DNA of 60,403 nucleotides, the filler included, from Sluysia triapertura (taxonomy: Eukaryota): assembly GCA_046118255.1 (NCBI GenBank). It is 4 parts of 4 records of this genome, joined end to end, with 100 filler letters (N's around TTAATTAATTAA, not from the genome) between each part and the next. Parts side by side here need not be neighbours in the genome. Positions count along the whole stretch, not along the records: positions 44,373 to 60,403 come from JBJNIA010212698.1; 3 more parts are not named here. One strand, written 5' to 3'. Under the pieces are notes generated by a model. It saw nothing but the letters and a program-made list of their open reading frames with translations, was not told the DNA's origin and ran no database searches. Made by a program: the position numbers and the translations under genes. Of the stretch, positions 1 through 60,403 are shown in pieces. The first letter of the stretch is position 1, and every line of letters begins with the position of its first letter.

Positions 1-2
1 TA

Positions 3-523
3 GATGTTTCTACTTGAGTATCGTACGTCACCGTGCCGCACGTTTGGCATTTGAAAGAAATCGGTTGATTATTAATAAATGGTACTTGATTGTGTGGATG
101 ATGGTGATGGTGATGATGTTGCTGATAATATGAAGAAGATGCAGGAGGTGTTCGACTGTATGTATGTTGATTATGATGGTCCGATTGAGGTAGATGGTTA
201 CGGTTATTATGTTGAAGAAATGAACCATGTGGTGGTATTGTACAATGTGTTGCACTTGCATTATTACAACAGATGGGCGGAGTACAACAAGGGTAGCATA
301 ACGGGACCGTGTGCTGATGAAAATGTAAAGGACCGGTATATTTGTTATAGATACTGTTATCAAGAGATACTGTTTGTTGGAAAGGTGGATACTGATAAAT
401 ATTATACGTAGGAGGTGGTGATGACGATGCTGTTGGATGAGTTTGGTGGTTTTGATGTTCGTGACTTGAAGTGGTTGATAAAGAACTATTTTGTTTCGTA
501 ACGTTTCTCTGAATTTTAAATAA
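3..523 (+). pseudogene. Densovirus NS3-like remnant (possible endogenous viral element)
   Basis: ORF 79-411 continues in frame past its TAG (EVVMTMLLDEF...). Motifs HLKEI (upstream, other frame), YYVEEMNH, YNRW, ICYRYCY and a frameshifted ELFCF occur in the order I recall for densovirus NS3. AATAAA at about 518. More GC-rich than the flanks. Confidence 0.4.
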
Positions 524-534
524 AAGTATTGTTT

Positions 535-536
<2 letters not shown>

Positions 537-591
<55 letters not shown>
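537..591. repeat. (AAT)n microsatellite
   Basis: Perfect AAT run. Confidence 0.95.
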
Positions 592-592
<1 letters not shown>

Positions 593-1694
593 TAAAGTTT
601 TTCAAACCAGATATATAATTATTATTAATATTACGTAAAGAAACAATAATTCAATTTGTTTATAGATTGAAAAATAAGACCTATGCCATGATTCTAAGAC
701 ACGCCTTTAAATAGAAGACCAATAATGCTTTATAATAAAAACATAGTAAATGTCATTTTATGCAATAGATTGACGTAATATAGAGACAAGTAACAATACA
801 GTATCTCTAAACTTGATCACAAAATTTCAGGACATTCGGAAAGGATGAGTTAGTTTGTGATTAACATACAAAATTATCATTTACATTTTAAGATTGAAAT
901 CAGTTAGGAATTTTATTCAAAATCAATACACTACAAAACAAATTTCAAACCTCAATCTCAAACCTTAAATATTTTGTAACTAAAATTACAAAACTTTTTC
1001 CACAACTATTTCATGTTATGATTGTGACATTTCAAGACAAAATCAAGACAAATCTAATAAAGATTTAGTAACCAACAAAGTACTGGACAAAGTCTTTGTC
1101 AGAGACAGTTTAGTAAGTAATTTCGTAAGATCACAGGTCATGAAACAATATATCATACTTTGTCTTGTTAATAAACATTAAATATTAAATGGTTAAGGTT
1201 TAAGCAAAATACTTCATGTCTTCTAAGAAAAGAAAACGAGTAAATAAAGGTGAAACTGAAGTTATCGTATTGAAAAATACATTAATGTAAACATACAAAT
1301 GCAAGAAAAACTGCAACAGAAATGTGTTAACAAAAGGAGTATTTTGAATCCAATAAAGCACATCGAACACATATTTAAAGATGATGACAATGAAATAGAA
1401 CCTTCAAAATAACCAACTGAAGCTATGAAATTAAAAATTCATAATAAACAATTCTTAGACCAGAAAAAGAATATCGAATTATGGCTATTGACTAGGGAAC
1501 ATGAACTATAACATCAATTGAAACGTAAGCCATATGAATAAATAGAGCGTTAAGAATTTAAAGCATTATTATTAAACTTACTAAGCTTAAATAGGTTGAG
1601 TTTTTATGTTTATATAATTTATACCGATCTTAATTTTCAATAATAATTACAATATTACAATAATAGTAATTAAAATAAATAACAAAATACAAAA

Positions 1695-1730
1695 TAATGT
1701 AATAATGTAATAATGTAATAATGTAATAAT

Positions 1731-1762
<32 letters not shown>
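1695..1762. repeat. (TAATGTAA)x5 minisatellite merging into (TAA)n; probable tail of a minus-strand retroelement
   Basis: Visible 8-nt unit repeated five times, followed by a TAA run and a more GC-rich segment at 1763-1840. Confidence 0.8.
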
Positions 1763-1763
<1 letters not shown>

Positions 1764-3839
1764 GAATTGTACTTAAAAACAAAATGGCCGTTAAATCTAG
1801 GCCTTTGTGTGAATTCTAGCCAGTGCCAATTCACATTTCACTTGATAAATGTATATAAAATATGTTATTTATTAAAGTAAAGTAAATTAAAAAGTAAAGC
1901 CAAAGTTTAAGACCAATAATGAAATAAGGCGAGGCAGATAAGAATGAATGAGAACTATCATAAAGTTTATTATGAAAATAAAATTGATCGATTGAATGAA
2001 AACTATAATAAGGCTATTCATAGTGTTTACCCCATTTTCGATGGAAAACACAATGAGTCCCGATTAATTACTATGATGAAGTTAATATGAAATATTACGA
2101 ATCACCTAACTTATTAAGTAGAATGTAAATTCGACGAACGAGAAACTATCAGCACGCCGGTCTTTCTAGTGCAGTTAAACATGGAAAGTCTCAACTATCA
2201 GCGAACTCTCATCGGAGTAATAATTTTATTAGCTGTACGTTAACCTTAAATCATGATTTAAGTGTTTCCGAAGAATCGCAAGCGCATTATTATGTTAGTA
2301 TTATTAAGACCTTTTATTCTTATAATCACGATTGTTTCTTTGTACATATTTATTTAGTTTTGATTAACTATAATTATTAATTTATTTGGATCATGAGTTG
2401 ATTTCGGGTTTAATTTTATGCTTTTTAATTTTTTTTAATTACATTAATTCTTTTATTGTCCTGACTTTGAAATCTTGACGAAATAACTTTTTTATTTAAT
2501 TTACTTAAGGTTTATTTTCTACAATTCTTTTGTAATTTTAGTTTGGAGGTTTCGTTCAATACTCGTTTCTGTTGCTTAAGATGGAAGTGCTAACTAAAGT
2601 GTTGTAATTTGTTATCTTTAGAATCCTATTCTTCAATACCTTGCTAAATAGAAACTTTATTTAATTAATGCAAGTGCAATTATAGATACAAACAAAATAA
2701 AGTTCCACATCACATATAAAAATTTTATAAACATTCATAATTATTTAATTTTTATAAAATTATATATTTTTTTTGTATTTTATGCAGAAAATTTTATAAC
2801 TAATAAATTATTCATGTTCACTGTCAAAGTCACTTCGATAAGTCAATCATCAAGCTAATCGTTCGATCAAATTTCCGACCCAGTATCATATATAATGTCA
2901 ATAATTTTGGTTAGATATACAAATATTCGAGTAATTAAATGATTTCAAATTTATGCTGAATGGCCTTGATTAAAATCTTCAATGGATACCATAAATATCC
3001 AGTTGTGAGGTTTATTTTTACGTGTATCCTTTATGTATTATTTTTTGTCTATAAAATCCCTGCATATTTTTATTTATAATAAATTAATATTAAGGTAAAT
3101 TTTCATTTACACTATTCATAAAATCAAAATTATTTTACATAATTTAGTGTATTACGTATACATAATTTATTATGTATCAAACTTCTGCACTTACAGGTGT
3201 ACTAAATTTTTTATAATTTATTTTATGGATTAAATTAACTACTTACAAAATTATTAGCTACTTACATTCTTAAATTGTGCATACATACTATTTTCATACT
3301 AATTTTTAGTAATTCAATATTTATTCAATGCGTCACACTAATAATAATTTTTATACTATTATAAATATCAGTAATTCATACTAATATTAATTTTTGGACT
3401 ATACTATTATTCTGTTATAAATATCTATAATTGAACATTCATTTAATGCATTTTTGTAATAATACTATTTTTATTTTAATTCTACAGTTTTAACATTCGT
3501 TAACTGACTTAATTCGTTTATTAACATTGATTCAACGTTCTTATATTCACACTCATTCGTAACATCGTTAATTCATCCATGCTATTTTTATTTTAGGACA
3601 ATAATTCAATATTCATTCATTATATATGTTTTTAGCATTCTTTTATTCACAACATTACTTATTAACATCCACATTCGCATGTACAGTGTAGTGTGAGATC
3701 ATTAACTTACAGCAATAAATAATAACAGAAGAATAAAACCGAAACAAATTAAACTTAGTATTTTATAAAGCATCTAACTTTTAAGCATTCTAATATGTTA
3801 GATTCATTTAGCATTAATGACTTATTTTTTACAATTTTA

Positions 3840-4845
3840 TTATGGAACACAGATTTATAAATGGAGAAATTTCTTGAAAAATTTCAAACATTTATTGAAA
3901 TATAATCTGAATCATTTTACAAATTTTGATTCACATAATGTTGGTATATTATAACATAATTGAAGTTCCAGTCATGTCAATCGCTAGTACACTTGCAACC
4001 ATGTTGATCGTAAATGAAACTACTATCCAAGATTATTGTGAATAAAGTTAAAGTTACTTTTACATTCTACAGTATGAATATAATTATTATTTTATCCTGA
4101 CAACTTGGTTATTCTAGACCACAAGTTTATAAATAAACATGCTTCCTATGCTGATAATGCTTATAAAGTTAAATGTGCGCTTGTTTTCGATAACAAGTAT
4201 GAAAAGAAAGATGAGCTTATCTCTTTTTGTAAATAAATATATGATCTTTATAATAATTTTATCTTTAAATTAATGAATAAACATGGATTCAGTTTTGATG
4301 TCAATTTTGTAAATAAAGGTTTGCTTAATTTTCATAAGAACTCTATGAATAAAGGAGTGTTAAACTTTTATAAGAGTTTATTTGTAGACAAATAAAGGTA
4401 TAATAATTGTTATACGAATATGTAAAACAAGATACGTTCAAATATGCTAACTTATTTTTTCATAAATTTATAATGAAGTTTCGTGACGATGTGTTGATTT
4501 CCGACCACGAACACATAATTGAAAATATATCTACTGTTGATAATGGATATGCAAGCAAATGTTCATCGCAATACAAGAACACTTGTTTTAACAAAACCAC
4601 ATTACGTGGAATTTTAAACTTGTATGAGATTAAATCAATAATTAATAAACAAGATGTCATAACCGTATTGTTGGACACAGAATCATTATTGAAATGACAG
4701 TACTTGGCTACTGTCACATGGTTAATTATCCGAGTTGTCACATCTTTAAGATGTTGTACTCGTCAATTGTGTTTCTATTTTTATTTACTCATTGTGAATC
4801 ATCTATGTACCTTTATTTATCCTCCCTGTTTTACTCAATAAAAAT
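3840..4845 (+). pseudogene. Decayed coding region of unknown origin, includes ORF 4407-4697 and a Cys/His-containing tail
   Basis: Broken reading frames with coding-like composition ending at AATAAA (about 4838). No family recognised. Confidence 0.3.
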
Positions 4846-7519
4846 TAAAAGTTTATAAAGTTTTTAATTTATAATATATATATTTTTTTACAGAAAATTT
4901 TATAACTTTAATAGTTCACTAAGAACAAGACACCAGATAGAGAGTTTAACACACTAGAATGTAAATGCACTCCTCTCGGATTAAACGGAAGATAAAATTT
5001 TTAAATTAGACTTAGCTATATTTAACAAATAAAATATTAGGCCAAGTTTATTTTATTTATTGAATATGATAAACAATATGAAATTCACTAATATTCAATA
5101 AATAATATTTAAATAATAAATAAAATATACAAAGCTAATTTCCTTTCAGTAATAAAAGTTTTTTAATCATTCAACATGAGTTTTTAACATTTAACTTCAG
5201 CCTCGACAAAAAGGAAATAAAGGAAAACGAAAATAGAAAACTTGAAATAGAATTAAACACATTTAATTATAAAGGAAAAGCTACGTAACGAAAAATTTTG
5301 TGACTTTAATAAAGATAATCGAAAAAATACAAACTTAAATTAATTAGAGGCCATATATAATTACAAAAATGAATATATTTAGATTATGTGCACAAATAAC
5401 TATAGTTGTGAAATTAGCCATAAAATAGAATTAAACATAAAAAATTAACTATAGAAATATATCACATGAAATTCAAAAACTATTTGCCATAGTACAATAA
5501 CAGTGAAAAATTCTATATCATAATTTTCATTTTAATTCAACTCACATAATTTTATAGCAATTGCAAATTGTCGATTTTATAAATGTGCAAATACAATGCA
5601 ATTGCTGATTTATTTATTAAAATCTTATGTTGGTTTTTGTAAAAATGAATCAATATTGCAACTACAAAGGAAAAATAAGAATTAAATTTTGTATAATGTA
5701 CACGTTTGTTTTATTTATGAAATTAACTGTAGAGCCAACATTTCATATAAAATGCATTTATCACGATTTTGATGAATATGAAATTATCAGTACCACAGAT
5801 TCAGTTGTTTGGCAATAGGAAATAAAGTGTACGAGGAAAAAAGAACTTCCGATGGTAGCTATATTTAATATTTGATTTTTCTATTACGAGAATTTAACTA
5901 TAGGTGTGGAACAAGTTTTTAATTGTAATTTAGTTTTTATGAATACATCAAATTGAGTCAACGATAGATTGTATCAACGATAATTTTCAAAAAGTGTGTA
6001 ATTTCCAAAAATTCTAAAATATATTAAAATTCTGTAAAAAATATTAATTTTACAAATATACAGATCGCCTTTCCACTGTAACAATGGACAAATGATTTTA
6101 AATTATGCTTTAAAAAGTTCTAAAGGTTTCTGAATTCAAAATATTCATTAAAGATCCAGTAAAAATGTTTAAATTTAAAATGATTGTTAAAAAATAAAAC
6201 ATAACTTTAACAATGAATCTTAATAACCTTTAAGTTTGTTATCGGACTAATAGTGTGAATGTTCGTAGGTTAAAGGTTAATGGTGTTACCAAATGAAAGG
6301 ATTATTTTCAAATTATAAAGACTTTATAAATGGGCATTGATATAGTGTTATGTAATGGTATATGTTCAAGATGAGATTTTGTCTATGTGGTGTCGATAGT
6401 GAAATATAATCGTAGGTAAAGAGTTGAAGCGCAACAGCAATCACACATCTTCTAATATCTTCGAAATACCTTTATTTCACAATCTGGTTGTCATTACTAT
6501 TATCATTTTTAGTAGCTCTAGTACCTACCTCGAAATGCTTTAATATTAAAATACTCAAGTTTCAAATAAAATTATCAATTTTAATTATTTTTGTATTGTA
6601 TATTTTTATTTATTATTTGTTTAATATTATAATTATAAAATTTTATTTTTATTAATATATTTGCTCTATATAAGTTTTAAATACGTAAAAACATGTAACT
6701 CAATTTACTTTTAGATTTGACGCTTTCAAGTTTGAACACTATTTTGAAAACCTTGAATTTGTTACTTTAAGTTTGAAACCAAATGTTTTATTTTGAGCTC
6801 TTACATAAGAGAGACTAAAAGCCGTTTTGATTAGCAAAGTAGTAACTACGTCTATTTTTTCCCACACTTCTTTGGTATAGAAATTTGTTAATTTCGTAAT
6901 ACGTTTTTAAAGAAAAAACAATAAATTTGATATAACGTTAAGTATTGATCGTGAGTTATGGTCACTGATTCGTTTCGACATCAGGTAACTGGAAGTGTAT
7001 TGGTACATGTGTGGTGGCCCAGCCCTACATATCACATAAATCATAATGATCATCTACATAACCTCATCACAAAAAACACAACGAAGTTTATCCACATCAC
7101 TTGCAACACCATACCACTCATCCCTACAAAATTCCAAACGTATAATAAAAATTATTTCATTAATCACAACGCATTGTCACCTTCTCATCATTATGACGCA
7201 AATTCTTCTCGCATCTATCTTGTAATTTTTTATTTTTATATTTCTTTATTTCGTACTTTGTGTTATCAATATGTTGTTACACAAGTGTATTTTATTTATG
7301 TCGAATGTAGACACCAAAATAATATAAAATTATAAAATATTATTGTCCGTTAGTTATATATATTACAAACTATAATAATTTTCTAACGCCAAATCCAAAT
7401 TTACGATGATAAAACAAAAATTAATATTGCAATTAACCAGAACACACAAATCACAATATGTTCGAGCTAAATAACTGTTAAGCCAATGTACAAAGATGTC
7501 GTACCTAACTACATTTTGA

Positions 7520-7800
7520 CAATTAATATTTTCTTCCATTTTTATTTTTGAATCCTATATTCTGTATTTTTACTTTCACGCCTATCATTTTACAACTTAC
7601 AAATAATTTTATCAGTAATTAAACATACTCTTTCATACATTAAATAAAACTACCTGTGAACTAAAAAAACGTGTTCTAAATCATTCTCATGAATATGCTA
7701 CTTCAAAAATAAATGATATAATTGATGATTGTATTTTAATCTGTAAAAAAGTAGTTATAGAAATATTGAATATCACTTTAACAAGACTAATATTTTCATA
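7520..7800 (-). mobile_element. L2/CR1-type LINE fragment
   Basis: caattaatattttcttccat...ttttgaatc is a degenerate reverse complement of 30760-30870 and matches the copies at 20398 and 42720. Confidence 0.7.
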
Positions 7801-8290
7801 TTAACTCAGTAAATAAAATATGAAACATTTTTATTTATTTTATAAAATAAGACTATGTTATATTTGTAACATAATTATAATGAAAAAAGCATAATTTTAA
7901 ATTTAATTTTAATTTTAATTTTTCAAAATTAGTTATTATCGAATCACAATTTATGAAATAAAATCTCATGTAACAGCAATAATAATAATAAGCTAATGAC
8001 GATGATTAAGATGATGTAAATAATGATAAGAATGATGATAGTGATGACTATAGTGACGATTGTGGTGACAATGATAATAAAGATTTTGATTGAATGGACC
8101 AATCAAAATTGTTATATTTGATTCAAGTGTGCGTGGCTGTATAAATACTAAAAATAATAACCTGGTAAGTCATTAATTAAATAATTTTGAAATAATTTAA
8201 AAATATTAAGCTGTTGATGAGGAAGATATAAAGTTTGAATCCACATAAAAAAATTCTGAAAATCGACACGAAAAGTTTTGATAGAACGAA

Positions 8291-8583
8291 ATGACTGAAA
8301 CAGTATCATATAATCATAGAATTCATGAACCATCGAATTTTATATCGGATGATCCCGGTTCAAGTGAACATCATTTTTTTACGGACGCTATTTCTAGTAC
8401 AATTAGTGGACCTTCAAATGATATGGGTAATAGCTTCGATGAAATTAAACAGCCGACATTTGAAAATTTTCAACGAATTTTATCGGATGTTAATCTTAGT
8501 TTTACTTTTGAAGATTCTTACAGACATGCCTATGTTTGAAATGCTTTTTGAAGAAAATGATGGGCATGTTTTAGATGTAAATG
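8291..8583 (+). CDS. Possible host exons of an unknown protein
   Basis: ORF MTETVSYNH...RILSD can be joined to ILTDMPMFEMLFEENDGHVLD through a very short GT..AG intron. No family recognised. Confidence 0.3.
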
Positions 8584-11160
8584 GTAGTCAGCTTTTCTTA
8601 TTATTTGTTTGATAATATCATATGTACTCAATGAATTTAATGTTAAAAACATTTGGTACAAACATATATAATTGGATTTAATTGTAAATCCATATAAACA
8701 AAATTATGTTGCAGTATTATATTATTTTGTTTAACAATAAATCTGTTTTGTGCCTTAACCACCATTTGTGTAATCATAATTATTTAAAATTTTATATAAA
8801 TTTTTATAATAGATTAAATGATAGAGTTAATAATAATACATGCAATAATTACTAAAAGTAAACATTATAATTTTAATATAAATAAAGACAAAACCACAAT
8901 AGCATGTTCTTACTTCTACGAAGTAAACTTATTCCCATTTGTCAATAGAGTAATGAAAAGGATATTCACACTAATTCAGTTGAGGTTCTTCCTGACCAAT
9001 TATGTCGTGAGAAAATCAGTTTTTTCACGACTGATATAAGAATGAAGAGATAACTATATCTTAGTTAATACTGCACTAGTTTTAATTGAAAAATTAATTT
9101 GTTTCCTAACTTTACAAATGTTTTGTCTCTTAGAATTCACCTAAGACCTACGATTTATGAGTAGGGCAACGTATAACGTAAGGGTCTTTGTGCAATTGTG
9201 TATGCATACGTGACATTTTACGAATTATATTTCTTTCTTAACAAAATATAATTAATTAATTACGTATTAAACGAAAGACCATTAACTTGTAAAAACTTAA
9301 CAATTCCATTTTTGTTGAGCCTTCCTTGTATATGTTTACTTGTTTTGTTGCTTTAATTATTAGTATTACCAACAATAGGTTATTATTTTTATTTTCTCTT
9401 TTTTATTAAAACAAATTACTTTTTTACAAATATAAATAATCACTTTATTCTTACTAGATTGCTAATAATAATTCAAAAACAATACTATTAATGTACATTA
9501 TCTAAATGTAAAATAAAAACATAATAAATATGATCAACTGATTTATAACTAGAAATATATATTCTAATTTAATTTTTAACTTTAAAAGAGATTTTATCTC
9601 GAACCAAAACTAGATTTGTAAAAGATTTATTAATTCACGACTAATTTGACTCTTTTAACAGAGACAAAATTTAACAAAAATAACTTACAAAAAACTTCAA
9701 ATGCAGGTTCCAAAACTAATCCAATAAATGCAGCTATCTATAAACAATATTTTAACCAATTAATAGTATATTCGTTAAGATGAATTACAAATTTTTTGAA
9801 CTTTGTAATCCTCGACACTGTGAAAGCTTTTATAAATCTCGATACTCCAAATCCAAATAGAAATTTGCAAGCAAATAAAAACTTTTTAAACAGTTAAACT
9901 AATTCGCTCATTTGTTGTTGTTGTGAAGATTTTTAAAAATTGTGTCTGCTAATAATTTTTTAATATTTATACATTCGCACCATGTGGCTTATTACAAATA
10001 ATTATTAAATAGTAAGTATTTTTTATCTAGTTATTTGCAAAATACTTTTATCTACTTATTTTCTGAAAATTTATTTAATTTATATCATACAGTTAGTTTT
10101 CATTATTTTTGCGCTAATTATTAATATTTTAGATGAAAATTGTGATATATTCAACATCAGGTTTGTTATTAGTAAGTTATTCGTAAGTTCGAAATTCTTC
10201 TTACTTTCACGAATATGACACTACTACAGAAATTCTACATAAACCAAAAATCATTTGTACAGCACTAACTGATTTAAAAGTAATTGACACAACCAATCTC
10301 TAAGTTACAATAACCACATGTTAAATTGTTGTAATAAACAACGAATCAACAAATTAACATATCCTCAATTTTTGGTACCTCTTTATATTATTGTTATAAA
10401 TCAAACATTGTTCACTTTTATAAAATATTCCTTAGTATTTATCGTTAATTAAGAGCACAATAAATTAAAACTGAATAAATTTCTAGTTCATTAAAATTGC
10501 ACTTAATAATTTTAAAATTTAAAGAAAAAATCAGATTAAATTTGATCCTTACTTATCACAATTTTAAATAATTTTCTTATATTTTGAAAAAAAATTATTT
10601 TATTATTTGTTTATTTAATCTGAAATAATCTATTACAAAACACATCTAATAAATTACAAATATTTAAAAAATGTAAAAATTAACTTTTTTTCTAGAGAAA
10701 ATTTGCCATTTTTCATGTTTGTAATGCCTTACTGATTTATTTTCTAATATTAATATTATTAAGTGTTCGTCATTAATTGTTTTTTTTGTTGGGTACACGG
10801 TCACACTCTAATAATAAAACCCTAATTTCCCAATGTTTAAAGTCTTTTAGCCTTTAATAAATCTTGTTAAAAGACCTTAAATTGTTAATTTACCAGTTTA
10901 TAATTAAGAAATTTAGTTCAACTCAAAGTTTGATGAGGAAGATAAAGACCTTAGATCTATCTAAAATTATTGCAATGTACGCATAAGACTTATCAATTAA
11001 TTAAGTATATATAAACACTGAGATACTGTTACGATAATGGAGACCTAAAAACACGTTTTTTAAAAATTAGCTAAAGTATTTTAATAAATTTGTTTTTTTA
11101 GTTTTCATTTAATTAAAAATTTCACACATGGCAAACTATTTGTTTTACTTATATTCATGA

Positions 11161-11490
11161 TAGATCGGTGGATTGGTGACTAGCACTTGTAAAATGTGTT
11201 AAGTAATCGATAAAACATAAATATGTAGATTAAGTTATGATAACTAAGGAATAATTAAAATATCTTGTAATTACAAATGACTTTGTGATATAAAATATCA
11301 AGGTTCAATTTAAATTAAGAATAATGATCAGATAAAGATAACTGATTATCAACATTGATTACTGACAATCACTAAACAACTACAATCGAATAGCATAAAT
11401 TGACTAACATTTCGGTACTAATAAATTAGTGTAAATCATAATTAGACGTTTACCTATACTAAAAGATACACAAATATTATGTTCCCGAAT
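11161..11490 (+). mobile_element. Merlin/ISXO2-like DDE transposase remnant
   Basis: Broken peptides *IGGLVTSTCKMC*VIDK, STLITD and ISVNHN*TFTYTKRYTNIM follow the WVFGG..ER / I.TD / TVNH...F...HTN.IE order of IS1595/Merlin transposases. Confidence 0.45.
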
Positions 11491-11641
11491 CAATTAGAAA
11501 TTTATTTATTAATGTTGGATTGATACCAATAATGACAATCTTATAATAATACACTAATAATGATAAATACACTAATAAAAATAGGCTAAGTAATGATTTT
11601 TTTTCTAATTCAGAAGTATAATTTCGTGTGGTTTTATTATA

Positions 11642-11662
11642 TTAACCCTTTCGCGTCGACTT
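11642..11662 (+). mobile_element. piggyBac-like terminus (TTAA|CCCTTTCGCGTCG)
   Basis: TTAA followed by CCCTT. No partner end seen. Confidence 0.35.
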
Positions 11663-13934
11663 ACTTTTACAATTATTTTACAAGTTTCCACTACACATGC
11701 GCAACTGCATCATTTATTACAGACTTATGATGTTTTGTGTTGTATGAGTCACACTTTTATGAAGTGGTAGCAGAAAAAACCATAATGAAACGTAAATCAT
11801 ATAATGATTTACATATAATGAAACCGTAATATATGTAAATCATTTATTCGAATTTCTAGTTTAACACAAAGTTAATTATTCGTCCATAATTATCTAAAAA
11901 TAATAATAGTCTTCCATATCAAAAACATCATTTTATGTAGTGTTTCCTTTAAATACTGCAATATGGCCAATTAATTTTTTAATTTTATTATGGTTTCCTA
12001 TAATTAATTAGTCCTAATATACGTAGCCTTGGAATTATAAGGTGAAATTCTGCGTAACATTTAATTTTGATTTATAATATAGTTGCCCAAAATTTATTTA
12101 TTTGTATCAGCCTTAAGTTAGTATGTACTTATGTTAGTGTTCGTTTTTATTTTATCTTATTAACATGTGTTTTCTCGTTTCCACACTTCTACTGTTTGAT
12201 CGGTTTCACCTTTTTTAATTAAGTGTCCTAATAATTACTGTATACTGATCCTTTTCTTGCTCTTCGTTTTTTCTCAACACATATTAATTCTGATTTATTT
12301 ACAATTATCAATCTCATTTATTATATTATATTCGTTATCAGTCAATTTAATTGTAATAACTTAATGACATTTGTTACATATATTTTGGAAATATTTCATC
12401 ACAATTTTTGGTATTTTATTACATCTTTCTCTTAGTTGTTATTTACCTAATATTTTTATTTATTTGTTATATTTTCTTTTCTGTTTTTTTAAAAAACTTT
12501 AACTATCCAAAGTAGATAGGAGTTATCAGATAAGTCACTCAATAATACTCAAAATGTCGGTTACTCAAATTTCAAAAATACTAGCTCATTTAAAAGTTGT
12601 TTCAGGTCTAAATTCTTAAAATATAATTTCAAATTAAGTCGAATTTTAAAGATAATAAAAGCCACAGAATCTTTAATATTTATAACTGATTGTGCGAATC
12701 ATCTTATCGAACATAAATATAATTTCTCAGATTTAAGCTTAAACGAAAACCCTACTCCTTATCTTAATCTTGTAAATATCCTCCCAATTATAAACTTTAC
12801 AACGCTTAACCTCCTAAGAGTTGTAAAATCCAACATGATTTCACAACTTCTATTTATGTTTTACTTAATCATTTAACACATTTCATTTCACTCACCCATC
12901 ATAATGATCATTCATGGAAACTACTCACATTAATAAAGCAAATAGAATTAATTATAATAATGTAAAAAAAATTAAAATGTTAATTCAAAAATACCCTATA
13001 TAAAGAGCGTGACTAAATCACTATGGAATCGGGAAAATTAATAAATGATGGCAAAAGTATTTTAAAAAACCTACTATACGAATGTTTGGAAAAAATTACC
13101 TTTAAATTACTGAATATCGTCACAGGAAATGAGAACGAGTAATAAACTATTTGAAAGATATATGCATGCTAGTTATAAAATATTATTATAGGAAGGTCGA
13201 AAATTCTAAAATAAACCTTATTGGACACAATTTATAGTAAACTCAACAGTAACGAAGCAAAAATAAAAAAGTTTCACACCTTTAATCAGTCTTCTGCACA
13301 AGTTAATAGGCATCGTAAATTTTTTCACAAAGTTTGCAAATAAAGATTAAGTACTGATTTTAAAATAATGTTGATAAAATGAAAAACTCTGGCATATCAT
13401 TTACTCATCAATTCTTAAATTTATTTTTTAAATTAATGAAGTGGAAATTCGTCGTAGAAAATCGATTGACTCATATCGATTGACTGAACTAACTGATATT
13501 ACTGGAAATTTTAATTTCGTTGAATTTTCTGCCAAGTTTACGTAAGTACAATATCTAAATCAAAATTTATAAAACTTGATATAATTTAAACTTAAATTAA
13601 TTAAAATTTTAGTAAAATAAAATAATTTGAATTTAAATAAGCTAAGTGATTTATTTAAAATAAAAAAATATTTGATTTTATGTATCATATTTTAATAGAA
13701 TTTAATTTAATTTAAATTTCTGATAGCATTGTATATAGTTTTATTTTAATGTTTTGGGTGACTATTTATTTGTTAGGAAAGGTGAATATTTACCTGAAGA
13801 TGTTCAATATTTCATATTAGTAAAGGTTACAATGACGATGATAAATTAAAGTTATTCAATAATAAGTTATTAATATTAAATCAAGTTTACTAATACCTTT
13901 AACTTTTTAAACATTTCAATTTGTAGAAATTCAA

Positions 13935-14270
13935 ATCTTTTGCAAGAACCTAGTACAGAAATCCTTATAGAAATGCATTTTCGCCGACGCTCTTACAATT
14001 TTATACTTCTTAAATGTCGTCATCATAGTGAACTGCGTGAGGTTACAACATTGGCAGTATCAAGTGAGTATTAAGAATGCTGACTTACTGAAAACCTCTC
14101 AGTTTTCTTATAACATCTTATTGCACGTACTATCAACGGCCAACATACTATAATTGATCAGGAGTCCTACACTTCATACGAAATGATATTTTATAGCAAT
14201 GATATCTTTGTAGCTTCTAAGTAGTTTTGAGTTTGGTATAATTGCACTTCTATCTCTATCAAAATAGACA
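13935..14270 (+). pseudogene. Possible Cys-loop ligand-gated ion channel remnant
   Basis: EPSTEILIEMHFRRRSYNFIL resembles the pre-M1 EPYPDI...IRRR motif. It is followed by REVTTLAVS, a candidate 39-nt intron and hydrophobic broken frames. Confidence 0.3.
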
Positions 14271-15575
14271 AGTTCAGAACTATTCTTAGCGACAATTTTA
14301 GCGAGACCTGGATTAATTTAAGAGAAACTATCTTAAAGAAAAATTCATTTATAATAAATCAAATGAGTTTGAGTTTAAAAATGTAATATTGAAAAGTAAA
14401 CATTTACGAACAAATTTGGATTAATAAGACATTGTTCTAATGTTTTGATAACTCCCAAGTCGGTAATGTTTGCATAACCAGATAACGACAATTTTATGGC
14501 TAATTTGAAATTTTTTAAATAAAACAAATTATTACATCATCATAACGTATTATTATTATTATTACTTTCAAAATTAAAAAGGTAAATTAACACGTTCTAT
14601 ACCATATCACTCATGTGTGAATAACAGCACTTTCTTCGAGTGGAAAAATTGTCATCAGTGCCCATATTACCCATTTTTAAAAATACCCAAATCACTGTGA
14701 AAAAAATTAATATTAATTAAACTTTGAATATAGTAAAATATTGTAAAAATAATCATATGTTGATACATTAGGCTTCCAAATGATGGACCTATAGAGAATG
14801 ATTTAATTATTTTGTTATATGGTCATCAATAATAAGCAACGATGACATTGAAGAATCTGAGATTATGCTCGAATAGGAAATTTGATATAGTTTTTCCTCT
14901 CGAAAACAAGTTAAATTAATATTTTCATAACGTAATATTAATGTTTTCTAACTATTAATAAACATGGACTTTTAATTATATACGTTATTATAACTTATAA
15001 TTTATATGAATACACTTTTGTAAAATTGCAGTTTAGAGTACTCACTTCTATCAATAATCATGTAGATTCATCAAATTAGAAGTAATTATATACATTTAGA
15101 AAATTAGGTTTCAATAAAGAAACATTGAAACTGAAATTGAATATAAATGTGAATTCAGATTAGTGCAGTTATCACGCGTAAATGCAGTGCATTACATTTT
15201 CATGATACAAGCGAAAAATGGCATTTAAAATATTTCTAAGTCAATGTGGAAAGATTTGAAAAAATAATTAAAATTGAACTTAGAATTCTTTTAAAATCGT
15301 TTAGCACTGAACAAAGTAATACAGTAGTCAACAAAAAGTTAACAAGATTGTGGCATAATGTAAAGCTTGAATACTAAAACTTAATTTTTTACTTTAATTA
15401 TTTGAAATGTAGTTTTGAGGTGAGTGGAAAATATTAACCATTAAAATATTAAATATTAACGCAAACCATTTGTCTTTGCAGATAAAGGTATAAATCTTCT
15501 TGCAAGACTTTATTTGAAAAAACAAAAAATTTAATTAAATTATACATATTATTGTAAAATAATTTCATAAGCATT

Positions 15576-15672
15576 TCAAAATCTAACATCTTTATCTTTA
15601 GTATTTCGACTGCTTTTGATAGATTCCTTCATAAAATTGTGTGATAAGTGAAGTGGACTTAATCTATTGTTC
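15576..15672 (-). CDS. Downstream exon of the Ser/Pro-rich gene
   Basis: A 39-nt intron (15673-15711, GTAAAT...AACAG) joins in frame to NNRLSPLHLSHNFMKESIKSSRNTKDKD(VRF*). An alternative donor lies at 15587. Confidence 0.55.
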
Positions 15673-15711
15673 CTGTTGTTAATTTTAATTTTAAATAATC
15701 AAAATATTTAC

Positions 15712-16511
15712 TTAACATTAGAATTGAATTTCTGAGAATTACCAGTTTTGCTACGCTTGGAGCGAGAAATTTCTGGTGATATTACTGCAAATATATTTTT
15801 ATCAACATTAGTGGTATCGTAAGTTGATTTCTGCATATTTACCGGCGAAACAATTGGACTTGGAATATTGTGCAAGCTTTTAGACCGAGTCGGTGCACTT
15901 TTATCGTCAGTTTTATTTTTTTCAATATTTAAATTAGATTGATTGTTTTTACGTGTTTTGGTAAAGAAATGTGTTATTTGACTAAGTTTTTTCGATAATT
16001 TAATTTTTTTAACCTTTTTTTCATCAGATTTTGTATTAACTACTTTATCATTATTATGAACAGTAAAAGAATTAGGTGGTATAACATCTGGCTGATTAGA
16101 TGTTGTTGAAAGCTGCGATTGATTATAATCAGACTCCATTTTTATCGCCGAATTTTGATTAAATCCAATCATTTTTGTCGCTGGCGACTCTAAACGCTCC
16201 CTTTCTTGAGCTGATGTTGAACGAGACTTACTGCGGGATTTTTTCGAGCGTTCAGTACATTTATGTCGCTCAACATCAGGAAGTGTTATTATTTTCTGAC
16301 AATCACGTGGATTTGCATTCTTATTTCGTGGTGGAATTGCTGGTGACAACAAATTACAATCTTCTGTTGGACAGGAGCGAGGTCTACTCAAAAAATCTGA
16401 ATTGTCAACTGAAGTTTCTGGCTCGACATGCCGTGATGGCAAAGGTGAATACAAATTATTGTTAAGCTTTCTTTCCTGGCACACACAGTGCGTTGATGTT
16501 TTAAAAGACAT
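15712..16511 (-). CDS. Large exon of a Ser/Pro/Lys-rich, probably disordered signalling or adaptor protein
   Basis: Longest intact ORF in the window (267 aa). Contains a PAIPPR SH3-ligand-like motif and ends at a GT donor. Confidence 0.75.
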
Positions 16512-18709
16512 GGCATAATAGTTTAATGGGAATTTAATAAAATGCTATTATTCATTCAATAATTTCCAAAATGCAAATTATACTGGGGATAATTAATTTA
16601 AAAGGTTTCTGTCATAAAATCACATAATGATCGAGCTATTCTAGTATTAAATCCAATTCATTCAATTTGAATACTATAATCAAATATATTTGTAATTCAA
16701 ATAAATCTAAAATCTAAATAAATAAACGATATTATTTGATTTAAACAAATGCTTGGCATGACATGTTTAAATTTTATAATTTAATTTTGCTTTTTTGAAT
16801 AAATATTAATTTCCTTCAATACAACATGATTATTGATACATTTTCTTTATTTCTATTCTGAAAAAAATGTAATTAATGTAAAATTTTATTTAATTGTTTA
16901 AATTAACAAGTTACGACCTGTTATTAATGTTACTTTTCATAACTATATATACATTGTGTACGGTATTTGGTTTTATTATATATGCCTTATATTTTTATTA
17001 TGAAGTGATTCATAATATGCTTGGAAATACTCTAAGTTAAATAAAAAGTTTGATGACGCTTAATTATTTAAAACTATCATAAAAGTTGAACTTTATTACT
17101 GATTCATCTAATGCTTATTCGTCATTGTAAGTTTACGAATAATTGGCTTATTAATTATGTAAATTATTCGTTTTTTGTGCATTTAATTTTTATTATTAAT
17201 AAAATAATTATAAATTTAAGTGATTATAAACCATAAAAATAATTGTTAGGTTCACTTGACAACCCTATTTGGTGAAAAGTAATAATAAATATTCATAAAT
17301 AAGTAGATATTAAAAAGTAAAATTTAAAATTAATCTAAGTTATTTGCATACTCACAAACACATTTCATCACAAATCAACACTTCACACATAAATAAATTG
17401 CTAAACATTCAAAACATAAACAGTCAATTTATAATTACCATAAATTTATAGTTATAATAATTACTCTCACAATAATAATTATTCTTATAATAATTTTTAC
17501 ATTACCGAAATAATAATAACTATCAACATAAATATAATAAACCGCTACAATAATTCTGTATTGTCATAATTTTCTAATTATTGTTATAATAGCTGTTGTT
17601 TGTTCCGTTCTCTTCCTGTTTGTACGTATGTTTGTTTATTTCTGGAAAATTCCTTTTGTTGTTTCTATGTTGTCTCTATTATTATTGTTTTTATTTATAT
17701 TATATATGTAATGCTTTGTGATTGTAACCGATTTGTACTTTGACACTTTGATCTATACATTGATTGCTGTAATGTAATGAAGAATTGTTATATTAATATT
17801 GTTAATTATTGATTTTTTTACATTAATAATGATTTTTTAATTTCGGATTTTTCAAAAAAACTGTAAGCGATTTTTAAATTTTAAAATTAATTTTAATGAA
17901 ATTGTTTTTTTAAATTTTAATATTAATGAAAATTGTTTTAATTTAATAATTAAAATAATTTGTTTTAGTGTGGCCAAGGTCAGACTAAAACAATTATAAA
18001 TAGCCACAACTTTCATCACACAAATTGAGAGTTCAATTTTTTTACACAATTTTGTCTTCTATTTTGTAGCGAATTGTTAATTTTTAAAACGATTTTATTC
18101 AAGAATCACGTTTCCAGAGACAGTTGAATTTCTCTTATATCACGTTAGTTTAATTATTGTAAGGTCTGATACCTTTGTGTTTTGTTAAATTTTGTTAAAT
18201 TATTTTGAATCTTATGATAGATTCATCGTAAAATATTTGATAAATTCATTTAATGGTTTTTTGATTTTAACATTACGAAGTTAAAATAAGTAAATTATTA
18301 TTGTATCGTATATTATTGATTAATCGTTTTTTCATAATAAATTTTTAAAAGAAATTATTTATTATTTATGTTACAAAATAATAAAATCCGTGACAAAATT
18401 GTTTTCAACAAATTGGAATTTAAATCCAGTTACGAAAAATATTGTTTAGATTCCATTTCAAGGAATCAACGAAAAATCATTTAATTAACATTATTAACTT
18501 TTGAGAAAATAATTTAATTAATATCTTTGATAAAACATTAAAACCTTACCTCCAGATAGTTAAGGATAAAGCATTTCTTTTAGCGCCCTAACCGGTAAGT
18601 ACGTTGGTGAACTCACGTAAAATTAGCTCTTTATTCTATAACTTTACTTTTAAATTTCTCACAATTTAATATTTAAAAGTTAAAATTAAAAGATATAGAT
18701 ATTACATAA

Positions 18710-18960
18710 ATTTTGAGTTTAGCTGAAATAATAAAAGAGTAATAAATTTAATCTTTGCATTATAGTAAAGAGTAAGAATACTATTAAAGAAATTTAGCTT
18801 CTTAATTAGAAAGGAATTTTGATTATAGGATAAACGTTCATTATGAGTATATACTAGATCTATAAGACATTAAAAAGCACATTTAAATAATGCGAAAGTT
18901 CAATAAAGTAATTTAAAAGGCAAAAACATAACGCATAAACTTTAAAGATTTAACAGAAGC
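18710..18960 (-). mobile_element. LINE ORF2 C-terminal fragment (second family)
   Basis: Aligns by eye with 31895-32145 (tttag(c/t)tgaaata, ggataaacgt, tatactagatct, ggcaaaa(a)cataac). The LINE call comes from a weak peptide resemblance. Confidence 0.55.
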
Positions 18961-20154
18961 ATTTTATACTTAAGACAAAAAATTTTTACATATGCACTAA
19001 TATTAACTTTATTCAAAGTCCTATTCAATTCGAAATATTTATCGGTAATGTCGTGAGTCTTATACTCGTCTCAGTTGTTCAAGATGGAAGTGCTTAAAAA
19101 CAATTTATCATATAAATTTTCTTGATTTAAATTTCTAATTGTATTCAGAAATCAATTGAACTTAATTTATAAAAGTATTCGACTATTTCTTTATTTGATA
19201 AAGCTATGCTATGAAACTTTGTTTATCTATAGCATTATTACATTTAGTTTATACTGTTTATATTTAGTATTACATTACGATGATGATGATTATTATTATT
19301 ATTATTTTGTTTCATTGTTTTCTTATTTATCTCAATGTACTTTTAGCGTATAGTCAGCAACATTTTCAATGATGAATCCACATTTGTTAATGGTTAAATT
19401 TTATTTTACGAAACAACATTTTATTAAATTGATAAATACATGTCTTAGATCTTGTTTTAATTATTTTATTTTTAAAAATAGTATAAAAGTTTCTAATAGT
19501 TTCTAAAAGTTGTGAGATGTTTTTATCTAAACTAATTAACGTTTAAGAATTTTTTAACAATGAAGTCAAGACTTTATAAAATTTTTATTTTAAATATTGA
19601 ACAAATAAGATACAATTATCATATTAATGTCAAACCAATGGCTTATTACAAACATAAACCCCTTTAATTCTTTAAACTAATTTTCTAAAATTAGAAAATA
19701 TTCTGAAAAGTTATCCCAATTTTCATTGGTCACTGACTAGAATAAAATACTAGATTCAGTTGGCATGACAAAAGAAAAAGTCAGACAAGAAAAATGAATT
19801 TACAAAGCACAATTCACTGTCAATTTAATCAACTAAATAATTTAAAGACGATCGACTTTTCCTTTTTAGCTGATAAATTATAAATTAGTACGTTTATAAA
19901 TTATTAGTTTTAGGTTTTCCGTTTCATAAAAGGCGACTAAAAATATTTCAATTAATTCTTCAATCCGATTTAATGAGGACAAAAAATTTTCGTAACTTAA
20001 AATTAAAATCTTTAGACTTTGATTTTCAAATTGATAAATTTTTATTACTCTCTTTTGGCCTTTTTGTGAATTTATTTGTACGTTGAGTTTATTAAGCCGC
20101 TAGAACTAAGTATAAAAATTATTACTAATTAATTTTACAAACATTAGCACTTAC

Positions 20155-20166
20155 AGACAGTAGCAC
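20155..20166 (-). CDS. Candidate 12-nt microexon (VLLS)
   Basis: TTTGCAG|GTGCTACTGTCT|GTAAGT on the minus strand, with strong splice sites and a frame-preserving length. Confidence 0.4.
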
Positions 20167-20286
20167 CTGCAAATAAAAGAACTAAATTATTTGTTTGTTT
20201 TTATTTATTAATATATTCAAATTAACAACGGTACATTCGAGGTAGTAATATATTAATAATAAATAACATTCAAATAAGGTTTAAGT

Positions 20287-20386
20287 NNNNNNNNNNNNNN
20301 NNNNNNNNNNNNNNNNNNNNNNNNNNNNNNTTAATTAATTAANNNNNNNNNNNNNNNNNNNNNNNNNNNNNNNNNNNNNNNNNNNN
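20287..20386. other. Assembly gap with artificial TTAATTAATTAA linker
   Basis: 44 N + 12-mer + 44 N. Confidence 0.97.
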
Positions 20387-20545
20387 TTTTTAACAATACA
20401 ATTAATATTTTCTTCCATGTTCATTTTTGAATCCATATAACAACCTATATTTCGTACTTTTTGTTTCGCATCTAGTGTCTTACCACCTACAATTAACTTT
20501 GTTTCATTTATTTTGGTATTGTCGCTATTTTTATTACTGAAGATT
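20387..20545 (-). mobile_element. L2/CR1-type LINE fragment
   Basis: Close reverse complement of 30730-30878. Confidence 0.8.
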
Positions 20546-20585
20546 ATAGCTAGTTAATTATAATTATGAAGCATAATAAACTCAC

Positions 20586-20712
20586 ATCATTATCTTGATT
20601 TGTGTCGAATAACCTCATTAATGTTGTTTTAAACAATTCATCCCAATTATTAACAATATTCTCTCGAATAATACCGATCAATCGTAAAAGACAAGCCTTT
20701 CTTTGCTCATTT
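20586..20712 (-). CDS. CLASP: Exon of CLIP-associating protein, C-terminal TOG-like (CLIP-binding) domain
   Basis: TTCAG|...|GTGAGT exon encoding NEQRKACLLRLIGIIRENIVNNWDELFKTTLMRLFDTNQDND. It aligns to recalled CLASP1 EERKGALLELLKITREDSLGVWEEHFKTILLLLLETLGDKD. Confidence 0.75.
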
Positions 20713-22684
20713 CTGAATAAAAATACATTAAAATTAATAAGGTTTTTTTTAAATATAAAAATTAAAACTAAAGACCAAATAGCGTAATAGAGAAATAAAC
20801 TAAACAGCACCACACGTTAATAATATAATACTTTAATTTTAATAGAATTATACTGTGGAAAAATTATCAAAAGTAAATAAATTAATTATCAATTATTATA
20901 TGAAGAAAAGACCAAATAGAGTTAGGAATATATAGAATAAAGATTGAAAATGTGTACAAATCGAAATAGACTACATAGAGGGAAAACGATTTTAGGAAAA
21001 TATTGTAAGACACAGACCATAAAACAGAAGCATAAAGTGCTATAAAAAGAGAGATAATTTTACCGAACTAATTATCAATTGAGAAATTAAGTGGATAATC
21101 ATAAATTGATTAATTGCTGTGATATGATAATTTACTTGTTACATTTTTGGAAATTATCTTAACTGTGGCGACCTGCTGGATGAAATAAGCATCAATAATA
21201 TCTCAAAAACATTAAATAAATTTTAAATCATATTTTAGTAAGTAATTGAATCAATAAACATTTAAAGTATTTTTTAAATTGGATTTCTTTTATATTTTGT
21301 GTAGGGTATTTGTTTACTTATTGTTTATAATTTGGATTTCATTGTATCGTTATTAATAAATTTTGTTTTAGTTAAAGTTTGTTTTAATTCGAAACTTAGA
21401 AAGAAAATTTAAAATTCAATTAGCACTTCTATTTCTTACATCAGGGACGAGTAGAACTCAGATTTTCAGATAAAGACTGTTTCTATTATTACATAAAGTA
21501 TCAAAAGAGTTTAAAATAAAAAATAAAAATAAAATTTCGAAATTTTTGAAATTAACATGAAATTTAGCCTTATTAAATTTTGTTTAAATAAAAGTAATTT
21601 TTTTAATAATTATCACGAATATGATGAATATGTTCACATGCAATGTATTGTCTGCTTTTTATGTACAAAATTTAAACAAACTAAATTTGAAAAGTAACTC
21701 AGTTTTCTTAAAATATCCAAAAAAACAAAAGTGAAAGAAAATAAAAATGGCATGCGTGGTGGCCAGCCCACAACACACCAATATTGGTTCTTGATCAATA
21801 TGAGTACAGAGGTGATCACCGGCTAACAAGATACGATTAAAGTGCATTTTTAAACCCTATATCTTGTATTTATGTCTTTTGCTACCTTTGTCTTTTAGCA
21901 TATTTATTTCTTATTAAATAATTTTACCTATAATTTTAATAAAAGATATTTTTTACTAAAACATGCATTTATTAATAATCGATACACACACAATGATTCT
22001 TGTTTATCAATAAACAAAACCAAATGTGAAAGATTTTCAATTGAGCATCTCTGATTTATAAAATAAGCCTCACTTTGAGAGCAATTATATAAAGGGATTA
22101 ACTAGTGGAGTTGACCAATAGGGTTGGAAGGAAACAATCTAGAATACCATTAAAGTGGAAATAACAAAACACTATACAACACAACAATAGCATAAATAAA
22201 TACGTTTCACATTAATATCCGATTTAAATATTATGGAAAATGCCTAGAGATTATAGCAGCAATAATAAAAAATGTGACATCAATATTTCAAAGACTTATT
22301 CTGATAATAGATAATTTTAAAAATGTTAAATGCATCTTTTATTTTGTAAATATTACTTTTATTAAACTTATGTCAAAATTAATTAGCGATTCCAACTAAT
22401 GGAATTTCATATATTTTAATTGATTAACAATTTATTTATTTCTACAAGTATAAAATATTGAAAATATATCGAAAATCATTAAAGTTCTTGAAAATATGAT
22501 AATTTTATGAAATCTTAATGATTCGAAAAGTTACTATAGTAATACTATAGAGGATATATAAATAGTAAATAAAAATTATATTTACTATAAAAATTATAAC
22601 ACTTAGTCTCTTACTATTGGTTAATATATTATGTACGAATTGTGTACTAATTTTTGCACCCAATAGAAATAATAGAAATAATGT

Positions 22685-23380
22685 TTAACCCTTTCAGGAC
22701 GGGATACCTAACTGATAATTTTTTAAAGTTGATTCGTCAATCGATAAGAATTTTTCAGAAATATTTATATCAAATTAAAGATAATGACAAGAAATTTCAT
22801 TTGATACCAAAACATGTTGTATTCATTAGAAAGATAACCTGTTTTGCGCGACAAAATGGATAAAATATTAGAAAAACAATCAAATGGTTTTAAAAAACTT
22901 TATTTCTACATTCTGCATCTTTCTCTCTTCAATGCATACTGCCTCTACAAGATACGAAATTCGGTAAATATTTGATTTATGAACTTCAAAAAAGAACTAA
23001 TTAGAAAAGTTTGGCAGGAAAAGAGAAATATTGAGAGGAAGACCGCCTTCTGAAAATCACTTGCCAAAAACTCTCAAAAAGTTTGTATTGTTTGCAGTGG
23101 AAGTGAAAAGTAAAGCAGAAGACTTAGATATATGTGTAATGATTGTCATGATAGTTTATCTTTGCCCCACTGTTTCACTATATATCATACGAAAAAAACT
23201 TTTAGATGAATAAAAATTGCATTTCTGACGCTTTTTGATATCTTGTAAAAAATGATTTTTTGAAAAAGCTGCAATGTCTCTCAAAATTAAATAAGCACGA
23301 TCAATTTAAAATGAAATAATAACAAACCGTTACACTTTATTAATATTATTTGAATCTAATGTACGTCTTAGACGTACATT
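22685..23380 (+). mobile_element. Internally deleted piggyBac element (PGBD4-like C-terminus)
   Basis: TTAA|CCCTTT start. IRKTIKWF/KKLYFYILHLSLFNAYCLYK and the Cys-rich domain CIVC...YMCNDC...HCFTIYH are present. The right end was not found. Confidence 0.85.
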
Positions 23381-24699
23381 ATTATTATCTGATAATAATA
23401 ATTAATCACATCAAATTAACAAATAACGCACAATGTAGACTCTCTAGTCGAACATCTAAGATTAAATTTGATAATTCTTGTCAAGTTCCTAATCTTCTAA
23501 TTAATTGCATTATACATTCCTTTATGTATTTCAATAACCAAATCTCACTTTAAAATAACATTATGTAACATTATACTTCCTCATACAATCAACCTAACTT
23601 TTAATGCAATTTCTACTAATTTATTCGTTTATCATCTTTATTACAATTATTATCATTATTAACCATTACTATAAATTTTATTATTGATTTTATAATTATT
23701 TTTTAATTTTCAATTATTAATTCCATTTATAATTTTCATTATTAATTTAACTCTATTCCGGACCTGACAGATGATTTCATATGTAATTCAAGAAACATGC
23801 GCCGAATAGGTTTTTAATCAAATACCTTACACACCCTAAGACATAATAATAATGTCCGCAAATTATTCAATGTACATCAAATAATATTGTTACACTATGT
23901 TAATTAAAATCTTGGTGAGATTAAGAAAGGGATTGAATAAATAAATCGTTTCGAAAATTTCTATATAGATCTTTTATTAGTTTTTATATAATTTTGTAAA
24001 CAAAAAAATTTAGTTACATTTTATTATTTATTCAACGCGCACTTTCAGATAAAGATCTTTTATTTTATATTTTAGATTAGTTATGAGTTTAAGATACGTA
24101 TATGAAGAAAAATACATAAAACGTTAGAGCCAAGTTTGGTACAAATTGTATATATCCAATTTAATAAAATTGAAGTATAATTTCTAATGTAAAATGTGGA
24201 TCGTACACTATTTGAAATAGTAGCAGAATCAAAATAATAAATCCAAACATTAAAATATTTATAAAAGATATACATATAAAAATATATACAAAAATTGTAC
24301 AATTGTACTACTACACATGGTTTTAAATAATATATTTTAATAAATAAACAATTAAATAACTTAAACTATTAAATCTTTATAACTTAAAATCTTTACAGTT
24401 AAAAACAATTCAAATTTAATCAAAAAATGAAATTTCTTCTTTTAATTCACTATCATAACTTTTTTCCTCAATCTTACTCCTCCCTTAGAAAGAACTTCGA
24501 AATGCAGTTTAAAATTACAGAATAATAAAAATCTTCACAACAACAATTGGGATAATCGAGTGAAGAATTATAACAAGACTTGTCAGTTATTCATTGATAA
24601 TTTTGAGAAGATGATAAACAATTGAATGGTAATGATATAAAGATTTTAATTTTATTACGATCAACATTACTTATTGATAAATTTATAAATGAAGTGATT

Positions 24700-25145
24700 A
24701 TTAATGAAACGTCAATAAAGTGAGACATTTTTTAACCGGCAATGGTTTTAGCACAAACAAAGAAATTTTTAAAAATGAAGCATCAGAAATAATGAACATT
24801 TATTGAAAAAGAATAGCTAAACATGAAAAGCTTCACGATGTGAAAGTTTTGATAAAAAAGTGAAACGTTATATAATTGAGAATAAAAGCATAGAAAATGA
24901 AATAGATACATAAATGGCAAAATTTCGAAGCAATTTTAAGAAAACATAAAAATAATATGACGGATATGCGAAAAAAGAATGAAAACAAAAATATGGAGAT
25001 TGTGTTAGTAAACAAGAAATTAAATTCGAAGAAATTGATAAGAAAGTAAAAAGAATTATACATTCGATAAATCAGAAAACGTATTAAATTCATTTATTCA
25101 TATGGAATCGGAAATTGATGAAGAAGTCGAGCCAAAATGAAGTAA
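24700..25145 (+). pseudogene. Decayed coiled-coil coding fragment
   Basis: One K/E/N-rich frame with scattered stops, ending at a GTAAG donor. Confidence 0.3.
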
Positions 25146-26171
25146 GCAGTTTTAACAATCAATCTATCTTAACAATTCTTGCGAATTCATTTTCCCATAT
25201 CAACTCATTTCCAACGTAATAAATTTTTGTAGAATTTTTATTTTATTTCACAATTTATAAATTGTTACAAATTAATATTTATGTCTTTACATTGAATCAC
25301 AATTTCTTAAATAACAATACTTTTAAGCTTTAGATCAGAGAAAATTTAACTGTGGTGGCTAACCTATAATTTTAACAAATTTTATAAAAGTTTTTGTTAA
25401 CACTACAAAATCAAATTTACTTTCAAAATTTACAATATACATTTTAAAAATTGTAAAAAAACATTTCCTTTTCTTCCACATAGTTCAATACCAACATAAC
25501 CAAAATTATATTCTTTTAACACCACACGATTACCTTTTAGAATGTAATTTACATTCTTCGCATCCATTAAACTACTCTCTTTCAACATATTCGTAATTAA
25601 CAATCTTTTAACATCCAAACAACAATTTCAGCCAAAACATCAATGTATTTATGTCATTTCAAAATACTTAAATCGCATGTTTTCAACATCTAAACTTATC
25701 TCCAGTCAAAACTACTAACAGCATCAAAAAAAGAAATCCATTTAAAACGTTTTACGCATTATCTTATAACATTGGAATCATAATCACACATAAATTTTAT
25801 CGAAAATGCGTAACAAGAATTCGAAACTTTATAATTTCACAATTCCCGTAACTTCTAATATGTCAAGAAATATTTAAAGAAAGTTCGTGTTCCTTTTAAG
25901 TATAAAGAATTTATGTATTTATAACAATAACAATAACAATAATAATAATAGCATTATTATCATTTTTATTCTTTCATTATTTTTATCTCTATCACTTAAA
26001 CAAATAAAATATGTTCAGAAAATTAAAGAAATTTATTCAAAGAAGATCATGTTATAATTAAGATAAATTTTAAAAGATTTATGGGTTTTATAACAATAAT
26101 AATTATGATAACATTATTGTTATTATTATCATTTTTATTTTTCTTATTTTTGATTTTAATTTTGATCACTC

Positions 26172-26245
26172 AATCAGTAATTACCACAATCAATGGTGAT
26201 ACCAGTGGTTACTATGAACGAATTCTCGTCACCATTGATAGTGGC
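26172..26245 (+). pseudogene. Annexin-repeat fragment
   Basis: INGDTSGYYERILVTI matches the annexin repeat-end motif I.GDTSG.Y...L..L. Confidence 0.55.
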
Positions 26246-28196
26246 TTATCTGTCGGATTATATTGATTTTTGTCTTATTAAGATCTGCCAAACAGAGTGA
26301 TTACCTTCATCATTTTTATACCTCTGGTTGGACAGCCAATCAAAAATCGTTTCAATTATGTAGATGTACAAATCAATTAATTTGTTGTTGAAGGCAAAAA
26401 TTTTCCTACGATAATGTCAATAAAAATTTAGTACTAATTAAAAAATTTTAACAAGATTTAAAAGCAACATTTTATGGTTAAAAAATACAATTGTCCAAGT
26501 TTTAAAAATTAATTAAATGGATTTGATGGCTTTTAGTAGTATAGGTATCTCAAGCTGATCACTTCTCCAGACTTGAGAATCTTCTCAAATGTTTTAGATT
26601 ATCAAGTTTAGAAACATCGGACAATATTGTACTCATGGATAATCATAAAGCAAATAATTTTTATCCTGACAAATTATAATTTAATTCTTGTTTTTTATTT
26701 AGATGGCGAAACATGGGATTCAATAAATGGCATATATAGGACTAAATTTGCGAATTTAAAAAATTTTATGAATAAATCTTTATGTATCTTTAACGTCTTA
26801 ATTACTATTTATCATTTTCAAAATTTTCCATATCGTATAAATTTAAAAAATAAAAATTTAATAAGTTTTTGTAAAAGTAACAATCTAATAATATTAATAA
26901 AGTTAATTTTCAATTTGACCAAAATTTAATCAACATTAACAATGAAAATGAAACAAAGAATGTGGATTAATATATATAGAGATGTTACAAGAAAAATATA
27001 CAACAAATATTTAATAATTTCGGAGATCAATTCAAGTAGATGCTAAATAATGCAAATATCCCTATAACCATATTAAAATAACAATATTATGATCTGCACA
27101 TAATCCCGATATTTCAATGATGAAAGCTTTGAATGACAAATTATATAAAAGATCCGACTTAATAGTTTTAATTTAAAATAATTAGTACAAAAGCTATTCA
27201 TTTTGAAGTACAAATAAGATCTCTTTTACTTTAGGTTAAATTTGATTAAAGTAATTTAAAACTAAATTTAGAATATTTTTCTAGTATTCATGAAAATAGT
27301 TTTCTTAAAATTAAGCTTTTACTCGTTTCGAAAAAATCTGTTGTAATTTTCCCAGGATCAAACAAATCCTAAGATTGATTAAATTATTTTAAATAAGGAT
27401 AATATCAGCTTAAGAAATAAAATCACTTATATTAGATGATTTAAATATAAAAGAGAAAATATTCTTTTTAAAAAAGGTATTTGATATTCGAAGTGTACTT
27501 AAAAATTGAAATTAAACCTCAATACTAATTTGACTTTAAATATTTTTATTTATTTACTCTTATTCATAATTATACAGAATATTTAATTATTCTCATATTT
27601 AATTTTTCCGCAATAATAACAAATGTGATTATTATTATTATTATTTTCAAAATTTAGTTGTTAGCTCTAGACCGAAAATCACTGAAAATTTAATTTAATA
27701 TTACTTTTAATCTTGATCGTTTTTTTGTGTGTCGTGTTGTTTGCATTTTAGTGCAGAAAACATTGATTGACATTTAAGTCGAACGGTGTATACAAATTTA
27801 ACTTTAAAAAGGTGACTCAATTTGTTTCACAATTTAATTGTAATTATATTTTAAAATTTGTAATTTATTTGTAATTATTTGAATATCAGTAATGAAAAAT
27901 TCAAATCAATTTTGAGATTTAGATTTATATCATTTCATTATTGTTCAACAATATATCATTTAAATTTAGAGAGTCTGGTTGATTTACCAAGCATCAAATT
28001 AAAGATAATAATACCGATTAAATGAATTTAATTGTCATTTATTTATTAGTTTATTGACTATATTGTTATTAGACTGATTTATGACGAACACATCAATTAT
28101 GATGTCATAATCGTTAGAGAACTTTATTTACATTTTAATTATTAAAATGTTGAATTCGTGGAGGTCACCTGTGACCGGTACTGTGTTTTTTTGTAG

Positions 28197-28330
28197 CGCC
28201 ACAAGGACCACCGGCAACCGGCGAAGACATGTAAAATTAGCGTGGAATTCAACGTCTTTGGTGTTGACACCACGAATGAACTCGTGTTATTTTGAATATA
28301 TTTTAACTTGTGGAACTAGCAAACCATTTA
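28197..28330 (+). pseudogene. Fibronectin type III exon remnant
   Basis: Phase-1 acceptor TTTTGTAG| then APQGPP, followed after a frameshift by HVKLAWNSTSLVLT...EYILTC. Confidence 0.45.
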
Positions 28331-29934
28331 TAAACACAAACATTAAATATATAAATGTAAAAAAATTTGAAAAAACGCTATCAATACATTGTTTTTACAA
28401 AAATTCCACGTTATTTATTATCTTATAATAATAAAACTTAGATAATTTAGATAAATTGAATAACGTCATACAATTTTAATAATAACAATTTCATATTTTA
28501 TTTTTAATAATTTTCCTGAACACAAGATCATAAATTTTAGAACCTATATGATAAAGCCATAAGCGCCATTTCAGAAATTAGCAAACAATGAATAAAATAA
28601 AACAGATTCATAAAAAATAAACTTTAAACTTACTTTTGATTAATATAACACAACTCTGTCATAATTGCATTTACCATTTCTTTAGGTGTTAATTCTAAAT
28701 TACAAATAAATAATTAATTAATAAAAATTAATTTTTCTAATAATTAAGATAAATTTGTTGTGCTTTTTTTTATTTTTAAATTAACAACAATAAATATGCG
28801 ACACAATCTCAATATATTTTAACTTTATCACAAAGTATATATATAAAACAATATAAATCAAATCCTTTTATAAATCAATCTCAAAATAATTCAGTAAAAA
28901 TATAAATCAACTATCATACTCAATTCCAGACGTATAAAAGTTAGTACAGAAATTAAAATTTAAGGCGCAACTAAGATAAAGAACTATAAGATTCAATCAG
29001 TATTTGTCACTAGTGTATTGTATCTGAGTTTTGATAGCAAAAGGTGGTGTTTAGATAATTGTTAGAAAGTCAGGTATTCGACTTGACATTCCGTACGAAT
29101 TTAAAAAAATGTTAAACTAATAATATAAATAAATACATCGGTCTACTATATCAAAAGTCAAAACAATTTTCAAGCAATATAGGCTTATTTCTTTTGTGCC
29201 GATCAATTTTATTAATCAAATTTGAACATTAATTTCCGTTTTAATATTATCTATCAATTATTATCTTTTCAAAATAATGAAATTAAAATTTAACATAATT
29301 ATTGATACAATACGCAACACGTTAAGGGTACCTCACACATCAATTTCAATAGCACGTATAAAACAATCTCTTAATGAGCATTAATTTGATACATACTTTT
29401 ACTGCGTAACTTCATTATAACACATAAATTAATTAATTATTGAAGAAAATGAACTAATGATTTTACGTTATCTACGTTGACGTCTTTGGCACTAATAAAT
29501 ATCATACACACAAAGTTGAGCAAAGATGATTTTCAAACAATTTTAATTAAATTAATTAATAAATGTATTTATAAAATTTTTGTAAAACTTGAGAAAATGT
29601 TGATCTGTTCATCTTCAAGCTACTACACCTTTACATTCACCGTATCCTCTAACAAATTCAATATTATATTATAAAATTAAATAACATATTATATTTTTAA
29701 AATATTAACAATTAAGTAATTTATATAAGCTGAAAAATACCTCTTTATGTGAGTACAAAAAGAAATTTATGATATTTATTCTTGTGTATGTTTTATCGTT
29801 CGCCATTTGCTACATATGAAAAATTGACCAATTCGATATAAATTATTTTCGAATTCTTCATTTTTATGAAGTTAAGTTATAGAAAATAAGTAAAAAAATT
29901 TGAAATTTTGCGTAAAATTACATCTTTAATTATA

Positions 29935-30342
29935 GGGTTATTCGATCAATTAAATAATCTTTGTAATCAATTAAATAAATTATGTAAAAAAATGAATTTA
30001 AATTAAATAAATTAGCCTAAAAAATGGAAGTTAGACAATCTATGTCATGTCACAAACACAAACAACGATCAAACTACCATATAAAAGAAAAAATTACTGT
30101 TTCAGCCGATGACAGGAAAAGAATAATCCATAAGGATATTATACTAAGTCAGTTTGATTTACGGTAAACCTTACCAAAAGTTTTTTTAATGATAATGAAC
30201 ATTCTTGATTCACTTTTGTTAATATTTGCTCTTTCATTTTGAGCGTAAGTTTAGATCTTCTATTACCTCCACATTTTTCCGGTTGTATCAAGTCCATTTT
30301 TAAATATTGTACTGTTGTACTATTAAAATTACTTATGATCAA
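29935..30342. mobile_element. Tc1/IS630-like transposon 5' remnant with an internal inversion
   Basis: TA|GGGTTATTCGATC resembles the TIR of 55664-56241. Plus strand reads VSADDRKRIIH. Minus strand reads KCGGNRRSKLT...ILTKVNQECSLSLKKL (winged-HTH region). Confidence 0.6.
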
Positions 30343-30344
30343 TG

Positions 30345-31274
30345 TGGATCTTTTTACCGGAAAATGCTTGGTTACATGAACAGGAAGTTATTGTGGAATA
30401 AATCGGTTGATTTAGTTTTATAAAATGGCTTGATTAATATTTAAAAGAAAGAAGGGAATATGTTTTATTGAATAATGTGCAGTCAAATGAGGTATATGTG
30501 AAGCTTGGAGTTCCTCAAGGATCAATACCTAGTCTATTATTGCTTATAATATAATATCAATGATGTTTCAAGTGTAATCGAATCATAACTTTTTAAATAC
30601 CATGTATATGTTGATGACGTGCAAATATATACTGAATTTGAAATGAACTTAGAAAATACTAATCAAAGAACAGAAGAACTAGATAAACCTAGATAAAAAG
30701 GTTTGGAAATAAAAGTTAGAATTTCAGTAATAAAAATAGCGACAATACCAAAATTAATGAAGCAAAGTTTATTGTAGGTGGCAAGACACTAGATGCGAAG
30801 CAAAAAGTACAAAATATAGGTTGTTACATTGATTCAAAAATGAACATGGAAGAAAATAATAATTGTATTGTTAAAAAATGTAAATACCAATTAAATAAAA
30901 TATCATATATTCGAAAATTTATTAATAAAGAAACAGCTAAACTTATTGTTCACTCATGGATAACTAGCAACATAGATTTTAACAATGGTATATTGTACTC
31001 AATATCATATAGAAAAGTGAAAAAAATTACAATTAATAATTAATCACGCAGCAAGATTAATTCTCTAAGTGGAAATTACATTGGTTACCAATAAAAGCAA
31101 GAATAAAATTCAAAATAATGACAATAATTTACAAATGCTCACATTACGGAAGTCCTCAATATATTCTAGAAACAATAAAAAATTTTGAAACCAAGACGAA
31201 TATTTCATTGAGACATAATAATAATCTATATAGAATTCACAGTGATAACAAGCTAGGTGATAGGTTGTATACTG
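30345..31274 (+). mobile_element. L2/CR1-clade LINE, degenerate RT and C-terminal domain
   Basis: GVPQGS (about 30507), YVDDVQIY (about 30607), TAKLIVHSWITSNIDFNNGILY and HWLP-like/IKFKIMTIIYKC motifs. Truncated by a gap. Confidence 0.9.
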
Positions 31275-31374
31275 NNNNNNNNNNNNNNNNNNNNNNNNNN
31301 NNNNNNNNNNNNNNNNNNTTAATTAATTAANNNNNNNNNNNNNNNNNNNNNNNNNNNNNNNNNNNNNNNNNNNN
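31275..31374. other. Assembly gap with TTAATTAATTAA linker
   Basis: Same 100-nt construct as 20287. Confidence 0.97.
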
Positions 31375-31894
31375 TGATTATACTAATGCAAACCAGAATG
31401 AATTTTATCTCTTGTATTCAACACCAAACTGTTATATTTATTATATATATTATATATGTTTAATAAGTCTTGTAATACAATTAAATTTGATCATGTGTTA
31501 TTTTTCAATTGTTTTGGGCCTTAAGCCCTTGTTTGTTAATTTAATAATTAAGTTAATGAATTTTTTTTGTTAAGAATAATTTTTAATAAATTAGAAAATA
31601 AAATAAAAATTGTTAAGCCCTCCACACTTCATATACCATATTAAATTTTGACTACTAAATATTTGTGGTTGTTTTTATTTCACATATTTAAAAAAAATGG
31701 GTTGATATTAGAGCCCGTGAAATTAGATGAAACATTTAAATATGAGAAGGTAATCTTTAAAATAATTCGCATAAATTAGAATCAAGTATTCTTCTAACAG
31801 AAAGTTTTGAAAATTTCGACCTCTATCCTGAACAACAAAGACAATTTAATTAATTAATATAATACTTATAAGTTAAGAAGAAAATTAAAAGATA

Positions 31895-32145
31895 TACTTG
31901 GGTTTAGTTGAAATACTAAATGAGTAATAATTTTTAAGCGTAGTATTGTAGGAATATCATTAAAGAAATCTAAGTTATTAAGTAGAAAGTAATTTGGATT
32001 GTTAATAAAGGATAAACGTCCATTACAAGGTTATACTAGATCTTAAAAATATAAGGTAACATTCAAACACCTTTAAATTTTACGCAAGTCCAATAAATTT
32101 ATTAAAGAGGCAAAACATAACACATAATTTTGAAGAGTTAACTAT
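31895..32145 (-). mobile_element. LINE ORF2 C-terminal fragment, homologous to 18710-18960
   Basis: Direct sequence similarity between the two copies. Confidence 0.55.
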
Positions 32146-33464
32146 TGATTAAAGAAGGTTCACTAGTCTTTATACCAGAGCATTTAGTTTTCAAAGCAAA
32201 ATTTTTACTTTATTGTAAGGATTATTATCGTTATTATGGTCGCTGTTGTTGAAATTTGTTAAATTTTGAGTTGTGTTGCGTTTTGGTGTTTCAGATTTTA
32301 GTAGATTATTTGTTGATTTTTTAATAAATGTGTTAGGTTAAGTTGAAGTCACTCTATGTATTTGTTTATTATAATGATGTTGTGTGATTGGAATCACCAC
32401 AACACTATTTGATAATTTATTTTATATTTTAATAGCGCAAAAAGTTTAGTTTTCAAGTAAAAACTCGTAATTTATAAGGAATTAAAAATCCAAGCCTGTA
32501 ACATAAACCGCACTTTTATTTATGCTAAGAAAAAGACAAGTTAAAAGTACTTACGATGCCACATAATTCACAATCAGTCGAAATTTAAAAAGCGATATCA
32601 ACCAGACTTGCAAATAAAATAAAGTGAGTAAATATAACTGAAGATCAAATTTTAAAATCTTTTAAGTAACCAACAAATAATTATTACATTATAAATATAA
32701 CAAAAGTTGTTTTTATAAGTTTGATATCGGTATTATTTATTATAAGGTTGTATTTATAAGAGGATGCATTGTAATATAGAATACGAATCAGATGGACTGG
32801 TGAAACTCAAAGAAAAACAAAAGTAATGCGGAATTCTCTTAAACTCTTTTGCATATAAGTAGTAGTAATGAAGATGTGCTATTATTTTTACGACGTTTAG
32901 GAGTTAAAGTGTCAGACTAGATACATATGAGCAAAAATGCATGTCAGTGACATTGTTGCTTGACTTAGAAGTAGTAGATCATAAAACTGTAAATCTACAA
33001 TGTTAGTTTTATCGTTTAGTATCAACAAGAAAACAAAAATGTATTATCTACGATTGACAATTTAAAGTTATTCCTTCTTTTGTAATTTTGTGATGTTTCA
33101 TGATTACAACGTAGCACATGACTTTGCTTCTCCTAGGAATACATATTCAGTATATTCCGGTAAACCAAACATATGAAATGTAAGTAATAGGTCATATATA
33201 TATATGTATGTATGTATGTATATATTGATCGTGTGCATCTTCACAGACTTTAAAACGCGATTTTATCTCAAGTAAATTAGATTGAGAAGAAATTATTTTT
33301 CTGGCTATATTATTCATGTTAAAAATATCTATAAAATGGAGAGACAATAAATACTCTATTATCCCCGATAAATTTAAATTTAATGATACGTAATTTCGCT
33401 ACTATACGTAATTGTTGACTACTATAATTCAATGTTTAAATAACATAAATAATAACTAAAATGA

Positions 33465-33465
<1 letters not shown>

Positions 33466-33529
<64 letters not shown>
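33466..33529. repeat. (AAT)n microsatellite
   Basis: Perfect run. Confidence 0.95.
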
Positions 33530-33530
<1 letters not shown>

Positions 33531-34610
33531 GGTAATAATTATAATAGTATAATAGTGATGTAATAATAATAACTATAAAATATTGATAACTTATTACCTA
33601 TCCGCAAATAATAGTAAAAATTTAGAAAAATAATAAAAAGTAATAATAATAGTAATAATAATAAGAATGCTAGTACGATTCAATGATTCATTAAGAAAAT
33701 TTAGCAAGAAATTATTTTATTGTCTAATCTATGCTAAATATGAATTTTGTTTATTATAACGTGTATGTCATTGATTTGTATATTAGTGAATGGTCTATAA
33801 CAAATCGGTTTAGTGCTTCAATCGCAACAAAAAATCACTTGCTGTATTACATTTATTACATTTATAAACAGTAAAAATTTAGCAAAGTTGCTACTGATAT
33901 CTGGCAATATGGTGGTTAAAAATTAATGAACTTTTTAATTGTGTTGATACAACAAAAAGATCTATTCCTTTCTTCAAATATAATGCTACGTATTTACGTT
34001 TTGGAGAAACGTTTTGGCGTTTCGACTTTTTAGCATTTAATTATCCATTAAGTTTACATAAAAATTAATTCTTTTAATTGATGTACATGTATAATTAACA
34101 AACTTTAAATGATCATTAATCTGGAATCCATACATAAATTTATAGGTTGTAAAACCTATAGAAAGATAACTTCTATTTTTATGCTCTATTTTGGAAAAAA
34201 CGAATATATACCACGACATTGATATTACTTATTTTAAAATAACATAAATTAAATGTAATTTTGATATTGGGGAAAACAGAAGAAAAGGACAAAAACAATA
34301 ATATATAAAAATAACAATTTAAACTACACTGACATAGTAATAGCAATTTTAGGAATAGTATTAAATGTCAGTGTATATCTGTGTGTAATTCTTGAAATGT
34401 ACATTGTTAACTGTTATTGTGAAGATATGTTGAATTTGTGTTGTTATGTCGCGTGAAGATTGTTTCTATTCTATGTATGTTATTTGTTGATTTGATGTTT
34501 TGTTTTGGATTGTGTTGATGTTTGTCTATGATCGTGTTTATAATAATGTTGAGACACAGGTGCTATTTAGAATAATGATTTATTTATTTAATAAAATAAA
34601 ATTGTTAGAC

Positions 34611-34960
34611 AGGGCTGCTAGGTTAAAACTCCCATAGACCTAAAGAAAAAATTCTAAATAGCCCGAACCACCAATATTGCGAAGTATTCTTATCTACAGG
34701 GCAAACTGAAGTGCAAGGTGTCTCTGGATACATTCGTCGTTGGAGCCTTGGACTCATGGAATTTCGAGAATGACAAGCTTCTCAGGGCACTTGGCTTCCA
34801 CAAGACTTAAATCAACACTCTGGTACGACTAGCTGTGGAGTCCTCGAATAATGCATATCGCAACCATGTCCTACGAGGTCCCTGCATAGAAGAAAGAAGA
34901 TTACCTTCATTCTCTAGAAAAAAAGAAAGAAGAGACTAAAACTATTATATTAATACATGT
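34611..34960 (+). mobile_element. 3' fragment of an RLE non-LTR retrotransposon (NeSL/Utopia type, R2 superfamily)
   Basis: ARTTNIAKYSYLQGKLKCKVSLDTFVVGALDSWNFENDKLLRALGF from 34661 matches the RLE motif AR..K..KY..L....V...FVVG.LGSW...ND..L..LG. GC-rich relative to flanks. Confidence 0.8.
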
Positions 34961-34968
34961 TTTTTAAT

Positions 34969-35033
34969 CAGCGAACTACACAATTGGGAGGCGAGAGGTC
35001 CCGGGTTCGATTCCCGGTAGGTCCATTTAATGA
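34969..35033 (+). mobile_element. 3' half of a tRNA-like (SINE-head or pseudo-tRNA) repeat
   Basis: B box GGTTCGATTCC. cgaactac...gcgagaggt...gtccattt(a/t)atgaa is shared with the minus-strand copy at 51886-51966. Confidence 0.75.
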
Positions 35034-35676
35034 AGTTTAACAATAAATGTGTTATATTTATTGTTAAATATAAAATTATATTATATTTATATTATATTAT
35101 AAAATTATCGATTATATTATAAATTATCGACATAGTGAAAAATCTTGTGCGATGGCTACTATAAATATAATAAGATACTTAAAATCCGGTATGCATTGTA
35201 ATATTAGTCTTAAGCAAACTATTGTAAATATTTTAAGCGTATGCTAGAATGTTAAATATTATGAATTCACTTGAGCATTTAAAAGTCTAGTTGCCAGGAC
35301 AAGAGTCCCTGATGATAAAAACATAACTTTTATTCATAAGTTTAAGAATGGGTTACATCTCGAATTAAGAATTTATGTTGATCTGATTGGTAATCAACGA
35401 TTTAATTAAGTAAAGAGGTATTGAGAAATCTCAAATTAAAGAATGAGATAATATAAGTTATATAAGTGATAATGAAAATAATTTTAAGAGATTAAAGTCA
35501 AGATATAACATAAGACATGATTTTACAATGATTGTAGAAGAAATAATAAAGAAATGCAAGCAATGTTAATCCAATGAGAAACACAAATTGTAATGTGAAC
35601 TGTGTGTGTGATTAATGAGAATCTATTTCTACAAGTTGTGTTTCAAATAAGTTAGTTAAAAAGCAGTTTTACTAAC

Positions 35677-35863
35677 GGTTTATCGGATGTAACATTGAGG
35701 TTGAATTGCCGTATTAAATTTGAATCAATAGGTTTGTAGTTAACATTCCATTCCAATGTTGGTAAAGGATTTCCTCCACCTTGACAAAAAACTTTGATAG
35801 AAGAACCTTCGGTAACCGAAACCAAGCCCGTGGGATGTAGTGGAAGAATGGTTACTGGCGAAG
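35677..35863 (-). CDS. Immunoglobulin-like domain exon of a cell-surface protein
   Basis: Phase-1 acceptor ATTTAG| and donor |GTTAGT. VSVTEGSSIKVFCQGGGNPLPTLEW is a classic Ig A'-B-C strand motif. Confidence 0.8.
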
Positions 35864-36089
35864 CTAAATCACACAAAAAATAATAATTAAATTATAACTA
35901 AATTAAATTAATATATATTTAAATGATATATTTTCATTACACAAAATACATGAATGTTCTGCAATATTGTTACATTGTTTAGTTAACTGGAATATATTTA
36001 CACATTCATGATAGTATGTTTGTGTTATAAATAAATAATTAATTAATTGTTGTTCATGCGTTTTATGGATGTAGAGTTGGCATTATTTA

Positions 36090-36780
36090 TTAGAAATTGT
36101 GTTATATATAATAAATATGGACGGAATTGAAAGATATTGAAACTCTTTGAAGGTCAGTTTATTTCGATATCCTAAATGATGTATAATAATTATTTTATCA
36201 CTATAAAAAGCTTTAAATATCCTCTGATTATCACTCTCCCTCACTAAACAAAAATCACAACGTGGAAATGGGTTTATTACAAAAGCACAATTAATCAAAC
36301 CAAACATTTATATTTTGTAAAAATTCCAATTTAAAATTCAGATTAGATTTATTATTGTTTACTGAATAACTGCACATTCGGTGGATAAAGCGATTTCAAA
36401 CTATCACGGTGACACATAATATAAAACTAGGATTCTTTTGCACATCAAACATCGTCTTATACTAGTTCCATAACATCTCAAAGATAATTAATTAGAACAT
36501 TTTCATCAATTAACTTTCAATTCATACTTCCAATCACGCAAACTTAAACTTTTAATGTTACAATCACAAATAAGAATTAAAAATTCTTAAAACTTTTATC
36601 CAATGACAATACACTTTTTCAAATACATTATAATCTTTCATTTATTTTACATTCTCTTGTAGCTGATTGTATATCTTTTAAACACTACACACTTTTGATT
36701 TCCATATCTTATACCTTAAAGGTATTCATTTGTGCTTTCCGAGGAATATTCAGTACTTTTTAACTTATTCAATTATAAAT
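36090..36780 (-). mobile_element. Decayed DNA-transposon coding remnants (pogo/Tigger-like and possibly hAT-like)
   Basis: MKDYNVFEKVYCHWIKVLR resembles a CENP-B HTH. PFPRCDFC...HH resembles a BED/Buster-like N-terminus. Confidence 0.3.
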
Positions 36781-36838
36781 TATCATGATTGTGAACTTTA
36801 CTTTTAATTCATTGTAAAATTAATATAAATTTAAAATT

Positions 36839-36884
<46 letters not shown>

Positions 36885-36912
36885 CATAACAAAAATATTA
36901 ACAAATGAATAA

Positions 36913-37043
36913 NNNNNNNNNNNNNNNNNNNNNNNNNNNNNNNNNNNNNNNNNNNNNNNNNNNNNNNNNNNNNNNNNNNNNNNNNNNNNNNNNNNNNNNN
37001 NNNNNNNNNNNNNNNNNNNNNNNNNNNNNNNNNNNNNNNNNNN
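36913..37043. other. Assembly gap
   Basis: Run of N. Confidence 0.98.
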
Positions 37044-38200
37044 TTATATTAAACGTAATTTTAGATTTATTTTATTCAAAATTATAAAAAATTTAATAAT
37101 TCAATTGAAATAATGTCTACAAATTCAATTATATTTTAGAATAAAGAAAAATTACAAATAATAATACATAAAAAAATTAAATCATTATTATTTTACCAAT
37201 ACATGTTATTATGAAAAGTTTGCGACTTGATGAGAAAACAAAATTATAATATAAAAATAAAACATATTTTAAATATTTTATCGACAACGATTCATACAAA
37301 AACAGCTGGCCAAACTTGAGGTAGTATTTTACAAAGAATTTTACAGTTTTTTTGTATTTAATTCCTCTATCTAAAAATGGCTTTCCTTTCAGAAATATAT
37401 ATTCAAATGAGAGAAAAGATAGAAGTCACTTAGAGAGAAATTTGATATATAAGGAGAATGGAAAGATAATAAATCCATTTTCTTCACTTATCTCATGAGT
37501 AATGTAACAGTTTCCTCTTTTTAATATAAACCTGAATATTACTTTGTCTCATGCAAATTCGGCATTATAGTATTCTTTTCTATGATTAAACATAATAGTT
37601 GTTAAAAATCAGGATAAATCGACCAGTACTTACATAAACGAAGATTTTTATACGCACTAAGTCCTAGAGATATTTGAATTTTTTAGTAACAAAAAAATTT
37701 TAAAACATTTCTGATAAATGTAAATTTATAGCTGAAAGTCTGCTGGTCAAATATTCTTCTTAAAATCATTTATCCAAGATTCATTAAAGAGCTGTTGTTG
37801 AATTTCGTGTTACCAACTATCTTATTTATACTTTAATTTTATAATATTAAAATTAAGTTCTGCAAAATATTTATTGTAAAATATAAATATTTACTTTTAA
37901 ATTGCGTTTAATAAAACTTTTTAGTCTTACAAGTATTCATTACTTTTATTTATTAATTGTTAATTTATTAATTAACTTATCATTAATGTCATCCAGTAAC
38001 AAAACTATTACTTACACCACTTACATTAAAATCTGCACTTAAAATCTTTCAATTTTTAACAATAACCTTGTGCGGTTCTACTAACTACATTGAAATTGTA
38101 AATGAATATTTCACACAAATCTGTGTTACTACTTGTAATCGACCAAAATCTGTAGTCAATAATTTTAAACATTTGAAGCAGTGTACGTAAAACTTACATA

Positions 38201-38570
38201 CTGTAAAATCACGAGCATAAGCTGCAGCTAATACATACACAAAGGCAACATTTTTGAATTGCAGCTAATATGATGTGCATCTTATACAACTAAAAAACAA
38301 TTCAAATTGAAGATAAGATTATTTATTTGCTGAACTAAAAGATCTTCGTTGTTTATTTTGTTTTTGTTCAGAATCGTTATCCATTTTAATCAAGGATTCA
38401 AAACAAAATCGTTATTGTCATTGTGACATTTGTTTTTTAGTGATACGTTGCTGATTTTAAAATCATGTCATCAACGCAAATGGTGCAGCTAATACTTTCT
38501 GCAGCTTATACGACTAAAAAATACACTTCCGTAAAAACGTTCTCTGCAGCTTATGCTCGGGATTTTAGAG
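38201..38570. mobile_element. 370-bp MITE of the Tc1/mariner-pogo type
   Basis: TIRs CTGTAAAATCACGAGCATAAGCTGCAG and CTGCAGCTTATGCTCGGGATTTTAGAG match at 25/27. TA on both sides. Internal GCAGCT(A/T)AT subrepeats. Confidence 0.9.
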
Positions 38571-38599
38571 TAATATTTTCTTTGTTTTCCTCAATCTCT

Positions 38600-39000
38600 G
38601 AAGTCTTGCTGAAATAAAACTTTATTTCTGATGACTAATTCTGGATAATGACCATTCATCATAGTTTCGACTATTTTATTTGATCATAAATCAAGAATCA
38701 ATTAGAAATGTTCTGAATCTTTAAAATTACACCAATAACAATAACTTTAAAAAATCACATATTATTGAGATATTCCATCAAATATTTGCAAATCTGTTAT
38801 GTGCTTTTTCTTTGATTTTCATCCAAATCCTTTGTAACAGTTTGAGTCTTTCTTTGCTATTTCAAATTCAAAATAAGCTCGATCGAAAAATTTGAAATTT
38901 ACTTGAAATTGTTCGAACACTTTGTACAATATTTGTTTTGGGTTATAAATTCGTGATACTTGAACGACGATTTTATCTCTGTCTTTAAGCTCTAAACATC
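38600..39000 (-). mobile_element. Possible mariner transposase remnant
   Basis: LDENQRKST*QICKYLME resembles the L...QK..R...C..LL segment of mariner transposases. Confidence 0.3.
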
Positions 39001-42000
39001 AGTTAATAGACCATCTATATCAACGTTATATCATATAATTATATATACATGTGTTTTTGACTCTTTTGCTTAATTCACATGTTAAAATTTTTAATCTCTA
39101 TTGAATTAAAAATCTAAAAACTCAATAAAATTAAATAAAAAAGGTAAGTATCTTTAGAATGACAATAGGTTTAATATTTCTCATGTTTTGACGATTTAAA
39201 AATTATGTTACCCAAGGGTACATTACTTATAGGATAAACTAATAATTATATTACATGTATTTTAAATTGTTACAAAAATATTAAAAATTGTTGAATAATT
39301 TGTTGAATGAGTGGGCAAGATTTCTTATATCGCGAGTCAAAATAAATTTACGTTTTTCCGTGGGACGTAGAAATTAACTGACGTCTTCTTAGGCTGTAAT
39401 TTTTTGGTGAGAACACGAAATAAATAAAACGAAGTTTCATCTTCAATACTAAATCATGTTATATTATAATGTTCATTTCATATTCAATTTAAAATAGACG
39501 AATTTCTTCAATAAAATATTTATTTTTAATTGCTTCTAAAGATCTCGCGAGCTGGGCATTGCCCAACGTTGGAATAATTCATTATTATATGAATTTGGTT
39601 AATTTTGCAAACACTATACTGGAGTTTTGTTTAAACAACTGATTTGATTAAATGTTTTGATAAAAAGTTTTAAAAAATCAATGTAAACGTGTAATAATTT
39701 ATAATTTTCATTAATAAAAATTAATATAAGATAGTTGAAGTAATAAAATCATAAAATTGAAACCAAAACTACGAAATATAGTATGTTACATGGAAGAAAA
39801 TAGTATGTTTATTTAAACAGTGTAAACACCAATTAAAAATTGTGAAGAATTAGAAAAAGTATTTATACAGATATGGTAAAACATTGTATAAACATTGATA
39901 AATTATAATAAGTATTATAACAATAGTTTCTTATACTCAATTTCATGCAAAAATACGTAAAGGTACAATTAGTATTGAATCTATAAGTTACAATAACTTT
40001 TCAATTAAATATATCTCATGTAACATTATCTATAAAAGATTTTTAATTACAAAAATTAAAGCAAATCTAAGTGAAATCTAAAAACTTAAAATATATTTAA
40101 ACAATAACATACTTAAACATCCTGCTAATTAATAATAATTTGTGAATATTACAACGAAATGTGTTAAAAAAGTAAATCGAAAATATTGCAAAATTAAAAT
40201 TTAAAATTAATTTAAGATTACATAATTATAATTTATAAGTATATAAATTAATATACAAGTATTATTTTACTTGTTTGCACTATGATAATGATACATTATT
40301 TGACGTATGTTAACGATACATTATCAAATCATAAAAATCTCTTTTTCTTTGTTTTAATATTCAATTAAACGAAATTTTAAATAAATATGTAATGCCTCGA
40401 AACTAATAATCAAGTTTTTATTTACATATTCAACTTTTTATTTTCTTAACAAATAAATTTTATTTTTTCGAAAGTGAGTCAAATAATAAATATGATATAT
40501 AATTATATTGATTATTTTAAATAAAATAATGCCATTCTATTTCTCTGGCTTTTGTAAATTTTTCATCCGTTTTGAACTCATTTATTTATTTATTAATATG
40601 AAATAATATTACTAAAAACTTTTATTGCATGAAAAACTTTCTCTTATTTATGTTTGTTTACTGTTTATTTATATGTGCGAAAAATCTTTGGTAATATTTT
40701 AACTATCGAGTCTTTATTTGTGATCATTATAATTTATCATTATAACGTTTCATAATCGAATAAATAAAATTTCGTAAAATTTAAAATTAATTGTAAAACA
40801 TTTTAGAATATTCATATTATTTGAAGCACAAGTTACAAACTTTTTACACAAATTTTAAATTAAGATAAAATTTATTTGAGCTACTTACTACTATTTGTTG
40901 AAAACAATCTTATGTTTTACTTTAACATTTTTTCTCTCATCTTAGATTGTTCTAAACAAGGTTTGTTTTCTGCAGATTTATAGTAAATCTACAAAGTAAG
41001 TCAATTATGTTTGCCATATCAAAAAAGATTTAGATGGAAATGAGAAAGAGAAATAAACACTAATTCATAAAATGATTAAAAATTCAGTATTTTACTCTAC
41101 TTTATTATTCAACTGTAAATAAAACTATGAAAACAGATGCAACTGAAAACAAATTATACACTTCTTGTTACTTCTATTTAAATAAAAATTTATCGCAAAA
41201 ATATTTTTTCTTCGAACAATACAAAACAATATTAAAATTAACTATAGATGTAAATATAAAAATATATTTCAAAATTTTCAGTACACATTAGATTTATTAT
41301 TGTGATAGAATAAAATACAATTTAAAGCAATAGTGATATCATAAAATTGTATAAGAAGAGATATTCAAGGAAAGAGCCAATGAAATATAATAATTTCTTA
41401 ATGTGCAATTATGCGTGAGTTCTCAAAGCAAACTTGCAAATTTTAAAATCTATTAATTTTAAAAAAGAAAAACATAATATTAAAGGCAAACTCAAAAGCA
41501 AAAATGGATTTTTGTATAAAGTAAAATATTGAATCAATTGAATATTGTAACAATTGAATCTAAAATGTATAGAATTACATTATTTAAATAAAGTTGTACT
41601 TTTTATTCACAGATTTTGGAGTCACTCAAAATTGAAAATATCTTCAAAAATTTGCAAAATCGTTATTTATCTAATGAAATAATAAAAATTTATAATAAGT
41701 ACCATCTAATTACAAAATTATTTTTGACAAATTTATGCATTAAATTTGATATTTAGTGAATAAAAAAATATAGTATTTATATAGAATTTAATTTGTAAAC
41801 ATTATAAGTCGAACATTGCAAGGTTTTGTAAAGTTTTCAGTTAGAAAATTGATGATTAGCAAAGTAGAAATGTATCAAATTAGTCAATATTGTTTTCTAC
41901 TCTAATTTTCAAAATAAATTTAATTCTTTGAAAATCCATTTCGGCTAGGTCTACAAAACATAAAGTCTAGAGTTTCACATTCTTTAACTAAACTTTCTAT

Positions 42001-42705
42001 TTTCGCATTTTTATAAAATCAGTGATTATATCACAATCACTAATATCATTACTTATATCATTAATTAGAGGTTTGAGTAGAACAATGTGGATTTTCCAAC
42101 TTGTAATTAAGATGAGCTTGGTTATTGCCATCATTAGTTGATTTATTACTTTCTATATCTGTAAAGTTAATTAATAAGTTACCTTTCTTGGTTCTTTTAC
42201 AATTATTTTTCTGTTGTTTTAAAAAATACTCTAAAAATCCAGAACACTTTTACTATTCTTATTTTCGTCCGTAATAATAATCATCTAATAATTTACAAAT
42301 TTCCATAATTTTTAAAAATACATTATCTTTTTCATTCTCTTTGTATTTTCTACATTTAACGCCTGATTTTTATTTATAATGGTTTCAATACCGTTCGATG
42401 CGCACAATAAATTCTTCATTTTCAAAAAAAGCTTATGACAGTTTATGATAAATTGATTAGATTAGGCTCGTCCAGTAATACAATTTGATGGTCTGGACTA
42501 TTGTTTAATTCCGCTATAAAATTTTTTACGCTTATTAACTAAACTAATTTCTTTATTTGTTTTATCAGTCAGTATCAATATAATGTGATCAATTATATAT
42601 TTTGTCTGTCAAAGGATTATAAAATCAATGAATGAATAATTAGTTTAACTGGTTGTTTATTATTAAATTTTCGAATATTTTATATTTTCATTCATTATTA
42701 TTTAT

Positions 42706-43170
42706 ACTTTTGAAAAATACAATTAATATTTTTATCCATATTCATTTTTGAATCCATATAGTAGCCTATATTTCTTAATAACAACATAGATTTTAACAAT
42801 GATATATTGTACTCAATTTCACATAGAAAAGAGTCACATTGATTACCAGTAGAAGCAAGAGTAGAATTCAAAATCATTACAATAATTTATAAATGTTTTT
42901 ACTATGAAAGTCATAAATATTTGCTGGATATAATAAAAAATTAGGAAACTGAAATGAATACGTCATTACTTACACAGAATTCATAGTGATAGGTTATATA
43001 ATGTTTGTTTCAAAAATATACAACTAGCTACCGAGAATGTTAAATTACTGGAAGATTATGAAACATTTAAGAAAAGGCAAAGTTATTCCTGTTTCAAAAA
43101 AGTTATAATGTATGATTTATTTTAAGCGTTTTTGAGTACTTATTTTACAGTAGATATTAACTCAATATAA

Positions 43171-43231
<61 letters not shown>
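42706..43231 (+). mobile_element. 5'-truncated, 5'-inverted L2-type LINE with (TTA)n tail
   Basis: 42781 onward matches 30968 onward. The 3' end is aagcgtttttgagtactt...ctcaatataaat(tat)n. 42706-42778 is an inverted upstream piece. Confidence 0.85.
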
Positions 43232-43233
<2 letters not shown>

Positions 43234-43854
43234 TATTAACTTAAATTCAGCTTTTGATTTCAAAAAAGTTTTTTTCATTCCATTAAGCCTTAGATAAGAA
43301 AGTTTAACCTTGTTAATATTTTAAAATGCACGTGAAATATTAATTAATAAATAAATTAAATTAATATATAATGTGATTTAAAATATTAAATGAAAAATTA
43401 AATATTTGTGACAAAAACTGAATTATTAATTTTTTGCATAAATGTCCAAAATTACTCGCTTTTCAGCTATCATTGGGATAAAATAGCTCGCATAGAATGT
43501 GTTAATATAAATAATATGAATTAATTTTTGTTTTTCTTTTAAAACATTATTAATGTATTTAAATACATAATTTAGACCTTAATGATTTATTAAAAATTTT
43601 ACAAAAATGAAAAATGAATTTTTTAGAATTAAATACACTTAAAAAAGTTTCCGAAATTAATTTACTCTAAAAGCAACATTCTTAAACTGATGAAGCTAAT
43701 TTAAAGTTAACTAGAAGAAAAATAACGCAGTTACATTTCTAGATTCCATTAAGGAATATATTGAATGACTTCATGGAACGTTTTCCTATTTAGCTGTTTT
43801 TCTGAAATCTACAATAACTTAATAATGTAATCTACAATAATCGATACAGGATCC

Positions 43855-44034
43855 TCAGTGATAATAAACTAGGGGATATACAACAAGCTACCAGAATATG
43901 TTAAATTTTACTGGAAGATTATGAAATATTTAAGGAAAAGGCAAAATTATTTCTATTTCAGAAATATTATTATGAATAATTTATTTTAAGCGTTTTTGAG
44001 TACTTATTATGCAGTAGATATAAGCTCAATATAA

Positions 44035-44078
<44 letters not shown>
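43855..44078 (+). mobile_element. 3' end of the same L2-type LINE with (TTA)n tail
   Basis: Highly similar to 42985-43231. Confidence 0.85.
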
Positions 44079-44272
44079 CTGTCATAGATGTAATTTGTTG
44101 ATCACTCTTTTTATTTTTTTAAATTTTTGAAGAATTAAGTCAAAAAAATCGTTCATAGAAAGAAGTTAACCATATAATTAAAATTAATTATAGAGAAGTC
44201 TTAACCTTAGAAAAGTTATTATAGAATGAAATTCAAGAAATATTGGCCATAATATAACAACAGTGAAAATTA

Positions 44273-44372
44273 NNNNNNNNNNNNNNNNNNNNNNNNNNNN
44301 NNNNNNNNNNNNNNNNTTAATTAATTAANNNNNNNNNNNNNNNNNNNNNNNNNNNNNNNNNNNNNNNNNNNN
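44273..44372. other. Assembly gap with TTAATTAATTAA linker
   Basis: Same 100-nt construct. Confidence 0.97.
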
Positions 44373-46299
44373 ACTTTAAATTTTAAATATTTATTTATCA
44401 TTTTAATATTATTAGAATTAAATATTTATATTTGGAAAATAAACAATGGAGTTTAAAATATTTATGAACGGATACAAATAGCATATCAAATAAGGTATAA
44501 AATAAGCGTTACTACAAGTTACTACAAGTTACTATAATCGAGAAATAAAAGTAGCATGAAACAAAACTTATCGCGAGTATTCTATACAAGAGGAGAAATG
44601 TATTTACGGTGATTATACTTTACAAAAGGCTTCATTCAAAGAAGAATTTAATTACGGGAATATCAGTATCTGTATCGTCAAGATATATTTATATTTACAA
44701 TCTTAAGGTTCTAAACGTCGTTTGAACACTCTTCGGTGATTTATTATGTCCTATAATAAGTATGCTATTTGTTTTTATGTTTATTGCAATATTGTTTGCA
44801 TCAAAATAGACGTAAATTCTTTTAATTCGTTAACAAACTCAAGTATCAAACCTGAGTTAAATTCCATTTAAAATCTTATCATTGTGCGTCTTTCGCGTAA
44901 TATAAACCGTACATCACAGACGGACCCGTAATCTAATTTTATAATTGTTCTTAACTTAGAAAAAATTAGAACATATGGCATTCAGGACGCCCTAGATGTT
45001 TTCACCTTCACATCTCTGATTCCTTTTCTACTTCTTCATATTAATTATTACTATACTAAACTTATTCTTAACACCAATAATAACAATTTTATTTATCAAC
45101 TATTTTAAAGATTTTAAATACTCTCTAAGGTTACTCGAAGAACCCAGATACTTATCAAGAATAAGGTCACACATAATCACAAGAATACCTTCAAAGGTTT
45201 TTCACGTCCATTTCAAGCTTCCACAATATCTCAACACCTTATATATCGGTCTTTGGAAGTCAGGTATTCTTCAGCTCGCAACACAACTGTAATTATTTCC
45301 GTTTTCGTCATTCATACTCCAACAATACTTTCTTGTTTCTATTCATCGTTTGAATTAATTTTTTGTAGTGTTGTAATTTCTTGCGTTTTCATCCATCTTC
45401 TATTCCACTGTTAGGCGATTCCAACTTATCTCATTCAGACGGAAATGTCTGTCCTCAGACATCATAATAATTTCGAATAACAGACCATAATGGCCTGAAA
45501 ATGCAGAGGAAATCAAACCACCAACATCATATTCTATATTTCATCTTTAGAAAATCCGTAACAACGAAAATCGCGCATTTTAAACACTAGTAATATTTTG
45601 TCCAGTAATGATTTAAATAAATTCAAATCAAATTGTAAAAGTCAAAACACGTTTTGGAACTATTTCTTAGACAAAATTAATTCATTCATAGATTAGCCTC
45701 AACAAAATTGATCTGACACAGTTACTAAAATAATATTAAAAAGTTTTACCACCACCAATTTAAATGGAATACTGTTCGAATTGAAGTTTCAAGAACACTC
45801 ATTCAAAAAATAATTCATCAAAAAGCATTAAATTAACTCAAAATAATACTTTAATACCATGATTTCGTGTACATCTACAGAGACCAAAAATGTGTACTTC
45901 GATCCGAAGGAAAATCACACCCACAAATACAACAATTATTACACGAAAGCCACTCAACTTTAGAAAATAATTTCAAATTAAAACATTAAAATGTGCCTTT
46001 TGACACAATTTTAAATTAAATTAATTAATTAATAATATAAATAAATGTAATTTAATAAATTTAATTTAATGAATTTTGTTTAAAATTACTAATTTTATTT
46101 AAACAGGCTATTTGAAATTTTTAAATTTAGTGAGTGAAAAATAACTGTAGCACAAATCAATATTGTGCAGAAAATTTTCTGCACATCGTTGACATTTGTG
46201 CAAAATCAATACGCACATTTATATATACCTATATAGGAACACATGTGGTATATTTATCAAGTAATATTAAAATGACAAATAATCAACCTTACAAATGTA

Positions 46300-46652
46300 A
46301 ATTGATTATTCTGGATTAAATGATCCAATATCTTGTGATAAGCAAATTCGAAGAAATTTAAAAAAATTATTGAATATTCAAGCATTCGAGAGAATTGTTG
46401 ATAGGTTATATTTATTAACAATATTATATTTTTTGTATTTAGGAAGGACAGTGTATTAAAAAGTCTAGTTAAAGATTTAGCAGAAGCTGATGAACAATAT
46501 ATGGTTGTTTTGAGAAGTTATGTTATCATAATAATTATATTATCTTCAGTTTAAAATTCAAAGCTAAATCTAATCATGAAGGAATTGTACGAAAAATGAA
46601 AAACGATTTATGACCAAGGAATGAGCATCATTTCTTCCCAAATGAATATTGA
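46300..46652 (+). pseudogene. CCDC65: Dynein regulatory complex subunit 2 (CCDC65/DRC2) pseudogene fragment retaining a 38-nt intron
   Basis: QAFERIVDR|KDSVLKSLVKDLAEADEQYMVVLRS across intron 46405-46442 matches recalled CCDC65 [34 protein letters not shown]. Stops and frameshifts occur on both sides. Confidence 0.8.
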
Positions 46653-46815
46653 AGTAGCTGCTGTTGCAGTAACATGGGAACCCCCCGAATTAAGCCTAAT
46701 GGAATTATACGTAAATATCATATACATTACACACTATATTCCGACAAACCATTATCATTGTGGCAACAATACACGATACGATCAAAAGATAATGTTGATC
46801 CATCTGCAAGTATTT
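46653..46815 (+). pseudogene. FN3 domain remnant (LAR/DCC-like)
   Basis: AAVAVTWEPP, then after a frameshift KPNGIIRKYHIHYTLYSDKPLSLWQQYTI. Confidence 0.7.
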
Positions 46816-47013
46816 TATTATAAAAACTTAAACTTATACTTACAAAATAATCTGGGCGAAGAAGTTCTAATTAGATTTCCATAACCTTAACAACAAATAA
46901 TGATTTTAATAGAGTAGTTTGTCTAAAAGAAGTAAAACAATAACAACTGTTCAAATCAATGCGTAACTGGTAGCTTGTATATTAAACTCAACAATAAAAT
47001 TAAAGGATGTTAA

Positions 47014-47135
47014 GACAGCCTTATTACGGTCTGTCAATATATTGCAAAATAAATTTGTATATTGAGTCAGCCTTCTTACGGTCCGACCAATTTAATTACA
47101 GTTTTAATGTTAAATCAACCTTTTTACGGTCTGAT
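47014..47135 (-). ncRNA. Array of three conserved 22-nt bulged-A stem-loops (cis-acting RNA element)
   Basis: AUCAG-A-CC-GUAAAAA-GG-UUGAU (47135-47114), GUCGG-A-CC-GUAAGAA-GG-CUGAC (47087-47066) and GACAG-A-CC-GUAAUAA-GG-CUGUC (47035-47014). Confidence 0.75.
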
Positions 47136-47150
47136 TATGTATTCAATATT

Positions 47151-47456
47151 TTAATTACTTAATACTTTTCTTAAATCGCTTAAAGATGAAAGGAAAGGTG
47201 GTGAGATAATAGCACAAAGGAGCGCCTCAGACGTTGGAAATTCGATGGCCTCTACAAACATTCCGTAGGAACGGGTTAAGGCCGAGAAATTAAGAGTTGA
47301 AGGGTCTTCAACTCGCAGAAAAGAGGGGCATTGCCAACCGTTAAGGTTACCACTCCTCGCGCCACAGCGATATAGAGTGTCTAAATCAATAGGGCCATTC
47401 GCCAAATCTCGCAAAGAAATAAGCGGGCAGTTGGGATTTAGTGAGTAAAGATATGA
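47151..47456 (-). CDS. Orphan, relatively GC-rich ORF remnant
   Basis: About 101 open codons (SYLYSLNPNCPLISLRDLANGP...LRKVLSN*) with no upstream ATG. The frame extends to about 47700 through two stops. Confidence 0.4.
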   Translation of the reverse strand, partial: SYLYSLNPNCPLISLRDLANGPIDLDTLYRCGARSGNLNGWQCPSFLRVEDPSTLNFSALTRSYGMFVEAIEFPTSEALLCAIISPPFLSSLSDLRKVLSN

Positions 47457-48174
47457 CTAAATTTTGTGTAAGCTCACTTCTCAGCTGAGTAGTCGGGAAA
47501 GAAAACAGGTGAAGACAAAAGTAGAGCAGAATTTATTTCTGGAAATATAGAAAGACTTAAGTTGTGAAATAAGTTTGGCTCTGGGATGGGGTTTGTTTGA
47601 CGGATTTCGATTGTTGGAAATCGTTAATTGATATTCTGTCAATACATTGAATAAAATTATAAAAATGAGGAGTACATAGAAATAAATTAAAAGTAATTTT
47701 TATATCTGTGACCTGGCACTACTTTTTCTTGAGAAAAGGGTTATTAACTAAGTGTCTATTTAATTTATAAAATTTTCTTAATTGCTGTTACCGATAATTT
47801 CTTTTCTGGGACTTAGTCAGTCCCGGTGGATAATCAGGTTCATGCACCCAAATCCATTATACAAACATGAACATTTGTTGCATGTATAGGCTGAAAAATG
47901 TCTACAATAGATGATCCGGATGTAATATACTTAATAGTGAATTCGTACGAGCAGCGAAGCGAAGAGAAGTTGGAGATGTGTAACTGAAAAGAAAAATATA
48001 ATAAGTTAATAATTCATACACAATATGAATACAAGGAAATTAGCTACAGAGAAAGTTTAGTGTAATGAGAATTACAGTAAAACGAATATAAGTTTATTAT
48101 ATTAAAATGAATTAAACATAATACTTATATAATAAATTTATCCTACTTATACTAATAAAATATGAGTTTTAACA

Positions 48175-48186
48175 TCACCCTCTCAC
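48175..48186 (-). promoter_or_regulatory. Polypurine tract of the Gypsy element (imperfect)
   Basis: GTGAGAGGGTGA immediately 5' of TGTT on the minus strand, downstream of the integrase. Confidence 0.65.
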
Positions 48187-48779
48187 GACCGAAAATGGAC
48201 AGTTGACACCCGTCACATATGGTCATCAAATAAAGGATATCATCACTCATATTTTATATTCGAATTGTAAATTAAGTTTTAATAAACAAGTGGATGATAA
48301 TATTGAATGAGAAAAATAACAAATAGTCTATAATTTAAGATGAAAATATTGGACTGCTTATTGTTAGAAGGAACATTAACTTTAAGAGTGCAATTTGAAT
48401 AATTTTCTATTTATTTAGTCGCTACAATATTTTGCACTTTATAAGTTTTTCTTTTAGTTTCCAATGCAAATACTATTATCATTGGTCTATAAGCATGTTG
48501 TAAACGTGGAATCTTATCCACATGATGGGGTTTACCAATTATCAGTGATTCTAAGTAAATGCAGTAAATATCAAATTCATGACGTTAAAACATTTTCTTT
48601 CAGCTAAATTTTATTTCCCAATACTCGTTATAAATATTTGTAATCGATATTTTTTGTTCTTTCACATTATTAATTGCGGCGTATAAATTCATATATTCCT
48701 TATCTTCTTCAATATCCGTAGACTTAACGAAATTAATTAAAGATAGGAGAAAAACTATTACTATTAGTAATAGTGTCCA

Positions 48780-49205
48780 CCATGATTTATTAATACTATA
48801 AATGTTTGCATTAGTGAAAGTGAGCATTACCGTATCAATAGAGCCAATTCCTAATGATTTCGAAAATTCTCTCGTTACAGATGATAGCGATGAGTCAGTA
48901 GATGACTCTTTCCATAACATATCAGATAATCGAACAGACAGGATCAGTAGATTCAAAATTAGGTGTTGGAACACGAATTGGAGTTTCATATGGAGTGCAG
49001 AACAACTTGAGGTATTATCATTTGCGACCCTTCCTGGAATTTTATAAAACCGAGTTTGCTATGTATTACTATATCATCTAATTTGTCAATTATATCTAGA
49101 CCGATTATTAAATCAAAAGGGGAATCTTCCCAAACGTATATATGCATTTACGCGTTGATCCAATATAGTTAAATGGACGTGCATTATTCGTAGCTGGATG
49201 TAACG
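48780..49205 (-). mobile_element. Foreign retropepsin-region fragment interrupting the integrase
   Basis: Integrase similarity stops at CLFAYRV. It is followed by VHLTILDQRVNAYIRLGRFPF/DLIIGLDIIDKLDDIVIH, an aspartic protease C-terminal D.I.G.D motif. Confidence 0.55.
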
Positions 49206-49613
49206 AACTCTGTAAGCGAAGAGACATGGTGCGATAGATAAGTCCCAGTCTGATTGTCTATCATTAACATATGATTGTAGCATGTTTATTAGAGTTCGAT
49301 TAAATCGCTCAACTAGTCCATCATTTTGCGGATGATATGATGTGTATATTCTAAGTATGTCGAATATTTTTGCCACTGCTTTAATTGCATAACTGGTAAA
49401 GTTCGTACCTTGGTCTGTAAGTAATTTTTGGGGTGTGCCATATCTATAAATTATTTTCTCTACGAGTATTTGTGCAACTGCCTCAGTTTTTTGATTTGGC
49501 ATTGGATAAGCTTCGGGCCATTTAGTTTGAGAGTCTGCACATACAATAATATACTTATTTCCACTAATAGTTTCTGGTAACGGTCCCATTATATCTATTG
49601 CTGTAAACTCCAT
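49206..49613 (-). pseudogene. Gypsy integrase catalytic core (rve)
   Basis: D-D-E motifs as listed for the element. Confidence 0.92.
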
Positions 49614-51856
49614 AGGTTATAATTGCACTCTTGTCTTAATTCCTGAATTTTTTCTTCTACAGCAGATTGAACAATACTTACACCATTTTAAATATCTTCT
49701 TCCACATCTTCCCAGTAATATTTGTCTTTTATACGCGTTAGTGTTTTTCTCATGGACAAGTATCCACCTAACTGTCCATCATGAAATTGTATTAAGATTG
49801 GTGTTATTAATGATTTTGGGATTATTGTTTTCCAATCTTCTTTTGAATTCTAAATCGAAGAATTACATCTTTAATAGCTAATCTTTTTGCCTGATTTTCG
49901 ATTAATGTCCCTTTCACCAATGAATCAACAATGGATGAAATTTCCTTATCTTCCCTTTGGTGTTTGACAACTTAATATTTAAAGTTAATATTTCCTTTGA
50001 TAATCGTGACATACAATCAGCACCATTATTCTATGACCTGGCTTATAAATAACTTCCAAATCGAACTCTGATAATTTATTAAACTATCTTTTTAGTCTAC
50101 TAACTTCGTAAAGGTAAACTTTTTGTCCTAAAAGGTAATGCCTGAATAATTTACTATAGCTAAACATTTCCTTTCTATTGTAGAGAAGTTCATTTCGGCT
50201 TTATTTAAACGTCGATTAGCTTCTAGGTTATTCTTATGTTTTTGCTCTAAAATTGCTCCAATAGCATAATTACTAGCATCGGTAGTTAATAAATTAATAA
50301 CCGGAAAAATTAATATTGGTGCCATAGTTAACCTCTTTTAATTCTTTGAATGATTTTGTTTGTTCCCTTCTCCACCGAAATTCAACATCTTTCTTTGTCA
50401 TTTTTCTAAGTGGTTGTGCTATTTTAGTGAAATTCTTAACAAATCTTCTATAATAATTAGCTAAACCCAAAAAACTTTGTATCTTTTTTAAGTTGTCTGG
50501 TTGTGGGAATTTAACTAATTTTTCAATATTTATCGGATTGGGTTATATTTCGTCTTTCGACACTATATAACCTAAAAATTCAACCTTCTCCTTAGCCCAG
50601 ACACTTGGTAGGTTTGATTTTTAATTTAGCTATTTCTGGTCCACTTAAAATATTGTCAATATCCTTTACATGTGTGTCAAAATCTTAGAGAATATTATTA
50701 TATCGTCAATATACACCATAACATTTTTACATCCTGATAGTACGAAATTCATGCACCGCTCGAAAGTCGCGGATGCACCCATCAATCCAAATGGCATTCA
50801 TCATATAATTCATCATCGCAAGTGAATGCAGTTTTGTGTTTGTCTTTTTCGGTGATAACCAATTGTAAATGAAGAGTTGTGAAATATGTAGCATTCTCTA
50901 ACTTATCAAACATTTCATTTATTTGTGGCAATGGGAATACGTCTTTTCTTGTTATTTTATTTAATTCTCTAAAGTCTATATAGAATCTCATTGTACCATC
51001 TTTTGTGACTAATAGAACTGGAGATGAGATGGTGAAAAACTTGGCCTTTCACATAATATCTAATTGATACTGCGCGTCTCTTTTTGATTACGTATCGGTA
51101 TTCTGTATGGTTTCTTACGAATTACTTTGCCTATTATTAGTGGTGTTTCGTGTTTTGATATTACTGAATCTCCAACATATTTATTTTTTGCTATTGCCAT
51201 CGGATATCGATAAATAACGTCATATAATTGATCTAATTGTTTCGTGGTTAAATTTTTATTAGTGATTTCAGTTTCACCATAATCCTCGTCTTGGATTTCT
51301 CGTAACTTTATATTATTTTTGATCTTATTTTCCAACTTATTTTTATCTTCCATTATCGTATTAATATGTGCAGGTATTTTGTACTTAACAATTTTTCCTA
51401 ACTTTGTTCCAGTGTAAAGCTATTTGTTGTCATTCGTATAATTTATAATAATTTATTTTCCTTCACAATTATTACTTACTATTATTACTTGCTATTCCTA
51501 TATCTAGCTTTTCTTGATTAGATTCTGATGCAAAAAACATAATAGTCCCAGTTAATAGGCTGTTTGTTTAGCTGACATTATATATTCACTTCTTTTTAAT
51601 AACCAAAGTGGTTCGTCTATGTACACATCATCATCGCCGATAACTCTTTTTGATCGACTATCCATCAATCTTACTTAATCAAAATCTAATGTAATTCCTT
51701 TTAATTTTGAGAATATATTCATCCCCATTATCATTTTTTATGACTCGTAACTTAATTTCTAATTTATTTTGTCCCAATTCTATCTCACCCAATTCAATTG
51801 TGTGTCCTCAAACATCATAAATCATTAATTTCAATATCGGAAAGCTGCGCATTCGG

Positions 51857-51874
51857 ATCACGGCGGGTTCACCA
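51857..51874 (-). promoter_or_regulatory. Primer-binding site complementary to tRNA-Trp
   Basis: TGGTGAACCCGCCGTGAT matches the canonical Trp PBS TGGTGACCCCGACGTGAT at 16/18. Complementarity continues into the T-loop (CCGAA). Confidence 0.8.
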
Positions 51875-51893
51875 AATATCAGATTTCATAAAA

Positions 51894-51966
51894 TGGACTG
51901 ACCGGGGATCGAACCTGATACCTCTCGCTGCGTAGTTCGATGCTCTACCCAATAGCTATCAGTGCC
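51894..51966 (-). mobile_element. tRNA-like Pol III head (pseudo-tRNA or SINE head)
   Basis: GCACTGA-TAGCTATTGGGTAGAGC...GGTTCGATCCCCGG-TCAGTCCA has A and B boxes and a 6/7 acceptor stem, but poor anticodon and T stems. Confidence 0.75.
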
Positions 51967-51989
51967 GTCTAACAATTTTATTTTATTAT

Positions 51990-52690
51990 AGTCAATATTA
52001 CCATCATGGCACCTTAGGCCTATATCCCAACACATCTAACGGAAATTTTAAGTTAATTAATTTTTAATAAAACTTATTCGATTAAATTTTCATCAGAAAA
52101 CAGTGGTGGTCAAGGCGCTGTCAGTAATCCTATTGAAATACAAGTCAGAGCTGGAGTTGTACAAGCACCACAAAATTTTACAGTAACCGCCATATCATCT
52201 GAAATATTATTACAATGGGAACCATTTACATCAACATCATTATTAAAATTTGATTAATACAGATTATTATTCTATCCTGAAAATCAGCCTTATTAACGAT
52301 CAACAAAACAATGGAAATGAACTTATAATTCTAGAAATATGACAATTTTTCAATTACAACCGAACACTACAAACGGAAAATGGACTTTATGATAAAGTTA
52401 TTGTACTAATTTGTTACGAGAATCAAAACGTCAGTTAATATATCAGCTGTTCCAATACATTCGACAGCAATTCAAGCAACTTGGCAAGTAATGGATCTAG
52501 TATTACTAAAAGATGTTCTAGCATTTCAATTAATTTGCAGTGAGCACACTGAAAACAAAACCCAAATTGAATCGGTACAGTCGTTTCTTTCACGTGAAGG
52601 TTAATATGATCCTTATCGATTCATATTCGATTAAACAATACGAAATGTCCGGTTGTGGAAATGGTATTCCTTTAGGAATTGTGTGACTTG
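51990..52690 (+). pseudogene. Tandem FN3 repeats of a LAR-type receptor-like protein, pseudogenised
   Basis: NKTYSIKFSSENSGGQGAVSNPIEIQVRAGVVQAPQNFTVTAISSEILLQWEP...*YRLLFYP...IFQLQPNT, then VNISAVPIHSTAIQATWQ. Contains in-frame stops. Confidence 0.8.
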
Positions 52691-55663
52691 TTACTAGTAG
52701 GGCTTTTAATTGCATGGCTAAAATTGTTGTATGATATATAAAAACTGATAAATAAAAGCTGATAATGTTAATATTATCCATAACATTCGTACACACTTTG
52801 TATTTCTATTTAAAATGCTTGTTAAACCATGAGTCCTTGTTTCACTTACTCAATATTTACAGACTTTATTTGTCACTCGTAAACTATAATACAAAACTGA
52901 CAATGCTTTTATATTAAATCGAATTAGGCAATTATAGTTAATGTATTTAATCATATTAATAATAATAAATAATAATAAAAATATTAATATTTAAATTGAA
53001 AAAAATAATTTTAATAATTTTAACTCGTATTTAATTGTTTGATATAAATTTTAAATACTTCATATTTATTGTAATTGATTTTATTTTTTAATGTCAGATT
53101 AAGGGTAATTTTTATTTTTATGGAATTGCGAAAGCGATTTCGTAATTAACTTCGAATAACACGTAAATACATAACATATTGATAAAACATCAAAGAGATC
53201 ACATACACTAATAATTATATTTATTATATCTACTTTTCGTATTATGCATATGGCTAATAATACCTACAATATTATTAAACACTAAAATACTAAAATACTT
53301 CATTTTTTATCATTAATTAGTTAACATTTTTAGACGACTTACTCTTAAACTATAAGATTTATAAAATTTTCACATTCATTTCTGATGTATTTTGCCGTGA
53401 AAATTCATTTATATATCATTCGTCTACATTGAATTCTCGACCTATTACAAGGTAGTCACATGAAATATAACTTTATTTTGAATTATACCATGTGAATGTT
53501 TTTCTTAAGTGTTATTTTGAAAACCCCAATCCTTTGAAATCTTAGAAAAATACAAAAATTAATTTTCCACGCAATTCAACAAGACAGAAAATATTTGCTT
53601 CTCGGATATGACTTTCTTCATGATCAGTATCCCACACTAACCTTTCTAAGACAACTCTACCATCTGTTAAAAGATTTAAAGAAACAGCTCTTAACACTTA
53701 TAGCAACATAGATTTTAACAATGATATATTATACTCAAATATGATATATCATCATAATCTTAAAGATTTATTTAAAATGACAGTTATAATTAAAATTGAA
53801 TAAATGATTTCAACTTATAAATGTATAACATTAACTTATGTACATTATTTTTGTATTATTTATATTCGAACTTATTACTTCAAAAAAATAGAATAAAAAT
53901 AAGAATTTTCGGCTGATATATTTTTTTAATTATTAAAAACCGTTAAATTGAATTTTGGGGTTATAGTGGCCTACATAAGTTTTAATAATAATAATGATAA
54001 TATTAACAACAATATTAATAATAATAATGATTTTAATAATACTAATGATCATGTTTATAATAATAATAATGATAATAATAATAATATGTGGAATAATAAT
54101 ATTGATAATAAATGATATTATTATTGATGATTAAAATAACTACAGTAGCATCAAATATACTAATATTAATGACAATAGTGATTTTATTAATGGATTTTAT
54201 TCAAGTAGTAAGGATTTTTAAAAATATATTAAAACTCTATAAATTAGTTATATTTTACTTCTCATCCGATTTAAAAGGATCAGATTTAAATTATGTAATA
54301 TAATGCGTTTAATTAATTTATAAATCCTAAAACAATCAATGGATACATTAAAATAAAATTTACCAATATTCAAAAGTAGAGTAATCAATTACTCTAGAGT
54401 GATTACTTTAAATGCAATATTTTTACAATTTCTTAGATATAAGACTTTACTTTATAAATTTCTATATACATAAATTACTTTATATGTATATAGAAATATA
54501 GAATTTATCCAAATTATTATAAAAATAATAATTGAAGTATCAAAATTTTGATTAAAATTTTATAATAACCAAATTAAAAGGTTACATAAAAATTCAATTA
54601 AATAAATATTATTTCACGTTTAAAATCGCGATTGCCTTACAATGTAAAAAACTAATGATTGTACAAAACATACGTTCATGGATGAAGTTGAGGATTGAAC
54701 TAATGATCAGCAATTCAATAATTACACAGAGATAAAATCGATTCGCAAATTAAAATTTGAAATATAAACATGTGAACAATTTAATCTATTGATTAATTAA
54801 TCGTTAAAAAATCTTGCTTGAAAATGGGTTTGGTAAGTACAAAATTGTTAATAAAAATTGTGACCTTTAAAATCATACAGTTTTACAATTATGTTTAGTA
54901 CTTAAAAGTACTATTGTTTAAAATTATTATTATTATTAACATTTGTTAAACAATTATTCAAAAATCTGAAGATTTCTAAATTAAATTAATTTAACTAAGT
55001 TATAATAAAATTATTAAATTTAAACTATAAATTTAAATAATAATATCAACAAAAATAATATCAAGAATACCAAAATTATACAAGAATAATACAAAATATA
55101 CAAAAATAATGAAAGAGTCAGACAGTTTTAGACGATGATAAAATAATACTAATTCAAAACTAGAATTTGTAATGAAAACAATAATGTCTATGTTAGAATT
55201 AGAAGTTTCTAATTTTTTAATCAATAAATTGTAATAAGGATGATTTTAATCTTTTGAAAATTCCAAACATTTAAAAAGTTTTCAATATGGCGACTAATTT
55301 AATCACTATATGAATAATCACAATATAAAAAAACGAATTAGCTGTGTTATTAAAATTGTGTTTAAGTAGTTGAAATTTCTCTGCTTTATATACCAATAAT
55401 TAGCCAATGACATTCAACTACTGGTGAATTTATTTATTTCTTATTTAAACACTTGCATTTATATTATCTATTCATTTTAATAAGTAGATAATAGTTAGAT
55501 AAAAATTAATTTAAATTTTATTATTATTGACTAGTATTATTCATCAAATAAAGATGAGTGTCGAGAACCCTAAATTAAAACCCTCATACGACAGTTAATT
55601 ATAATTTGTCTTTTTCCACATCTTTATGAAATTATTTAATTTATTTTAGGATTTTTTATTGTA

Positions 55664-56241
55664 CGCTTTTTGGATTTTTTACGTAATTTTTGCACGAATA
55701 ACCTTGAATCAATTAAGTAATATAAATATTGAAAAATAAAAATGTGGAATTAGTTTAAAAATTCGGCATTATTTATCTTAAAAAATTGATAAAGCAGTTA
55801 GTGGAGAAGATTATAAAGAAATAAAATATACAAGATTCACCATTATCGAGGATTAAAAGATAATGATTTGATTTCGAGACTTAATTTGAAATACTAGCCA
55901 CCTTATTTTCCTTTTTTAAATCCAATAGAAAATGTTTTTTTGGGTTGGAAAAATTTATTTATCCGAGATGGCGCAGAAAATGAAACTGAATTGAAAAGAT
56001 TAATTTTTGATAAATTTGGAGAAATAACTCCAGAACATTGTAACGCTTTTTATAGGAAAATGCTGTCATATATAAATATGAGTGTAAAGAATCCTAAAAT
56101 AAAAAACCAAATTTCTATTTTTAATTTTCATTTTTTAAATTCACTAATTCAATATTTTTACTTCTCAAATATTTATATTACCTAATTGATTGCAAGGTTT
56201 ACTCTATTCATGCACAAATTACGCAATAGATCTAAAAACCC
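55664..56241 (+). mobile_element. Internally deleted Tc1/IS630-family transposon with long degenerate TIRs
   Basis: LKY*PPYFPFLNPIENVFLGWK is the DDE third-acid motif. Imperfect inverted repeats of about 80 nt lie at 55664-55745 and 56150-56241. TA flanks. Confidence 0.85.
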
Positions 56242-56875
56242 TACATATTATATTCAATTTTAACCGAAATATTGGTATATTGTAATAAATTTTCAGATTT
56301 TATAGCTTTAGATAAATAGTATAAATTTCCTGTCCGATTACGTATATTCAAATCGATATGATTTTAACAACTTGATCTGTATTAGACTAAATATTGATCT
56401 GTACTTTTACTATTTATGAAAAATTTTATCATTATTAAAGAATAATAATACAGTATGATTCAAAAAAAGCTCAAAGAAGTTAACCAATTAATGACCAAGC
56501 TTTAAATTGTGATTAAATTTTTTCATTTTTCTCAATTATGTGCATTATTCATCCAACTTAATGTAGGAACTTACTACATTTATGGTAACGAATGATAAAA
56601 GCCATCGTAATAATAAGAAAATATGAAATCAAGGATAGATAATACTACGTAATAACTATAGTTGCCAGTTGTCATTAATAAATTAACTACTACAACGATT
56701 TCTAGTGACGGGCAATGTTAACACATTGAAGACGGTAAGAATTCTTGCATATTGTGTTGAAATAATATGAATTAAAAGTGATACTTTCGAAACAGTGTAA
56801 CATTTATTAAGTTTAATACATTATTAAAATTTATGAGCATATGTAATGCTACTTCTAGATTGAAAAATAAAAACG

Positions 56876-56877
<2 letters not shown>

Positions 56878-56943
<66 letters not shown>
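56878..56943. repeat. (AAT)n microsatellite
   Basis: Perfect run. Confidence 0.95.
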
Positions 56944-57279
56944 TAAAGTGCACAACAAGTATTGAAAAAATATTTTTAATAATGAAAAATATATAAAATA
57001 TTTTTTATGATAAAATCAGTAAAAACACAGTATTTGCAACTTTAAGTAATATTAGTTAATTATTGATTATAATAATAACTAATAAAAACTAACATATCTA
57101 GTGAAGTTAAAGTGGCTTCTGAACAGGTAAATGAAGAGTCCCTTACTCTCTAAATATTTTATATTCAATAAATTTATCATAATAATGTTATTGCGTAAAA
57201 AATTGAAAAATTTCTTTAAAAATAGTGATAAAAACGAGCAAATTGTATACCAGCATTTGAAATAAATAAATAAATTACA

Positions 57280-57475
57280 AACAGAAACTTTCGAACAGAC
57301 GAAAAGAAAAAATAACAAATACAAAAAGCACCACATGAATACTTTAAGCAAAATTTTATTTGTGGCTAGCTAAACCAATAAAATAAAAGCTTTTATACGC
57401 CCAATTGCCTGTGATAACGTTATAAAAAATAAATTAACTGAACCCCAAAAGTTTTGTTTGAATCCCTGATTATAT
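57280..57475 (-). pseudogene. Possible MFS-type membrane protein exon remnant
   Basis: Acceptor followed by YNQGFKQNFWGSVNLFFITLSQAIGRIKAFILLV* and a hydrophobic continuation. Confidence 0.3.
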
Positions 57476-57984
57476 CTAAAATAAATAGGATAAATTTTCA
57501 ATAAATTTTACAAAAGGAAAATTTCGTAGAATAGCTTTCTTTTAATATTTTTAGTTTTAAGACCATGAGACCCATTTTTGGTATGTTACTTTCGTAAACT
57601 TTATAAAATTCCATTTTGAATAATAATTTCATATTTGTTATTAATGAACATTTTTCATATTCTAAATTTAAATATTATTTCTTGTTTTATGATGAATTAT
57701 TTCTATTTCTAAAATTTATACATCACAATCAACTGTAATTCTATTTTCAAAGAAATTAGAGAATTAACCCTTTAAATTATCCAAAAGATGCATATTTATC
57801 TAACAGTTATTACGATTTTTTATTATATTGACATGTAAAAATATAGAACTTCCATGATATTTCTTTACACAGGTCGTTTTTAAATATCTTCATCATTAAT
57901 ATTTTTGCAACCTCAGAACACCATTTCATAATTTAAATTCATATAAATACAATAATTCTTATTTTTCACTTAAATGTTATTGGA

Positions 57985-58545
57985 TTTCAATTTCTAATAT
58001 GAATTTTGAATTTAATATAATGGCTAGATTTAACTGTTTAGAAGAAAATATCAATTGCGCTATCAAAAAATGTAAATATCAATTGAAGAATATTAGAAAA
58101 TTTATAACTAATTTTTGATAACAAATAATATAGATTATAATAATGGATTATTATACTGAACTACATACAAAAGTGCAAAAGTGTAAATCAATCAGCAAGA
58201 ACTTTTCATTGGTTACCAATAATAGCAAAGTGGAATAAAAATCATGATAATAATTTATAAATGCTTACATTATAGAAATCATGACTATTTCTTAGTGATA
58301 ATGAATATGTTGAAACCACAACGAATGTGTTTTTAAAATATAACAATTTGTACAGAATTTGTCTAAAAAAATCTATAAACATTTATCACAGATTATCAAA
58401 TCATTCGAAAATTAGGAAAAAATTTAAAGACTGTTCTTTCTATTTCAAAGATATTATGACGAACAATGACGCATTCTGAGCACTTTTAGTACATATTTCA
58501 TAATCATCATCATCAGCATCATTATTGTTATTATTATTATTAACT
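57985..58545 (+). mobile_element. Old L2-type LINE 3' portion with (CAT)n/(TTA)n tail
   Basis: Collinear with 30840-31250 (aaaaaatgtaaata.caatt, cattggttaccaataa, aaatgcttacattat). Confidence 0.75.
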
Positions 58546-59861
58546 CATTCGATTATTAGTAGAATTAAAATTGAAAAATTGTGAATGCTTGTTAAATAGA
58601 TTGTCTTTAAATCGTATTATTCAAATTAATCAATGAAGCGCCAAATTTTCTTAAATATGTGTTTACTCATGTTGAAGTGAATGAAGTCATATTTATATAA
58701 TAATATATAACTGAATAAACCACTTTTATGATAAAGTGGATTCTTAAAGAACTACTCCATTATTTATTTTAGCATTATGGAAAATATTGCAACAATCATA
58801 CAATCAAATGAAAATAAAACACCAATAAATATTTAGGATTATATACATACATATATATATATATATTGGATTTTTCAAATTTAGTCAGAAAAGTAGTATG
58901 ACTAATAGTTTGTATCTGACATTTAAGAATTTTCATATTTTTACTAATAATGTACTTTCTATTGTGATTCAAATTGTTAAGGAAACATTGAATTCAACAT
59001 AATAAATGTACCCATTTGTTTAGCCGACCTTTGCACTCTAAATTTCCATTTTCTAAAGAACCAGTTTTCTTTAGCTTTGTATTTGTTTTCGGATACAAAT
59101 TTATACTTTTGTAAACCATTTTAAATATATAAATTATATAAAATATATAAAATGATTTTATAAATGAATCTATAATTGAAATTCGCTTTTTAATAAATTA
59201 GTAACGGATAACTCATTACTCATACTATGAAACAGTACAACGGCATTTTTTCAATAATACTTTTACATATGGTTTTTTTAACATTGAAGAATTATCAAAT
59301 AATATTTGTAGTTTTATGTAAAATTAAAATTAAATAAAATCACAACTAAATACATTTAGTTATACTATTGCATTAGGAAATAAAATCGAATAAGCAACAT
59401 TTAAAAATGGAAATGGTTTCATATTTATCATCCTTGAAATAACAAAAATTTTAAAATGATTATAATACAAATATTAAAACAATCGCTCATTTAATAAATT
59501 ATATCAATGACATCTTTTCAACATCGTCTAAATTTATAAATGCAAATTATATCTTCTGCTACACACTTATTTAATTCCAATTTAAAATTCTGTTATTTTC
59601 ATTTGATAATATTTAATTTTGGTTAAAAAACAAAACCTTCAAGCATCTTTATGTGAAAATAGTCACACTATTTCGCTTTAGCCTCATTATTTTGAGTTAT
59701 GCATTATTCTTTTTCTTTGTGTCAAATTTACTGATATCAAAAAAAACGTTACGTATGCGAAGTAAAAATGGATTGGCGGGATCTTTACGGAATATTAACC
59801 AAAATTTAAATTTTGCATTTTTAATAAATTGATTAAATTGTATTCAAATTGATTATCATAC

Positions 59862-59882
59862 CTGTTTTGATAAATCAATTTC
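59862..59882 (-). CDS. Candidate 21-nt microexon (EIDLSKQ) of the MFS gene
   Basis: TTTTCAAG|GAAATTGATTTATCAAAACAG|GTATGA, phase 0-0, compatible with the upstream exon. Confidence 0.5.
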
Positions 59883-60029
59883 CTTGAAAAAGAAAAATAA
59901 CAATTACTATGTATGAATAAAATATAACTGTAACCCGTGTTTCATTTTATTGGTAAATAAAACTGTTCGTACATGATGAAAATGCACATTATATTAATAA
60001 TTAATTAATAAAAATAATCAAAAACTAAC

Positions 60030-60156
60030 AATAATTTCTGGCATCTGTTTTGGAAATAAAAGCAAAACTCCAATAAATTGCATAATGGCGTATATAGATC
60101 CAAGTAGAACAAAACTCCACGGAACTCGATTTAACAGTTCAATTTCACCAAAATAT
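60030..60156 (-). CDS. Exon of an oxalate:formate antiporter-like MFS transporter
   Basis: TTATAG|...|GTTAGT exon encoding YFGEIELLNRVPWSFVLLGSIYAIMQFIGVLLLFP. It matches the YF....LL.RVP..F..LG..Y..MQ.IG motif I recall from invertebrate OxlT-like proteins. Confidence 0.7.
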
Positions 60157-60287
60157 CTATAATAAAACTAATATTATTAATTTTTAATCTACCAAGCGCA
60201 CATTATCAATGTCATAATTTTATTACTAAAATTGTTTATTTAATTATGAATATTAGACCATAACATGAATTATATTGTAATAATAAT

Positions 60288-60325
60288 TAACCCCTTAACT
60301 CGCACACTCGAATTAACTCGAGCGA
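60288..60325 (+). mobile_element. piggyBac-like terminus
   Basis: TTAA|CCCCTTAAC followed by the palindromic CTCGAATTAACTCGAG. Confidence 0.35.
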
Positions 60326-60403
60326 TTTATTTTGACATGTTTAGGTAGAAAATATATCTAACCAACATATACTGATATAATAAATAAATATCATATTTTT
60401 CAT

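What the first reader, a model, noticed from the sequence alone, without database searches (positions are those of the whole stretch)
47008..47140. Three tandem co-varying RNA hairpins with MS2-operator-like geometry at the distal end of a Gypsy LTR-like region
Seen: three 22-nt units spaced 48 and 52 nt apart with unrelated AT-rich spacers. On the minus strand each folds as 5-bp stem / bulged A / CC:GG / GUAANAA loop. Stem pair 1 is A-U, G-C, G-C and pair 2 is U-A, U-A, A-U, so both show compensatory change. Pairs 4 and 5 vary only to G.U, which would be A.C mismatches on the plus strand, so the structure is strand-specific. That strand is the sense of both the retrotransposon and the ORF ending 15 nt upstream. 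Each unit is followed by UUAACA or UCAAUA, resembling a repeated LTR att end. Known: a 5'-side bulged A two pairs below the loop is the geometry of the MS2 coat-protein operator, and a bulged-A hairpin is the packaging signal of yeast L-A totivirus. Inference: this is a selected, multivalent protein-binding RNA element for packaging, export or translational control, recognised by Gag or by the adjacent orphan ORF product. I know of no described family for it.
Basis: partly seen in the sequence, partly recalled or inferred. Interest (0 to 1): 0.82.

Follow-up and report, generated by a model that had tools for sequence, protein, structure and literature searches.

The report
Hairpin-core 48-nt repeat, short array
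The three small hairpins are real and keep their base pairing, but they are three units of a roughly 48-nt repeat that also occurs at other places in this AT-rich eukaryotic genome, so they are not a signal specific to the nearby Gypsy remnant or the adjacent open reading frame.

Summary
Three 22-nt units lie at 47014-47035, 47066-47087 and 47114-47135. On the minus strand each folds as a 5-bp stem, a bulged A, CC:GG and a GUAANAA loop. None is expected by chance. All 21 pair cells are standard pairs, two pairs change on both sides, and two G.U pairs lie on the minus strand.

- With three sequences the column-shuffle control is not significant (74/500). My own substitution simulation gives p of about 0.0004-0.004.
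- Contigs of the only available run show the units elsewhere, joined by at least six other AT-rich spacers, five of them 26-27 nt. This points to a tandem repeat of about 48 nt: hairpin core plus linker.
- The sequence between the hairpins and the decayed Gypsy pol (47167-47560) is single-copy, and no LTR pair exists in the piece.
- The adjacent ORF has no credible relative.
- Rfam holds no matching family, and scans of metagenome, viral and prokaryote collections found no relatives.

Best reading: a short, old array of a dispersed hairpin-core repeat, probably linked to a transposon or satellite. The hairpin is the constrained part. Whether it acts as RNA or as single-stranded DNA, and what binds it, could not be tested. 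Interest is moderate.

The parts
47014..47035 (-). Hairpin unit 1: GACAG / bulged A / CC / GUAAUAA loop / GG / CUGUC
   Evidence: RNA -9.2 kcal/mol, z -3.56; CM 54.7 bits
47066..47087 (-). Hairpin unit 2: GUCGG / A / CC / GUAAGAA / GG / CUGAC. Pair 4 is G.U.
   Evidence: RNA -9.6 on the minus strand against -5.4 on the plus strand; 51.9 bits
47114..47135 (-). Hairpin unit 3: AUCAG / A / CC / GUAAAAA / GG / UUGAU. Pair 5 is G.U and pair 1 is A-U.
   Evidence: RNA -5.4 kcal/mol; 53.0 bits
46988..47165 (.). The whole short array: three monomers of 48-52 nt, each a 22-nt hairpin core plus a 26-30-nt AT-rich linker. The linker ends in ATGTTAA / ATATTGA on the plus strand, which reads UUAACAU / UCAAUAU after each hairpin on the minus strand. 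This is the only multi-copy stretch in its neighbourhood.
   Evidence: family D7; bin 46970-47166 far deeper than its neighbours; joints 47036-38 to 47100-10 with other letters between; linkers of 26-27 nt in 5 of 6 other loci
47154..47456 (-). Adjacent stop-to-stop ORF of 101 codons (87 from a TTG start), in a GC-richer single-copy stretch. There is no evidence that it is a gene or that it belongs with the hairpins.
   Evidence: (one 674-nt contig at depth 16.7 covers 47109-47782)
49113..51420 (-). Decayed Ty3/Gypsy pol remnant (RT, RNase H, integrase) with at least 4 frameshifts and many in-frame stops. It is multi-copy in the genome and lies about 2 kb upstream of the hairpins on the minus strand.
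   Evidence: (rve, E 3e-11)

Best explanation
The three hairpins are three diverged monomers of a tandem repeat family of about 48 nt. Each monomer is a 22-nt imperfect palindrome plus a 26-nt AT-rich linker. The family is dispersed at several to many loci of this AT-rich, transposon-rich eukaryotic genome, most likely as the internal or subterminal repeat of a mobile element or as a satellite-like repeat.

Shown here:
- The units recur elsewhere with the same spacing and other linker letters.
- The hairpin core is far better conserved than the linker.
- Pairing is kept through substitutions.

Inferred:
- The core is constrained because it must fold as a hairpin in single-stranded form.
- That form is more likely the minus-strand transcript than single-stranded DNA.
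- A protein reads the invariant apical part (bulged A, CC:GG, GUAANAA loop), and the tandem copies give multivalent binding that serves the repeat's own propagation.

The array is not demonstrably part of the Gypsy LTR and is not tied to the adjacent ORF.
For: -: three matches against 0 expected.
- the bin 46970-47166 is far deeper than its neighbours (7168 against 400 and 24). At least eight contig joints link a unit-1-like end to a unit-3-like start with different intervening letters, each at ordinary depth of about 18-50. Five contigs lack one loop base at 47023.
- the rebuilt linkers of the other loci are 26-27 nt in 5 of 6 cases, giving a period of 48-49 nt like the local 48 and 52. They share AAT at the start and (A)TGTTAA at the end.
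- 22 invariant columns are concentrated in the core and the immediate flanks.
- 21 of 21 cells are paired and 2 pairs are compensatory.
- six random stem substitutions leave all pairs intact in only 0.04-0.4% of simulations.
- the minus-strand RNA folds are the more stable, clearly so for unit 2.
- as DNA the hairpins are weak (-3 to -4 kcal/mol), and at 7 bp they are too short for cruciform extrusion (established knowledge).
Against: - Only three units could be read in full. The other copies were seen only through summary tables of contigs, so pairing across the family is untested.
- The tool warns that summed contig depth is not a copy number and may include other organisms, so the abundance estimate is soft.
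- Tandem Repeats Finder does not call the array, because the monomers are less than 70% alike outside the core.
- No terminal inverted repeat, target-site duplication, transposase or second array was found in the piece, so the carrier element is unidentified.
- No RNA data exist.
- Apparent compensation could come from intrastrand template switching in palindromes rather than from selection.
Confidence: 0.5

Rival explanations
1. The hairpins are a multivalent RNA signal of the Gypsy element, in its LTR or 3' untranslated region, or of the adjacent ORF's mRNA. Gag or the ORF product binds them for packaging, export or translational control.
For: - The hairpins are on the sense strand of both pol and the ORF.
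- Pairing is kept, with G.U only on that strand.
- The apical part is invariant.
- LTR sequence more than 20% diverged would not have been laid at the 80% threshold, so the single-copy gap does not strictly exclude an old LTR.
Against: - No direct repeat that could be an LTR pair was found.
- 47167-47560 is single-copy whereas pol is highly multi-copy.
- The units occur at other loci as regular 48-nt arrays with only AT-rich linkers around them.
- The ORF has no ATG at its start, no Pfam hit and no real relative.
- The three loci fetched around related Gypsy integrases hold no such hairpins.
Confidence: 0.15
2. A neutral minisatellite. The palindrome has no function, and its arms stay complementary through a mutational process such as hairpin-templated repair or template switching during replication. 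The core looks conserved only because it is GC-richer and less prone to slippage than the AT-rich linker.
For: - The period is constant with diverged linkers.
- The shuffle control is not significant with three sequences.
- The array sits in a decayed, transposon-rich, AT-rich region.
- Template switching can create compensatory-looking double changes in one event (own knowledge of Loytynoja and Goldman's work).
Against: - Arm-to-arm copying should erase the bulged A and the two G.T mismatches, yet the bulge is kept in all three units.
- The 7-nt loop is invariant except at one position, which pairing-based repair does not explain.
Confidence: 0.2
3. A signal at the DNA level. The units are subterminal binding or processing sites of a DNA transposon: hAT- or CACTA-type subterminal repeats, or hairpins read on single-stranded DNA by a Helitron- or IS200-like HUH enzyme. 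The piece would hold one end of a fragmentary element.
For: - The multi-copy signal is confined to about 200 bp that abut single-copy DNA on one side and moderately repeated DNA on the other, as expected for a transposon end shared with non-autonomous derivatives.
- All units have the same orientation.
- Imperfect palindromes with an extrahelical base are what HUH transposases recognise in bacteria (own knowledge of IS608 and REP/RAYT).
Against: - There is no inverted array or terminal inverted repeat anywhere in the 16-kb piece.
- There is no transposase or Rep/helicase remnant next to the array.
- No CTRR-type Helitron end follows the hairpins.
- DNA hairpin energies are low.
Confidence: 0.15

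Closest known systems
MS2 (Emesvirus) coat-protein operator hairpin
   Same: The stem geometry is the same: a 5-bp lower stem, a single bulged A on the 5' side, and 2 bp between the bulge and the loop (the operator structure is from own knowledge).
   Different: - The loop here is 7 nt (GUAANAA), not the 4-nt AUUA.
- This is a eukaryotic genomic repeat present at several loci, not a single site at a phage replicase start.
- No coat protein is present.
- The likeness is a resemblance of shape, not homology.
Su(Hw) binding-site array of the Drosophila gypsy element
   Same: A cluster of short conserved motifs separated by AT-rich variable spacers, near or within a Gypsy-type element (own knowledge).
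   Different: - Su(Hw) sites are non-palindromic double-stranded DNA sites inside the element's 5' untranslated region.
- The units here are imperfect palindromes whose arms co-vary.
- They are separated from the pol remnant by single-copy DNA.
Bacterial REP/BIME elements and their RAYT transposases
   Same: Short imperfect palindromes at many copies, with stem variation that keeps pairing, often clustered with variable spacers. They are recognised as hairpins (PMC3479197, listed; own knowledge).
   Different: - REPs are bacterial and usually alternate in orientation within a cluster.
- This is a eukaryotic context (Gypsy, Tc1-like remnants).
- All units share one orientation.
- No HUH gene was seen.
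- The prokaryote scan found nothing related.
Tandem-repeat cores of MITEs, Helentrons and satellite DNA with dyad symmetry
   Same: A constant monomer length of about 48 nt, short arrays dispersed among transposons, and a dyad-symmetric box inside an AT-rich monomer (own knowledge).
   Different: The linker has diverged beyond Tandem Repeats Finder detection while the hairpin core is kept. This uneven conservation is not typical of neutral satellites. No carrier element could be defined.
3' tail stem-loops of stringent-type LINE/SINE pairs (e.g. UnaL2)
   Same: A small hairpin with a conserved loop and co-varying stem, read on the sense RNA by the element's own protein and present in many copies (own knowledge).
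   Different: Those hairpins are single and sit just before a terminal short repeat or poly(A). Here there are three copies in tandem and no terminal repeat follows.

Membership tests
Any Rfam 15 family | Covariance-model match at or near the gathering score | tested here: not met
   No match at E<=1 in 44373-60403. Only three chance-level matches (E 3-7.6, far below gathering) in 46900-47800, and none on the hairpins.
MS2-type coat-protein operator | Bulged A on the 5' side, two base pairs below the loop | tested here: met
   All three units fold with A16 bulged and CC:GG above it.
MS2-type coat-protein operator | Four-nt loop (AUUA/AUCA) with adenines at fixed positions, at the start of a levivirus replicase gene | tested here: not met
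   The loop is 7 nt, GUAANAA. The context is a eukaryotic repeat.
Gypsy/Ty3 LTR | Two direct copies flanking the internal gag-pol region | tested here: not met
   No long direct repeat in the piece. Sensitive blastn of 46800-49150 against the rest of the piece gives only AT-rich matches of 60-67% identity. Heavy decay could hide an old pair.
Gypsy/Ty3 LTR | Repeated in the genome together with the internal region and contiguous with it | tested here: not met
   47167-47560 is at single-copy depth (about 24, one 674-nt contig), while pol bins reach 10^4-10^5 and the hairpin bin reaches 7168.
Tandem (satellite or minisatellite) repeat | Head-to-tail units of constant period | tested here: met
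   Local periods are 52 and 48 nt. Five of six other loci give 48-49 nt.
Tandem (satellite or minisatellite) repeat | Whole monomers alignable (called by Tandem Repeats Finder) | tested here: not met
   TRF at minimum score 30 finds only an unrelated 6-nt repeat. The linkers are too diverged.
DNA transposon or MITE subterminal repeats | Terminal inverted repeats with a second, inverted motif array, and a target-site duplication | tested here: not met
   A covariance-model search with filters off finds only the three units on either strand of the 16-kb piece. The other end could lie beyond the edge of the piece.
CRISPR array | Near-identical repeats with unique spacers, in a prokaryote with cas genes | tested here: not met
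   The units differ at 5-6 of 22 positions. The context is eukaryotic.

The most novel reading that the evidence does not exclude
A eukaryotic counterpart of REP/BIME-like elements. This would be a genome-wide family of regularly spaced, structure-selected hairpins (bulged A, CC:GG, GUAANAA loop) with diverging linkers. A dedicated protein would read them on one strand of RNA or single-stranded DNA, as a multivalent handle for packaging or mobilisation. No such family has been described.
Probability: 0.15. Interest if true: 0.7.

Novelty: new member of a known kind. Interest (0 to 1): 0.38.

Why it matters
If pairing turns out to be selected across the whole family, this would be a compact, strand-specific protein-recognition hairpin carried in tandem by a eukaryotic repeat. 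That would give a natural multivalent tag and a handle on how the repeat spreads or is controlled. If not, it is one more short palindromic tandem repeat in a transposon-rich region. Either way it should not be annotated as a Gypsy LTR signal or as a regulatory element of the neighbouring ORF.

Tried and rejected
- **Rfam:** searched at permissive thresholds and found nothing.
- **Two-unit pattern scans:** JGI metagenomes, IMG/VR and GTDB genomes gave 32, 2 and 5 loci. All are unrelated tandem repeats without the stem arms, for example 51-nt coding repeats in Cohnella.
- **Covariance model from the three units:** no further copy in the piece, and none in three loci around related integrases.
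- **RNA evidence:** the only run holding the stretch is kept as contigs and is not on record as RNA, so expression and strand could not be tested.
- **Getting more of this genome through exact protein look-up:** the integrase ORF is not on record, and the best public relatives are only 45-64% identical.
- **Orphan ORF:**
  - The word search and Pfam were blank.
  - The exhaustive search gave three hits to unrelated giant repeat proteins (DUF11, C2, PTPRJ-like).
  - These scores are summed over 5-6 stretches, and pairwise BLASTP gives E 0.19, so I rejected them as artefacts.
- **Alternative genetic code (TAA/TAG as sense):** I considered this because 13 of 14 in-frame pol stops are TAA or TAG. 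I rejected it as unproven, because frameshifts remain and ORF lengths under table 6 do not exceed those of shuffles.
- **Literature search by sequence words:** only pUC-vector coincidences.
- **Topical literature searches:** no described equivalent.
- **Organism:** not identified. The atlas look-alikes say only 'Eukaryota'.

Full report
**Observation.**
- On the minus strand they read GACAGACCGTAATAAGGCTGTC (47014-47035), GTCGGACCGTAAGAAGGCTGAC (47066-47087) and ATCAGACCGTAAAAAGGTTGAT (47114-47135).
- Start-to-start spacing is 52 and 48 nt.
- A degenerate pattern for the unit, with up to 3 mismatches, finds these three sites and nothing else. The expectation is 0.00 in 100 dinucleotide-preserving shuffles.
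- Each unit folds alone as 5 bp, a bulged A, CC:GG and a 7-nt loop.
- The RNA minimum free energies are -9.2, -9.6 and -5.4 kcal/mol, with z-scores of -3.6, -2.4 and -2.7.
- The same three hairpins persist when the whole 171-nt stretch is folded.

**Pairing and strand.**
- On the aligned units, all 21 pair cells are standard pairs. Pair 1 is G-C, G-C, A-U. Pair 2 is A-U, U-A, U-A. Pairs 4 and 5 each vary once, to G.U.
- With only three sequences the tool's own column-shuffle control reaches the observed values in 74 of 500 shuffles. By that test the covariation is not significant.
- I also ran a substitution-based simulation. It places six random stem substitutions on three copies of the majority sequence.
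- All pairs stay intact in only 0.04-0.4% of trials, depending on transition bias.
- This shows that pairing is maintained by something, either selection or arm-to-arm copying. The test assumes a star tree and independent hits.
- Strand preference is weak. Units 1 and 3 fold nearly as well on the plus strand (-8.6 and -5.0 kcal/mol). Only unit 2 is clearly better on the minus strand, -9.6 against -5.4. Two G.U pairs out of two on one strand has a chance probability of 0.25.
- As DNA the hairpins are marginal, at -3 to -4 kcal/mol.

**Surroundings.**
- The piece is very AT-rich (15-35% GC) with AAT microsatellites.
- A Ty3/Gypsy pol lies on the minus strand between about 51400 and 49100. Pfam rve matches with E 3e-11.
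- This pol is heavily decayed, with at least four frameshifts and many in-frame stops.
- No pair of direct repeats that could be LTRs exists in the piece, either by seed extension or by sensitive blastn.
- The ORF that ends 15 nt before unit 3 (47154-47456, minus strand) has no Pfam hit and no word-search hit.
- An exhaustive phmmer search returned three giant, mutually unrelated repeat proteins: a Bacteroidota DUF11 protein, an Anaeramoeba C2 protein and a frog PTPRJ-like protein.
- Their scores are summed over 5-6 stretches, and pairwise BLASTP to the best one gives E 0.19. I treat them as artefacts.

**The decisive new fact.** It comes from laying the contigs of the only public run that holds this stretch.
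- The stretch 47109-47782 is covered by one 674-nt contig at depth 16.7. The bins 47167-47560 sit at about 24, which is single copy.
- The hairpin bin 46970-47166 stands at 7168, against 400 and 24 for its neighbours. The pol bins reach 10^4-10^5.
- The tool warns that summed contig depth is not a copy number, so I rest the claim on the joints table instead.
- At least eight distinct contig forms join a unit-1-like end (47036-47038) to a unit-3-like start (47100-47110). Each is at ordinary depth of 18-50 and each has different letters between.
- Five contigs lack one loop base at 47023.
- I rebuilt the linkers of these other loci from the tool's own letters. They are 26, 26, 26, 27, 45 and 26 nt, which gives a period of 48-49 nt in five of six. 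The local periods are 48 and 52.
- The linkers share AAT just after the hairpin and (A)TGTTAA just before the next one. Between these they are AT-rich and diverged.

**What this means.** The units are monomers of a repeat of about 48 nt: a 22-nt hairpin core plus a 26-nt linker. The repeat occurs at several to many places in the genome. It is not a private feature of this Gypsy copy or of the neighbouring ORF. Tandem Repeats Finder misses the local array because the linkers are too diverged. That in itself shows the core is much better conserved than the rest of the monomer.

**Relatives elsewhere.**
- Rfam 15 has nothing, even at permissive thresholds.
- A two-unit pattern found only unrelated tandem repeats in JGI metagenomes, IMG/VR and GTDB genomes.
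- A covariance model built from the three units finds only those three in the piece with filters off.
- The model finds nothing in loci fetched around the nearest public integrases, which are only 45-64% identical.
- The organism could not be named.

**How it most likely works.**
- Shown: a dispersed tandem repeat with a constant period; a core that is conserved while the linker drifts; stems that change without losing pairing; and an invariant bulge, CC:GG and loop (apart from one variable loop position).
- Inferred: the core is constrained because it folds in single-stranded form and a protein reads its apical part. Seven base pairs with a 7-nt loop are too short for cruciform extrusion in duplex DNA, and the DNA energies are low. 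A transcript is therefore the likelier substrate, followed by single-stranded DNA of a rolling-circle or replicative intermediate.
- Tandem copies would give multivalent binding.

**Rivals.**
- A neutral minisatellite whose arms are homogenised by template switching: 0.20. The retained bulge and the invariant loop argue against it.
- Subterminal sites of a DNA transposon or HUH-type element: 0.15. The sharp multi-copy/single-copy boundary near 47170-47190 argues for it. The absence of any inverted array, terminal repeat or transposase remnant argues against it.

**Comparison with known systems.**
- The stem geometry equals that of the MS2 operator (5 bp, bulged A, 2 bp). The loop (7 nt against 4) and the context fail the membership test.
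- The motif-and-spacer layout recalls the Su(Hw) site array of Drosophila gypsy. Those sites are non-palindromic duplex sites inside the element.
- The closest analogues in behaviour are bacterial REP/BIME elements and the dyad-bearing tandem cores of MITEs, Helentrons and satellites.
- I file the finding as a new member of the known kind 'short hairpin-forming tandem or interspersed repeat'.
- There is roughly a 15% chance that it is something more interesting: a structure-selected, protein-read hairpin family in a eukaryote.

**Limits.**
- Only three units were read in full, and the other copies were seen only through summary tables.
- There are no RNA data.
- The organism is not identified.

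Noticed in passing
window 47175-47470, minus strand: The GC-richer (about 40%), single-copy stretch next to the hairpins folds much better than shuffles on the minus strand (z -3.54, 0 of 200) but not on the plus strand (z -1.30). It has no Rfam match and no protein relative. It could be an unannotated structured RNA or an exon.
   Followed up: partly
window 45000-45393: Summed contig depth is extremely high (262,000 and 17,800 in two bins, against about 20 for single copy), with 121 contigs showing one variant at 45125. This is a very abundant repeat of unknown kind, and its ORFs have no Pfam hit.
   Followed up: no
window 52057-52254 and 52410-52601, plus strand: Two open stretches read like fibronectin type III repeats (Pfam fn3 E 0.002, below the cut-off). 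They may be exons of a host gene on the strand opposite to the Gypsy remnant.
   Followed up: partly
window 55898-56182, plus strand: An open stretch with a ...FLNPIENVF... motif looks like the C-terminal part of a Tc1/mariner-type DDE transposase. Pfam gave no significant hit.
   Followed up: no
window 49100-51050, minus strand: Of 14 in-frame stops inside conserved pol domains, 13 are TAA or TAG and only one is TGA. One TAG sits where Trp is expected and one TAA where Gln is expected. This fits GC-to-AT mutation pressure or RIP-like decay. An alternative genetic code was not supported.
   Followed up: partly
window 47210: The single contig of run X1 that covers this place reads G where the window has T. 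The run is therefore not letter-for-letter the source of the window, or one of the two carries an error.
   Followed up: no
window 53978-54110 and 56876-56945: There are long AAT/AAT-like microsatellites, including a pure (AAT)n of about 70 nt at 56876-56945.
   Followed up: no
L035, L037, L038 (Cohnella genomes): A 51-nt tandem repeat contains ACGGTCTGNCAGACCGTAAGAAGG and shares the 13-nt core by chance. It lies in GC-rich bacterial DNA and lacks the hairpin arms.
   Followed up: partly
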